A stretch of DNA of 64,000 bases from Psilocybe cubensis (taxonomy: Eukaryota): positions 1,302,001 through 1,366,000 of the forward strand of contig CM038999.1 of NCBI GenBank assembly GCA_017499595.2, written 5' to 3'. The notes under the pieces are model-generated. The model was not told where the DNA came from. It saw nothing but the letters and a program-made list of their open reading frames with translations, and did no database searches. The first letter of the stretch is position 1; every line of letters begins with the position of its first letter. The position numbers were made by a program, and so were the translations under genes. Shown here in pieces: positions 1-64,000 of this stretch.

Positions 1-620
1 TGGCCGCATCGCACCACCAGCCTTTTAAATCGTGAGGGGTATGCTTTGGCATTTTGAAATCGAGGGCAGGAAAACAGCCCCTTGGCGATTCTTTTCTCCT
101 AGCCACGTTTTGGTAGTGTGCTGGGATGAGTGCGCCTAGGACGACATCGAAAACTAACGAACAAGCAACAGTGATGTATGTGGCTAACAGAGATCGCATA
201 GAGGTTTGTTTCTCAAGAGGGTTAAGAATCTAGTAATATATATATCAGGTGGGAAGGGGTTGTTGTGGTTTTGTCTGTGGCAGGACAAGTGGTAGGCAGA
301 CTCTTCTTTTTGGGACGTGACGGTCCGACCTGTGTCGTTCTGTCTGTCCAAAATACACAGAGTTAGGCCCTAAATATACGGTTTCAAGACCGAGAAGTCG
401 CGAACCGTCATAGTTGTAAATTGGTCCACCAGCCCCCAAGATTGCATATTAGACGAAACTAACTCATGACTATTACTTATTGAAATGAAAGGAGAGGAAA
501 CCATCTGTTTGACGTCAGAACAGAAACGTTTATAAGGAATGTACTGAAAACTTACCATATATACTTTATCACATAAGAATAGTACATTAGTTACTCATGC
601 AAAGATTACAGTACCAGCCT

Positions 621-3600
621 TCAAATGTCAAGGATTAGCCCAAGTGGCAGCATGGTGTGGCCTTTCAGTGCCACCTCTTCCCATGAATGCGTAGAAAGCT
701 AAAACCATCGTTTGACATTAGTGCTACGCATATCAGACAGGTAAAACTGTAACGCACATGGTAGGCCGCCTTGGATGAATGTATCACGTTCATGTGATCA
801 GGTATTTCGCCATCGTTCTGAACGCAAACAAGTTGTTTAGCCAATCTGCCTGGTAGAAGGCAAGACAAAAATACACACCATCCAGGCTTCGTCCAAGTCA
901 CGAATGCCCAACCGCAGGTCAAGAGGTATCTGTGACGGTAAAACGAGCACGTGGACCGTAGGAACATATGGTCTGGAAGATGCTGCTTCCATTGACAACT
1001 TCTTCAAGTTCGACACATAGTCAGAATATGACAGAATCGGACAGACAAAGCATTTTTACCATCACAAGGTCCAAAGCGAATTTTATGGACCTTCTATCAC
1101 TTCGAGCTTCTTTGCCAACCACAAGGTAAAACTCCCATATACAGTTGACAATGTAGATCGATTTCTGAAGTTCCTGTTCCATCGAAATGAACGGTACAGC
1201 AATCAACTATCAGGAAAGGTCAGCTCGCGGAGTTGAGAGCAGTAAAGAAGTGTTTACTGGGCAGCCCTTTCCATTAGTGTCAAGTCTCCACACAGAGGGG
1301 TCAATGATAGCGGAGGTGGTTCGCCACTGCCAGTAATCAGCTTTGGCGAAGTCATTGTCCCCGAGGATCATCCAGAACATTTCATCATTATCATCTTCTC
1401 CTTCCAGTAGCACAATCGGGAGCACAAGGTCCTTTGAAAACGTTTCGACGTATTTCAGCGCCGCATCTCGTTCCGGTTGAGTCGAACCACGTCCGTGCCA
1501 TACATAGATAGAGCCCAGAAGAGTAAAGCAATAGCTGAAGGCAGAGCAAAGATTGTGGACGTTCTGAAGAAGATCAAATATTGAATCTGGATGGCAGGAC
1601 AGTAAAGAAAGAACAAATTGATGAAACTTACCAAATCATGCTCATCAATCACTATATTCCCTCCGCAAGATCTCACGAGGTGCATAGTTGTATTGTCAGA
1701 GGTCCAATGAGTCCGGGTACCCTAAGAATACGAAATTAGAGAAAAGCAAGATAACTTGCAACAACACGAACCTGGCGAACGGCTAGTTGTCCTCCCAAGA
1801 TTTCTATGAACTCAGGAGGTTCAGCCAATTGTTGAATAATTTTCTGAAGCAAACGTTAGTAAGGTGTTTTGCAAGAAAATTAGTTGAGATACCGCAGTCG
1901 TTCCGTATCGTGTTGCCAATTCTTGGAGCTTTTTTTCTTCCCTATCCCCGAGGATACTTTTCCTCCCTAACCAACACCAAACAGATGTCGATGCCAGGCC
2001 ACTCGACTTCGACTTAGTGCGATGAATAATGACAAGTATCTCAGTTTCATAAAAAATGTCCAACGATCTTGTCAGTGCAGTCGCCGTCGCTCCCGTTAGG
2101 GCCAGAATTTCCAGGGATACTTTTTGTTCATCTGGCTTCAAGGCAGGGGTTCGAGTTGCAGGTTTTGTAAACTTGGCAAAATCAATGCGAGGCAATGGTA
2201 TTTCATCATGTTCTGGCCCATGCATGAAGACGTCAGAAAGGTCGATGATATCTAAAACGTTGTACTTACCGTAGGGGGTGAGAAGTGTTGGTGATTTAGG
2301 TGTTGGTGATGTTGACCGCATATCCAGAGGACTCACATCGGGCACAGTAACACATTTGACATCTTCGCGGTCGATTTTCACCTCGGGGACGGCGACAAAT
2401 TCAACGTCTGGCTCATGATCAATTTTCACTTGGGCACGGGTGAGAGTTCCAGCGGGAGATGGGGCAGGAGTAGCCTCTTCTTTCAACGAAGGCAAGACAA
2501 TGGCAGAATATTTCTCATAGCTAGATTTACGTTTCTCTGCTTGAATTTGTGATAGATTTCGAGGCTTTGGAACTTCCGTCACCATCTGTTCCAGTTCCAA
2601 AATGGGCTTAGAGAGGCTCGAATCAAATTCAACATTGCTGGGCATCGGGTTCAGGGTAGGGTGGTCAAGAAGAGCCTGAGCTACTTCCATAACGGTTGCA
2701 CGACTGCCGGTACTTGGAATTCGGGTATGTTTTGCAGGAGATGAGGGAGAAGATGGAACAAAAGATTTTGAGGGAATAGAAAATTCCGGCGCTTTGGGAG
2801 AGCTAAGCTCCAATACTAATTGCCTTTCTGCGGGTCCATTGTCAACGTGATGGTTTTTTTCAACGTTCGAAATTGGTGTTATGAATAGGTCGTAGTTTCG
2901 TGATTGCTCGTTATGCAGGCTGACACCTTTGTTTGAATGAGATGAACGGTCCCGTTGTTCCTGTAAGAGACTACTATTGTCATGATATGGCCGAGTCTGC
3001 TTCTGTTCAGTTATTTCATGGTCATCGTGCCCTTTTGTCTCTTGTATAAAATTGCTGACGGCAGGCTCATCAGTAGGCTCATTACGAGGCTCTCCGTACT
3101 TCCGAGGTTTCCTAGCTCTACCTTTTGTCGGCTGTCACACAACGATGCAAAAGTTAAGAATAACAGATAGATAATAGGTGCAAAAGATAGATTTTGAATG
3201 AAATTACAAAAGATAAGACAAGACATGGATGTGAGTATATGCCGACGTAGGTATCACCAGGATTAACGCACATGGATCAAAGGCTTCTTCGACGAAGTTA
3301 AGGCCTCAGCAGATGCATTTTGATCGCTATCGGGCACAGGATTTCGCCAAGAATTGCGCTTTACTCCCAGTTCATCTACATGCGGTAACTGTGTTAAGTC
3401 GCTTGAAGATTTAGTAGGTTTAATGAGAACCATGGTAGTCGCGGAGCCCAGCCCAGGCGTGCGAGATCGGGGGTATAAGTCAGATGCCTCAGCAGGCTCC
3501 TGAGCCAAAGGAACAGAGGTCGTAGTGTTCGCCTTTGGCAAAAACGGTAAAGAAGCCACTGGCTTGATCGTATGGGCTATAGGAGGCTTTGTGGCTTGTG

Positions 3601-6100
3601 GTGTATCATGAATATTTTCATTGGATTCGTAAGTTGTTGATTTCCTGTTTGAGCTTGGATATGGAGGAAAAGATGGTTTGGTAGGAGAACTTGACTGAAT
3701 GTTCGGTTGCCAGCGATCAAGTACAGAACCTTTTCGTCCACTCGCACTCAGTGGCCGCACTTTTTCGGCAGACGGGGAAGGTGTCGGCAAGGCTTCTTGT
3801 TGAGAATTGGCTTTGACCATATTTTGGACAAACCCGCGACCTTGCAGCCTACTGATACTTGGAGTCAGATCCTTTTGAACGGGGGGCTTTTGAAACGCTG
3901 GAGAGGCATTCAATGTAGTGGAGATAAAAGGTGACAAAGGAGAGGACTTGGGTATAGGTTCAATATGCCGCGATAAAGATGCAGAAGACGCAGAAGACGA
4001 ATAAGACGGAGATGCAGGAATAGAAGATTTGCGGTTATTGATGTAAGATGGGCCAGATATCGTACGGTCTCTGGCAGGAGTAGAGAGAACCTCCTTAGTA
4101 GGGGATTGTCTACTAGTCATTTTGTTAGAGGATGACCACTCGCTCGAAGACGAGAACGTGTTTGGTACCTGAGCACTAGGCGCACTTGTGGTCCTTTCTC
4201 GGTTCCCTGTCTTCTGAGGAGAGATTGGTCGCTCTTCTGCCTTGCCAGCTCCTGACGACGAGACCGGAGGCCATGTAGGCCTCGTAGTTGAAGGACGATA
4301 GCGCTCAGAGCTTTCGCTGCCTGGAGTGTCTGATGATTTGGGAATGTTACGGTTGGTCATTCCAGGCATAGCAATACCTCCTTTCCCAAAGATTGGATGG
4401 GGTGCGCTGGTGTCATACTGTACAAATTGAGTTGGATCGTGAGCATCTTGTTGAGGGGCATGTTTATTGAGACGAATTCCAGCACCATTTCCACCCATAA
4501 AAGCTGCAAGAGATACTGCTTGAGCGCGTTCTGCGACAGATTTCCGCGGCGTGTCTAGTGCAACTAATTTATCTGGGTTGTATACATTGTTGGTTTCCAT
4601 TAAGCGGCGTAACGGAGTGTCTCCAGAGGGTGATACAACTTTTCCTCCGCTAGAGAGACCAAGTTTAGAGGCATTTTGTCCTAAATAGGATGGCAAAGGT
4701 TTGGAGGGTGTTGAAGTGTTGCTTCGCAAAGTGTCAACAGATTTTGACGGAGAGACATTTCGAACGAAAGTAGTTTCCTTCTTCGGTATATACGACGAGG
4801 AAGTCGAGGAGGATGAAATAGGTTTGGGGGGAGATCCAATATCATTCTGCTTTCCAATGAGGTTATACGGGTCAGAAGATTTAATTGGTAAGGCAGATGC
4901 TCCACGAGGTTCAGAATCTTCTTTCATGGGAGTAGACCAAGTGGACGGAGCAGAAACTTTTGACTCAAAGGAAATATTGCTGGCGGGCAACCAAGGATCA
5001 GTAGATTTGGTAGGTGACGCTGCCCTGGTTCGCGCCGTACTCGACACAAATGATGACGCCGCCGGCTTTGAAGGAGAACTCAACGAGCTTTGGCTGGACC
5101 CGAAAGTATCTGCTGGCCTTGCAGACTTTGAAATTGCATCTTGTGCAATGGGTTCTTCGGTTCTAGTGAGATAAGATGCCGATTTTGCAGAAGATAATGG
5201 CCTTGGACTAGCACCCAAGGTATAGTGATTTCGTGGTATTTCGTTTGATTTCCCTTGAAACAATTCATCTTTTCCAACCTGTTTCTGCGCTGACAGTGAG
5301 GCTGCGAATTTAGGACCAGTAGTAAGTGAGCGTTGAGGGACATCGGCAAATTCTTTCTTGGTCCCACTCTCTGCTTTATCCAACTGTACGCCAGTAAGAG
5401 AAGACGTAGACCTCTTGGAAGAGAGGGTCGAGGGACGATAACGTTCTGAGTTTTCGGAGCCAACATCGGAAGCTGATATTTTTATGCCCTTAGAAATCAT
5501 ACCCGGCATGGCAATTCCACCACGCCCAAAAACTGGGTGGGGAGCACTCAAATCAGGCTGAATAAATTGAGTGGGATCGTGGGCGTCTTGCTGAGGTGCA
5601 TGACGGTTGAGTTTGGGTCCAGTTGCCGTCCCACCAATGAAAGCTGCCAATGATACTGGTTCCGACTTTCCCGTAATTGAACGGTTGGAAGCTGGAAGTT
5701 TGTCCGGATTGTAAACTTCGTTTCGACCCATGAGTTTACGCAGAGCTGTTTCTTGATTATTTACTCTCTCTGCCGTAGATCTCAGCGGATCATTTACTGA
5801 GGTATCGTTATCCGTGGCTGTAGAAACATGAGCCCTACAAATGATAGGGGTGAAAAAAAGAAATGACATACGTATATCGGGGGTGTTGACGCGACTCGAA
5901 GCACTGTTGCCACGACTCCTTCTGAGGCGTGCTTGTCTCGCGGCAGCGATCTCTTCCTCTAGTCTCCTTTGTTCAGCTTCTTCGTCTGCATCGACTTCCT
6001 TCTGGAGAGCCTTTATCTTGTTCGTCCATTCTGCCAGACCAGTCTCCGGTTTTGGTAAATCATAAGATTTTCTTGATGAAGTAGATAGAGACGAATCCAT
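621..6100 (-). CDS. Large multi-exon protein: N-terminal coiled coil, long Ser/Pro-rich region with an internal duplicated module, C-terminal gelsolin/villin-like domains
   Basis: ORFs 3263-6100, 1821-2813, 1210-1425 and 1021-1206 join through GT-AG introns. Gelsolin-like motifs: VWCWLGRKS, AEPPEFIEILGG, YVWHGRGS...ER, EGEDDNDEMFW. The last exons (stop at 621-623) were inferred by eye. Confidence 0.75.
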
Positions 6101-6417
6101 GGTATCGATCCGGATAGTATCGGTCTAGGTATCACCAACGTAAGCGTGAACTGGAAGGCATGAACACTATTGACGTGCCATACTCCCTCGAGGACCACAT
6201 GCAGCCAAATATGGCAACACGTGATACCACGATGTTCCAACTTCCAGGCACAGCCACATGTAGTACAACTTCTGCCACAACTTTGAACTGGCATTGAAGA
6301 ACCAATGAAGAACCAACACAATTTCCAACGCGAAACAGACGAAACCCTAATTCAAAATTTTACTTCCATTATATTGTATTTAGTTGAAGTTAAGTAGTAT
6401 GACCGTAGTGCAGTAGA

Positions 6418-7930
6418 TTAGGTTCGGAAACATCTGACACAGTGATCTTTCAAAAGCATTATATAAATCGTTACAATAATTATTGCCATTGAATAAGATG
6501 AGTCCAATTTAATTGCCGTCTTCGTTAATGGTAAAAGATCGTGCACATTGAGATAGAACGTTTGGAGCATCTTCACAGGTGTTTTCGCTTTTGTCCAATT
6601 ACTTGACCTTGAGAACTTAATATGCCGGTGGACAATTGCTGTATTACGAGGGATTGCAGGTCCTGTATCGCTTGAGAATAACGGTCGGGTCTCCGTTGTT
6701 GTAGCTGTGCGATTATAGCTCCCCGTCACTGAAGAACCAAACTGTTGTACCCCATCCAGGGCAAGTTTTATTTCAGGGTAACGGTCACCCATGATCTGGG
6801 ATAGAACAGGGTTGGGACAAATGGATGCCAAAAATGTTTTGGCGTCGTGTAGCCTGGTGGCCCATGACACAGCTTCGACTACAGCAGGATGTTTAGTAAC
6901 ATACAGACTGTATGGACTGCCCATCTTGATAGTCTGATAGGTACATAGATCGTGGGCAGTGGAGAGCTGGCGCTCTAAATGCGTACGCTGTCCTTGCGCG
7001 ACGCGGAAGGTTGCATAATTTGACTTGGGTCGAGCAAAAATATGTCCAGTTCTAGACAGTCAGAACAACCGCAGCCAATTTTCCTGAGGTATACAGTGGC
7101 TGCTACCTGAAGGTTTGCCCCAAGGACGTCACGCAGATACAACCCAATGAGTAGCTGGACAAAATCGGAAAATGGTGAGTCGCATAATTTTTTACCTTTC
7201 TTCGTTGAAAGATTTTGAAGACGTGGTATCAGAGGGCAATATAGAAACCGAAACTTGATGGCAGTTGTGCTCTGGCTTCTGAATGTGTCAAGAAAGTGAG
7301 ATTTACATGCATCCATGTCCGATATCAAGAAGGAATTTTCGATAATCTCAAAGATGCGGCCCACCGCTCTGTCATAGGACACCAGAGCCATACTGTGACT
7401 GCGTACGGGAACATTAGAACTTGACTGTGTGTTTGCAAAAGCCTCCCAGTTTGTTCGCCGTTGTACAAAGCCTTAACAAGGGCAATCCAGAATGAATAAT
7501 TGTCCTTCAGACACAGTAAATTTGGGATAGCCCTATCCACACCACTGATATTTAGAAGGTTTATGGGCGGAAAGAGGAAGCATCTCACTGTTTTGCAACC
7601 ACATCCAAACCTACCAAAGAATGGCATGAATAATAGATGGAACATCTTGCTCATTTGCAGAAGTATATGACGACAAGATCTCCCTGAAATTTTTGTTGAC
7701 CCATACATCTACTGTGCCTTTTTGAGATGGATAAGCTTTGGAAGACACTGCATATACGAAGTTGAGACGCGAAATGAGCGAATCGGAACTATTCAGCAGT
7801 GTTTCATATCTGCAGAGTTCTTGTTAGTTTGAAGATATTTCAAAGACCTGATTGAAGGCAAATTACGTTTTTTGCACGCTTTCAAACGAAAAAATAGCGC
7901 ATGCCTGCACTGAAAGTTGACCTTGGGCAA
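6418..7930 (-). pseudogene. 5'-truncated, frameshifted tandem paralog of the C-terminal part of the 2OG-Fe(II) oxygenase-family gene at 8470-13853
   Basis: Homologous segments: FSFESVQKT|YETLLNSS vs FSFENVRAI|YETLISQS (same intron), KDNYSFWIAL vs KDNYAFCIAL, LRKIGCGCSDC vs LRKLGCGCLEC, IMGDRYPEI vs IMGGQYPEV. They lie in different frames, with shifts near 7612, 7400 and 7000. Confidence 0.8.
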
Positions 7931-10326
7931 CCCTTGAGTCAACCGTGGCGCAACCGTGTCGGGAACGGTGAAATTTTTACCGCGCCGCATTTTGCCCCCA
8001 GCGCAAGTTCGTAACAGTTTGCATATTGGATGCTTATCAGATCCAAGAGCCTGAGGGGTCGTCACCGGAAGGGTCAACATCAAGTTTCCATTTTTTTGAC
8101 GCGTAGTGTCACATAACGTGTAAGTCACACGGGACCAGTCACATTTGGGCACCATGCGCACAGTAGTTGGGTGGATTGAGAGTAGTAGTTCCAATAACTG
8201 AAGCGAGATCACAGTTCGGGTCAGAAACCCCATGGATAGAAGATATTGCACACAAACTGTATGGTTTTTCAAGAAAACGAATAGTATTATTTATATTGTG
8301 TAGATAGATTTGAAATCACTGCGACATGCTATGGATAGGTACTATTAGTATTAGCACTAGTGTTAACAGTCAATTAACAGTAAAAGTGTGAACCAAGGTA
8401 GTAGAGAAGCTCGGGCTAATATCGCAAAATTAGATTTCCAATACAAACGATTCACCTTTGAGCGAAACGCTACGGTAATTTTCTTTTCTGTCCAGCAACA
8501 GGTTGTGTCAAAGGAACCGAGATAGATGATTTTCCAGAAACGTTTTGGTTCGAAGACAGCTGAACTCCGGCAGCTGCTGGGACCTTTGACGCACCATGCT
8601 GAATTCTGTTATTTGCACTAGATGTCGCAGCTAAGCAAAACAATTTGACACCTTTAAGGGCGAGGTCGACTTCAGGATATTGGCCACCCATAATCTTGGA
8701 GATAATATGGTCAGGACCAATGGATGCTAAGAATTCCCTTGCTTTCTTTTGTTTGTGGGCCCATTTTGAAGGTTCGATCACTGAGGGAAGTTTAGTGACT
8801 CGTAGGGTATGTGGGACTCTCGTTTTGATGGTTTGAAGTGTACACAGATCGCTGGCGTGTGCAAGTTGATGTTTGAGGTGAGTGCGACGTGGTTGAGCGA
8901 GTTGAAATTCGATGCTTTGCAGTGGCTCAGAGAAGAAATCATCCAATTTCTTACACTCTAAACAACCACAGCCCAGCTTCCTTAGGTTAACATTTGGGAA
9001 GTTGCTTTTTTGTCTAAGTATTTTGGCTAAGTATATAGCGATAAGGAGACGCATGAAGCGAGAGAAGGGTGGCCAACTCAAATCTTGTCCTTTCTTTTCT
9101 AGAAGTGTCCGAAGCCGAGGTAGCAAAGGTAAGTAAAGATCGTCAAATTTGCTGGCCATAGAGTGTTCGCCTTTAAAGGTTTGTTCAAAGAGAGGTGTAC
9201 ATACATCCAGGCCAGAGACCTGAATCGCAGTTTCGACGATATCGAGAATTCGGTCGACGTGGCTGAGCAGACGCGGATTGGGCATATAAATTGAGAAATA
9301 GTGACCAGGGTAATTGACAGTTGGGCCAGTGTTCCATTGTTCTGCAGCTGCCTGCAGACATTCATTGATAAGACGCTGAACTATCGCAGAAGCAGATTGG
9401 GCCCGAATCGGCGTTATTTGAGGAAGCGCGCTGTGTTTCCCGAGCAACAAGAGCTTGCCGTTGTAAGTGTAAAACCCGGGCAAGGGCAATACAAAAGGCA
9501 TAGTTATCTTTCCTATTTACTATGTTTGGCATCATTCTTAACAAGAATTCAATACTCAGTAATAGATCGGATAGAGATTGGCTCATAACTCACAATTCTT
9601 TGAATAAACTCACACCAACCGTGTGTATAACGCTGACAAAAGTTGGTGCCTCTTCAACCTTTAGAGATATATAGGATGACAAGACTTGGTTTGACTGGTT
9701 TGCGGACCATGTATGCACGGTATGTTGATCCTCAAGAATTGCTTTTGGAGGTACCAAGTAGATGAAATTTATCCAATCTTCCAATGAGGTTGACTGGGAA
9801 ATCAGGGTTTCGTAACTGCAGACAGGGATATCAATGAGATAATAGAAAATGGATAGGTCGTTTGTAACATACATTGCTCGTACATTCTCAAATGAAAAGG
9901 TAGCGCATGCATCGGCAAGCAAGGTCCCATTGGCAAGTGTGCATGACGGGGATTGTGCCATAGATTTCCAAATTTCCAGATCTCTCCATTTGATGGCGTA
10001 TTCAAACACCTTTGTCACTTGTTCCTTGGTGAGAGTTTCACCGCCACTTCAAATAATAAGCATGATCCACAGTCGACCGTCTGTTGTCGGTGAGACAGCA
10101 GACAACTCGTTCAACTTCTGGAACGCATACGGAATACATTCCGCAGATGTATAGGAAGAAAGAATCTTAGTGCAGGCCTGTTTACACCATGCATTGACGG
10201 CTTTTTTCTGGGGTGCGGTTTTTGCCTTGAGAGGTAAAGAGGAGATGAAGGCCATCTGTTGAGATAGCATCGTGGAACTGGCCAAGACTGCCTGGTATCT
10301 GTGAAAACTAAATGATTGGAATGTCT

Positions 10327-10331
10327 GCAGG
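10327..10331 (+). repeat. Target-site duplication GCAGG (left copy; right copy at 11915-11919)
   Basis: GCAGG lies immediately before the TGT of the 5' LTR and immediately after the ACA of the 3' LTR. Confidence 0.95.
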
Positions 10332-10608
10332 TGTCAGGGTACGTATTGGTGCCACCCCTATCCGTTATCGTTATCTGTTACGGTCCCACGCTGTCATGCC
10401 TTGTTCTATCTTTGTGTTCGGTCCCACGTCTATCGTTCTCCTGTTTCATCTATTGATAGTTGTCATATGTCGAGTACTCTGGTCCGGGAAGTAGTTACTC
10501 CGGTCTCCATGTATATATAGGGTCCTGGGGTCAGTAGTCAGATCCCAGCTTCGATATCAACTTGGTCTTTGGGCATTCTTCTCTCTTGACTTAAGTCGAT
10601 TCCTAACA
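10332..10608 (+). repeat. 5' LTR (277 bp)
   Basis: TGTCAGG...CCTAACA imperfect terminal inverted repeat; 275/277 identical to 11638-11914. Confidence 0.97.
10512..10519 (+). promoter_or_regulatory. LTR TATA box (TATATATA); predicted transcription start near 10547
   Basis: The TATA begins 35 nt upstream of the 11-mer that is complementary to the PBS. Confidence 0.6.
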
Positions 10609-10610
10609 GC

Positions 10611-10621
10611 ATATCGAAGCT
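10611..10621 (+). promoter_or_regulatory. Primer-binding site, self-priming type (ATATCGAAGCT)
   Basis: Begins 2 nt after the 5' LTR and is the exact reverse complement of AGCTTCGATAT at 10547-10557. It does not start with the TGG expected for priming by a tRNA 3' CCA end. Confidence 0.8.
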
Positions 10622-10699
10622 ACCCAACGTTGCCCTGGTACTCTATCCACTGCAGCGCTCGTCTACTCTACTCTACCTTGCCCCCACCTACTATACTCT

Positions 10700-11596
10700 A
10701 TGGCCGACCCTCCTTCGCCTTACGATGGGTTCATGACAATGTCCCTTGAGGACCGTTTCGCCCTCCTCTTTAGGGCGCAGCAAGTCCGGTTCGACGCCGA
10801 TAAAAAGGTTGACGACCGACTGTCTGCCATCGAGTCTAAACTCGAACGCCTCACGGCCTCTCTACCCAAACCGCCTGCCGCTCCCACTCCCTCTGCTCGC
10901 GCACCTCGCGCTCGACGCACCTCTAGGAAGGAACGCCCGGCTGCACCTACCTCTACCCCTACTACAGGGCCCCCGCACTCCCAATCCATCCGCTCCACTA
11001 CTACCAAAGCCGCCCTCAAGAAGATCGTCGCTACCCTGTCTATTGCGGACGAACAGGCTGGCCACGTCATAGGGCGCGCGGGAACTGGCTTACGCCAAAT
11101 CCACGACATCTCGCATGCAAAGATCTCGGTCTCCCCCGTCGTCACCTCCGGTTTGCGTGCCGTCACTATCAGGGGCACCGCTCGTGAAGTCGGTGATGCT
11201 CTCTCTGCTATCGGCAAGCGGATTGCCCGTCGTCGCATCCGCAACCCTAGGTCCAAGAAGCCTAAACAGCCTCCTGCGCCCACTGCTGCCCCTCCTACCC
11301 TCGTCGTTGAACCTCCTTCTCCTACTCCAACCTCGAGCTCTACCCCAACTACGCGGACACCCCGTTCCGGGACGGCTTCTCCGCACTCGCCCACTCCTAC
11401 GGCTGTTGACACTCGCTCCAGCCCATCCTCGTCGCTCGCCCCTGGTTTGCCTATGGAGGTGGACGCTCTCAGGGCTCCGCAGCAACACTCTGACGGTTAC
11501 TCTCGCCCCGGGCCTGTTCAGCCTAGGGAGGGAATTCAGACCGCGCGTCGTGGCGGTGGACCGCCTCGTGTCTTTGGTGCAAACCGTCCACGGTGA
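10700..11596 (+). CDS. Element-encoded 298-aa protein: N-terminal coiled coil, type I KH RNA-binding domain, basic NLS-like patch, Pro/Ser/Thr-rich tail with PMEVD and RGG-like motifs
   Basis: Intact intronless ATG-TGA ORF filling the internal region. KH signature LSIADEQAGHVIGRAGTGLRQIHDISHAKISV...RAVTIRGTAREVGDALSAI (aa ~110-175) with an intact GxxG loop (GRAG). Confidence 0.85.
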   Translation: MADPPSPYDGFMTMSLEDRFALLFRAQQVRFDADKKVDDRLSAIESKLERLTASLPKPPAAPTPSARAPRARRTSRKERPAAPTSTPTTGPPHSQSIRSTTTKAALKKIVATLSIADEQAGHVIGRAGTGLRQIHDISHAKISVSPVVTSGLRAVTIRGTAREVGDALSAIGKRIARRRIRNPRSKKPKQPPAPTAAPPTLVVEPPSPTPTSSSTPTTRTPRSGTASPHSPTPTAVDTRSSPSSSLAPGLPMEVDALRAPQQHSDGYSRPGPVQPREGIQTARRGGGPPRVFGANRPR

Positions 11597-11624
11597 AGAC
11601 CAGGTCGTTGGGACACCGACCTTT

Positions 11625-11637
11625 AGAGGGGAGGTGA
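11625..11637 (+). promoter_or_regulatory. Polypurine tract (AGAGGGGAGGTGA)
   Basis: Purine-rich tract abutting the 3' LTR; it fixes the element's orientation as +. Confidence 0.85.
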
Positions 11638-11914
11638 TGTCAGGGTACGTATTGGTGCCACCCCTATCTGTTATCGTTATCTGTTACGGTCCCACGCTGT
11701 CATGCCTTGTTCTATCTTTGTGTTCGGTCCCACGTCTATCGTTCTCCTGTTTCATCTATTGATAGTTGTCATATGTTGAGTACTCTGGTCCGGGAAGTAG
11801 TTACTCCGGTCTCCATGTATATATAGGGTCCTGGGGTCAGTAGTCAGATCCCAGCTTCGATATCAACTTGGTCTTTGGGCATTCTTCTCTCTTGACTTAA
11901 GTCGATTCCTAACA
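11638..11914 (+). repeat. 3' LTR (277 bp)
   Basis: Direct repeat of 10332-10608 with two C/T differences (11669, 11777). Confidence 0.97.
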
Positions 11915-13823
11915 GCAGGCATCAAGAGTGGCGCGAATATACATACATAGTGCATACATTTTTGAAAGAGAAAGTATCCCAAATTTGGTGCAGAAAATCA
12001 GCACCTACGACTTCAAGAGCACAAGGTTTATGTTGCACAATTTTCTCCAATATTTTGAGATCTTTCCACTTGAACGCCCGTTTGAGCAGCAGTATGGTTT
12101 GCTGTTTACTAAAAGGTCGCTGATCATTGACTAAAATATCAACCCAGCGGAGATCTTCTATGGTCGGTGTGATAGATGGTGATTCCATTAACTTGCGCAG
12201 TCCATAAGATGGACCTCCTGCCTTATACAGCACACTTTCCACTTTGTCCTGTTTAATAAAAACAAGGACGGTACGCCGATAGTCTAAAATGATTGAGCCA
12301 ATGTCGGCGCACATTTTAAAGATATCGAGAACTTACAATATTCCATCTGAAAGAAAAATTGGTATTTGCAGATAAATCAAATCAAAAGACGCTCACAGTT
12401 TCTGCCGAACTATCATAGTTGTTCTCATCAGGTGCTATATTCTCAAATGATTTCTTTGGAATAACAAAATCATCGCCGAGATTGACAGTTCCAATGGAAA
12501 GCAAAGGCACACCATCTAAGCTGACGACTTCAGTGAGCCTAGTGGTGGTGCCGGATACTGCACCCATTGTCACATCATCATCTCCGTCCTCGTCCTCGTC
12601 GTCTTCGTCTTTGTCTTCATAGCCGTAAAAATCAAAATCATAAAACCGCTGCCGCTGCCGCTTCCTTCGATAGTAGTCACAACCACCATAAATACGTTCA
12701 GCCGTGCCGGATTTTGTGTGATTCAACTTCGCCAGAATCAGCTTAAAACCCATTTCCTCTGCAACAGGGAGAATTTGAGTAGCTTTACTGCGATCCACTC
12801 CACGGAGTGAATCCATGCCCCGCTTAAGGGTTTCCATGTCGTATTGATGGTGAAGAATGCAGGCCATCATATCGTTGTCTGAGCCTTCCTGATATTTCTT
12901 GTCTTTCCAGTTCTAAATAACTTGGCAAAGAAGCATCATCGGTGACATTGAAGGTAGGATGGGATACGGTAATCCAGAAGATTGATCATGTATGAGGCTG
13001 TAAGAGAGGGCCAAGCGATATCCAGAAGTCAATGGTTTGATTGCATGCTTGACGTCAGTGTACCAGGCAACAAGGGTAGTGGATTGCAGGGAGTCTCGAG
13101 AAAGATCAACGGATTTGGTGATGGTCATATGGGAGAAAACAACCTCTCCTCCACTGTGGAAAGAAGGGAGGAGAATGGTTGCAGATGCAAACGCCCCGAT
13201 TACTCTTTGGGTACTAGCAAGAAAAAAAAAAACAAATTAACCAATCAGCTTTGGTGGAGATGAAAATGAACCCTTACTCCTGACCGGGCGTAAAACATGC
13301 CGTCCTGTTGATTTGATGGGTTTTCAGCAGCATTTCAACGAAACTTGTCGATAGACATACGTGGATCCACTGTCAAATAACAACAATTTTTGTAGTTCCA
13401 TCTTAGGAGGATGAGCTCCTATCTTTACGCCTAAGGACTTGCAGACCTCTCGAGACAGCGTGTTGTCAACGTAATTTTTCCAACCAGTGTTACCGAAGGA
13501 TACCAGACGCGAATCAATTTCCCATGTATCTCGTACAGCTTGAGGAGCGACATTGCGCTTTCCTTTCCCTGATAATGCTGGTGCAGAGCAATTAGCGATA
13601 ATGGCTCCGGCATCACGGTTGGTTAAGGGTAAACCAACAAGTCCAAGTCCAGAAATAGACATGCAAGGGTTTAAAGCGTTAGCCAGAGTAGAGGCATGAT
13701 AAAAATTGCCTTCAAAAGCCGTGTTAGCCTCATTAGTGGCCTTCCAAAGCTCGTCCTGAAATTAAGAGATATGGAAAACCAATGAAAACCGTGACGTTCA
13801 CAAAAGAAAGCGAGACAGACCCG

Positions 13824-13915
13824 TAAGTCAGCACCTTGAGGTTGTGGTTCCATATTAAGTCAGCACCTTGAGGTTGTGGTTCCACGTAAGTCAGCACCTT
13901 GAGGTTGTGGTTCCA
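13824..13915. repeat. Three tandem copies of a 29-bp unit covering the start codon of the oxygenase-family gene
   Basis: TAAGTCAGCACCTTGAGGTTGTGGTTCCA at 13824-13852, 13856-13884 and 13887-13915. Confidence 0.95.
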
Positions 13916-14575
13916 TATCTTCTCTCTTCCAAGTTTGACCTAGACTGGTAAGTTGCGCGTCCAGGTAAAACTGGGAACGTGTCGAAGTTGTAACCTTGTG
14001 GTTGAATTTTCACTCATGACGCGTTCTGTCACAACACATGATTAGTTTCAACTTTTGGGTGCTAAGGTCACACAAGATGACTTCGGCGCATCGACAAACA
14101 ATCGTTTCCCAAAGTGAATGGCGTGCATCAGGACACACAACTGCGTAGACTTTGATTGAGTCCAAATCTGAAGTGAAATTATTCTAAGTGACAACAGGTG
14201 TGAATTCCGTCCAAGCGCTTGCCCACCGTGAGACATTCTAAAAATGCCCATTGTTTGCCGAGTTTTGCCGTCTTGTTGAGCAGTGTTGAGCCCACAACTT
14301 GGTTATAACTTCGACTTGCTTCACTGTTTGATGGCCCTTCCTTGTACACAGGAATACGCATCTGTATCTGCATTACAGTCTTGTATCTTATTCATTATCG
14401 CCAGTACAGACTCCTACGGATCAGTGCCTCATTTTCGCCCAAAAGCTCGAGAACAATCTGACGTGCATACATGGCGCATGGGCATCTCCTGGTGTTCTAG
14501 TTAAAATTTAAGTAAGTTGTCCGTTCGTATCTCCATCAACAAATGGTAGTATAACGCTGAAGCCGTTGCTAATGG

Positions 14576-15577
14576 TTACAGCAGAAAAGCCAACGCTGCT
14601 GAGAGGCCGGCGAACACTGGACCAGTCATCCCGGTCCCCTTGAACGACAATGCGCCAGATGAATTTGGTTTAGTCGCCACAAATTCTCCAGACTGCGCTG
14701 TCTCGGATATGCCAGGGACATCTTGTCCGTCTAGGACAGATAGTGTCAGACGCACTTTCATACAATCTGGCTATCTTTTTTAGACTTACCCACGAACGAT
14801 GCACCGCATGTGTCTGTGATAGGAGTCTGTGCCAGGTTAAGGAGATTGGCGTTTGGAAACACCTTTGCTGCAATGATATATGCTTGCTTGATGCACCCCG
14901 TGCATGCGATATTCTTGTAATCTGAATCTGCGAGCGTCTTCACCTTGCCCAGCAAGGTCGGCAAGTCCAGGTCTCCCTTATTGATAGTACCGACGATCGA
15001 CTGGAGTGCAAACAGTGACTCTGGCACGCATAGTTCATTTGCATTGTCACTAAAGAAGGACAATTCCGTGGTCAGTCATCATAATCTGCACCTCGCATGC
15101 CACCAAACTTACTCTTTCAAACAGGCAATCTGTCGAACAGTCGGGTAATACTGCAATACCAGGCCCTGAATGACATCGGGAGTGAATCCAGCGCTGGACG
15201 CGCCGTACTTGTTCAAGTCTTCTGAGCACCCAGTCGTTATATTGGACACAACGTCGGAAAGCGATGAGTTAGTGCAAGATCCCGACGCGCACAATCCCGT
15301 CAACCAGGAGTTGGCAACCTCTGGGATCGTTTTGTTGCCCGCGAGAGCGTTTAGGGTCAGAGTGCCGAGGTTCAAGCACCCCGCCGAAGGAGACGACAAT
15401 AATGTCTGGAGGGTATTCTTGCAAGACGATGATAAAAAGTCTAGGACACTATCGCAAGCCATCAGTCTCAAATCTAATCAGCTCAATTCTTGCAAACGGC
15501 GCACACCTTCCTGCAGACACAGCACTAGTTCCTAGGATTGCTACTGTCATAAATATAGAGGTTTTTCGTAACATCAT
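14576..15577 (-). CDS. Secreted Cys-rich, probably GPI-anchored cell-surface protein (paralog 1)
   Basis: Signal peptide MMLRKTSIFMTVAILGTSAVSA; YYPTVRQIACLK and CTGCIKQAY motifs; hydrophobic C-terminus FAGLSAALAFLL; 4 exons. Confidence 0.8.
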
Positions 15578-16434
15578 GCAGAAAGTAAATGAGGTCGAGA
15601 GCTTCTTGAATTAGGGGATTAAAAAGGACTGCACAGTGAGTCTCAAAAAATCTTTGTCTGCAATTTATACCCTTCACTTATCATGATATCAGTGCAACGA
15701 GTTGATGTCCCTCTCAATATATCGGCCATTATTCCAGGACATCGCAGCACCCCACGGTCTTGCTCTGCCGCACATAGACAAAGTATTCTTTGCTGTCACA
15801 GCCTCATTGTTGTCGAGTCGGGGTGTAGTAACCGTTTCCCGTCTAAACTTCTCGCCTATGCAAATAATGACGGGTTGACAAAGGGATTATAAGCCCTTGG
15901 TGTAAGAGTTTTTTTTTTGGAAAACACAATGACTGGACCTCCCTTTAACGCCCCCTCGAGGCCCAACAATCTCGTCTGCGCCTACAAATATATGACGGAA
16001 GGTTCTCAGCCTTCATTCGGTAACTTTCTTCTCAATATCCATGCAATGCAGTAGTTATGTGATATCATCGAGGTGCTTAAATATATGCACTTTGACGTAT
16101 CAATAATCATTGACGGTAGTTGACTGAGATGCATTGTAGTATCGCTTTAAATATAGCAAGGAGTACGGGAAACGGGAAAGGCGAGGCTTATGAATTGAGT
16201 CATAGCAATGCAAAAATAGCTGTATAAGATACGAAATTTCATTCTTTAACATAGTATACACCTAACTGCAAGCGCCCGCCGTGAGTTCCAAGTTATATCA
16301 AATTGGTATTTCCAAGACAAGAAAAAGTCCCGTAGATTAGATATATATAGGTCCATCCTCGTACATGATATGTCAGTAAGATATTCAACCGTAAAGCTAC
16401 AAAGCAAAATCATTACGAGGCTAACATAAGGCTT

Positions 16435-17405
16435 TTAAGCCAAGATGGCGAAAAAGCTTGAAATAATGATGGCAGCAGAAGCGCCGAGTCCAGCAAGGGC
16501 ACCACGGGAAGAGGCAAAGCCAAGAGCACCACTGTTGTTGTTGCTGTTTTGGCTACCGGGAGTAGCAGTAGCAGAGTTTGCGGATTGGAGAATGCCAGCA
16601 GGGGTTTGACCGTCTTATTAAAAGAATCAGCGTCAATGATGACGTTACAAAATTAAGAGAAGCAAGTAATTTACCTGTGAAAGAAGCCCCACACTGCTGG
16701 TTAAGGTCAGCATCAGCGTCAGACACGAGGGAAGGAAGGTCGGTCTTGATGACGTTGTATGCAGCCTTGATGCAGTTTGTGCAAGTAATGGCGGGGTCGG
16801 TCAGGTTAGCAGTAGCAGCAATAGTGGTGATATTTTCAAGGGTAATGGGAGAGCCAGAGGCTTTTTCAACGTTAGTGAGTGTTTGAGTTATGCAGTTCGT
16901 ATTTCCACTGCAATGATAAATATAAAGTCAAAACCGGCGACAAACGACCGTTTTGTGAGAAACGCACTCTTTAAGACAGACGACCTTCCTAACTGTGGGA
17001 TAATATTGTTGAATAATGCCAGTGATGCTGGGAGTGAGACTTGCAGAAAAACCAAGGGGGGCTAGGTCAGAGGCACATCCCGTGGTGACATTTTGGACAA
17101 CTGCTGAAATTGTGGCAGAAGAGCAAGCGGGGGCGGCGCAAAGGCTGGTAAGCCACTGGTTGATTGGGTCGATAATGGAGCTCGACGAGGAAGTAGCCGC
17201 CAGGGCTACGAGTGATCCTGGGCTCAAGCAGGCAGCTGCATCTGGGTTAGCGGCCACGCCAGTAATGGCAGATTGGCATCCGGACGAAATGGAAGGGATC
17301 CTGAGAATGATGTATGAGCAAACTGAACAGGCTAAGTTTGGAACGGACATACGACTGGGCAGAAACGTAGGAAACGAGAGCAGCGAAAGCAATTGAGCGA
17401 ATCAT
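16435..17405 (-). CDS. Secreted Cys-rich, probably GPI-anchored cell-surface protein (paralog 2)
   Basis: Signal peptide MIRSIAFAALVSYVSAQS; YYPTVRKVVCLK and CTNCIKAAY motifs; C-terminus NSGALGF...AIIISSFFAILA; same intron layout as paralog 1. Confidence 0.85.
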
Positions 17406-18102
17406 GATGGTGGGGAGAGAAAGAAAGAATATGGAGCGTCCTGTTGTCCTTTGCAACCGTTTTACTACATTCAGAGACACGTGAAGCGGCATCACCTTGC
17501 CGCTTATATCGGTCCACCTTTGTTATTCCGAGTCCCTTGGCCAGCATCAGCCAAGAAACCCCGCATAACAATACATGCCGTCGCAGTGCAGTGTTGTGGG
17601 CGCCCTCTTGTCAAAAGTAGCTTTGGTAATACCAGTTGCGATACTTTGATTGCCATCATTACGCCGAAAAGACCGGACAGTACACCTCAAACACTTCAAG
17701 TACTCTTATAAGTACTGCGGATGACCAGAGATCCGCAGAGAATATGTAGAAATACAACAACTTCCGGCGCCAATGTATATTACTTGAACTACCGTAAGAT
17801 TAACCTACTTTCGACTCTGACCCTAAAAATAGGACAGCATTAGAAGTCTGGTCCTACACAATCTGTCATTTTAAAGAGACGCCTTTCACGTAACTATCCA
17901 TCACTGATCATGGTGGACTTCAGGACTATTCTCAAAGTCGAAGATCATTCACGGTCCCAACGCTCTCTCAAGGATATATTCACTGGCCTTGTAGAAGAGT
18001 GTGTCATGGTTCTCGGTCTTGGGTGCATACTGATAGAATTGTAGACCAAAGCAATACCCATGCAGAAAAAATCGCCGTCATTACTTTCTGGTTTTCGAAT
18101 CA

Positions 18103-19366
18103 GTGTCTGCAGCAGAACACGCCTTTTCCCACAAGCGCAACTTCGAGGATGTCTCTGTCTTACTGGTGAATTCTTGTTCTATGTTGATCGACCAATGTAA
18201 GGCAGATGTGCATTTGGATCGAAGCTCTAGAACGACCGAGGAGCATCCTGAACATGGAATTGCAGCAAAGATTGGCGCTGACCCTACTGGAACGTTCAAT
18301 CCCTCTTCATATATCACGCCGTCAGGATCTTTTTGCAGGGAATTGGAATCCCCTAAAAGTCAAAATGACCGAATATATGCGCATTCTAGCTCTTGTGATG
18401 CGCAAAATGATCTCCCTTCATATGGAAGAAGGGTGCGCACATTCCCTGACAATGTCGCATTGTCTGTCCAAGACACCGCAACCATAGGAATCCCTCTGCG
18501 TCATCATTCACTGGATACTAGTCTGGCCAGAGGTTCACGTTCAGGACCAGGAATTTCTCTACTTCCAAATGGACCAACAGTTGCGACTCCTTTGACTTGT
18601 GACTCGCGGATTTATTTGAGTCTATGCGGCGAGATTATTGCCTACGACTTGAACTCTGAGCCTTCAAACCCACAGGTTGTCATCGAACTTCTCAGAGCAA
18701 CTAAAAGTGAACGAGGAAACTATATGATAGCTGGAGCCTTCTATCGCCGTATGGGACATCCTCAAAGCGCGAAAGCAGTATTGCTCTCGATGCTTGAAGG
18801 TACATACACGATACTAGAAATATTGTGACAAATACTGACAACACGCAGAGTTCTCAGGTACAATTGACTCTGAATTCCTTCGACCCGCATATCTTCTATT
18901 GTCCGGATGCGAACTCGATATAGCCAGGGTAAACAAAGCGGCTAACACAGATGCATCTGTGCAGTACGCAGCGGCCCAGACATGGTTGCAAAAGGTTTTT
19001 GGGAAGTCAAGATCTCGTGATGTCTCATCTGGACAAAAAGAAAACCGACAAGAATTGGGAGCGGCGAGAAGCGCCGCAGATAACCGAATGTGTACATGCG
19101 GTGGAGAATATAAAAATCCAAAGTTTCGAGGACAGATCAATATCATGGAGCGCGAAATTCAATGCCTCAGAGATCGGAATACAAATCAACAGAAACAGCT
19201 GTCCAATTTGCGGTCGTTGAAGCGCAAACTGGAGGACGATGTCTTCTATGAGAGGGATATGCGTCGCAAGTATCAACGCCAATTGGAGGATTTGGAAAGA
19301 ATATATCCGCGAGAGAGGGAGGCGCATGTATTGGAACTAGCCTCGGGGCACGTAGACAGAGCATGA
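18103..19366 (+). CDS. Hypothetical protein with C-terminal coiled coil (start uncertain)
   Basis: ORFs 18103-18828 and 18899-19366 are joined by an intron at ~18800-18849. Helical motif IELLRATKSERGNYMIAGAFYRR and an EREIQCLRDRN...KRKLE coiled coil. Confidence 0.6.
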
Positions 19367-19586
19367 TTAGGGAACACATCGCTAAATCAAATTCCCAGAA
19401 AGGAGTGCCTCCTGCTAAATTGAGCGACTATACAGTTACTCCGGCAAACGCCGGAGCCTCAAACCTTGATTTTGTGTGTACACAACAAGTACAAACAGTA
19501 GCTCGCGAGGTGAGATTGCCTGAGCTCGTCGTCGAACCACCTCTAACGATTTTGACAGTAGGCCCCGCCGTCACCTCAAGAAAAAA

Positions 19587-20651
<1,065 letters not shown>

Positions 20652-23350
20652 TAACGCTCTATGCTCTCTTGTCTGTAAGTACCTATGCTAAACCGATATG
20701 CCCATTTCCTCGCATCAAAATATAAACAATCCTCGCTGCAAGACACAAGTGGTTGAAGAGGAATTAGAAGGTCCTCGTAAAGCATCATAAAGGGGTCTTT
20801 CTTCATTTGGAAACTTCTAGAGTATCTGCTGTATATTGGCTCCTTTATGCCTCCCGCCTGTTTAGCGTATGGGGGAGCATTGCTTTGTTTAGACCAGCCA
20901 CCAGCTGTTACTCAATCTTTGACGGCTCTCCGGCATTTTTACTTGCGAAACCCCCATGCGAATCAGAGCGTCATACGTTTCTGTGGGTGTAAGGATCTTC
21001 TTCCATCACTCGGCTCTACAAAAAGCGCATTCTCTTTTCTCGATAGTTCCTGGTCATTCCAGCTCCACAGCCTTAACAGAGCAATCGAACAAGCTAAAAC
21101 TCTGAAAATGGGGTCCAGGCCGTAGATCTGACTAGTTTTTATCACCCTTCATTCTATCCTGCCATGATGCTCGCGCTGCAGATGCGTATAATGATGATGG
21201 CTAGGGCCTGTGGCGCCTCTGATACACACATATGGCTTAGAGGCGCTCTTCGTTCACTAGCACATAACTTAGACTAATCGTCTAGACTTGGTTCAGAGAG
21301 GGAGCCATCCAGTTGTCTATGTCAGCGCCAATCCCAAAGTTGTACATATACTCATGATTGGTGATTCTCCACCTGATCAGACGGTACAAGCAACCTTAGG
21401 GACAATCTTTCCTCGGATCAACGAGTCCGACTTCTGTACGAAGGGCAAATATTGGCTCACGGTTCAAACGTTCACATGCTATGCCAATACGTAGTTCGCG
21501 CCTTACCATGAACGTGTGTAGTGGGGTTAGGTCTTTTTCGTGACTTGACTCGGTTGAGGAAGGGATAATGTGGTGGCCGTATGGTTAGGTTAGTTTAAGA
21601 GAAATTGAACGCCTCTGACAGGAATCGATGACTCGTATATTTCGTCAACGAAATGAATCCAAAGCGCCGCATATGGATATGTGATATGTATCTCACGCGA
21701 AAGCCCCCCACCACATTATATTCAATATTGTCCACACACACAACACACTGTACCTGGATGGCTTTCGCCAGTCAAACTTACGTACATGCCCAGGAACAAA
21801 TGTGCAGGTCTATATGAGGATTCGCTATTGAAATTGCTGAATTCAATTGAAATTGTACAATTGAAAGAACCGTACAGAACCGTACATAATTAATTTCAAA
21901 AGTCGGGCGGGCGGGAGCATCGTACCGGCATGATTCATTCGTACCGTCGTGCCTTATACGGTTACGCGTCTATTCTAAGATGAGCGGTATGCACATATAG
22001 CGATAAAGACTTGCAACGGAATGAAGCACGGGCGTGAGGTGAGGAATGAAGCACGTTTCAGTGATTGCACCGGGGCCTTTCACGGCCACTTAGACGCTGA
22101 CCGGGCGGGGTCACACAACAGACTCAATTTTTCGGGCACGCCGCTCTGTGCGCCAGCCATGCACCGCCCCATCTATGTGACCGTTGTCGTTCCTGCAAAC
22201 AAACCAACAGACGGTACGGTACTACGGTCATGAGTCTCGATTCGTGATTGCTGTCGTCAAAATGGTACTACCGTACCGTACCACGGCGGCAGACACTCCG
22301 TTTCGCCCACGCGCTGACGATAAGTAATCCGAATTACTGTACTTTATCTGGGATACCGCCTTGCCGCATCAGAAAGTCGCCCTCGAACAGGTTAAATTGC
22401 GACTGTATGATTTTCCTTTCTGCCGCAGCTACTTAGCCAGCCATTGCCCAGCCATGCTGGGTAGGGTTTATCAGTACACGACATCATCGATCGTGCACCT
22501 ACTTGATACTACTTCGGGCCCTCAAGGCCTCGCGCTTCATCTTCAGCTCCAATGGTGTAGAAAATCGAACGGCTTAGTTGGTCACAGCCATTAGGTCAAA
22601 CTTTCAAAAACTGTCAAATCCCAACCGAGAAAAAACTGAGTCATACGCACAATGAGAAATATATTATGAATACCTATTACGCTTTGTCCGCTCTCGTTCC
22701 TATGCAAGTGCACCACATGCAAACATGACAAGTCGACTTTCTATCTGTCTACTGGTCGGTAAATATCGTATCTTACTAAGTCAGTGCCCACGAAACAACG
22801 TTAGTCATAAGTATAACCGAGAAACAAAACAATGGTAAAAATCGAGGCGGTACCATAACAGTTGTTAGTCAACGCTCAAAGATTTTACCAACGCAACGCC
22901 ATGACATGACGTCTGTTCAACGTTTCCTTTTTGTTAATTTTGGTTGCAATTTGAGTCAGATGCACTTTTTTTTCGTCACACAGTTTCGTAGTTGATTCTT
23001 TCCAGGATTGGACTTCAGGGTCCTTTCTTTCTTTTCATTAGAGACACAAGCACAGTGGATTACAACAACAGCAGCGTGAATAGGCGAGAGAGAGATAGAG
23101 AGAGAAAAAGAGAATTGGGATGGGATTGTAACAAAAAATATAAAAGTAGGGAATATGAAGAAAGAAAAAAGAGAAAATAGAGATGCAGCCAGGTATAGAA
23201 GATGAAGAGCGGGATGGAGGGGAATAGGTGATATGCAGATTGAAATATAAGTGAGGAGGAGAAAAAATAACTTGAAGAAACTTGGATTGAATGTTGTGTG
23301 ATGTGATGTGATGATGAATGATGAATGGATGATGACGATGAAGGTAGGCG

Positions 23351-23366
23351 GTGTGTGTGTGTGTGT
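23351..23366. repeat. (GT)8 microsatellite within a low-complexity purine-rich tract
   Basis: Read directly; neighbouring GATGT/ATGA/GA short repeats at 23085-23400. Confidence 0.85.
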
Positions 23367-24942
23367 GGCGTGGAGAGGATGAGAGAGATAGAATAGAGAC
23401 GAGTTATCCAAAAAGATATATGGTACACGATAGAAATGAATATGCAAAAGAAGTGAAAACAGATACGTGAAAGAAAAGCAGAAACGAAGAAAGACTTTGC
23501 GGAAGCCGAGGGGTGGGGGACGTTTAAAAAAAGAACAGAAGGAAATAATGTATGAAGTAGAGAAGAAGCACGGTGGATATGATCAGTGAACAGAGAAAAA
23601 GTCCTCCACGATCCGCGTTTTGGGTGGTAAGCCAAATGAACAAGGAATAATTAAAGTATTGTGGTGTGAGTTGTCCGTGTTTGTGTGAGATATGCGGGGA
23701 GTAGCGACAAGGGGGAGCAGGAGAATGACGAGGTGGAGGAGCCAATGACAGCAGGTATCAGGTGAGATCAGGCAAGGCGAGGAGTGGATATATCGTCCAA
23801 AAAGGGTGCCAGGGGAAGAGCGGGGAAACAAGAAACACGGGAAAAAGAAGAAGAAACCCGGGAAATGGCCTAGAATCTGGAACGACCTCGGGGGGCCAGG
23901 AGCCACTGTACAGAATAATCTCCCAAGGTTGCAGATGGAATGCGCACGCATTTTGCCGTGACGTTCCGAAAATAGGTACATAGGGAACAACGGAAATTGA
24001 AAGCCGATGGCGATAAGTCGTAATCGCTTGCTCTGAACCAAACAGCGGCGAAGGAGGCTCCCGTGTGTTGCATGCACACTACGTGATGAATGATTGAAGG
24101 AAGTCAAGGTGAGGACAGATCTAAAAGGCCCTCTCGTCGCAATACTGCGGTAACAGTGTTGCCAAGACAATTTCCATTTTGAGAGAGAGCACACATACAC
24201 ACGCTCGGGAGGATTGGATTCCAAGATTTCCCGGGTTAACGAAAATGAGAAAAGAAAGCACCAGATAAATACGATGAAGAAAACACTGATGAGGAATAAG
24301 AAAGCACGTAGGATGAATGGGTAGAGAGATCGACCGACGACAAATCGAGACCGGTATTCATAAGTGTTTGGGATCCAGGGAAATAAAGGTGACTGATGAT
24401 GATAAACAGATCCACTGATTGAAGAGGTGTCGTCGTCGTCGTCGATCTAGAATATTCGTGTGGATAGGGGGAGAATAGCTTTTCGTGACGATTTTCGTGT
24501 TGGCATCTAAGAAGTACAGGAGGACATGAGAGAGCAGGAGAGAATAAAAAACGAAAATAGGGCTCGGCATCGTTTGCGATGATTTCGGAGGCTAAAACGT
24601 CGTTGGAAGAGTGAACAACCTGGCAATGGCGTCGGCCGGTGCCGTTGCAGAGAGATTCATTCCGAAACACGACGACACAGCATCGCGATTCGCCGATCTG
24701 AGTTTTCGAATCGCTTGCAAGCAAGCGGGGAAAGAGCAGAGGGGGGTTTTTATTTGGCATTTCCAAAGGGTTTCCTACCATTCCGAAACGAGTTGAGGAA
24801 GAGGAAAGATGGAAATGCTGACTAGTCCTACCATACACCGGGATGGGGGGACAGTTAACAAGGATATATGCAAGCCATGGAATAGCCGAATAGATTATAA
24901 ATCCAAGGTCTAGGAAGAACCGAGAGAAGCGGTAATGACAAG

Positions 24943-26877
24943 TCATCGTGGTGCTCCTGAAGGGTTGCCGACGCTCCGTTGTGATGGTGCTTGCGAGGTA
25001 TAGGTTGGAGGAGGACCTTGTCGTTGCGAGTGGGTAGCTTGAGTATACGAAGGCGGTGGTGGATTAACGGCGGCATCCCCAGGTTTCGGCTTGGGAACCG
25101 CTCCTTCGAGACCCTTGTAACCATAAGCCTTGCCAAATTCCGTGATCATTGCCTTGCCCATGAGACAAACCCATCCAATGCCCTCTCCATTAACACACTG
25201 ATCCGGCCAATACAACTCGCCCTCTTCATCTTCAAAGTCCGGCTCATGTTCCTCCGTGGGAGACAAGGTGGAATACATCATACGTGCCCAAGTCTGGGGG
25301 AAACACCGCCTGAGAATTGGGAGATTCAAAGTCTGCTGGGACGCCTGAGTGCACCAAACAGTGTGGTTATAGTTTGTTGTCAGATCCTTGAGGCTCTGGA
25401 CTAGGGTAGAATTGATGGGCTCCCCAACGTTCGACATGGCAGTCATGACATGCGGTGGGATCGGGGTGGTACTTTCCCGGATATATTGTGGCAAGAGCTT
25501 GAAGGGCACAGAGCCAGTATACTGAGACTCGCGCGACGCGGCGTGGTTCGCAGCCTGTGTTGCCCGAGTGGCAGCATTGGCAGTATTGTTTGAAGGTGTG
25601 CCCTCATCTCGATTAGCAGGCGTCGAGTTTGAACTGCTGGGAGAGGGCAGCATAGGTGGAGCCTTTCCATTTAGAAGGCCCAAGCTTGCTGCGAATACAG
25701 GATCGGCTTCCACAGCCGCGGCAGCAGCGGATGCGATCTTCTTTTCAGCACCCTCCAGAACCTTATCCATATCGGCATCCAAAGAGTTGTGCACGCTATG
25801 ATACATGTTTCGGCCCCGAATAAAGGCCTCGATCATGTATCTGGAAATACGGCTTAGGAAGGAAGAACAAACCAAGGTTCGAAAGAGGGAAAACTTACAC
25901 CAAACCGAGGAATGCTCTCTCTGCGTCACTAGTACCTTCTTCAATCTGCCACTTTTGTTTGCACCATGACACAAAAGGTTCAATGGTGCTCCAAGTCTGC
26001 ACGATGCAAGTGCGCCTGCCGTAATCTTTATTCCATATTGAATAAGTGAAGCAGACAAGTGCGTCAAGGAGTTCCAATCGGGCGATCAGGCCGCCATGCT
26101 TGTGATAGGGCGAGCTAGGATGAGGAGGATCTAGAAGAGGACGATGCTCCTTGTGCCCTGGAGGGTATGTTGACCAGAAACGAGCGTCTCCGGAGTACTT
26201 TAGTATACGACCTGCCTGGTGGTATTTGTCGTACAAATCGTCGAAATGCCTGAAGGAGGGCCTGCCTTTCTTGGGCCGGCGGATGGGAACGTCTATTGTC
26301 GATCCGCGAGGGACGGGAATGACGATGGGCTCTTCCTCCCTGACCTCGCCGTCCTCGGGCTCTGAGCGCGCGGATGCGGACAGAGGACCGAAATTGGACT
26401 GACGGTGGGATATTGAGGGTGGTTGGGGCTGCTGGGTCTGGGAAGAGGACTGATAAAGGGAGATATTGGCGGATTCGGTTGGAGAGGTGGAGGGTGGATG
26501 ACGCTGTGTAGATGTTCTCGATGGGAGAGGATTTGTTCTGGGCCGTTTGACGGGGTCAGAATCGGTAGAAGAGTCTATTTTCCGCTTGAAGCCGACTACC
26601 GGTGAGGCGGCACGGGAAGGTGGGGGCGAGGGCGGTAGGGTGGAGGGCAAAGGGGTGCCCAGGTCGCCGATCATCTAATGTAAAGAATGAGGATGGAGGA
26701 TGAATGAAAGGTAACTGGATGCAAACGAACCTGAAGAGCCTTGTGCAGCTGGTCGCGAGTCCATCGCCTTGGAGGGGGGCGGTGTAAGCAGCGTCGAAGG
26801 GTGAATCTGTGTTATACTCACCGTTTCCTGAGTCGTGCGGACGAGGAGGAGGAAGACGGGTGGGAGTCGTCGGGCAT
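24943..26877 (-). CDS. Conserved nuclear protein with a probable AF4/FMR2-CHD (Ebp1 C-terminal)-like helical domain
   Basis: Four exons join in frame (MPDDSHP...RKR|RWTRDQLHKALQ|MIGDLGTPLP...LGL|IYMIEAF). The motif YHQAGRILKYSGD...LLDALVCF resembles the AFF-family YxxEAKKLKHxAD...YLDAVxSF. Confidence 0.65.
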
Positions 26878-28642
26878 GACTGAAGGAGGGGGGATGGTGG
26901 TGGGAAGAGGACAAGATGAGGGACTCTAGCCAACGCAACAATGAATTCAGAAAGTGGGTTGTGTCACCAATCTGTCACTGCGTCACAGGGCCCTCCAGAT
27001 ACGAACGGTGCCCCCGCAAACACGGCCAAACACCGTCCGACATGCATTCCTGCTGCCCACTGCCCACGCTGAACATCGACCACCGTCAGTCCAGTCCAGG
27101 CGAGCTCGTCGCCGCAAATCGCCCCAGAGCCAGTCCCAGCTGCAGCTGCAGACTGCCCGCCAGTGGTCTCTGCGACGAGGAGGGCTGAGGTAAGCGATTA
27201 AAGTTCCGAATCCGTGGATCCCGATCTGGAGATTATAGAGTGCCAGTGCGGAATACAGAAAAGTAAGAGGCAGGACACATGTCTCCCAGGCATGCGAATT
27301 TCATACAGATTCTAACACTGTCATTCTAGTTTGCATAGGCCACTGGTGCCTCCTACTACTTTGCTAGTCGTCCCGCTAGAATGTCTGCCCCAAATCGGTC
27401 TTGCCCGCACAACTCGCGGTATTGCCTTCCCAAGAGGTCCGGGGTATTTACGATCCCAGTCCAAACCAGGCCCACATGACGATCTTATTCTCTTCTACCA
27501 TCAGAAAGAACGCCAGTCCCGTCTCTTCCAGTCCAAAACCTACGGTAATTTTCCTGCTCAGATTGCCCCACTCGGGACTATGAGCACCTCTCTATGACGA
27601 TCGCTTTTGCGCGCACACTGGGCCTCCCTACGCGGAGGATTAAAAATACCACGCCACCCAAATAGGTCAAGTATGCACCTCGGACCATTTCTTCTTCCAC
27701 GACAGCGGGAGTTGATCCTTCACCAAGTACCTCTGCATTCCTTTACCTTTCAGGTCCACATACCACCTGTCGTCGTATTATATATCGCTGACTGCACCTC
27801 TGCTCTCCTCCACTCTCTACTCCACAAAATGTATCCCCCAAAAAGCCAAAACAACCACGCTGGATGACGCCCCCCCGCAAGAAGCAGGAAACCAAAAGTG
27901 ACAGCAGCATCACGTCCGTCAAAACGGATAAGATACATGCAACAACTAGCCCAGCCAATCTTTGCCCGACTTCCTAGCTTGGGTGGGAAGTCAATTCCTC
28001 AACCCGTCTGACACTGGCATTCGACGTAGACCCGGTACATCCGGGACATGAATTGATGGATGGTAAATGCTATACAGTATGATACAAAGATATCAATCCC
28101 GTCCGAGTTTCGAGTTCTCGTCCACACCCATACGTTACAGTACATAAACCATATGCAATGCACATTTATCCACTCCAACATGTACTCGGCACAGTGGACA
28201 ATAAACGGGTTTCTTTCGATAAGTGAAAACTCCGGTAACCAATTTTGCCTCCCAAGGGCTCAGCTCACTTCTAAGCTCAAGCTTATCATCCAACCAGCCT
28301 CCGGAGTCCACATTGCCGTCTGTCACAATCTACGACGTTCTTCTCCCGCCGCAAAAGCACTCCTTGATTCAGAAACGACCATAAAGTACCAGGGTTAGGG
28401 CCCATAATACAAGTTTGTTCCAATGATGAGCATTCCCGTGGTACACACCGCAGACAAGTCATCGGGCATAAATCGGAGGCGGACTCTGCGCGAAAACACC
28501 TGATCTCCTCCAGTTGAGCCCTGGGAGGATAGAAAAAGAAAGAAAGAAAAAAAAAGCAAAAAACGCGCTCCATTAATTCCCAGAGTACATGAAATCATAA
28601 ATGCGATATTCATAGCACAAAATTGAATTGACCAGAACAAAC

Positions 28643-28663
28643 CAGAACAGAACAGAACAGAAC
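28643..28663. repeat. (CAGAA)4 short tandem repeat
   Basis: Read directly. Confidence 0.8.
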
Positions 28664-31600
28664 CAAAGTTCAAGCGTAAGGAACCCTGCATCATTCCCCG
28701 TCTTCCTTCTCCCGACTCTTCTCTTCGTTTCAATACTGTACACCGATACGCACTCCAATCTTCATACCCACTGACTCAACCCATAAAACATCGGAAAGAC
28801 ACACAGACACACAACATGACCCATCCAGACTCGGAAACGCCAATCGGAATCCCCTCTTCAAGCTTTTGCATCGAGGAATGTCAAGTTTATTTCCGTCGAG
28901 TGCACCCCCCACTGAGCTTCAATCAATTATATCAACCAACAAGGATAGGACATTAACTACATACACGACCCCGAGGCCCCGGAAAACTCCCGAGAAAAAT
29001 AAAAATAAGAACATAAGTAATAATATAAGATCAGGGATCAGGGGCGTCGCGATCACTTTTGCCCTGACTCGGCTGGGGGGGCTGATCAGCCTCATCTTCC
29101 TTGTTGTTTACGTATAAAATAAGCTCGGAGAAATGATGGGTTAATTCACCCCTCACCAATGTCTTTTTCAGCCATTTTAGCTGTAGTGCACTTTTCTTTT
29201 GTATCTGAAAGGTTGGAACGAAGAGAAAAACACTAGGAGGACCAAGAAACACGACAATTTGCAAAAGGGCCAAGACAAACGCGGAGGCAATATTAATATC
29301 ACATCCCTTGAAGGGATGGAGTCCCGCTTTTTACTCCCTTTTAGCTTCCGTTAACCTTTTTTTTGCTTGGAAGTGTCAAGACTCAGCGAACTGAATATTG
29401 CTTTTTGCATGCAAAGCCCACGCGACACGCGGAGAAACGGCGCGACATGCGAGCACAAACGAAATTTCTAAAAGTCTCCAAAGGACTCTAAAAGGAACCG
29501 CATGAAAAGCCACCTTGAACGATCCACGACAAAACGGCGGCGGCGAGGAGAGTCGTGACGCACGATGCGCATCTACGTATCGGCCAAGTGGCAACAACGC
29601 GAATTATTATGAATGATTCTGATTCTGATCCTGATTTCCGTCGAGCTACGCATATACATCGACTCAGAAGCGTAAATAACGAGGTTCAAAGAAAATCTCA
29701 AGTGATAATTCCACAGTAACGAACGGAATACGCTGCTGGGACTCGAATAACACGAACAAATCGTTGGTACATGCTACAATAATAACCATATAGTACCCGT
29801 CCTAATGAACTGTATCATACACCCAAAACAGCCAAAAAGCCACCGCGAAACTCTTCTGATTAACTGAGGTGTCCCGTGTCATGTTACCCGCGGGAGTACA
29901 TGCGTACGACGAGTACGAGCATCAAGAGCATGATCATCATCGTCATCAGCTGCTATCCAGCCAACTACATATATCCAAAACCCCAACACCGACGCTGTTC
30001 CATAGACCGGTTCCTGTCATCAAAAGTTGACGATTTACGGGGCAAAAGCGGCGACTCACCTCGCTGGCTGGCTGCGCAGCACCGTTACCGCCGTACAAAA
30101 AAGAAATACAAACTCCCAGGACAATGGGAAGGGGGAGACCAAAGCATGAAAGTTTCCCTTCAGGGTTCTCGCTGTTCAGGATTAGTGGAATTTAGAGGTT
30201 ACGAAGTTGATCATGATCGTTCTCGTGACGGATCCATAGGCCTTACCCCCGCCAATCCCTTCTAGAATTTAATAAGAATAAGGTATCATCAGTACACACA
30301 CTGATCCACTCAGCCACCTGTAATGCATCACTTACCTGCCTAATAAATCCGAAGACGCCAAAAATCGCGTCCCTTGGATCGTTTACAGAAAAACGAAAAG
30401 CAAGTAAAACGCTAAACCACAACGGGTCCGGTATAACTTCGATCTGCAACCCAATAGAAATTCTTTTTTTCCGACTTCAACGCCAATTCTACCTTGTCAA
30501 AAGTCAATTGCTCGTTGAAATATATCTCCCCGGTATTTCCGTCACGTCAAAGTTTGCTGTTCTGTCTGACAGGGGGTCGGTCAGGCTTTCAGGACAGGTG
30601 AATATACGTATGAAAATACGTAGTCATGTTTTCAGGGCAAACAAACATGTCAGAAAGTCTCCACCTCTCCTCAGAGTCCGAGTCATCTCAACAACACATA
30701 TACAACATGCATCACCCGCTGCCAGTGTCGAGTAACCATCTGCAACGTGATGGATCCTCTCTCTAGCAATCCATCTGGCATCCGTCGACCGAAAGGAAAA
30801 CTGAGCTCAAATCTATAAAGACACGAAAATCCACAGATGAGACTTATTGTTCGCAACACCTCGGAAGGTGATAACAGCCCCCTCACCCGCCGATGCGACG
30901 CGTCTGAGCTGCCATTCCACCCGTCCAACAAATTTTTTGAAAAATCAAACAATTGACACACCCACAAGTTCTATATCAAGCCTGACTAACCGGCATCTCC
31001 CAGGCTCGAGGGGTAGAGTACAGACTCGATGTCGACCCTGCACAATAAAATATATTTGTATACATCTTCTCAATGACAGGAACAGGAAGATGGATTAAAA
31101 ACACGCACATAATGATATAAGTGGCGTTACTTTGGCGCAGAAATTGAGAACACATCCGCTTTTCAGATTTCCCAATTCCCATGGCCTTTGAATTAGATGT
31201 TCTTTTGCTCGGCAGGGACAACCCTGAACAACCACCCCCACCCCCGCCTTTTGAATTTCTTCGCGGAACCATCCGATATAGAAAACCGAAGCAACACAAA
31301 ATATGTTACAAGTGGCGCGCGCTTCTTCGTGTTTTTCTTCATTACACATTATTCCCAAATTATTCCCTACTTGAGCGCTTGGAAACTGCGACGTGACCAT
31401 GCCCATGACTTCAATACAATACCAAAGGGCATATAAAAATGCAATCTGTTACCAAACACCAAATTATTAGAAAGCCGGCCGAACCTGCCTGCGCGCCTTT
31501 CGGGTGGAAACGAAAAAAAAAAAGTTGCACCCTTTCATTTATTTCCATAGAACCGCAAGAAACTCAAAGTCCCAAAACCAGAATCGAATTCACCCGCGCT

Positions 31601-34054
31601 CCGTTCCACGCAAAAAACAATAAGTTGAGGCGAATGGGCAACGCAGGCGATACAAAGATAGGCACTATGTATCCAGTTGAATGCGTATAGCTACCGCCCG
31701 CCCGCGTCTGGGCGGCGGCGTGGAACGGCATCGCCAGTTAGGTCATCCCATCATTTCGCAAACTAGCCCTTTCGCACCTCGCGCCCGCTGCTCCTGGCTC
31801 CACCAGTCAACCGCAAGCCTGACAAACTGGGATATACCAAAACGACGAGTAGTTATCAAGTAGTAAGCATCGCATGGGTCTGCATTACATTCCTGTGAGA
31901 AATAGACTTCTGCATGCCGAAACCGAGAAAGGACACAGAATGCGCCAGACCCAGAGGGGGGAATGATCCTTGAGACCCGAAGTCTCTGTCTCCGTCTGAT
32001 GTTCGTAGTCAGCCCACCCTTCGTTAACCCCAGATACCCAATTAAGAAAGGGAGAGCTGATGTCCGATATGCCAGGTTATACACTAGTCCATTTCCAATT
32101 ATCCAGCTGAATCGAGTGAAAAGCAAAAGAAAAAGCAAGGCAAAGAGGCAAAACAGAGTGTCCCTTCCGAGGTTTAAACACAACGCAATCACACCACCGG
32201 CGTCTCTTCGGTCTTGAATGCAGGTGGAGCAAGAGGCCTAACCCAACAGAAACGCGCATGAACAGAATTGGATTAAAAGAGGACCATACAAGGCTCGATC
32301 AGGCTCGATCGGCAGAAAGCGTCTCCGGGAATGGGGGCAATAAGGATAAACTGACCCATCTCCCATCAAAACCGGGGAACATTAAAGCCTGAAGGCCTGA
32401 ACAGTAGACAGATGTGGGGGAGACGGTAAAGGATGGAAGAGAAGAAGAAGTGTGAGGGTGATCATGAGCAACATGTATCGCGTGCCATCCAAACTCGCCA
32501 CTAGCTCCACACCGCTGATCAGAAGAAGCCCCCAAAAAAACAAATCACACCACCCATTCCTGTCACTGTGTCCATACACCTACATAAATGAACCCAAGAC
32601 ACAGGCACTCGGTGAGAGAGGTGAGTGAATAGAAATTTCGGATAACGGATTACAGTGCTCCTGCACAGACGCAAATGCGCTGGGTGCAGCATATATCCCC
32701 GGCCGAGGGAAGAACAGAGTGCTTTCTTCCTTTCCATTCCATGACGCGCGTTTTTTCGTCTACGACCCTCTATACCCGCATCCCTGCCGCACTCCACCAC
32801 ACGAAGGACAATCGCAACACAGCCGCGCGCGCATGCAGGCGCGCCGTGTGTGGCGACCGCTCCCAGCCCGAGGAGAGTTAGATAGAAAGAGAAAGAGAAG
32901 GGAAGGGAAGCAACCCGGTGAGAGAAAGCCGCGCTCCTAGCACACAAGGAAAAGAAAAGTTTCTGGAAATACGACGAACCGCCTAGATAAGGAGTGCGGC
33001 CGCATTGGTGGGTGGCGGCATGATTGTAATTGCCCACACGACCTTCGAAGGTCCAGAGGCATGGATAATTGAATAAATTGATGCAACAGTTTCATAACGT
33101 CATGTGAAGCAAGAAAAAAAGCTGCAAAGCAAGTGGGGAGATGGAAAAGCCCCCTACGGCACCGGGAGGGCGGCATGCAGATCAACCGAGTCTTGAGAAA
33201 AACAAAATTGGCGAGTTGTCCATGTAGCAAGGTAGTAAAGTCTCTGGGAACCTTCGAGGCGCGGTGTCGAATGCGTCGAGACCAGTATCAACCCTCTGCG
33301 CCGCGGCCGCACAAAACCGGTAGCAAAAATCCCCTCCCTCCGTTATTCATGGACCACGAGCGCAGCACCGTATCAACGTCCAGCTCATCAACCACCCGCA
33401 AAAACGGGGAATTGCTGGCAAAATGATGAACTCCTGAACGGACATTTGCAAGGACAATCACAAAAACAAACTGATTTTTATATCCTAGATCGACAGTTGG
33501 CTGGTGTAGTGTATCAGGAGACAAGTGGACAGCGAGACGTGACAATATCAGTTGACCGTCGAGACCTCGAAACTGCTGACGGTCGCTCGACAGTGCAACC
33601 AAGTCCGGTCCGTGACATCTACTTCCACGATCACGAGATGTACGGTCACAGTCACGTGTGCTAATGACGCGCGCTTCAGGGTCACACAACAATGAGCCCA
33701 CACACAAAGCATGACGCGTTTTTTTCATCGTCACCAAAAGTTTGGAAGCAGAAGCAGGATATATACATTGCGAGGAATATTAAGAGTACTACAACAGGGA
33801 GAGTTTGACGGATAAAGAAGTATTCAAGAATACGAGGGATAGATAGAGAGAAACGCGATGGTGGTACAGAACGGAGATTTATTTACATTTGTACAAGATG
33901 GGATTATAGTCAATCCGGAGGGCTGGGTGATAGACATGAACAGAGGATGAAAAATAAGAGGGTATGAGTATGCAAGATACAGATGGAAGATGGAAAAATG
34001 CCAGAAATCTATAACACAACAAGAGAAAAAGAAAAAGGAACAATAGGCAAACTT

Positions 34055-35498
34055 TTAAGTCCCGGATTTCTTTGCTCCTGTTCTCCGCCGTTGAATTTTG
34101 GCGGCTGGCTCGAGGGGCGGGCTGTTGGTCGGCGAGGCAGATGCAGAATCTTTCTCGATATCGACTGTGCGGACTTTCTTCGATGTCCGGCCCCGGGTGA
34201 CCATTCGCTCCGTCCCGGTCGACGCGCACTCTTCCTGCTCTTGCTCAACCTCTTCAACCACTTTTTCCAAATCATCTTCGGATTTGCGTTTTCTCGAAGA
34301 TGTCTCCACGACTGTGTCGCTTGATAGCACGGAGACCGAGCGCTTGCTGTCCACAAGTGTCTTCATCGACGACTGCGAAGCTGATCGCGAGTGAGTTGAG
34401 GATGAAGATGTCATGGTCAGTGTGGGCGATGGAATCGGAGTTGCAGATTCTTCCACGGGGCTGGCGGTGATGACTGAGGAAGACTTTTCTGTGGGCATGG
34501 ACAATGTGCGAGGCGAACGCGATGTAGGAGTGACCTTTCGGCGCGCCCGAGTGCTCGATCTAGGCGGGGAAACGTAAGCGGAGGCATCTGTTATCTGTTC
34601 TGCCACAGGTAAAACCTCCTCTGTAAGTGAGGTAGTCGGCGATGGTTGTTCCTCAACTGGGGCAGGGATGGCGGATGGACCTGCAACTGGGGCAGATGGG
34701 GCAGAGGGACCCGCGACGGGTGAGGCAGTCGTCTTCGGTTTAGCTTTGGCATTCGCATTCCTTTTCGCAGATTTCTTTCGGGGGATTTCTTCTGGCTTGA
34801 GAAGATTAAAGTATTCTTCGGGTGTCTGGACTTCTGGGACATCACCACTGCTTCGCAGGGCTCTCTTCTTCGTTTCCACCACCACGCCCTCTATGGGGTA
34901 CCACTGGCGTCGGATGAATGTGTACTCGAATTTAAGTTGGGCTGGAACAAGAGTATGCTTCATCTCTGCGATTCCGAGCCAGGGAAACGATGGTTTAATA
35001 AGACGGGGTTGATGTACTAGTAGTAGGACAGAACATGAGCACAGCACACGAGCGAGTACGGAAGAAAGTAGGCGACGTACATGCAATCTTGTTTACATTG
35101 TGCAAAGTCTCTCTGCGGCGTGCATCAGAGAAAAAGATCCAGTGGGCAGAGTCGCTGGGAGTCTTGAGGACATCGAGTGCGGCGAGGGCGAAGATGATCT
35201 CACTGGGGGGATCAACGAGGTAGCGCTGCTCGCGCACCTCGTTAAGATACTGCTGCACGGGAGGCCAGTTGGAGGCGTATAGAGTGTTTCCATCCTTGAT
35301 CCAGACGCCAGGTTCGATTTCTGTGAGAGGGGGAGGAGTTGACTGAGGCGGCGGACTGGGCAGCGATGGTGGGGGGATCTGGCGAGCAGGCCGCTCGATT
35401 GGGATGGGCTCTGAGCGAGCATCGGAGACAGAATAGGCCCATCGCGACTTCCAAGAGGTGTCGATGTCGGGGGTGGCTGGGTGTGGGTAGTCGTACAT
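34055..35498 (-). CDS. Hypothetical protein with a small folded N-terminal domain and a long disordered Ser/Thr/Pro-rich basic tail
   Basis: ORFs 34995-35864 (from MYDYP) and 34055-35086 overlap across a probable intron at ~34980-35080; coding-like composition. Confidence 0.65.
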
Positions 35499-37038
35499 TG
35501 GGGAACTCTGGGTTCTCAGGTGCAGTGGATGTGTGTAGTGTGTGTCCGGAGTGCTGCACTGGGTGGTGGTTGTGGTGGAGAGGTATTGGCTTGTTGAGAT
35601 ATGGCGAGGAAAGAGATATTGTGTGGAGGAGGAGTCTTGGGGAGCAGCTTGGATGGCTGGCAGCTGAGGGGAGTGAATAAAGAGGGAGTCTCTGTCAAAG
35701 CGAGGCCAAGTGCTCGACAGGCGCATTACCCGTTTTGGGAAGGGGCAGAAATCATCTACCTCCTTTCGTACATCCTCACCCGTGGGAATAAATGTTCCAC
35801 TCGACTCTTTGTCTGCCCGTTGGCCACCAGTCGCCGCAAGGGACAGTGTTAGCATAACTCGCAATGGATCCCCGCCAACTTTTAATCTAATCCATCATCG
35901 ACTTGCCGCTATTACTCGACTTGTTTAACCGACCGGGTACTTTAGTTGTTCTATTTTCAAATCCCTCTATCTAGTAACAAAATCTCCTCTTTCTTTTCTT
36001 CACTTCGCGTTCGCGTATTCTCCTGCCTCGAGGTCCCTTCTTCAATTGTCCACTTCATCATATCAGTTCCCATCCCACCGTGCGTCCGCCAACAGCCACG
36101 AGGCCCAGTCACTGTACGTCTTCTGATTCCCCGCGACATTTTTCTGCCTCTTCCAGCACGCTGTTCCACAGCTTCAAGTCCAAATCTGGAGATCTAACTA
36201 TGAGGATTGCTCGTAATACAAGTTTCATATCAATCTGCACTGTAGACGCGTGCGCAGGTAGCCGCGGTGGCGCTGCTGCTGCTGCGAATGACTGCTGGGA
36301 AAAAAATGTCAGACATATCATTCACACCACTCAAATCGAAGCAACACAAAAAAAAAGAAAAGGAAAAAAAAGACAAACACGCCCACCTCTGTGCGTTCCA
36401 CGTGCCCGATCACCATCACAGTGCACAGGCGTTCTGTCGCCCATTCGCCAGACGATTCGTCCAGCGCCAATTCTGTATCGACGAGCAGCCCGAACTTGCC
36501 GTCCAGCAGAACAGCTAGCCCCGTGTCCGCGTTGTAAGATGTGATTCTGTCCATACACGCACATTAATTTCGGAGCATGCTTCAAACCCACACCCATCCT
36601 TCTTACCGCCCCGCAACGCGGATTTTCCTGCTGATCATCCCTTCGTCCACCTTACATATTCTCGTACGAGCTGCGCTTTCAGGCTGTTGCGGCATCCACC
36701 TTGCTCGTTACACAGTTTACAACTCCTTAGGCGAGATGAATGGGGTGCAACGGCAGGTTATGCAGGTGTTTGCAACAATAACAACAACAAAAAAGTCCAA
36801 ATCCCTAGGTTTAGAGTTTGCAACTTTCATGACGCGCCCTCAAGGACCCTGCCCAACATTGTAACCGTACACCACGGTCACGTGGACATTCAGTCACGGG
36901 TAATCGAAAGGCCGCGAACTCGTTCGGCCCACCGGGAAAACATCCGAACGACATTGAATTGAAAATGTACAACTTGGAGTAAAAAGGTCAATAAAACAAG
37001 GGCAAAAAAAAGCGCCAACGCCAGTCGCAATAGTCTCC

Positions 37039-38541
37039 TTATTCGTCAGATTTACTACGTTTCTTTGACTTGCGCTCTGCATCTCTTAACGTCACACGAA
37101 CGCCGTATTTCGACAAGTTCTAATAAAAAAAAGTAGTGACTTTGGAATCTGTTGACGTATTCGACCATGCAATTTGAAGCACACACCTTTGTCAGCTCAG
37201 TCGACGGCTCCAACCCGGGAAATTCGCGAGTCGAGTACACCTTGAAGGGTCCACCATAAAGCTCCGCAAGCACAGGAGAAGGCGGACTGCCATTTATACC
37301 CGAGAAGATATCGAACGCTCTATACCGCAGTATAAATACACCCTCCCTTCGCACGGCAAGGTCCTGTCATTCATAAACGCATAGAATAGAAACAGTGAAA
37401 AAGGCAACCAAAAGAAAAACAAAAAAAAACAAGTCAGCGTTCTTCTCAAACCAAAAATTACCCACAGTCGTCTAAAATGCAAAACCAAAATATCGGATAC
37501 GAGGAGGGTTCTCTCGCCAAGGGGCAGTGTCCGAGATCACAACCCAAGATAAGTATGTTACAGGCGCGAGTATCAAAAACGTTGTCGTCGTTCCATCTTC
37601 TTGAGATTTTGATCGCCGCCCTGGCAAGGGCCGACAGGGCAACGAAACGAAGCCAAAGAAAAGAGCAAAAAAAGGAAAAAAAAGCACAAAGGGTAGGTGA
37701 CTCACCCCAAAAACGAACACAAGGCATTTCTTGCCCCTGTGGTCAATAAGAGTCGGTTCTGCAAATTTTTCGCCGACAAGGGCGGGCGTGAGCTTGGAAG
37801 ACTCGGTGACGAGGTGGTTTCCGATGCGAATGGCGACATCGTTGGGTGGGTCCGACGAGTGCACGTTGGCCAGCATAGGTTGTCGGCGTGGAATTTGAAA
37901 CGGCATCATGGGCGTCTGACTGCTGCCACTAGCTTCCATGCTCATGTACGGATGGAGAGGAAAGTACGTCAACGGCTGATATAGATGATGTCTGCCACTA
38001 GAATCGCGGTCGTGTGACGAAGAAGGTTCTGGTGACTGCGACGTTGCAGATCTAGCATCGTAAAAAGATTCTGGCACCGGAAACAGGTCAACGGTGCACA
38101 TGAGTCCAACATTGTACACGTCCCTGTGAAAGGTTATACTAGTCAATATGTGCCCAAGAAGTCACAAAACGGTTAAAAGTTCAATTCACTCGTACAACAA
38201 CTCTCTTTCCCATTCACCAGATTGCGGGTCCGTTTCGAATAGACGGAGGAGAACAGCAGGTGGAGGATCCAACGGTCTCCGATCAACCTTTGCATATCTT
38301 TAGAAACAGTAAGATTATAAAAAGAGGAGGAGGGGCCTAAAAAAGTTTTGTGAAAAGCGGGCACTCACTTTCTCCCCGATTCAGCCTTTTGAAGTTCCTC
38401 CAGCTCTACTCTTATCGTCCGCCCTGCAAATTGGCCTGTCGCAAACGTCATAGGCTCCCCAATAATGGGCGCTTGAAGGCCGATCCTTGTCTGATCAAAA
38501 CCGGCGTTTTGGCGGGATTGTGGATTTCGTCCTGACGCCAT
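37039..38541 (-). CDS. Velvet-domain transcription regulator
   Basis: GQFAGRTIRVELEELQKAESGRK|YAKVDRRPLDPPPAVLLRLF ... FVFG|DLAVRREGVFILRYRAFD ... PFKVYSTREFPGLEPSTELTK|NLSKYGVRVTLR: canonical velvet halves. Confidence 0.9.
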
Positions 38542-39669
38542 CGAACAACGATCAAATGGAGGATCTGATACTCCTACGAAGCTTTCAAAGAGATAATTTA
38601 AAAAAATCTGTGGAGAACGCTGTCTGTGACTGCGTCGCGATGTCGACCAACTGGAAGGTTGAAGAGGATGTTAGCCAGCCAAAGCACGCTCCAGCAAGCA
38701 TTGCTATATAGCAAAAAATAAACATCCCTCCTTTTGCGGTATTCTCCTTTGAACGCATACACAAAGACTCCAACGGCCCATTCCGCCTCAAGTCGGATAG
38801 CCTTTGCAGATAGTGGATCTCTATGTAGTAACTCATGTCGCTCGGACATTATATTCTGATCATGGTTAACTAACCGCAGATAGGAACGATGAAGCTCACT
38901 GAAAATATCATTCGGCCCGTCCTATTTTCCAGTACTGAAGGATATCCGACAACGAAGGATAAAAAAACGAATACAAGGCATGACGCGAGCAATCTCGTAT
39001 ACTCTCCGACGGATCTTGACACCTTGGATCCAATCGTAGAACCCACCGGAGTCATTTGGCGGCCCTGAGCTTAGGGAACAATCTGGACGGAAACCACTTA
39101 TTAAGAACCTTTGCATAATGAAAAAGCCCACCTTCGATCACAGGCGTAAATGCGACGACTGTTCGCAATCTGGATTATTTGACAACCGAGCGCCGATTAC
39201 GAGAAATAATGAATTGTTGAGACTTGATAATCGGCTGTGAGACCAAGTTGAAAGCCAAAGACCATTAACAGGTCCTTGTCCCCAAAAGAGATGAAACGGG
39301 AGAAGAGCCGACCATCGACAGCGTCAAGAGAGTTTCATGAATTTGATAACAGTATTTTCGGCATATAGCGGGTAGAATACATTACAAGGACTTGGAAAAT
39401 TAAGAAAAGTATCTTGGTCTTCAGCTGTTGAGGGATCTGGTGACAACTTTTCGGAGGAGCAGGAAGCCTCGAGGGGTTATCTTTTCGTAATATGAGTATA
39501 TCAGTACATAAGAATACAGGAGAAACATGTGCAACCTAAAATAAAGATGAGGAAATCGGACATTTAACTACATGATAGGAGGAGTAACGCACCGAGGTAA
39601 ATGTCATAGAGATGTCCACTGGTCTCATGACTATGAAGGAGGACAAAAAGAAATGGACACAACAATCGT

Positions 39670-41478
39670 CTAGATATCAAACCGTCGAATAACGAGCTTC
39701 CCTTTATGCGCGGTAACAATTCGTCTATCATCAAATGACACTGTTCCTTTGGTCAGTGGCAGCATAAGTTGCGCCGCTGCCTCATCAGCTCCAGCAACCT
39801 CAGCGCCAGTCCCTGCTTCGAGATCCCAAACCCAGATGCTTCCATTCTGCCCAAGACTGACGCAACGCCCATCTGAAAGAGCAAGTGATGACACGGGGCT
39901 GGTTTGACCGTGCAATGTGCGAACGAAATTTAATTTCGGTGGAGATGCTGCAATGGAGTTGGACTGAATTGGAAGGACTAGTCTGTAAAGTTGTAGACTC
40001 GTTGGAGAATGTAGCGCTGACGCAGAAGAAGCTGACGATGAAGAATCTAATGAAGAGTGGAAAGATGGAATGCGTTGATGTCCATAAATGGGATAGACGC
40101 TTGTCCCCGGGGCAAGGACAACCCATTTCCCATCCGTTTGAGCATCTGCAACATTGAGCAACTTGCGCCCCCACTGTTCCCTCATTGCACGAAGTGTACT
40201 ATCATTAACCCAACTCGATGGCATATCAAAAGCGCGGATCGTTCGACTTGTTATCACAGACATGGTCGAGGTCAAGGGATATTTATAATCTTCACGAAAT
40301 GAAGGCGAAGAGAATACTGTCGGAGTTGTCCTACCGCTGGCGGAAGCAGTTTCCGAGTGGTTAGATATGATGAGTTCCGTTGCACCGACAGACCAGTGCC
40401 TTGGATAGACAGGAACTGAATAGGTAATGACAAGTTTAAAGTTTCCTGGAGATGGCGAAGATAGGACAAGGGATACAGGTGGATAAGATGTGAAAGTGCT
40501 GAGAGTCTGTGTGTGGCGAACCACTCCAGATGATAGATCATAGATAGAGAGTGAAAAGATGGTAGATACCGTGACAAGAAGCGGGTGATAGTATGCGGCC
40601 TGCATGATGTTCATTGTCCTCGCTGTTCTTCGAGCAGGTTGGTACACGAACTTCTTCGAAACGGTATGAGAAGGTGACGACGGGTTGAAATCGAACACAG
40701 TGAATTCGCCAGTGGAAACGAAACACGCAAGTGATAGATGTCCAGTTGTAGGAGGAGATTGATCTAGAGCTAGTGCGGTGATACAAACTGGTAAGCGGTG
40801 GGAGTCTTGCTGATCATAGTAGGGAATAACATAGCGAGAAGTGGTCTGGCTGCTAAGGATCACCGAAGGATGTGATGTTGGCTCTGATGATGCAAAAATA
40901 ATCATAGTTCCTGCTAAAATAATATGCGTCTGTTCGTGAGTCCCCTCTGGATAAATTTTTGGAGGATCGTTTGGATGCTCAGACACATTTGTGGATGACT
41001 TCTCCACGAGGCAACGTCCTGTTGGATTCCATAGTCAGATACAACAGAAGATCCAATTAATAAAGTGAAATAACGCCAACACACCGTTTCTCCAGTTCGA
41101 ACTTATACGAAACATCCATTTCCAATCTCTATTCTGATTGGGATCTACGACAGCTCGACCAGGAAGTGGTTTCACATCTCGACCATCTAAGCGGCCTATG
41201 AAACCTCTTGCGCCTCTTAGACGAGTTCTACCATAGACTTTAAGATACTGCTCTCTCCAGAGTTCATTGTCCGCGGCAAGCCGAGCCCAGTTCTTGCTTG
41301 TCGACTGAGTTACACAAAGATCCACCCAAGTCAGATGCGAGAATATGCACAATATAAGTTCGTCGTATAATGAATTCTCGAAGCTGAGAACATTTCCAGG
41401 ATGATGCTTTGTCTTCCCTGATGTATGAACGCGTTTTGCAGGTGGCAGATGTGCAGGAGACAAGCTGCGTTTCGTCAT
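39670..41478 (-). CDS. F-box protein with C-terminal WD40-like beta-propeller
   Basis: F-box SLYDELILCIFSHL...VTQSTSKNWARLAADNELWR; C-terminal TLHGQTSPVSSLALSDGRCVSLGQNGSIWVWDL; 2 exons. Confidence 0.85.
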
Positions 41479-41647
41479 AGTTTGGTGGCCAACTTGACAG
41501 AATGACTCTAAGGAGGTTGCCAAGTAAAAGTCGTCACGCTTTCTGATAACGTGCGCGGGCCGCCTACCGTCACTCACTGTTGCTCTGCTTCGGACTGTGC
41601 TTTGTTCTGAACTTCCACACCTGAACGCTGAGAGACCTCAATCTGCC

Positions 41648-42877
41648 ATGGCACCTTCTCGTGGCATCAAACCTCTCGCACGCAGCTTACACACTACACT
41701 GGAAAACCACAAAGGCGCAGTTAATGTCGCTCGCTATTCTAAAGGATCTGCCAGTTACATCCTAACCGGAGGTCAAGACAGAGCTGTCCGGCTATGGAAT
41801 GCTAACCTGGGGACAGAAATAAAAGCATTTACCGCTCATGGGTATGAGATACTGTCTATCTCAGTGTATGACTCTTTTACCTTTTAGCCTAGAGAACGAT
41901 TCTAATAATCAAGAAGGTCTCAGGATAACGCCAAGTTCGCGTCGTCCGGCGGTGATCGCTCTGTTTTTCTGTGGGATGTCGCTGCCGGCGTGACAACAAG
42001 GCGTCTTGCGGGACATATGGGGAAGATAAATGTGGTGGAATTCAATGAAGATGCTAGTGTCGTCGCAAGCGGTTAGTGGTTTTTGTTTGTCTTTTTTTGC
42101 ATATCTAATTGACGTATGTATCAGGATCTTTCGATTCGACTGTGAGGCTGTGGGATCTTAGGTTCGTCCCAATATGCCTCATTCTCCGATGCCGGGAGGT
42201 CTCGGTAATAATATAATAACAGGGCTCAGACAAGGCAGGCAATTCAAGTTCTCGAAGAAGCACGAGATGCAGTTCAGACTATACACGTCGGCCCAACGTT
42301 CATCATTACTGGCTCAGTAGACGGTCATGTTCGCACGTACGACCTTCGCATGGGAGAGCTTCGCTCAGATTTCATAGGTCGTAAGCACCAATTCTTTATG
42401 GTCAACTGAATAGACTTTCTCAGTAATTTTTCATTCAGATCCCGTAACATCGGTGATTCCTACTCAAGATAACCAGACTTATCTCGTATCCACTCTCGAC
42501 AGCCATATACGACTTATGGATTGTTCAACTGGCAAGATGCTGAATGATTTCACAGGTCATGTAAATGAATCGTATCGTTGTCGTGCTTGCTTCGGCCACG
42601 GAGAAGCAACAGTCATATGCGGCGATGAGAAAGGACAGGTCTGGGCTTGGGATTTGGTTGATGTAAGTGCTGCCGTCAATATTTTGCCATATAGCTAATT
42701 AAACGCGTTTGTTTTTTGTCTTGTTCCTAGGCCAAAATTATGCAACCAAATCCTCCGCCTAAGGTCCATTCAAAACTTATCACCTGGATAGAACACCACC
42801 CCACAGAGGCAGGTGAAATGATCACAGCAAGCGCTGACGGTACAGTTAAAGTGTGGAGGTACCCTGACAATGCCTGA
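41648..42877 (+). CDS. WDR83: WD40 protein WDR83/MORG1-like (spliceosome-associated)
   Basis: HKGAVNVARY...YILTGGQDRAVRLWN, DNAKFASSGGDRSVFLWDV, ASGSFDSTVRLWDLR, GSVDGHVRTYDLRMG; 6 exons. Confidence 0.85.
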
Positions 42878-43175
42878 CCGTTGATGGAAATCTCGAAATA
42901 TGACCGTGACAGCTAGCCTAAGATGGTATAGTCGCGTCGCCCCATCGCACGCAGCACTGGTAATGGATTTGGAATCAAGTTTTTCTTGATTTCCACTGTC
43001 GAAAAGTCGCCAAAGGCTCGGATTTATTCACACCTTCATTCATCCAAAAATCCGACCTCACTCGCGTCAACTTGACCGTATAGATTGGAGAGTTGCTTGT
43101 GTAAATAGATCATCTGTCGTGAAGTGAATATAATGTACATTCTTGCGATAAAGAAGTAAAGGGATAGATCGACGT

Positions 43176-43701
43176 CTACTGTCTTTTGTTCTGGTTCAAA
43201 GCCTCTGAGAATAGCGTAACAGGTTAAAACCTCCGAATACGTGTAAAGGAGTGACAAAATCTTACCTCTACGCGTCGCGTCTTCTAGAAGCTGGGTATCG
43301 ACGTGCTCCGGTGGAAGCTGGACATATCGGACGACAGATCCGCGAATGAAACAGTTCTTTACTGCCATCTATGCATAATGTAGTGATTAGAACGCCTTGC
43401 TTGCAACACATTGTCTTGATTATCGCACCATGTGTGGATGTCTGTTCTCATCCGCCACTTTGATATTATCAAGTCGGATGTTCAGGAACCTATCATCCCC
43501 AAATCAGTGCTGAGCATTTGGGCATGCCGCATTTCTGAGCTTACTGGTCGACCGATTTCAGAACACCAGTGATTGAGAGGTCATTTTTAAGCTCCACAGT
43601 GACCTGCTGGTCGGTCAGAGTCTTGAATACGGAGAAGATTAGCTAGGATAAGCGTATAATTAGCAAGTCGATGCGAAACACGCTGCATAATGACATACCA
43701 T
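43176..43701 (-). CDS. LSM2: U6 snRNA-associated Sm-like protein LSm2
   Basis: M|LIFSVFKTLTDQQVTVELKNDLSITGVLKSVDQ|FLNIRLDNI...HPHM|MAVKNCFIRGSVVRYVQLP...LLEDATRR. The first coding exon is the ATG alone. Confidence 0.95.
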
Positions 43702-44367
43702 TAGAAAGGTGAATGAACCAGCAAATTCATTTACAATTGGCGCACGCTATCAGAATGCTTTCATGATGTTTGTTCTTGTTTCCCATCAACAACACGACTC
43801 TATTTTTGGCGATGGGTAACTTGCTTGACTTTTGCACTTTGACACCAGTCAAGAACTTTCCGTACTCGTAAAGCATCTTAATGCGCCTCAACAATCCAGT
43901 CATCTGCATGCATTTAATACATGTCTGACAGTATATTATACGTATTGCAGTCACGGCATATTTCCGGATTATCCAGGGCTTAGATCGATGTAGTAGCTGG
44001 CTACAGGCTGCAACCTCAAACTGTCCTTTGGGTTGTCGGTAGCTTTACTGCCGTACAGGAGGACCCGCTTTTGATCAGAGAATAATTCGATTAATGGGCT
44101 TGTTGCAATAACTATCACCGGTTATAGAACTATTCCCCATTCCTAGAGGTCCGTATTTTGGGATACAAGACAGACGCTGTTCCGCCCTCTTCCACCATTA
44201 TGCGTACCCATGGCCAGGTTCTTGCGCTCCCACTCCATGGATGCGACTTAAATTCCAAGCTAACGCTCTCCCAAATGTGAGATCAAATTGGTTTTATGTC
44301 CTTCTGACGTAGTCAGCAAGCTGAATACCGATTTAACGGACTCTTGTATTTTTATCTCTCCACTGCA

Positions 44368-45783
44368 CTAAGAAGCAATGCTGTGAGATCGAGCCTGAGA
44401 TCCCAGACCCGTCTGAATGGATGACGTTCTAGCAAGGGATGTCCCGGGTATTATAGAGGGCGTCCTTGTCCACAAAGATTCTATAATTGTTGTGAACTCA
44501 TGACTGTCCGTGGGGAGGGCGGCTTCCGGTACCATAACGTTGGCGGCCAATTTCTGCATGCCAATTATCAAGCGACAACCCTGTAAGCCGCAACAAATTA
44601 ACACAACTCTGCAATGCGAGCAGCCAATATACACTCACTACACAGGACAGTATCGAGATAAAGGAACTATTTGATTGTCAATCTAGGAAAATCGAAGAGT
44701 GATGATAGCTTCTATAACTCACGGAAAGACGGCGTGGGCAGAGTCATGCATGTACTCGAGGCGCGCATATACCAAAGTGCCTATCAAGACGCCTGTAATA
44801 GTCTGGAAGGTTACGGGATATGTTAAAATACCACAACTCTAACTCACCTATAATAACTGTAAAGGTGGTTGCACCGTCTCTGCAAAGCAACGCCACTAAA
44901 GGTGTGCTCGCCCAACCGGCACGCAGAGCAACCAGATGCTTCCAAACAGTAAGGCCGAGGATGACACTTTGTATAAGAAACTCCCCCATTCTGTTGTAAT
45001 AATGATCAACGAATAAGGAACACAGAATAGAAAAGGTATGGAAGCTAAAACGCACATGAAGAAATACATCACAACAGATGGGACATCTTTGTTTAAGCAA
45101 GTTTCATTGAACTCTTGGTCTGGAACTGTCATCACAGCACTTGCAGACGAAAGGCTGATTCTAAGGAACACCAAAGCCAGCATCAATCTTCCAATCCAAC
45201 GGCGCCTGTTGTAGAAGGCATATACTGCAATAAAAATCAATTTTATAGAAGTCAATGTCAGAAGTGATCGGAGCAATGAGACCCGTAAAGCACACCTCTA
45301 ATCATCAGAATGACATCTACCGCGCCCAATAGCAGATAGACCGAAAGGGCTTGGTATGAGAGCCACAGCCGACATATCTCTCGAGATACAGGATATCGAG
45401 CCTCAAGGATAGTCGCAAGGATGGTGTTACTCCTGCGCTTCTAGCTCAATGACGTTTACATCGCAGTCTACACGTCTCATACACACACTGAAACAGCCAA
45501 AGCAAAGTATCGCACGAAGAAGTAAAGAAGCGTGATGATTGTCCACCTCCTCGGGTGCCTACACGAGTGAGTGACAGCCAGGACGACGTTCAGTCAGTGG
45601 TCAAAATTTTAGAGGGTATACCAGCTTAGACTAACATCCACATCAGATCTACCTCATCTTGGAGCGTAATTAAAATCTCCCAAGTAGAGAACGCCAAACC
45701 TGCATCTAAGAAGGATTACAGGTGATGCAGGCAGCCCCCAAGAGAAAAGGATACTCACATGAGGCACCTCGCAGAGTGTTCAT
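44368..45783 (-). CDS. Multi-pass membrane protein, DUF6533-type (start approximate)
   Basis: WEILITLQDEVDL.W, LYFFVRYF, RVYAFYNRRR, LCRDG, CRLIIGMQKL motifs over many short exons. Confidence 0.7.
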
Positions 45784-46288
45784 GACATGGAGAGCAGTTT
45801 CCTGACGTAGTGTTCACCTGTGCGAGTTACAATGACAATAGGCGAAGGACTCCTATAAGGATCGAAAAAAATTCCTCCAAGTTTATAAAGTTTGGTAAGG
45901 GTGCCTTGAGCGGCAAGGAACCAGATGAGCGGATTGGTCTTGTCCATGGGTCGGAAGCAGTGACTTCACGGATAGTCTGTGGCAAATGCCCCGATAGTAA
46001 GGTGTTACCGAGTTGAATATGAACAAGGATGTACTTTTCTTCCTACAACCGTGAGATCGATCGGATAATACTCTCAGAGACCTTTGATTGAGAGAATAAA
46101 CAATGGATAGCAAGATATGACCTAATAATCAAACTTTGCACCAAAACTTCGTCCTATGAACAGCATGATTTGTTTCTGAAGACGCATATATTTGAACATA
46201 CAGGCATGGTCGTAGAGAAGAAAATCAATATATGCGCTATTTTGGTGCCCCACCCACATAACGTACTACAACAAGACAAAGCAGAAAA

Positions 46289-47204
46289 TTAAGCATGGGC
46301 ATGCTTCTCCTTCCTGGTCCTCAACTTCCTGAGGTAGAACTAAAGGGAAGAAACAATCAATGATTATTCGAAAACGATACGGGTCGATAGGCATACCTCG
46401 AGCTCCTTGCCTTCCAAGATATAACCATCGGCACGACCGGATTGACCAGGTCGGCTTGAGATGGCAGCGTACAGACGACCAGCAGCGAACTGACTCTCCA
46501 GGAGAGGGTCAATCTTGGCCTCTGGATATATTATTAATATACCTAAACGCCGCACGCAGATTCAAATCACGTACCCTTCTTCCTCTCGTCCAAGTTGCGT
46601 TGAGCGTGGTTCGAAAGTTTCACGGGCTCGGCAGCAGCTTCGGTGGTAGTGCTTTTGCCCTTTTTGGTTACGGGTTGGGCGTACTGGAGAGAAAAAAATA
46701 AATGATGTGGATGGAAAATGGAGGAGACGCACTTACGTGTGACTCGTACCATTGACGGAAAGGAGCAGCATCGACCTGGATGATGGCATTCTTGACCAAG
46801 GTGTTAGTTCGGACAAGTTCGTTGTTGGAGGCATTGTAAACCTGAAAGCTCCAGATTTGAGACGAAGCTGACTTTTACCAATAATAAACGAATACACATA
46901 CGACGGAGATAATCCTCGTCTTCCTGGTGGTGTGCTCAGATCCCCAGGCAAAGTTTCCAGACTCAAGACGAAGGGCCCTGTATTTCACGTTTCCTCCACG
47001 GGTGCGAACGGTGTGGACGCGCTTGGCTCCCAGCTTGGTGCTAGCGGGCTGGCGGCCTAGCTCGAACTTTCTCTTCTTGCGGTAGTGGGAGCGTTGACCA
47101 CCGGTCGCCGAGCGCTTGTGGCGTGATGAGCGGGAGATACCTAATGAAATGCACCATTATCAGGATGGAGACGAATGGATAGCATTTTTGCAGCACTGAC
47201 CCAT
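46289..47204 (-). CDS. RPS8: 40S ribosomal protein S8 (eS8)
   Basis: [16 protein letters not shown]...[51 protein letters not shown]. Confidence 0.97.
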
Positions 47205-47557
47205 GTCGAAGTGTCTTGAGGATGGGAGTCTTGTTGAGTACTCAAGGTTTGTGATGATTGTGCGAATTAAGGTTTGGACACGGTTCAAACTCCGATCGGC
47301 ATACTCCGAAAATGTACTTCATTTATTGGCCAAGCTAACCCCTCTTATTAATTTATCATCACTTCCATTTTATTCATGGTATGCTTGCCTGCTTTTCGAT
47401 TGCTTGAAAGGCGCTCCCTAGTCGCGTTCAGAATGCATGCAGTGATCGATTGCCACATGTTCTTAACGCAGGTTGACCACGTTTGCGTGGCATGGCACTA
47501 TTAAGGTCGAGATGTGCAGAAAGATGGAATTATAACCATTACCTCTTCTTCGTCAGT

Positions 47558-49780
47558 ATGCCGCTTTTCAAGCAACCGATTTCTCGTCTACGTCGTCGTC
47601 CTGCCAAGTATTTCCCCGAACTACCAAGCTCAGATGTCGCGAAGCCTATGAGCGATGAACTTGACAGGCTTGTCAGTACAGTTCGTGAATCAATTCCCAG
47701 AAAGGTGTGCTCGGCCTCATTCCAGCGATGAGCTACCATGAACTCTAGACAGTTATTCATAGCAGAGCTGTTGCCGTTCCTCGCTCTCTACAGACGTTAT
47801 AGATCTGAACTGTCCGAAGGACCTGCCTTGTATGAAAAACAGATTTATGTTGCCTGCTAATTGTCCTTTGATGTGTTCGTCCAATAGAGATTGGCAGCAA
47901 GTTAAACCGTTAGAAGGGAGCCAAATGATCCCTTACGATCGTCTTTCTCAGAAACCAGAGTCGCCTACACCAACTCCCCTGGATAAACTTGCGGTTTTGA
48001 AGGTCAATGGTGGTCTCGGGACTTCTATGGGTCAGTGATTGTTGCCAGTTCCCCAATTGTAACAGTATTAATAATTTGTAGGTATGAATGGGGCCAAGAG
48101 TGCCCTTGAAGTTCAAAACAAACTCACCTTTTTGGACTTGGTCGTCCAGCAAATCGAACATCTCAACGCCACGTACCACACAGAGGTTCCTCTCATTTTG
48201 ATGACATCTTTCAACACCGAAGACGATACCCTTCGGATTGTGAAGAAATATGCTAATCGCAAAGTCAAGATCACAACTTTCAACCAATCGAGATATCCTC
48301 GTATCTTAAAAGAAACATTGTTGCCATTTGCCAAAAGCGTGCTCGAGGGAAAATCTGCTTGGTACCCTCCAGGGCACGGAGATTTGTACAATTCATTGCA
48401 CCGGTCCGGAGTCCTTGACAATCTACTTGCCCAGGGAAAGGAATATTTATTTGTTTCGAACTCGGATAACCTTGGAGCAGTGTAAGTTGAGACACCTCGT
48501 ATATGAAGGACCCCATTGATTCCATATTCAGTGTCGATCCAGTAATTCTTCACCACATGATGGACACAAAAAGCGAATTCGTCATGGAAGTGACAGAAAA
48601 AACCAAAGTTGATACTAAGGTATGCCCTCAATTTAATCCAGCTTCCACAACGCCCTAATACCATTCTCAGGGCGGCATATTGATTAGTAAATTTGCAATC
48701 GTTATTCCATCTGTATACCAGTAACACTGTCCCAGATTATGATGGGAACATCCGTCTGCTTGAGACAACGCAAATCCCAGAGGAACATGCAGAGGAGTTT
48801 AATCAATGTGAATATATACATACATATATGTTTTTAATCGCGATCATGACTGACAAACCATGTCTGAAGCCCGCAGTTTTAGAATGTTCAACACTAATAA
48901 CCTATGGATCAACTTAAAAGGTTTACTTTTTTCGCTCCTCAAAGATATCAGCTTACGATATGTTTACTTCTAGCATTGAAACGATTACTCGAGGCGGGTG
49001 ACATGACTCTAGATATCATATGTTCTTCCAAGTCATTGGATGATGGTCGCTGCGTTCTCCAGGTACGCTAAAATCAATACTGCAATGGCATATGTGCTCA
49101 TGTGTCATATGTTTTTGAGCTGGAAACAGCTGCTGGTTCCGCAATCCGACACTTCCAAAATGCCCATGGTGTTCTTGTTCCGCGGGCTAGGTTTTTACCT
49201 GTGAAAGATTGCTCAGATCTTCTTCTCGTTCAAAGTGATGTCTTTTCCCTCCAACATGGACGCCTTATCATGAACGAGAGCCGAATGTTTGGCACACCTC
49301 CCGTGATCAAGCTTGGAGGTCATTTCAGAAGGGTGAATGAAAATTTCCATTCAATTCAATGCATGACTAAATTTTTCGTTTTAGATTCAGCAGTTTCAAA
49401 AACGATTCAAGCAAATTCCTCATCTCGTCGAACTGGATCATTTGACTGTAGCTGGGGACGTCTACTTTGGACGGGATGTAACGCTTCGTGGCACGGTGAT
49501 AGGTATTGCCCTCTCCCCTTGCATTGCAGAATTTTATCATAACAAAACCCGTATATGCAGTCGTTGCAAATGAAGGCCAGCGTATAGACATACCCGATGG
49601 TTGTGTTCTTGAGAACCGTTGAGTCGTTTATTTGAGTAGTCATTTTTTCATCAACTCTGACACCGGTCTTTGGTCGGTCAACAGGTTTGCTGTCCGGCAA
49701 TTTGAATATGATCGTAAGTAATTTTAGACCATAGTACCAAATGAATCCTTCATAAATCATTTTCCACGCAGGAGCTATAA
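47558..49780 (+). CDS. UTP--glucose-1-phosphate uridylyltransferase, divergent paralog
   Basis: [43 protein letters not shown], and C-terminus [14 protein letters not shown]. 13 inferred introns, all restoring frame. Confidence 0.88.
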
Positions 49781-50547
49781 GTATATTTTACGTATAGTTA
49801 TTTCTTGGTCGACTGGATTCGACTGCTATATGTTATTACAAGTTACAACCTGTAACGGGAGTTTGGGCAGGTGTCAAGCAATCAGACTGATTTATCATTG
49901 CGCAATCGATTGTGCCTGCCCGTGCCAGGACAGATGGAAACCGTGCGCGGTCAATTTAATTGAGTGAAACGCTAACGTTACGTCGAGGGGCATTCGTCTC
50001 CATCCAAATGCTGATGACTCTTGTGAGTGTACTTGCTTAAGTAAAGTAAAACGTCATTCAACGATAAACATCTAATATCGTTTATGGGCAGCCAAATCGC
50101 GTTTAATCGTTGGCATGAACAATAAACTATATTTCATCTTTCCCTTTGGGTATTGAATATATATTCGTCTCCAAGTTTAATCGGCGCAGATTACAGATTT
50201 TCTCTTCTATTCAATACAACGCTAATTCTTTCTTTACCATTTGCCTGGGCAATTACGGCATGTCGCAACCAAGGAAGACGGCTCGAAACCTACGCGTTCC
50301 ACTTCACAATTTACAAAAATACATGTTTCCTATGAATGTGTATAAATCATGCTATCCCACTTGACCCGACCCTATACATCCGAGACCGCCTAAATCGACA
50401 CTAAATTATATTGCTCAGGAGAAATCTGCGCTACTTCTCTCGCCACACAATTTTACAATCACCGCATTTCGTCAGGGTCTGTGTTCGCTCCCGACGCTCA
50501 GGTGCCTAACGTAACGGCTCACTGAAAGTTAATAAAGCTGCTCGACA

Positions 50548-51879
50548 ATGGTTAGCGACGACCCCCCTCCAACCTGTGTCCGCTGCATCGTCCTACTGAA
50601 ACCCCTATTTATACGATGGAGTACGTCCAGTGTGCATCTTGCAAGTATCAAAGTTTGATGTCTTGTGTCATGTATGGTATGCTGATTGAAAATAGATATT
50701 GGCTTGGTGCTAAATACATGTGAGCTCTTGACGAGCTTCCCAGAAGAGGTGGAGCACATTTGGAAGTGCGTGGTTTCGAGACTTTTTTCTTGGCCATTTG
50801 ACCGTGCATTTACTTTTAGGTCATGTCGCAGGACTATTCATAAATTTACTTTGGAGAAGGGGCTTTATCTGTATTCTCGATATTTCATTTTCGTTGTTCA
50901 CATGTACGAAAGCTTCATTATCACAATTTTTTCTTTCAAAGTAAACGCTGACCTTGTGATATAGTCAGCACTCTCGTAATGCTTCAAAGTATCAAAACCT
51001 CGATCCAGCGCAGCCTTTGCCACCAGGTCTAATCAGATGGCTCTTGTACAAATTCATCATCTGGCAATCATTGTTGTGCACCTTCGATTATATTCTGAGC
51101 CAACGGGGTATGCTACACAGAATGTTCATGAATTGTCCTTTGCTTACCTTGGTACACAGTTTATTTAATTTATCACAGACGCCGAAGCGTGCTTTTCCTT
51201 GTCTATGGTCTGATATTGTCTAAAATCATGTTTGGGATATTTGTTGCGTATGTCTATTTCACCCGCGACTATTCCATTGGTGCGGAGGACAGGGACACTG
51301 TACGCAGGAGCCTTTCTGTGAAGTACACGTACGTGCTCTGCCTTTTTTTATCCTGTCGTTTTAACAGACCTTGAATAGAGCCGTAGAAGCTGCAGTCCAG
51401 TTCTTCATTGTTCTTTTGGCATTCAAGCGCGCAATGTTTACGAGTCGCGGAAGAATGCGTATCATGCAATGGCTTATAGACACGAGCATTGAATCTTATT
51501 TAACCCTCGCTTGTGAGTACTTATTCCTCTCTTCCTGCAGAGTCTGAATCAAAGGTTGAATTTCGGTTGATTCGCCTCTCAAGTTTTCTGCATTGCCACT
51601 TATTTCTACTTTATCAAAGATGCACTATCCGTGTTCGTGTTCCCGTCAGTACCTTTTCACCCGTCATTTCCCCGCTTGTATGTGGACTTAACAAAGCTTT
51701 TGTATATGCAGGTGCTGCTCCGGGATATTATCTGCTGTAGTGAGGCGCCATTAACTTTGAGTATTTCACCGGTCTAATAAGACTAATATGACCTATTACA
51801 GTCATGCAGAATGATTTTGTCATCGCAGTATTCATCGCAACAACAACGACATAACCGCCTCCCTATCTTTCTCCTGTGA
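50548..51879 (+). CDS. Multi-pass membrane protein, DUF6533-type (boundaries approximate)
   Basis: CELLTSFPEEVEHIW, LYLYSRYF and RWLLYK motifs with hydrophobic segments over short exons. Confidence 0.55.
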
Positions 51880-53008
51880 AAGATCTGCAAGGGTGGGGTT
51901 TTCTGTCTCACATCGCCTATTCTGAAAAAAAAGAAAGCCAAATACACCGCTGGTTTTTCTTTCTTTCTTTCTTTCCATGAATGGCATACTTCCTTCCCTA
52001 TTCGGTAAATCTGATTGGGAATAAATGGTTTCCTTTCAAATGCGTGTTTTACGGACGTCGGAGCGGATCGCAGGCTATTACATACGGACCGCGATCGTAG
52101 TCGTACCATACCATCACTCGTGTAAGCTTCCACTGGCAGCATATTGTATCCCGCACCATGTGTAGTACTTGTATTCCTAGGGAAAAAAAAACTTGAAACA
52201 AATGTATTTGAGTCCCTCCGACTAAAAGCCGGCACTATCTCGGTGAATAGGTCGAGCCACCCAACTGCCCGACTTCGGGGCGGTGTAGATAAAGTTATCA
52301 AGACGAATAGGAATGGAGCTTTAAAAAATTTCCATCGATTACTTTCATTGATCCGTGAAGAAGATAGGCGGTGCATAATGATTTTTTTAAGTTGCCCACT
52401 TTTCATTTCTCGGAGATACGCAGCGGCCACGGCATTGGACTGAATCGAACAATGGCCGACTTTTAGGAGGAATGCGAAGCTCTGAAGATGCTCGATCGAA
52501 CGCAGCGAGAATGAAGCCCCGAGATCATTTTGGAACCAGTAAAAAAGTCTAAGTATAATGGAAACTAAAAAAACAAAATAAACGAGTGTAAAAATTATTA
52601 TATGTATCCAAGAGACTGTGGTAAATAATCCTGTAACTCCAAATCCAATCCAGATCCACGCATGCAAGAGAGAGGAGGAAAACATTTGTGACAAAAACGC
52701 ACAACAAAATAGAGAAGGGTAGATCATGAAGGCGAGGACATGGATGGCGAGAAGAGAAATATTTACTAAAATAGTTGTATATAGTGCGATGAGTAAAGAT
52801 TGTCCTTGTAGAGCGGATTTTGTCGTTTCGGAATCATGTCGTTTTGGCACAGGGTGTAAGCCAGGCCTGTGTTTCTTTGGGTTCAAGGAAAGTGAAGAAC
52901 GAATATAGGGGTAGAAAAAATCTATGATATGGAAATGGATAACCATCGATTGAAAAAAATTGTTTCATATCGACGCAAATCAACGGGTATCTTGAACGAT
53001 TGAAAAGA

Positions 53009-55000
53009 TTAGAGTTCCTAAGAAATAAAATGGTTAGAGTGAAAGAGATGCAAAGACGACGAAGACATACAATCATGTTCAGGTTTCCTGAGAGGAGCCT
53101 GTTCTCTAGAATGCAGCCATCGGGAATATCGATCCGCTGTCCTTCGTTGGCAACCACTGAAAATAAAGTCAATGCAAAGCTCCACATTTTGCAAAGAAAA
53201 AAAAGCAAACGAACCGATGACAGTTCCACGCAGTGTCACGTTGCGCCCAAAGTATACGTCACCGGTGACGGTCAAATGGTCGAGTTCGAGGATCTTGGGG
53301 ATCTTCTTGAATCGCTTCTGGAATTGTTGGATCTATAGATGGGAGAATTTATCAGAAATGCCAATATAATTGAAAAAAGGCGCATATATTTACCTTTTTG
53401 AAGTGGTCACCAAGTTTAATGACCGGGGTTGTCTCGAACATCCTCTGCTCATTGATAACGAGTTGTCCGTGCTGGAGTGAGTAGATATCACTCTTGATCA
53501 ACAAAAGATCGGAGCAGCTCTTCACTGGCAAGAAGCGTTTACGGGGCACGTTGATACCGTGAGCGTTCTTGAAGTGCTTGATGGCAGCACCGGCAGCAGT
53601 CTCGAGCTGAATGACGGCATGTCCATCATCGGTGGTCTTGGGGTTGATGATGATCTCGAGTTCAAGGCCCTCATTGTCCATGATGCGCTTAAGAGCTGAA
53701 AAAGTAATGAGCAATGATTAAAAGATTGCAAGATGATGATTACCTTTCAAGTTGATCCACAAGTTGTTGGTGTTGAAGATCTTGAACTTGCGGACTAAAA
53801 GAGGATCAGAATGGTCATTACAATGCGATATACATTATTACTTACTGGATTTGAAGTCCTCGACGTGCTCTGAAGGAACCTGGGCGATTTCAAGGAGACG
53901 GACAGAGCCATCATAATCTGATTAAAAGGTTTAGCAAGCGAAGAAGAAGAATTTTTCAAGTTAGACACACCAATAAGAGTTCCACCCTTGATATCAGCCT
54001 TGGTCTTGTCAGTGACCTCCATGATGAACTCGGCATTAGTGTCAATCATGTGCTGAAGGATACTCTCGTCGACACTGAAAAGCAAATCAATACCACATTG
54101 ACAAGACAAATGGAATGCACTAACACGGCACCCAAGTTATCAGAGTTGGATACGAAAAGGTACTCCTTGCCTTCAGCAATGAGCTGATCGAGGACGCCAG
54201 AGTGGAGGAGAGCGTTGTAGAGATCTCCGTGGCCAGGAGGGTACCAGTGCTTCTTGTCGTCATCGGCGCGCTTTGGGCAGGGGAGAAGGGTCTCCTTGAA
54301 GATACGGGGGTAGCGGGATTGGTTGAAGGTGGTGATACGGAGCTGCTGGTTGGCGTATTTCTTGATGATGCGGAGCGTGTCGTCATGTGTGTTGAATGAG
54401 GTCATGAGGATGAGGGGGACATCGACGCGGTGGGTAGTGTTGAGATGCTCGATCTGACGAACAGTGAGATCAAGGAAGGTCATGTCGTCCTTGACTTCGA
54501 GGGCACTCTTTGCGCCGGTCATGCCTTAGGGGTAGATGTCAACAGGGGTAATCTGCACGCCAACAAAAATACTGACCCATAGATGTACCGAGACCACCGT
54601 TGACCTTGAGCACGGCAAGCTTGTTGAGGTTGGAGGAGTTTTTAGGGGCAGGGAGGTTGGCGTAGGGGATGATCTGGTCATCAGCAGGGGACTTGATGCG
54701 ATCCCAGTCACTAGAGGGGGGGTGAGGACGCGAAGAGGGGAAAAAAGGCGCATATACTCACAGATCGACGCTTTTTGCACGCTCGGCGAGATACCTGGTG
54801 AAGAGATAGAAAAAGGACTGCATCTCTGTGTCAAAGGCCTTTTTTGTGGCAGGATCCTCGACAGTGGAGACGAGACGGGAGATCTCGTTGCGCATTGACT
54901 TTGCAGCGACGCCGGTTGTGGCAGTCTTGAAGTCGATGTGACTGGTGCCGCGGACGCGGGCGTTGAAGGAGTCGCTGCGGGGCATGAGTGAGGAAGACAT
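53009..55000 (-). CDS. UGP1: UTP--glucose-1-phosphate uridylyltransferase (UDP-glucose pyrophosphorylase), canonical copy
   Basis: [64 protein letters not shown]. Strong C-ending codon bias; 9 inferred introns. Confidence 0.95.
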
Positions 55001-57334
55001 GGTTGTTGGACTGTGGTGGTGGTGGTGGATGGAGAAAGTGAGCGGGAGTTGAACTGGCGGGTAAATAAACGGACCTGTTAATATGAACCGGCGCGGTTGT
55101 GTTGGTGGAGATGAGCTGGGGCGCAGAGGGGGTTCGTGGGAGGGGCGGTCTTGGTCTGTGATGACGTTGGGGGTGGTCGGGCTCCTCACGGATGGGCTCT
55201 ATTCTGAGGGGCAGAAAGGGCTTGCACAGAGCTCTCTGCTTTATAGCTATTTCGATCTGCCTATGGTCGCCGTACAAACGTGCATGCATACATCCAGTCG
55301 CGCGTATTTCCCCGTCTCACTCCCCGTACCTTTCCTCTCTCGGCTTATATACCACGTACATCATGTCCATATTTTAAATCAGGTCGCCCTCTTATCAGCG
55401 GCCGATCTTGCCACATGCGTATATCCTCCCGTCTTTTACCGCTTCTTCGATTCACTTCCATTTGAGGTTCTTTACGTTGCTGCTATTCCAGACCGTGTCT
55501 CTCTATAAAAAGCCCTGGGGGACCCCAGAGAGCCCCCTCTTTCTTCACTCTGTCGCCTCCATAGACGCCAAGCAGCTTCCTTGATTCCGCCCTTGCCGAA
55601 CGAGTACATGGCAACAGGCTCGCAATTTCGAAGAACATGCCGCGCTGGTTTTCAGTGAAGCTCTTCATTTGTTGGAGAACTTGTATATGCCGGCACTGCA
55701 CACTTCGAGGTGCATATTTATGTCGTTTGATCACAGTCGATCATCATCAAGAATTCCCTGAACACTTTGCACACACCTATAGGAAGTATTCTGTGGCGCA
55801 CTGGGTTCGAAATAGGCAATAAATCTGTACTTTTAACTCTAGCTACTCACCCAGGCTCAAGCTCCAGTTTACCTCCTTGGGCGCTCATCCGACTACTTAA
55901 ATATACTTCAACTCCTATTTCACAAGAAAGCGAAGGAAATATTCGAACGCCTCACGGCATTAATTTTTAGAAGCCTGAAGAAAAACACATTGCACGCCTT
56001 GTGCATTCCACGACGCTTTCCGAAGGAAAACTCAACATGACATTCGGCAAACCCCTAAGACCAAGGTCCCCCATGATCACCACCAAATTGCATCTCTCTT
56101 TGCACGCATGGACAGGCTATTTTGTCAAAGAATTACCCCCTGAGTAGGGATGTTCGAGCTTGATGACTCCCAACGACGTTGGCGGGCCATATTCAATGTA
56201 ATGTGTATTCTAGCGGCGGCGTTCATGGATACCTTTGATCTTTTGTAAATTTTCTACTCCACATCGTAGTACCCTTCTGTCGGCTAGACTTAATATCGTT
56301 GATGTGGCCAATTTAGCCCGTTGTGGGCAACCGCACGCCTTCCAAACGTTCCAGCACAAAATTTCATGCCTGGCAATCATCATTCCAAGTGGAGAACTTT
56401 TGACTCTCTCATTCGAATAGTCCTGGAAACGAGGCAAAGGGTACATACGGTGTGCCAAAATTTTTAGATCCTGAACCCTTGCAATTGTAGCACTTAACGC
56501 AAATGTACACGCATCCGAAAAGCCACACCCACCATGTACTCCTATACAGCTATTCATGGCACTCTTGTTAGCGAGCAGACCGTATCATGAGTGTTTGACC
56601 TTTTAACCATCCAAATCCACTCGATATTTCAGCAAACAAACAGCATTCATATGGAAGCTCCATATGAACCCAAAATGGAATAAAGTTTTCCAGATTAGTC
56701 CATCCACGTACGACTGAACAATGCGTCGCAAATTCTCCACAGTATGTTAGTGCCCGGGGTCCTTTAAACAGGCCCAACTTGCCCACGTCACTGTCTATCG
56801 CGTCGACCTGTCCATCCGTCCTGAAATCGATCTGTCCATCATTCGCATGGCATGCCTTCGAGAGGAACTATCACGAGCACGGAGCTGTAAGCGAACACCT
56901 TTATGCCACCAATGTCCATTAGCTTGAGTGTGCATTTCCTCAAAAACTCAAAGCGCAGTCAACTGAGAAGTCGAAATCTGATGTTCGAACATGCACAACA
57001 AAACGGAATAGACGGAACAATAGAGTTCAATGTACACGTCCAGCTCCTTAACAGGGACAGTTTGCTGTCATGCATTCCAAAACTGTGTTCACAGAAACAC
57101 CGGTGTATCATGATTACAAGTACATCAGACGCCATAGAAAAAATGTAAAAGCAAAAATCCATCCTAAAACCCAAGAGCCGCATCCACAGCATGACCGTAC
57201 CCAATAAAATTATGAAACATCCATTTTTCGTTCAATATCCAATGCCTCGCCGAGCTCTTCGTTGAGGGGAGCCATATTTTCGGGGAAACGGAACCGATGC
57301 CCAGTTCCGCGCTGCACCGCATCACAATCGTGGA

Positions 57335-59216
57335 TCACGTATCGCCTGGATGTTGCACATCAACATCTATCCACGAGTCCGTGACAAGTCTGATAGGATG
57401 TGAGAGCTGAAGCGGTACTAGCGGTGAGGATCGTGGAAAGGATGGACCTAATGAGAGCACAAGGAAGTCCTATAAAAGCATAATAATGGCAGGCAGCCGA
57501 GCAGATTCATACACACGCACGACAGTCGAGGAACGAAGATGCAGTCGCCGACACCATTCCGGATGCCAACAAGAAGATAGAGATGAAAAGCCCGAGAACA
57601 AACACAATGCATGAGTATATCAGTGAGTGACACGATGAAATCAAAACATGAAGAGGTAGACAAACCTTAACTATCAGGTTGCTGACACTAAACCCCCCGC
57701 TGGTCACTTCACCCCAACATTTCAATTCTCCTTGCCAATCCAGACTGATGTCTGCATCTGGATCCTCGGATGTACTGTCACTTCCTCGATGATCTCCAAA
57801 GCTCACCGCGGTAGCTTGTGGTGGAATCGACCACATTTTTCCCATTCCAATAGTAAATGTTCTGAATCGTCTTTTCCCGTTGATTTCAATTACCACCTGC
57901 CGCGCGATGGAGACGCGGATGGTGCAGTCTGGAGCGAAAGGATCACCCACTATCTTCGAAAGCGTAGGGCTTGTGATTCGTAAATGCGGACTGGACTGCG
58001 GAAGTAATTCTCGGAATGAGGCCAAGGAACTACACAACTGAAGATGGAACGGGATCGTGTCCGTGAGAGCAAAAGTCTGAACAGAAGGTATGAATAGCTT
58101 TGCGGACAATACTTTAGCACGCTTCTGTGTCGTATCAGAAAAAGCACACTCACATGGCATTCTATAGGTTTTATATTGGCCTTTGGACGAACTCCCATTG
58201 TCGCCACAACCTGCAGCCATTCCTCTGGATCAGGCTTAATGGACGAGAAGACGGAATCAGAAAGAATTATGGGACGACTGGGGCGCGTTCTAGGGCGAAA
58301 ATTGACCATCGTCATGTATCTGAATACAATTTTAGATCAGGAACACTCTCCACGAACCATAAACGAATGTCTTAGTAAAGCTGGTAAGTACAAATCAAAC
58401 TCACGTTTTATTTGTAGTCCAAGACGCCAGGTGATAGGACCTCGTTCTGGTGATCGTGATACTGAGTGTATACATACACCGGACGAACAAGGCAGGTATG
58501 CCGAGGAATGTCGCCTCAAAGGAGGGAGGCAACCTCCAATTCTTTCCCTCCACTTCGTAGAAGTGCGGAAACTGGATGTAAAGTGGCAGTATTGAAGGAC
58601 ATCGTTGGTCATTTGCGGTATCGGTGGTGGTACCATCTGCGGGTTGCTGCTTCCACAGGACCTGCGATTCCGATACAAGAGAGGCCGCCATTGAGCCAGT
58701 GTCTGCAGATGATAAACTCATATGCCCTTGAAGCTTTGTTATTGAATATACGAGCCGACATTAGAATTCATCAGCAGATTCGAAAGTTAAGACCAAAAGG
58801 CCAAGATGAAAGCAAAAATATATATTTGGTATTAAATTCAAGCACGAACGGAGAGGTGATGGGTACCACCTCAGCGTAAAACACATCGTGCCAGAACTCA
58901 CCTTGGCAGTGACCCGAATGATTTTATCCGTATTCTTCAGCTCAATCTCCCCAGTGATTCTCCCATTACGACTATACGTTGGGAGCCGCGCACCATTCTC
59001 CTGGTCTTTCAGAATGAGGGTTGCCTGACCCCATTGCCTAATGAATGTCCCTTGAGGGGTTATGGATCCCACGCGCGGCGTAGATGCAACAGTTTCCTCG
59101 TCTTCATGCGGCTGGGTTGAATATACAGGAGGGTCGGGCGAGGGCGCGGCTGGCCTTCCAACGTCAACTGATAGCCTGCGCTGACTTGAATACGGTGGAG
59201 GTGTGGCCATGGACAT
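57335..59216 (-). CDS. Arrestin-like fold protein with N-terminal PPxY/PY motifs
   Basis: PPPY and PPVY motifs; LPTYSRNGRITGEIEL, LPPSF and IPFHLQL beta-sandwich segments typical of agaric arrestin-like proteins. Confidence 0.65.
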
Positions 59217-60500
59217 GGTGCCACCAGCAGACAAGGCTCGGGAACTTTGAATGGCAGGTGACGCAAAAAGGCACAATAGTCTCGCACTGATAAGGGTTCA
59301 AGACTGCACTACTGGGGGAGGTCGAGTATAGTTAGAGGTAGAACGCCTTGGTCATCGAACGCAGCAGGCAGCTTGAAGGCACTGCGCTTTCCTGCGTATA
59401 TTGCGTGAGGGAAGGAAGGTGGTGGAATTCCTGTAACGGAACGTAAGTCTTTAATGCAGCCAAGGCAAGCATCATTCTGGCATATCATCACCTCACTTTG
59501 GTTGTGTATCCCCACACAAGTTTGGTTATAATTAGAAAATAAGACGGCCTAACGGCCCAACGGTGCCTATAACAGTTCCATGAAAAGGCAAATGAATAGA
59601 ATGCCGAACAATTCTGCGATAGTAATTTGCCCTTAGGAATTAGAAATCGGTTCAAGGAGGAGGTAAAGGGTGTTATGGTGTCTACTTTCCGTCAGTAATA
59701 CCATCATATGTAAACGAAGGGTGCCATGGTCTGCTCACCATCTTGACCGTGGGTTTTATGAATCGACTTGCCGTGTTGGGTCACATTGGTCTCCAAAAAT
59801 CAACAACCTTCACAAACTTGACTTCAAGCGAAGTTTAAGTTAAGTTGGGGCACCACAGCTCGTTAGAACATACCGATCCCCATTAATCCTGATATTCCGA
59901 AATTTCCGAAAATTTGTTGGTTGAGCCTTGGTTGAGCCAGTCCCTGCTGTAAGATCCCGATGCATTACCAGACTCTTTCTGTATCCTCTATTTGTCCTGT
60001 ATACACAGACTCGACAACCAGGAGTAGACATAGATCATTCAAATCAACTATGGCGGACGACAGGAAGCCATGGGGTAGAAATGATTGGTTTGTGTTGGGA
60101 TAGATCTTGGATGACTTGTTGCTTGGGCTTTGGCACATGATGGTCATTGGTGACCAAGAATCTTACGAGAAATTAGATCAAGCAATTCTTAAGTCCGTGT
60201 CAAGTCCGTGTAGCTGGTGGCTTCTGGTAAATACAAAAACCACAAGACATATCTACGTTCTCGTAGGGCTTCTTTAAGTTTTTTTTTTTTGGAAAAGACG
60301 TTACAGTACCATGAAGCCGGGCGTCCAAATCTGTAATCTGTGGGTTGCGCCAGGACGAGCTTTTTTGCCTTCTTTATTTATTACAACAAACTACAAAATC
60401 TCATGGACAAGGTGTGCCCGTGAAACGCGTATAAGTTAATAGTCCAAAATTACATGGCATAGTAAAGTGTCCAACCGAATTATCGCGTACAAATAGCAAC

Positions 60501-62258
60501 TCAGTGGGAGGTCACCCACCAAGTAGTCAGCACGAAGGTTAGTAGAGGAAAGATAGCAATATCTCTAACATCAGCTATGACGATGCCAGGCCAGGTCCGA
60601 CGATATGACGCAAATCGAGAATTCCCTGAATAAAGCAATCCCAGCAAGTCCTTCAGTTTTCCAGGCCAGTTATTTGAGATACTAGTATTCTGTTGACGAC
60701 GATGGTCTTGTATCACAAACCAGCCAGGGGAGGGTCCCTGACCAGAAGATGTTGGAGGATATGTGTCCCGTCTGCCTTCTGCCTCAACGTCGTCGTTTGA
60801 GAATGACTGTCTATACCGTCTAGGTGCCTGCTGCCCCATATTTGATGCAAGGACAATAACAAGGGATATTGCTAGAAGGGGAATATAAACAACCAGGTAT
60901 ATCCCAAGTTGGTCTGGAAGTAGACAGGGTGCGTCGGCGTAGGTGGGTTTGTCGCTCGCTCTGATGTTTGTGGGCATCAAAGATAAGAGTTGGAAACCAG
61001 GTCGGCGAACGTTCATGACCATGGACAGAGATTTAACCGTAACTTCTCTGACCATCTTCTCTACGCCACCATGTTGATAAACATGGGTGTATTCGCAGTA
61101 ATCGTGGTCATCTCCGCTACAAACAACAGTTAAAAAATCAGGTATCAGAAACAATAACGCGACTTACCTGTACACCACTGTCGGGGTCAAAAATTCTAGA
61201 AGTCGCAGAGATGATTGCTTCTCCAGAGTGTTCTGATAACCAAGCCCAACGCCTGGCCTTATTGTACCCTTCTCGCGTAGCGGACCGCATGACCTTCCAT
61301 CCGATCTGAACAAGGGTATATGCGATAACAGGATTACTGGGTCTGGATGTGGCCCTAGAGAATGTTGAATGTTTTGTTAGCTTTGAGCATAGTGGACTTA
61401 CGGGATGGAAATTTCTTCATAAAGTCGAGGGCTCCGTAAGGAACAGGATCCCATCTTTCGAATGATTTCTTTTGACCATGGCGTTGGGAATCCTCGTCAG
61501 CATAGCTAGGAGCGTCAAAAAGTACAAGAGTATGATTTGCCACAGAAATCTCTTGGTTAGGTTGCCCGAAATGTTCGATGTATCGAGCCCGAGCCACATC
61601 AGAGAACTGAGTAATTTTCGCCCCAAGGCTGGAAGCACTTTCAGGACGACAGCATTACGAACAGATAAATTACGTGACGCACCCAACATCGTGGTTTCCT
61701 GGAATGAAATACACGGGGATATCTACGTTCAGGGTGAATATTTTGTTGAAGCGACTGAAATACTCGCTATACCTAACGAAGTAAGTTGGTTAAGGGATGG
61801 ACTCAGGGGAAAGTTCTCAGACACGCACTCTTCATCCGTCATTACGAACCGACCACTGTCCATCATATCACCGAGAAACACCACCACATCAGGTTTCTTG
61901 TACAGAGCAGTCCTCCAGTTCTTTCGAAGGTTTAGGTCAACAAGAAATTGTGTGATGTATGAAAGGACGAGGCCGCGACTTGGATAAGAGTGTCGATCAA
62001 TGATTTGAGGGTCAGCCACAAGAAGAACATGGGTGGGCTTAGAATGCGAAGCTTCTACACCTAGATTGTCCTGAGTACCTTGATAAGCAATGAAATATCA
62101 GCGACGTAATAGGGACAGACCGCAAGTAGAGCCGAGTCCGGCCATTTGCAACTTCTAACACTCGCGTCCCATGTCCAAACCTCATACCAAAGAATCACCA
62201 ATACCCAGAATACCCTGAGGGAGTTGACGACTGTGCGTCCTCTGGAGAAGGCTGCCAT
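60501..62258 (-). CDS. CDC1: Metallophosphoesterase Cdc1/MPPE1 (GPI remodelling)
   Basis: VADPQIID, FLGDMMD, PGNHDVG, LSHIPL, SGDDHDYC, TVKSLSM motifs; N- and C-terminal TM helices. Confidence 0.88.
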
Positions 62259-63335
62259 GCATTCCCAGCTGCAACGTGGTTGAGAGATTGTTGAAATAGG
62301 ACGATCAAACGCCAATACAAGTCTCAAACAAGTCCTATTAGTATCAGAGTTAAACACACCTTAACACCGTGACCGAAATGTACCATGTCAAGTAATCAAT
62401 TTACACAACCTACAATTGGTAGCAAATTCTTCTGTCAACCAGATCTCTAGAGTACTGTTGGCTTTAAGTTTTGTTATCTAAACCACAGAAAGTATATTGT
62501 ATCAGAATTCAGGCAACACTCAAAATCCTTCAATATTGATCGTGCAAGGAGACTCCGGTCAGAGGGTTACGTTTAGCGATAGACAAATAAGAAAAAAGGC
62601 TGTGCGACTGTATGTTTCTGAGATCGGGGGGAAGTGAGCAGAGCGAGAGCAGCAATGAGGAGGCACAGGGTAAACTAAGATGTGCTCCTCACAGTCCACA
62701 CGTTCAGACACGGAAATTCCAGAGGCGAAGTGGGAACCGGAACGTAGCTCATTAATGCTGGGAACATAGGATGGCCCAAATATTGGTTTGATAGTCTAAT
62801 ATGATATTGCACTTGTGGGTCTATAAACTGTTCATTAGTTTAATGGTGACCGCCATGACCACCACCAGCCACGAATCCGTGATTACCCTATAGAGGATAC
62901 ATTAGGATACATTTGGGCGGTATACATCGTAATGCTTACAATCAACTTCTGTCCATCCTTTCTGCGGCGTATCTTTAGTATATAATAAAGCTGAAAGTGT
63001 AGTAAAGCAAGCAAACCTAGCACGGTAGAAGATGAAGAACCACATTGAGGCTCCCAAAGCCTTGGCGAGGAAGTTATATCCAGCGCCGGGAAGATGAGGG
63101 TGAAATCCTGGGGCTATATCAAGCTGTTCAACCCAGAGAGGACAGACACAATCCTGTGCACGGAGAACGCACCGTGCCCTCCAGCCATTGTACAGTACGG
63201 TTTCGGGAGAGAGTTGTGTTTATCCTTGTTTGTTCCGAAGACGCGACACAAGGCGCGCTTCCCAGATTGTTTAGCTTCCGCACCTTGAGATATTTCTCTG
63301 CCACCGTTTCCTTCCCACTCCCACTTCCACACAGG

Positions 63336-64000
63336 ATGAAGGAATCTGAAAAGCAAAAACGGGAGATCTCTGAACCTCCCAGAATCACGTACGATGCTGC
63401 AACGAGAACTTTCGATCGTCTTTTTAAGGGTGAAATCCACATTTTCGCCAGAGTTAGCCGTCGCGTTAATGCCATCTTTAGAGGACTCCTTGGATGCGAT
63501 GAAAACCGTCGTGCGCAAAAAGCTTGGCCTATCTGGATCTGCTCCAGTCTTTCTTTCTCAATGGCGCGAAGGAAAGGCCGTCGATTTGGAAGATGGTATT
63601 TATTTTTTCGAAGCGTTTGCCGCCACGCGCTAACACACACCCATTACAGATGATGACTTTGAGGCATTTTCTGCAGCAGCGCGATCTTCTTCATCTGTTG
63701 TAGTCAAGGTCATTCTTGGAGAAAGTCAAACTCGGACATTGCCTTCAGCGGATGAAAATGAGGTAAGTTACTGACATCTTAACTTCGCGCTGCATTTTTA
63801 TTTTCTGTATAGACGCCTTCAATAACGAAAACCAAACGGAAAAGAAAGTCTAGACATAGTGTAACACCTCCCGTCACTGAAAGACCACCTGAAGAGAGTA
63901 TCACTCCTGATAGCGGTCCTGAACTTGTACCTGCAAAAAAGCGAAGAGTCTCGTTTGCGGCTGATGCACCCGAGCTAGGGCAAATCATGGAAGAAAAATT
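63336..64000 (+). CDS. Partial gene (runs off the window) with an N-terminal PB1-like domain
   Basis: RITYDAATRTFDRLFK|EDSLDAMKTVVRKKLGL...VDLED|DDDFEAF (acidic OPCA-like motif), followed by basic KRKRK patches. Confidence 0.55.

Follow-up and report, generated by a model that had tools for sequence, protein, structure and literature searches.

The 64-kb stretch of Psilocybe cubensis DNA analyzed here (hereafter the window) contains a 1.6-kb LTR retroelement that is a real, young, intact copy and was recently inserted. It measures 1583 bp in total, with an interior of 1029 bp between its LTRs, and comprises the following features:

10327–10331, + strand: 5' target-site duplication (TSD) GCAGG; the identical 5 nt recur at 11915–11919, immediately outside the LTRs
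10332–10608, + strand: 5' LTR of 277 bp with TGT...ACA ends, a direct repeat of 11638–11914 (275/277 identical); U3 spans about 10332–10546, and R-U5 begins at about 10547
10512–10519, + strand: TATA box TATATATA in U3, 35 nt upstream of the self-primer; putative promoter element
10547–10557, + strand: self-primer AGCTTCGATAT, perfect complement of 10611–10621; putative transcript 5' end and start of R
10611–10621, + strand: primer-binding site (PBS) ATATCGAAGCT of the self-priming type, 2 nt beyond the end of the 5' LTR
10622–10699, + strand: C-rich, G-poor leader (composition of 10623–10699: C 0.43, G 0.12)
10700–11596, + strand: ORF without introns that encodes 298 aa (the coordinates include the stop codon), the single ATG-to-stop frame of the interior
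10745–10858, + strand: long N-terminal helix of the ORF product, residues 16–53 (AlphaFold2 pLDDT about 90; modelled as a parallel coiled coil)
11024–11227, + strand: type I KH domain, residues 109–176 (Pfam KH_1, AlphaFold2, Foldseek, PDB profile search)
11625–11637, + strand: polypurine tract (PPT) AGAGGGGAGGTGA, adjoining the 3' LTR; the junction of PPT and LTR start is kept in metagenome loci
11638–11914, + strand: 3' LTR of 277 bp, direct repeat of the 5' LTR
11915–11919, + strand: 3' TSD GCAGG, matching 10327–10331

The structural hallmarks of an LTR retrotransposon are all present, i.e., direct LTRs with TG..CA ends, a TSD within the range of 4–6 bp, and a PBS and PPT that adjoin the LTRs. 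Re-analysis of the window reproduced the LTRs, their TGT...ACA termini, the GCAGG duplication, the PPT, and the intact ORF that an initial annotation had reported. The two LTR mismatches lie at LTR positions 32 and 140, where the 5' LTR has C and the 3' LTR has T, and both are CpG to TpG changes; the T at 11669 in the 3' LTR is the derived state, since C is found in 255 of 334 reads at that position. No second copy of the LTR or of the interior was seen within the window.

The ORF occupies 87% of the interior, with only 41 nt between its stop codon and the 3' LTR, and encodes, in order, a coiled-coil helix, a disordered basic linker, a KH domain, and a tail that is basic and disordered as well. 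Its product is 98% identical to P. cubensis JR316_0011240 and falls in the same 90% cluster (P0181). The type I KH domain with an intact GxxG loop that had been read from the sequence is borne out by Pfam KH_1 matches in all 31 family members; in the window copy the match covers residues 112–171 (E 7.5e-9, 35.7 bits against a cut-off of 21.5). AlphaFold2 gives the domain the secondary structure beta-alpha-alpha-beta-beta-alpha, and the loop reads GRAG. Its best Foldseek matches are hnRNP K KH3 and the KH domains of PCBP1/2 (TMt 0.81–0.91, rmsd 1.0–1.6 Å), at a sequence identity of only 20–33%, and PCBP1 KH3 ranked first in the PDB profile search (E 3.6e-7). A homotrimer model of residues 1–60 reached an ipSAE of 0.72, compared to 0.00 for the best control, as a model only. 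The protein is thus modelled as an N-terminal coiled coil followed by a PCBP/hnRNP K-like KH domain, with disordered basic tails, and its RNA binding, target preference, and oligomerization are likewise predictions from models. The AlphaFold2 model contains no capsid fold. Two residues that the family conserves are changed in the window copy (E107K and S250L), and therefore this particular copy may be slightly impaired. In the ESM Atlas we found just two KH clusters, both from basidiomycetes (scores 0.85 and 0.81), and we regard them as leads only.

Comparisons among family members indicate that the ORF is kept under purifying selection throughout the family. For the 21 of 28 pairs with unsaturated synonymous distance, dN/dS ranged from 0.18 to 0.52 for the whole ORF and from 0.085 to 0.34 for the KH block, and it was below 1 in every one of them. 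Within species, 18 of the 25 best-supported common variants are synonymous, vs. 33% expected (p = 8e-5). Together, these two results rule out the neutrally evolving ORF against which the initial annotation had set its proposal of a mobile element.

That annotation had also contrasted a mobile family with a one-off transduction, and the copy is clearly not a one-off: on several contigs of the P. cubensis assembly there are 11 distinct full-length 298-aa versions and 8 gene models that are truncated or merged, and junction reads are heterogeneous. In whole-genome sequencing run X14, read depth is about 33 in the flanks, about 389 in the interior (about 12x), and 1380 at mid-LTR (about 42x), from which we estimate about 12 interiors and about 42 LTRs genome-wide. 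Loose read ends accumulate at the element's boundaries (430 at 10331/2, 311 at 10608/9, and 262 at 11914/5), and their consensus agreement is only 0.37–0.53, therefore many different flanks are represented. Individual copies decay via C>T and G>A changes, seen as R>C/H and S>L substitutions and as truncated models. Of the sequencing runs listed as containing the element, none is recorded as RNA, and the element was absent from two runs guessed to be RNA (X16 and X17), in which only a 32-nt piece (12575–12606) was found. About 19 P. cubensis gene models annotated as hypothetical or KH-domain proteins, along with many similar ones in other mushrooms, are transposon genes that should be masked or re-labelled.

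Relatives were found in other Agaricales and at 13 metagenome loci; none was found among IMG/VR viral contigs. Seven of the 13 loci have a unit of 1254–1612 bp, as delimited by terminal overlaps or LTR pairs (compared to 1306 bp in the window), and seven of the 13 encode intact KH ORFs of 265–334 aa. The junction of the PPT with an LTR beginning TGTYAGGG is present at 11 of the 13, and both the LTR start TGTCAGGG and the LTR end CCTAACA are conserved among these relatives, while the KH proteins of lineages that share the cis signals are only 39–60% identical. An exhaustive profile search returned full-length relatives of about 245–405 aa, as well as three proteins of about 770 aa with KH_1 only; the nearest matches outside the family are multi-KH cellular proteins. 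The LTR pair of locus L008 (81% identical) was dropped as an age estimate because the PPT of another unit lies ahead of its 5' LTR, which indicates a tandem unit or an assembly loop. The family is widespread in Agaricales mushrooms, multi-copy, and non-autonomous.

The case for non-autonomy, which the initial annotation had already made, is strengthened by a family-wide view. No Pfam match to gag, protease, RT, RNase H, or integrase families was obtained in the window element, KH_1 is the sole Pfam family matched by more than one of the 31 members (gag families, 0/31), and neither a word-indexed search nor the exhaustive profile search found fused, longer forms. With just the 41 nt noted above between stop codon and 3' LTR, the sequences support a family that would depend on other elements for its enzymes. 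The window has 28 stop-to-stop ORFs with a length of 180 aa or more; ten of these were scanned, and none of the ten matched RT or IN; one of them matched an F-box beta-propeller. An Rfam scan of 10200–12050 gave no family at E≤1, hammerhead ribozymes and a pol III-type small-RNA module included. In the X14 reads, the LTR is not followed by any other interior of high agreement, which means that these LTRs are not shared by an abundant autonomous element.

The initial annotation had also listed a PBS. There is indeed one just after the 5' LTR (10611–10621), but it is not of the tRNA type: the TGG start typical of tRNA-primed sites is absent, a tRNA gene scan of the window found none, and the complement of the site lies within the LTR of the element itself (10547–10557). 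When the PBS region was shuffled 2000 times, complementarity reached 11 nt in only two cases. A perfect PBS-LTR complement of 10–13 nt occurs in all nine KH elements whose sequence includes R as well as the PBS, and 9 nt are complementary in a tenth, L012; apparent primer matches at L011 arise from an A/T-rich palindrome and were discarded. The spacing from TATA box to primer is 33–35 nt in 8/8 elements measured (seven KH elements and the Gag element at locus L006, described below). In the same number of tabulated elements (7 KH and 1 Gag), positions 1–10 of the primer-PBS duplex are Watson-Crick paired throughout, and compensatory changes occur at every paired position, with two to three pair types each. 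The predicted fold of 10547–10640 contains the primer-PBS helix, at a stability relative to shuffled sequence of z = -1.22; as the 5' fold is no stabler than shuffled sequence, it is covariation and not energy that argues for self-priming. Judged from these covarying signals, priming is of the Tf1/sushi self-priming style, not tRNA priming, and the distance from the TATA box suggests that the complementary segment is the actual 5' end of the RNA. The leader that follows the PBS is similarly C-rich and G-poor in all six elements measured (C 0.34–0.48, G 0.08–0.15), and we put it forward purely as a hypothetical binding site for the KH protein.

A candidate for the type of helper comes from locus L006, where an element with Retrotrans_gag and zf-CCHC domains has the same TATA-primer-PBS layout. 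This Gag element is nested inside a KH element, which documents co-occurrence with the family and does not imply a functional link. Comparison of the KH protein with the L006 Gag using hhalign, including the N-terminal helix, found no similarity (probability 0.15%, E 0.4). The Tf1/sushi-type PBS, together with a Gag element that shares the priming layout, strengthens the inference in the initial annotation that the helper is a Gypsy-type element.

We consider it probable, with room for doubt, that the locus holds a young, intact copy of an Agaricales non-autonomous LTR family that is self-primed and mobilized in trans, and whose KH protein likely binds the element's own RNA. Transcription would start at about 10547, about 35 nt past the U3 TATA box, and about 11 nt at the start of the RNA would fold back on the PBS, 2 nt past the 5' LTR, to prime the minus strand as in Tf1/sushi elements. 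The plus strand would be primed from the PPT, and integration would generate the 5-bp duplication. An autonomous, self-priming element of the Ty3/Gypsy type would supply RT/RNase H and integrase in trans, and probably the capsid too. The most likely role of the KH protein would be to oligomerize and bind the element's own C-rich RNA, favoring the stability of that RNA and its uptake by the replication machinery of the helper; the protein would in effect stand in for Gag or nucleocapsid, with a layout similar to that of LINE-1 ORF1p.

More tentatively, an old mushroom LTR lineage may have swapped its Gag for an unrelated, cellular-type protein, combining a coiled coil with a poly(C)-type KH domain, that coats its own C-rich RNA in cis in the manner of ORF1p. 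Such an element would need only the Pol of a self-priming Gypsy helper, or would hijack helper particles via its ribonucleoprotein rather than a packaging signal. We regard this as possible but rather doubtful; if true, it would represent a convergent, ORF1p-like solution within LTR elements.

Purifying selection and retention of the ORF in every family member would also fit if the element is as described and its KH protein is antagonistic, either countering host RNA silencing or decay, or sequestering or competing with the helper's Gag or RNA; that the protein has neither a capsid-like fold nor similarity to the co-resident Gag also agrees with such a role. We nevertheless think an antagonist unlikely, as nothing supports it specifically, and a coiled coil, a single RNA-binding domain, basic tails, C-rich RNA, and a KH domain of the poly(C) type are more simply accounted for by binding of self RNA.

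Less probable still is that the ORF is a passenger, i.e., a host KH gene that an LTR vehicle picked up by transduction and that is conserved for its service to the host, as a dispersed multi-copy gene family, with no role in movement. In favor of a passenger, the ORF lacks introns and is of a cellular type, its closest non-family matches are the multi-KH proteins mentioned above, and every copy has been annotated as an ordinary hypothetical or KH-domain protein. However, it travels together with conserved, covarying cis signals across lineages whose proteins are 39–60% identical, and the element has no spare sequence, given the share of the interior taken up by the ORF. The C>T and G>A decay of individual loci is also what would be expected if selection targets the transposing lineage and not each locus. 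That the 1.25–1.6-kb “circular” metagenome contigs are an extrachromosomal circular replicon or a retrozyme-like circular RNA, of which the genomic copies are merely integrated forms, seems to us very improbable: exact terminal overlaps of 63–127 nt do occur at 4 of the 13 loci, but assemblers yield such overlaps from LTR-interior-LTR units, the overlaps cross the U3/R boundary instead of comprising R alone, three loci (L005, L008, and L010) have LTR pairs and flanking DNA, the window copy is bounded by a TSD and has TG..CA ends, and neither a hammerhead nor any other Rfam match was obtained at E≤1.

Returning to the reading we favor, if the KH protein does act on the RNA of its own element, this family, with its unique sequence of about 1.3 kb, would be a compact natural model for studying cis-preference in retrotransposon parasites, the evolution of self-priming, and the replacement of nucleocapsid functions by KH domains. 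A full-text search of the literature found no published description of a KH-bearing LTR family, which apparently is undescribed there so far.

Among known systems, the nearest in overall form are from plants. BARE2 is a plant non-autonomous LTR retrotransposon. TR-GAG elements, as far as the cited account goes, are plant non-autonomous LTR elements of <4 kb with a PBS, PPT, TSD, and one gag ORF but no pol (PMC4350172). With a single ORF and no pol, both depend on an autonomous partner, and the KH family resembles them in being a short LTR element with PBS, PPT, TSD, exactly one ORF, and no pol. Their ORF encodes Gag, whereas the KH family has gag matches in 0/31 members and a modelled coiled coil plus KH domain in place of a capsid fold; its host is a fungus, and it is self-primed rather than tRNA-primed. 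We accordingly rejected identity with TR-GAG or BARE2 on the gag count, the missing capsid fold, and the hhalign probability of 0.15% against the co-resident Gag.

The Tf1 primer is 11 nt long. In Tf1/sushi elements (Tf1, Tf2, and Tj1; Ty3/Gypsy), the PBS is described as pairing with an LTR-derived segment at the 5' end of the mRNA (PMC4600332; PMC2864245). The KH family shares the self-complementary PBS, with a primer of 10–13 nt, and the window copy has a 5-bp TSD; in contrast, Tf1/sushi elements are autonomous (Gag-PR-RT-IN) and the KH element is without pol, so RT phylogeny cannot place it in that group. Identity with an autonomous Ty3/Gypsy or Ty1/Copia element was rejected, the 1029-bp interior holding the KH ORF alone.

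Non-coding, non-autonomous LTR elements are mobilized in trans, and they are described as not needing LTRs homologous to those of the helper (PMC10886601). TRIM, LARD, Helenus/Ajax, and retrozymes are like the KH family in being non-autonomous, LTR-bounded, and trans-mobilized, but they encode no protein, whereas the KH family keeps a selected ORF. A TRIM was rejected for a 1583-bp element with an ORF under purifying selection, and a retrozyme because no hammerhead ribozyme was found (Rfam, E≤1, 10200–12050).

With regard to the protein, PCBP1/2 and hnRNP K are the top structural and profile matches and share the intact GxxG loop; these cellular proteins, however, contain three KH domains each and lack an N-terminal coiled coil. 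LINE-1 ORF1p is a coiled-coil trimer with an RRM and a C-terminal domain that acts in cis as an RNA chaperone. The KH protein is likewise encoded by a retroelement, with an N-terminal coiled coil (trimer model), one single-stranded-RNA-binding domain, and basic tails, but the domain is KH and not RRM, the element is LTR and not non-LTR, and the likeness is one of analogy only, without homology. To our knowledge, non-autonomous LTR elements have generally been described as either non-coding (TRIM, LARD, and retrozymes) or gag-keeping (TR-GAG and BARE2). The KH family is neither: it keeps a selected, non-Gag KH protein of an RNA-binding type and persists across Agaricales with covarying self-priming signals.

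Judged from its sequence, the 1.6-kb element at window positions 10327–11919 carries the hallmarks of an LTR retroelement, with pol and gag absent. Its component features are as follows:

10332–10608, plus strand: 5′ LTR, a 277-bp direct repeat
10611–10621, plus strand: PBS ATATCGAAGCT, a perfect complement of LTR segment 10547–10557
10700–11596, plus strand: KH ORF, 298 aa from ATG to stop, the sole ORF of the 1029-bp interior
11638–11914, plus strand: 3′ LTR, a 277-bp direct repeat

The LTRs begin with TGT and end with ACA, the target-site repeat GCAGG flanks the element on either side, and the purine run AGAGGGGAGGTGA directly adjoins the 3′ LTR; these features and the 298-aa ORF are exactly as the initial annotation had described them. 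The two LTRs differ at 2 of 277 positions, with C in the 5′ copy and T in the 3′ copy at both, each a change from CpG to TpG. The KH-domain cargo that had been read from the sequence alone was confirmed by a Pfam scan of the ORF, which matched KH_1 (E = 7.5e-9; 35.7 bits against a cut-off of 21.5) and no retroelement family, and gag families were matched by none of 31 family members. No second sequence resembling the LTR or interior occurs in the 64-kb window. Elsewhere in the window, positions 1821–6124 (minus strand) hold a pair of long stop-to-stop reading frames (437 and 953 aa) with no Pfam match at E ≤ 0.001, and 39670–41034 (minus strand) matches an F-box pof12-type beta-propeller. Outside the element, unrelated contigs from three other sequencing runs (X10, X16, and X17) match a 32-nt segment (12575–12606) at high depth; this segment probably represents a low-complexity repeat common in coding sequence.

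Gene models and raw reads both show multiple copies of the element at different sites in P. cubensis, consistent with the mobility proposed in the initial annotation. The window ORF is 98% identical to annotated JR316_0011240, and the 90%-identity cluster that includes its product has 11 different full-length members of 298 aa. Another eight models, truncated or merged, measure 73, 246, 246, 275, 275, 245, 438, and 186 aa, and the models are spread over several contigs. Copy number was estimated from unassembled reads of a single WGS run (X14) labeled as the same species. Against a flank depth of ~33, counted over both read directions, the interior reached 303–480 (mean ~389), giving ~12 copies, and the mid-LTR bins totaled 1380, giving ~42 LTR equivalents. 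Because this exceeds two LTR equivalents per interior, solo LTRs probably exist in the X14 strain. Reads exiting the element at LTR boundaries (430 at 10331/2, 311 at 10608/9, and 262 at 11914/5) showed a consensus agreement of just 0.37–0.53, which indicates many different flanks.

Transitions predominate among the differences between X14 copies, with 127 C>T, 82 G>A, and 24 T>C in 246 variable places, and the corresponding protein changes are R>C/H, S>L, and P>L/S. Together, C>T and G>A account for 209 of the 246 (copies of window 10332–11914), much of this at CpG sites. A C>T/G>A bias is the usual decay of methylated repeats, and the variation fits methylation-driven decay in P. cubensis.

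Relatives of the KH protein were found in Agrocybe pediades (75% identity), Psilocybe cf. subviscida (55% and 53%), Dendrothele bispora (47%), and a Termitomyces species, as well as on numerous 1–2 kb contigs. When 1.84 billion cluster representatives were searched exhaustively with a profile, 947 matched at E ≤ 1e-3, 198 of them at ≤ 1e-10 and 48 at ≤ 1e-30; whole-profile matches were nearly all 245–405 aa long, and multi-KH cellular proteins entered only from about E = 1e-17. Three proteins from this search (P0111, P0123, and P0137; ~770 aa) share the N-terminal helix, KH domain, and GKRIAxxRVPNPR motif, and have an extra ~450-aa tail with a conserved C-terminal end; KH_1 is their sole Pfam match.

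A metagenome scan yielded 13 loci with KH elements (L001–L013). Exact terminal overlaps in four of them define units of 1254, 1375, 1520, or 1612 bp, and LTR pairs in three are spaced by 1331, 1393, or 1434 bp; the window LTR plus interior is 1306 bp, so unit size is conserved. Intact KH ORFs of 265–334 aa are present in 7 of the 13, and all except L010 and L012 share a PPT–LTR junction, in which a G-rich purine tract with a (T)GA end is followed by TGTYAGGG or TGTAAGGG. The common order is LTR, PBS, short C-rich leader, KH ORF, 38–50 nt including the PPT, and LTR. Given these matching unit sizes, ORFs, and junctions, the whole architecture is conserved between lineages whose proteins are only 39–60% identical.

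Individual loci add further observations. Downstream of its first copy, L005 carries a fragment of another KH element in inverted orientation (2163–2468, minus strand), so KH elements cluster. On L008 (1–1919), the 3′ UTR and PPT of another unit precede the 5′ LTR and the LTR copies are just 81% identical; such a locus is either an LTR-interior-LTR-interior array in tandem or the product of an assembly that passed from one copy to another. A degenerate element on L011 lies beside a 450-nt A/T-rich inverted repeat (155–600; 91% complementary) and a tandem repeat (1814–2215), and on L012 a Copia-type RT-like ORF fragment, judged by eye (266–643), lies upstream of a divergent element (39% identity).

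The sequence after the window 5′ LTR is unlike a tRNA-type PBS. The LTR segment complementary to it (the self-primer, 10547–10557) starts 35 nt downstream of a TATA box at 10512, and shuffling the PBS region 2000 times gave 11-nt complementarity only twice. All nine KH elements with both regions (the window element, L001–L005, and L008–L010) have 10–13 perfect pairs starting 0–2 nt past the LTR end; L012, a tenth element and more divergent, has 9, shortened by a 1-nt indel in the PBS, and L006, L007, L011, and L013 fall outside the count, being degenerate or lacking one of the regions. When seven KH elements and one Gag element (described below) were aligned on the primer 3′ end, positions 1–10 were Watson-Crick in all eight, with 2–3 pair types per position, pairing failed past positions 11–13, and the TATA-to-primer distance was 33–35 nt throughout. 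Self-primer and PBS thus covary, alongside a conserved PPT and LTR ends. The layout bears the sequence signature of self-primed reverse transcription as described for Tf1, Tf2, and Tj1, where the PBS anneals not to a tRNA but to a 5′ stretch of the mRNA made by the element itself (PMC4600332; also PMC2864245). From the TATA spacing, we infer that the self-primer complement marks the true RNA 5′ end.

Sequence comparisons also show that the KH ORF is under purifying selection. Nei-Gojobori estimates covered eight intact ORFs (28 pairs, 7 of which, those with L004, were saturated). In the 21 pairs with unsaturated synonymous distance, dN/dS was 0.18–0.52 for the whole ORF and 0.085–0.34 for the KH block; the least saturated pair, L005–L008 (dS 0.37), gave 0.41 and 0.15, respectively. 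Among the 25 best-supported ORF variants in X14 (207 further variants have lower support and are outside this count), 19 fall on the third base of a codon and 18 leave the amino acid unchanged, vs. a synonymous share of only 33% for all possible transitions, or CpG transitions, in the ORF (binomial p = 8e-5). Low dN/dS and the synonymous excess together indicate selection on transposing lineages while individual insertions decay. The window copy itself has E107K and S250L at family-conserved positions.

An AlphaFold2 model of the KH protein, built with a 31-sequence alignment (mean pLDDT 62), has two confident parts (pLDDT ~90 each), a long helix (16–53) and a KH domain (109–176) of order beta-alpha-alpha-beta-beta-alpha. 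The remainder is modeled as disordered, including a basic Pro/Thr-rich linker, a ARRRIRNPRSKK stretch, and a tail in which the motifs SPMxVD and QTARRGG are conserved; no capsid-like fold is seen in the model. The nearest structures to the KH domain by Foldseek are hnRNP K KH3 and PCBP1/2 KH1 and KH3 (E = 2e-6 to 1e-5, TMt 0.81–0.91), and a PDB-sequence profile search agrees (PCBP1, E = 3.6e-7). Three copies of residues 1–60 were modeled as a parallel, in-register bundle with ipSAE 0.72 (best of three controls 0.00). Of proteins solved as same-chain pairs, 21 of 30 reach the mark for this score, as do 0 of 23 solved as single chains; the score was calibrated on two copies, counts for eukaryotes are weaker, and a pass may reflect memorization by the model. 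At least 97% of contacts agree between runs and partner pLDDT is at least 82, and the modeling supports self-association. On the plus strand, the leader is C-rich in all six elements measured (C 0.34–0.48, G 0.08–0.15), as are the KH ORFs (C 0.28–0.38); such a composition might match a KH domain of the poly(C) type.

A candidate helper type was found on L006, where the KH ORF is 5′-truncated by a second element in opposite orientation (head-to-head nesting):

L006:1–1100, minus strand: Gag-bearing LTR retrotransposon nested in the KH element, with a Gag-type ORF and self-priming layout

In this second element, a TATA box is followed at a distance of 33 nt by a 10-nt primer, and then come the LTR end CCCTTACA, a 2-nt spacer, a complementary PBS, and the ORF, whose relatives are Gag proteins (~385 aa, Retrotrans_gag and zf-CCHC) on contigs of up to 7.6 kb. 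The nesting and shared layout indicate that LTR retrotransposons which carry Gag and have this priming layout cohabit genomes with KH elements, and such an element would fit the role of helper; hhalign found no similarity between this Gag type and the KH protein. The autonomous partner with shared LTRs envisaged in the initial annotation was not recovered: X14 reads contain no high-agreement alternative sequence after the LTR, so no abundant autonomous element with these LTRs is present in that strain.

Under the mechanism we propose, transcription would start at ~10547, the folded-back 5′ end would be cut by the helper's RNase H to release the primer, and a self-priming Ty3/Gypsy helper would perform reverse transcription and integration. 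The KH protein would oligomerize and bind the RNA of its own element, which would thereby be stabilized or recruited. Alternatively, the protein may counter host silencing or the helper. A role for the ORF as a passenger serving the host fits poorly, since the ORF is constantly linked to the cis signals and single copies decay.

Full-text literature on KH domains and LTR, non-autonomous, or Agaricales transposable elements yielded no prior description, with Repbase, Dfam, and supplements outside the scope of this search, so that an unpublished library entry may exist. Nothing like the KH element is mentioned in the portions consulted of accounts of fungal non-autonomous LTR elements (PMC10886601; PMC3411680) and of active transposable elements in Marasmius (PMC9674265). 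The KH family is one of protein-coding, non-Gag, self-priming, non-autonomous LTR retroelements. LINE-1 ORF1p resembles the KH protein in protein layout only. Among the closest known kinds, plant TR-GAG/BARE2 elements likewise have a single ORF, but theirs is Gag (for TR-GAG, PMC4350172), whereas that of the KH element is a non-Gag KH protein. The Tf1/sushi group has its priming mode in common with the KH element; those elements are autonomous, whereas the KH element is non-autonomous.

Follow-up and report, generated by a model that had tools for sequence, protein, structure and literature searches.

Anatomy and borders of the element

The window, by which we mean the whole 64-kb stretch of DNA that was analysed, carries an LTR retrotransposon of 1583 bp at 10332-11914, with 277-bp LTRs and TG...CA ends. 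Its features are given below, each with the evidence on which it was placed. The polypurine tract and the primer-binding site (PBS) are named as such here, and loci labelled L are related metagenome copies.

10327..10331, no strand: left copy of the target-site duplication, GCAGG (sequence and X9 empty-site joint)
10332..10608, + strand: 5' LTR, 277 bp, TG...CA (repeat alignment)
10512..10519, + strand: TATA box TATATATA (distance to the 5' arm 35 nt; 32-36 nt in 23 of 23 aligned copies)
10547..10557, + strand: predicted first 11 nt of the transcript and putative self-primer, AGCTTCGATAT (complement of the PBS, with which it covaries; RNA start predicted)
10558..10608, + strand: rest of R/U5, looped out, with a conserved CAACTTGG..TTTGGGCA motif and an invariant terminal ACA (fold, alignment)
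10609..10610, + strand: 2-nt spacer GC from the LTR end to the PBS (a 2-nt spacer in 21 of 23 aligned copies)
10611..10621, + strand: primer-binding site ATATCGAAGCT (exact complementarity, covariation, shuffles)
10700..11596, + strand: sole long ORF of the element, 298 aa, a KH-domain protein (Pfam KH_1, homologues, AF2 model)
11625..11637, + strand: polypurine tract AGAGGGGAGGTGA, abutting the 3' LTR (sequence; similar tracts precede the 3' LTR in L002, L003, L007 and L017)
11638..11914, + strand: 3' LTR, 277 bp, with its own 11-mer at 11853-11863 (repeat alignment)
11915..11919, no strand: right copy of the target-site duplication, GCAGG (sequence and X9 empty site)

A repeat finder and alignment identified a direct repeat at 10332-10611 and 11638-11917, whose final 3 nt overlap the target duplication by chance. 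GCAGG at 10327-10331 is found again at 11915-11919 and represents a 5-bp target duplication. The empty site is preserved in a contig of run X9, from a related organism, which fuses 10326 to 11915 with 1588 nt skipped and 5 nt shared; this record of 440 nt consists of 372 nt to the left and 68 nt to the right of the joint, with nothing between. Together, the empty site and the 5-bp duplication place the 5' LTR's end at 10608. The empty site in X9 also indicates that the insertion is not fixed among relatives. The two LTRs of the window copy differ at 2 of 277 positions (10385 and 10472).

Within the 1029-bp internal region there is one long ORF (10700-11596), and a domain scan of the ORFs found no gag, protease, reverse transcriptase (RT) or integrase in the element. 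Nor were retroelement domains present in the 13 other larger window ORFs that were scanned. Lacking all four of these, the element is non-autonomous, and it has features that mark a non-autonomous LTR retrotransposon: an LTR pair, a target-site duplication, a PBS and a polypurine tract without pol, together with multiple copies and an empty site. Membership in the Tf1/sushi group of Ty3/gypsy elements by pol phylogeny is rejected, since the only long ORF encodes a KH protein; the element could at most be a dependant of that group. Raw genomic reads of run X14 cover the flanks ~30x and the internal region ~300-480x (mean ~390x), a depth ratio that corresponds to ~13 copies at >=85% identity. 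The two LTR positions are jointly covered ~1380x, which is more than twice the internal depth and implies solo LTRs or LTRs of other elements.

The sequence AGCTTCGATAT at 10547-10557 is the exact reverse complement of ATATCGAAGCT at 10611-10621, as read directly in the window. The pairing stops at 11 nt, as the flanking positions C10546/A10622 and C10558/C10610 do not pair. The PBS starts 2 nt (GC) downstream of the 5' LTR end, and the first base of the TATA box TATATATA (10512-10519) lies 35 nt upstream of 10547. The initial annotation had described complementary 11-mers, one 2 nt past the LTR and the other 35 nt after the start of the TATA box, and every part of that description holds. Throughout the 64-kb window, the exact 11-mer occurs only in the two arms and in the 3' LTR copy at 11853-11863. 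There is no TGG at the LTR border, the nearest in the window being 28 nt downstream, so a tRNA 3'-CCA end cannot pair there.

Pairing between the LTR and the PBS across the family

A search with the ORF returned 38 homologues at E <= 1e-3. Several are from Psilocybe cubensis (up to 98% identity) and others from Agrocybe pediades (75%), Psilocybe cf. subviscida (55%), Dendrothele bispora (47%) and a Termitomyces (45%, partial); many lie on metagenome contigs of 1-2 kb. Thirty homologous proteins were aligned and the alignment was used to fetch 31 metagenome loci. Circular permutation is seen in several of these contigs, whose ends overlap by 63-127 nt and whose unit is 1254-1613 bp long; others have LTR pairs, showing that a small LTR-flanked unit recurs across loci. 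None of the 31 metagenome contigs has a poly(A) end or a start at the predicted +1. The element turned up in no RNA run among those listed, and two runs presumed to be RNA contained almost none of its words, a result that has no bearing on expression.

We scanned the 450 nt upstream of each ORF, or as much as was available, for perfect inverted-repeat matches. The scan recovered the pairing in the window and 20 loci, with the 5' arm ~150 nt and the 3' arm ~100 nt upstream of the ATG. Four further loci were added by direct reading: L010; L003, whose 177-nt loop lies beyond the first limit; and L014 and L002, which are permuted contigs. Seven loci could not be scored, as L007 is without the 5'-arm region, L016, L026, L027 and L029 are without the LTR or the PBS, and L006 and L011 are without the 5' part. 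The testable copies thus number 25 (the window and 24 loci), of which 23 were aligned with MAFFT, with L002 and L014 left out.

A perfect pairing of 9-13 nt is found at the same place in 25 of 25 testable copies, and all share a common layout: TATA box, 32-36 nt, 5' arm, U5, invariant ACA, 0-3 nt, PBS. The copies have 18 distinct primer sequences between them, listed below, and each is mirrored in the copy's own PBS. Eighteen primer states require at least 17 primer changes, each one mirrored in the PBS.

5' arm (primer), by copy:
Window: AGCTTCGATAT
L001: ACCTTGATAT
L002: ACCTTTGAATTT
L003: ATCTTTGCAATA
L004: AGACTTGATAT
L005: ACCTTAGAATTA
L008, L013: ACCTTTGAATTA
L009: ATCTTGATAT
L010: AGCTTTGATAT
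L012: AGCTTTGAAA
L014, L019, L023, L024: AGCTTTGAAAT
L015: AACTTGATTAT
L017, L021: ACTCTATTAT
L018: ACTCGTTTAT
L020, L028: AGCTTGATTAT
L022: AGCTTTGAA
L025: ACTCTGTTAT
L030, L031: AACTCGATTAT

The weakest copies are L012, with a 10-nt pairing, and L022, with a 9-nt pairing in which one A is missing from the LTR arm. In both, the pairing begins 3 nt rather than 2 nt after the ACA, and both have broken ORFs.

To follow the pairing in a fixed register, we took the 10-mer that begins 2 nt after the ACA in each aligned copy. There are 15 different PBS 10-mers among the 23 copies. The complement is present in the copy's own LTR piece in 21 of 23 cases (the misses, L012 and L022, are off by one), a count that is not blind, as the LTR pieces were cut around the arms. 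Two controls were run on the same pieces: ordered pairs of copies that differ in their PBS yielded the complement 0 times in 478, and shuffling yielded it 7 times in 46,000 trials.

Covariation was measured by counting pairs between alignment columns 15-25 and 218-228, with 500 shuffles. Of all cells in the helix, 89.2% are paired, compared to 70.6% in shuffles (0 of 500 reach the observed value). Changes on both sides are seen for 8 of the 11 pairs, and doubly changed cells number 51, compared to 16.2 in shuffles (again 0 of 500). When the partner was slid by 1-3 columns, 28-48% of cells were paired. The cells that remain unpaired in the alignment are due to one-column misregister, each copy pairing perfectly when taken alone. 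Compensatory changes between the 5' 11-mer and the PBS, which the initial annotation had put forward as a check, are thus found across family members: the pairing is kept in 25 of 25 copies through 18 primer sequences, with 8 of 11 pairs doubly changed.

RNAalifold, run unguided, predicts the same helix on the 23-copy alignment and on a second alignment, which starts at the predicted +1 and ends 70 nt beyond the PBS. For the window on its own, the single-sequence minimum free energy (MFE) structure also pairs the two 11-mers. However, the folding energy does not stand out, with z-scores of -1.2 (94 nt) and -2.0 (174 nt), and for this reason our case is built on the comparison between copies and not on energy. 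Among the 40 of 295 between-copy variants listed, none falls inside either 11-mer.

The position of the 5' arm is constant relative to the promoter. Counted from the start of the TATA box, the first A of the arm comes after 32-36 nt in 23 of 23 aligned copies; for L003, L015 and L030 this distance was read by eye, the script having picked an earlier TATA. CCCC directly precedes the arm in 16 of 23 aligned copies. In most copies the 5' edge of the helix is the A after this C-run, and only in L004, L008 and L010 does it extend 1-2 nt further upstream. A helix that starts at this A is as expected if the RNA begins with this base, the predicted start.

Downstream of the arm is a conserved C(A/G)A(C/T)TTGG...TGGG, followed by U5 of variable length and then by ...CT(T/A)ACA. 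The terminal ACA of the LTR is invariant in the 23 aligned copies, and the loop ranges from 32 to 177 nt across copies (53 nt in the window). The spacer that follows is in most copies 2 nt long (21 of 23 aligned) and reads GA, GC, TC or GT. In L002, L003, L005, L008 and L013 the two bases after the ACA pair with primer bases 11-12 and covary with them (TA/TA; AA/TT), giving a duplex of 12 bp that abuts the LTR. Two weak features may close the loop. The C that follows the arm and the G that follows the ACA can form a pair (CG:13, AU:3), and GG (10564-10565) can pair with CC (10602-10603), the second of these pairs covarying (GC:16, AU:7).

Further structure had been proposed for this region, namely a U5 palindrome and pairings between U5 and the leader. 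All of these exist in the window: the palindrome GACTTAAGTC at 10588-10597, GGGCA (10571-10575) with TGCCC (10631-10635), and CAACTTGG (10558-10565) with CCAACGTTG (10624-10632). However, the palindrome is missing from most relatives, many of which are without that part of U5. For the two U5-leader pairings, 44.1% and 53.3% of family cells are paired, compared to 44.5% and 54.6% in shuffles, and slid registers score no lower. We therefore reject both the palindrome and the pairings as family features, as they are neither conserved nor covarying; this rejection is not strong, and for the pairings it is weak because the leader aligns poorly.

Probable self-priming, its alternatives and the putative helper

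Taken together, these data suggest, with a probability that we put at about 0.8, that 10547-10557 together with 10611-10621 makes up a two-part self-priming signal of the Tf1 type in a non-autonomous LTR retrotransposon. Minus-strand DNA copying most likely begins from the element's own RNA and not from a tRNA. That the PBS pairs with the element's own predicted 5' end, independent of tRNA, was the central claim of the initial annotation, and it is strongly supported by the 25 of 25 pairings, the 18 mirrored primer sequences and the RNAalifold helix. In 25 of 25 copies the PBS lies 0-3 nt past the last CA of the LTR, which is where a minus-strand primer must end for that LTR border.

In the mechanism that we propose, RNA polymerase II would start ~35 nt after the LTR TATA box, at A10547, a position predicted from the TATA distance and the end of the helix. 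The first 11 nt of the RNA would fold back on the PBS at 10611-10621, so that 53 nt of U5 form a loop. With its RNase H, a reverse transcriptase acting in trans would then cut after nt 11 (U11), and the freed 3'-OH would prime the minus strand, whose synthesis would pass C10610 and G10609 before entering U5 and R. The plus strand would be primed from the polypurine tract (11625-11637). Integrase would presumably trim the 2 extra nt beyond the CA, and insertion would take place with a 5-bp duplication. If the plus strand copies a retained primer, progeny would inherit in their PBS any change that arose in the 5' 11-mer. Such copying of the primer into the PBS would explain how perfect pairing is kept despite sequence drift. 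For Tf1, going by the title of the 2006 paper of Atwood-Moore et al., the self primer is reportedly not removed.

Short inverted repeats are common, and under a looser rule (10 nt, with a CA within 3 nt upstream) there are two other matches in the 64-kb window, so the 11-nt match might in principle be a chance inverted repeat. For the window alone, only 62 of 200,000 LTR shuffles (~3 in 10,000) hold the complement of an 11-mer starting 0-3 nt past the LTR, and the analytic expectation for the window's own 11-mer is 6.7e-5. With the same layout in 25 of 25 testable copies and with compensatory changes, chance is excluded by the family comparison. A second reading is that a cellular RNA primes at the PBS, be it the 3' end of a tRNA, a fragment from inside a tRNA or some other small RNA, and that the match to the LTR is secondary. 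TTCGAT inside the 11-mer has what we take to be a resemblance to a tRNA T-loop, which is a point for this reading; ARAGORN found no tRNA genes in the 64-kb window. However, a conserved tRNA primer would hold the PBS constant, and the 15 PBS 10-mers among 23 copies each match only their own LTR (0 of 478 cross matches). None of the PBSs begins with TGG. Since the PBS differs among close relatives, tracks its own LTR and is without TGG, priming by a tRNA, or by any other conserved cellular RNA, is very unlikely. The conserved helix could also serve packaging, dimerisation, translation control or RNA stability, with priming by something else, as covariation proves pairing and not priming. We consider this improbable, if less so than a cellular primer. 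The 3' arm is 0-3 nt past the last CA of the LTR in 25 of 25 copies (2 nt in 21 of 23 aligned), where a primer must end, and in the window no alternative PBS adjoins the LTR, the nearest TGG being the one 28 nt downstream. At its 5' edge the helix begins where the RNA is predicted to start. Its geometry, 10-12 nt including the first RNA base, also matches Tf1 as described in PMC7175516.

If self-priming by the element's own RNA is accepted, the nature of the helper is a separate question. Our best guess, which we consider plausible and more likely than not, is a Tf1/sushi chromovirus. The alternative is that self-priming is real and the helper belongs to another Ty3/gypsy lineage or is a self-priming Ty1/copia-type element; we regard this as unlikely, though as the most serious of the competing readings. 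The 5-bp target duplication and the TG..CA ends do not separate the superfamilies. Self-priming is predicted in PMC6317226 for the plant TAR elements, which are Ty1/copia, and for the Tcn1 clade, so the signal alone does not name a Tf1/sushi helper. Also on the side of another helper are copia gag fragments beside L019 and L028, and the fact that a search of the window, the 31 loci and viral contigs yielded no autonomous element with a common LTR. Against it, fungal GalEa copia elements are reported without such complementarity in the account given by PMC5445492, and most fungal Ty3/gypsy elements are chromoviruses according to PMC3248453.

Several candidates for a partner were followed up. 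A degenerate U5 motif gave two matches in viral contigs, both of them chance matches in phage-like coding sequence. In L017, a degenerate chromo-integrase C-terminus (SH3_Tf2-1 and Chromo) lies 400 nt upstream of the KH element. It was rejected as an LTR-sharing partner, as there is no polypurine tract before the shared-looking LTR and no target-site duplication, and we read this locus as a nested region of transposable elements. A scan of all loci and the window found no further modules of an inverted repeat next to a CA with gag-pol behind.

Self-priming is a known mechanism. In Tf1, the first 11 RNA bases pair with the PBS, RNase H cuts between bases 11 and 12, and structures in the RNA bring the 5' end and the PBS together (PMC7175516). 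Tj1 of S. japonicus is described as a self-primed Ty3/gypsy element (PMC4600332). In the literature examined, self-priming has been demonstrated only for Tf1 and inferred from single sequences elsewhere. The Psilocybe element resembles Tf1 and Tf2 of Schizosaccharomyces pombe and Tj1 in that the PBS adjoins the 5' LTR and pairs with ~11 nt of the predicted RNA 5' end. A PBS without tRNA complementarity may be a further shared trait, as the Psilocybe PBS has no TGG at its start and varies among relatives. The duplex loops out U5 in the predicted fold, and primer length in the family appears to be 10-12 nt (~11 in Tf1). Unlike Tf1, Tf2 and Tj1, the Psilocybe element is without gag and pol, is 1.6 kb long, encodes a KH protein and has an agaricomycete host, with cleavage and priming as predicted steps.

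Similar proposals, made by sequence inference, exist for Tcn1 of Cryptococcus and for Maggy, Skippy, Cft-1, Boty, Grasshopper and Afut1 (PMC7175516, PMC6934838, PMC6317226). As in these elements, a fungal LTR element has a PBS that pairs with an LTR-derived 5' end. These elements differ in being autonomous, with gag-pol and usually a chromodomain integrase, a distinction drawn here from descriptions. The self-priming of TAR and of the Tcn1 clade was predicted from sequence in a large survey (PMC6317226); compared by description only, those elements differ in being autonomous and in residing in different hosts.

LARDs and TR-GAGs are classes of non-autonomous LTR retrotransposon. Like these, and like TRIMs as defined in PMC6934838, the Psilocybe element has LTRs, a PBS, a polypurine tract and a target-site duplication, is without pol, and is present in multiple helper-dependent copies. 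However, the PBSs of TRIMs are complementary to tRNA, whereas that of the Psilocybe element is self-complementary. TRIMs and LARDs are without a conserved ORF and TR-GAGs have gag, whereas the Psilocybe-element family has a conserved protein with a coiled helix and a KH domain. The less expected part is the carrier, a small KH-encoding LTR family without pol. No description of a KH-encoding LTR element, or of a non-autonomous self-priming one, was found in the portion of the literature searched.

The KH-domain protein and the significance of the family

The 298-aa ORF matches Pfam KH_1 with an E-value of 7.5e-9. In the protein, a long helix at the N-terminus is followed by a single type I KH domain, then by a basic stretch and a P/S/T-rich tail that is disordered. 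In the family alignment, the conserved parts are the N-terminal segment, the KH domain, the ARRR..KKKK basic stretch, the P/S/T-rich tail and a C-terminal QTARRGGGPP motif. An AlphaFold (AF2) model with a mean pLDDT of 64.9 has a confident helix at 16-53 and a confident KH fold at 109-180, with the remainder disordered and no capsid-like domain. Among PDB sequences, those closest to it are KH domains from PCBP1/2 and from hnRNP K (E 1e-6 to 1e-5).

Of the 19 ORF variants among the 40 of 295 between-copy variants listed, 14 are synonymous, compared to ~33% expected for random transitions (binomial p = 4e-4), and the KH ORF appears to be under purifying selection. It also appears to have moved together with the self-priming LTRs through divergent hosts. 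A search for longer or fused forms of the KH protein found none, which is weak evidence.

One possible reading, which we offer tentatively, is that these elements form an old self-priming LTR family of 1.3-1.9 kb across the Agaricomycetes, not found described in the literature searched, in which gag-pol has been replaced by a conserved protein (coiled helix, PCBP/hnRNP-K-like KH domain and basic tail). This protein would act for the element, for example by binding the C-rich leader RNA, steering it into the particles of a chromovirus helper and onto the RT/RNase H.

The 25 copies with their 18 mirrored primers amount to a natural experiment and provide strong comparative support for self-priming in basidiomycetes. 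The family bounds the primer at 10-12 nt and reveals two geometries, one with a 2-nt spacer and one in which a 12-bp duplex abuts the LTR. It also suggests that a self-priming signal can be used by an element without its own reverse transcriptase, which narrows the search for the helper. Self-priming without an RT of its own raises the question of what role the conserved KH protein plays. If the tentative reading above is true, the element would be a parasite with its own RNA-handling adaptor and not a passive passenger.

The KH-domain protein and other open reading frames

The LTR retrotransposon has a single open reading frame (ORF), which encodes a conserved protein. Homologues were found in several Agaricales and in many metagenome contigs of 1–2 kb. 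The predicted product comprises a helix (residues 16–53), a KH domain (109–180) and a disordered basic/PST tail. Judged on both its fold and the Pfam search, it is not a Gag. Among the variants listed, 14 of the 19 between-copy differences that fall in this ORF are synonymous. One further ORF weakly matches the beta-propeller of the F-box protein pof12; no Pfam match at E ≤ 0.001 was obtained for the remaining 12 of the large window ORFs that were scanned.

Window 10700–11596: sole ORF of the element, encoding the conserved KH-domain protein
Window 39670–41034, minus strand: ORF weakly matching the pof12 beta-propeller (Pfam PF25499, E 2e-8)
L017 624–1928: degenerate chromovirus integrase, with a frameshifted core followed by SH3_Tf2-1 and Chromo domains

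Related metagenome loci

In a subgroup of five related metagenome loci (L002, L003, L005, L008 and L013), the two bases following the invariant ACA of the LTR pair with bases 11–12 of the putative self-primer. These two pairs covary within the subgroup (TA/TA vs AA/TT), and the duplex reaches 12 bp and abuts the LTR directly instead of being set off by a 2-nt spacer.

Six whole contigs (L001, L003, L004, L009, L013 and L015) show circular permutation, the two ends of each overlapping by 63–127 nt; L012 and L018 appear as internal-LTR-internal arrays. These forms could reflect LTR collapse during assembly, tandem arrays or one-LTR circles.

At L017, 400 nt separate the integrase remnant from a KH element downstream of it, whose 3' LTR is also trailed by integrase-like sequence. 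An LTR common to the integrase and the KH element was considered and rejected, and L017 is a region of nested transposable elements.

Insertion, copy number and differences among copies

Run X9, from a related organism, contains a precise empty site (joint 10326/11915). In raw reads of run X14 across the element (10332–11914), coverage relative to the flanks is ~13x for the internal region and ~47x for the LTRs. This exceeds two LTRs per internal copy and implies that further LTRs exist, either solo or on other elements.

C>T and G>A predominate among between-copy differences across 10332–11914 in the variant table (128 and 84, respectively, of 249 places in run X14). This predominance suggests that cytosine deamination, methylation-linked or RIP-like, acts on the element family. 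At positions 10543 and 11849, both LTRs of the window copy carry T, whereas C is seen in ~90–98% of the reads that derive from other copies (889/908 and 293/323 reads, respectively). The T is a change private to the window copy and found in both its LTRs, as expected if one template gave rise to both at insertion.
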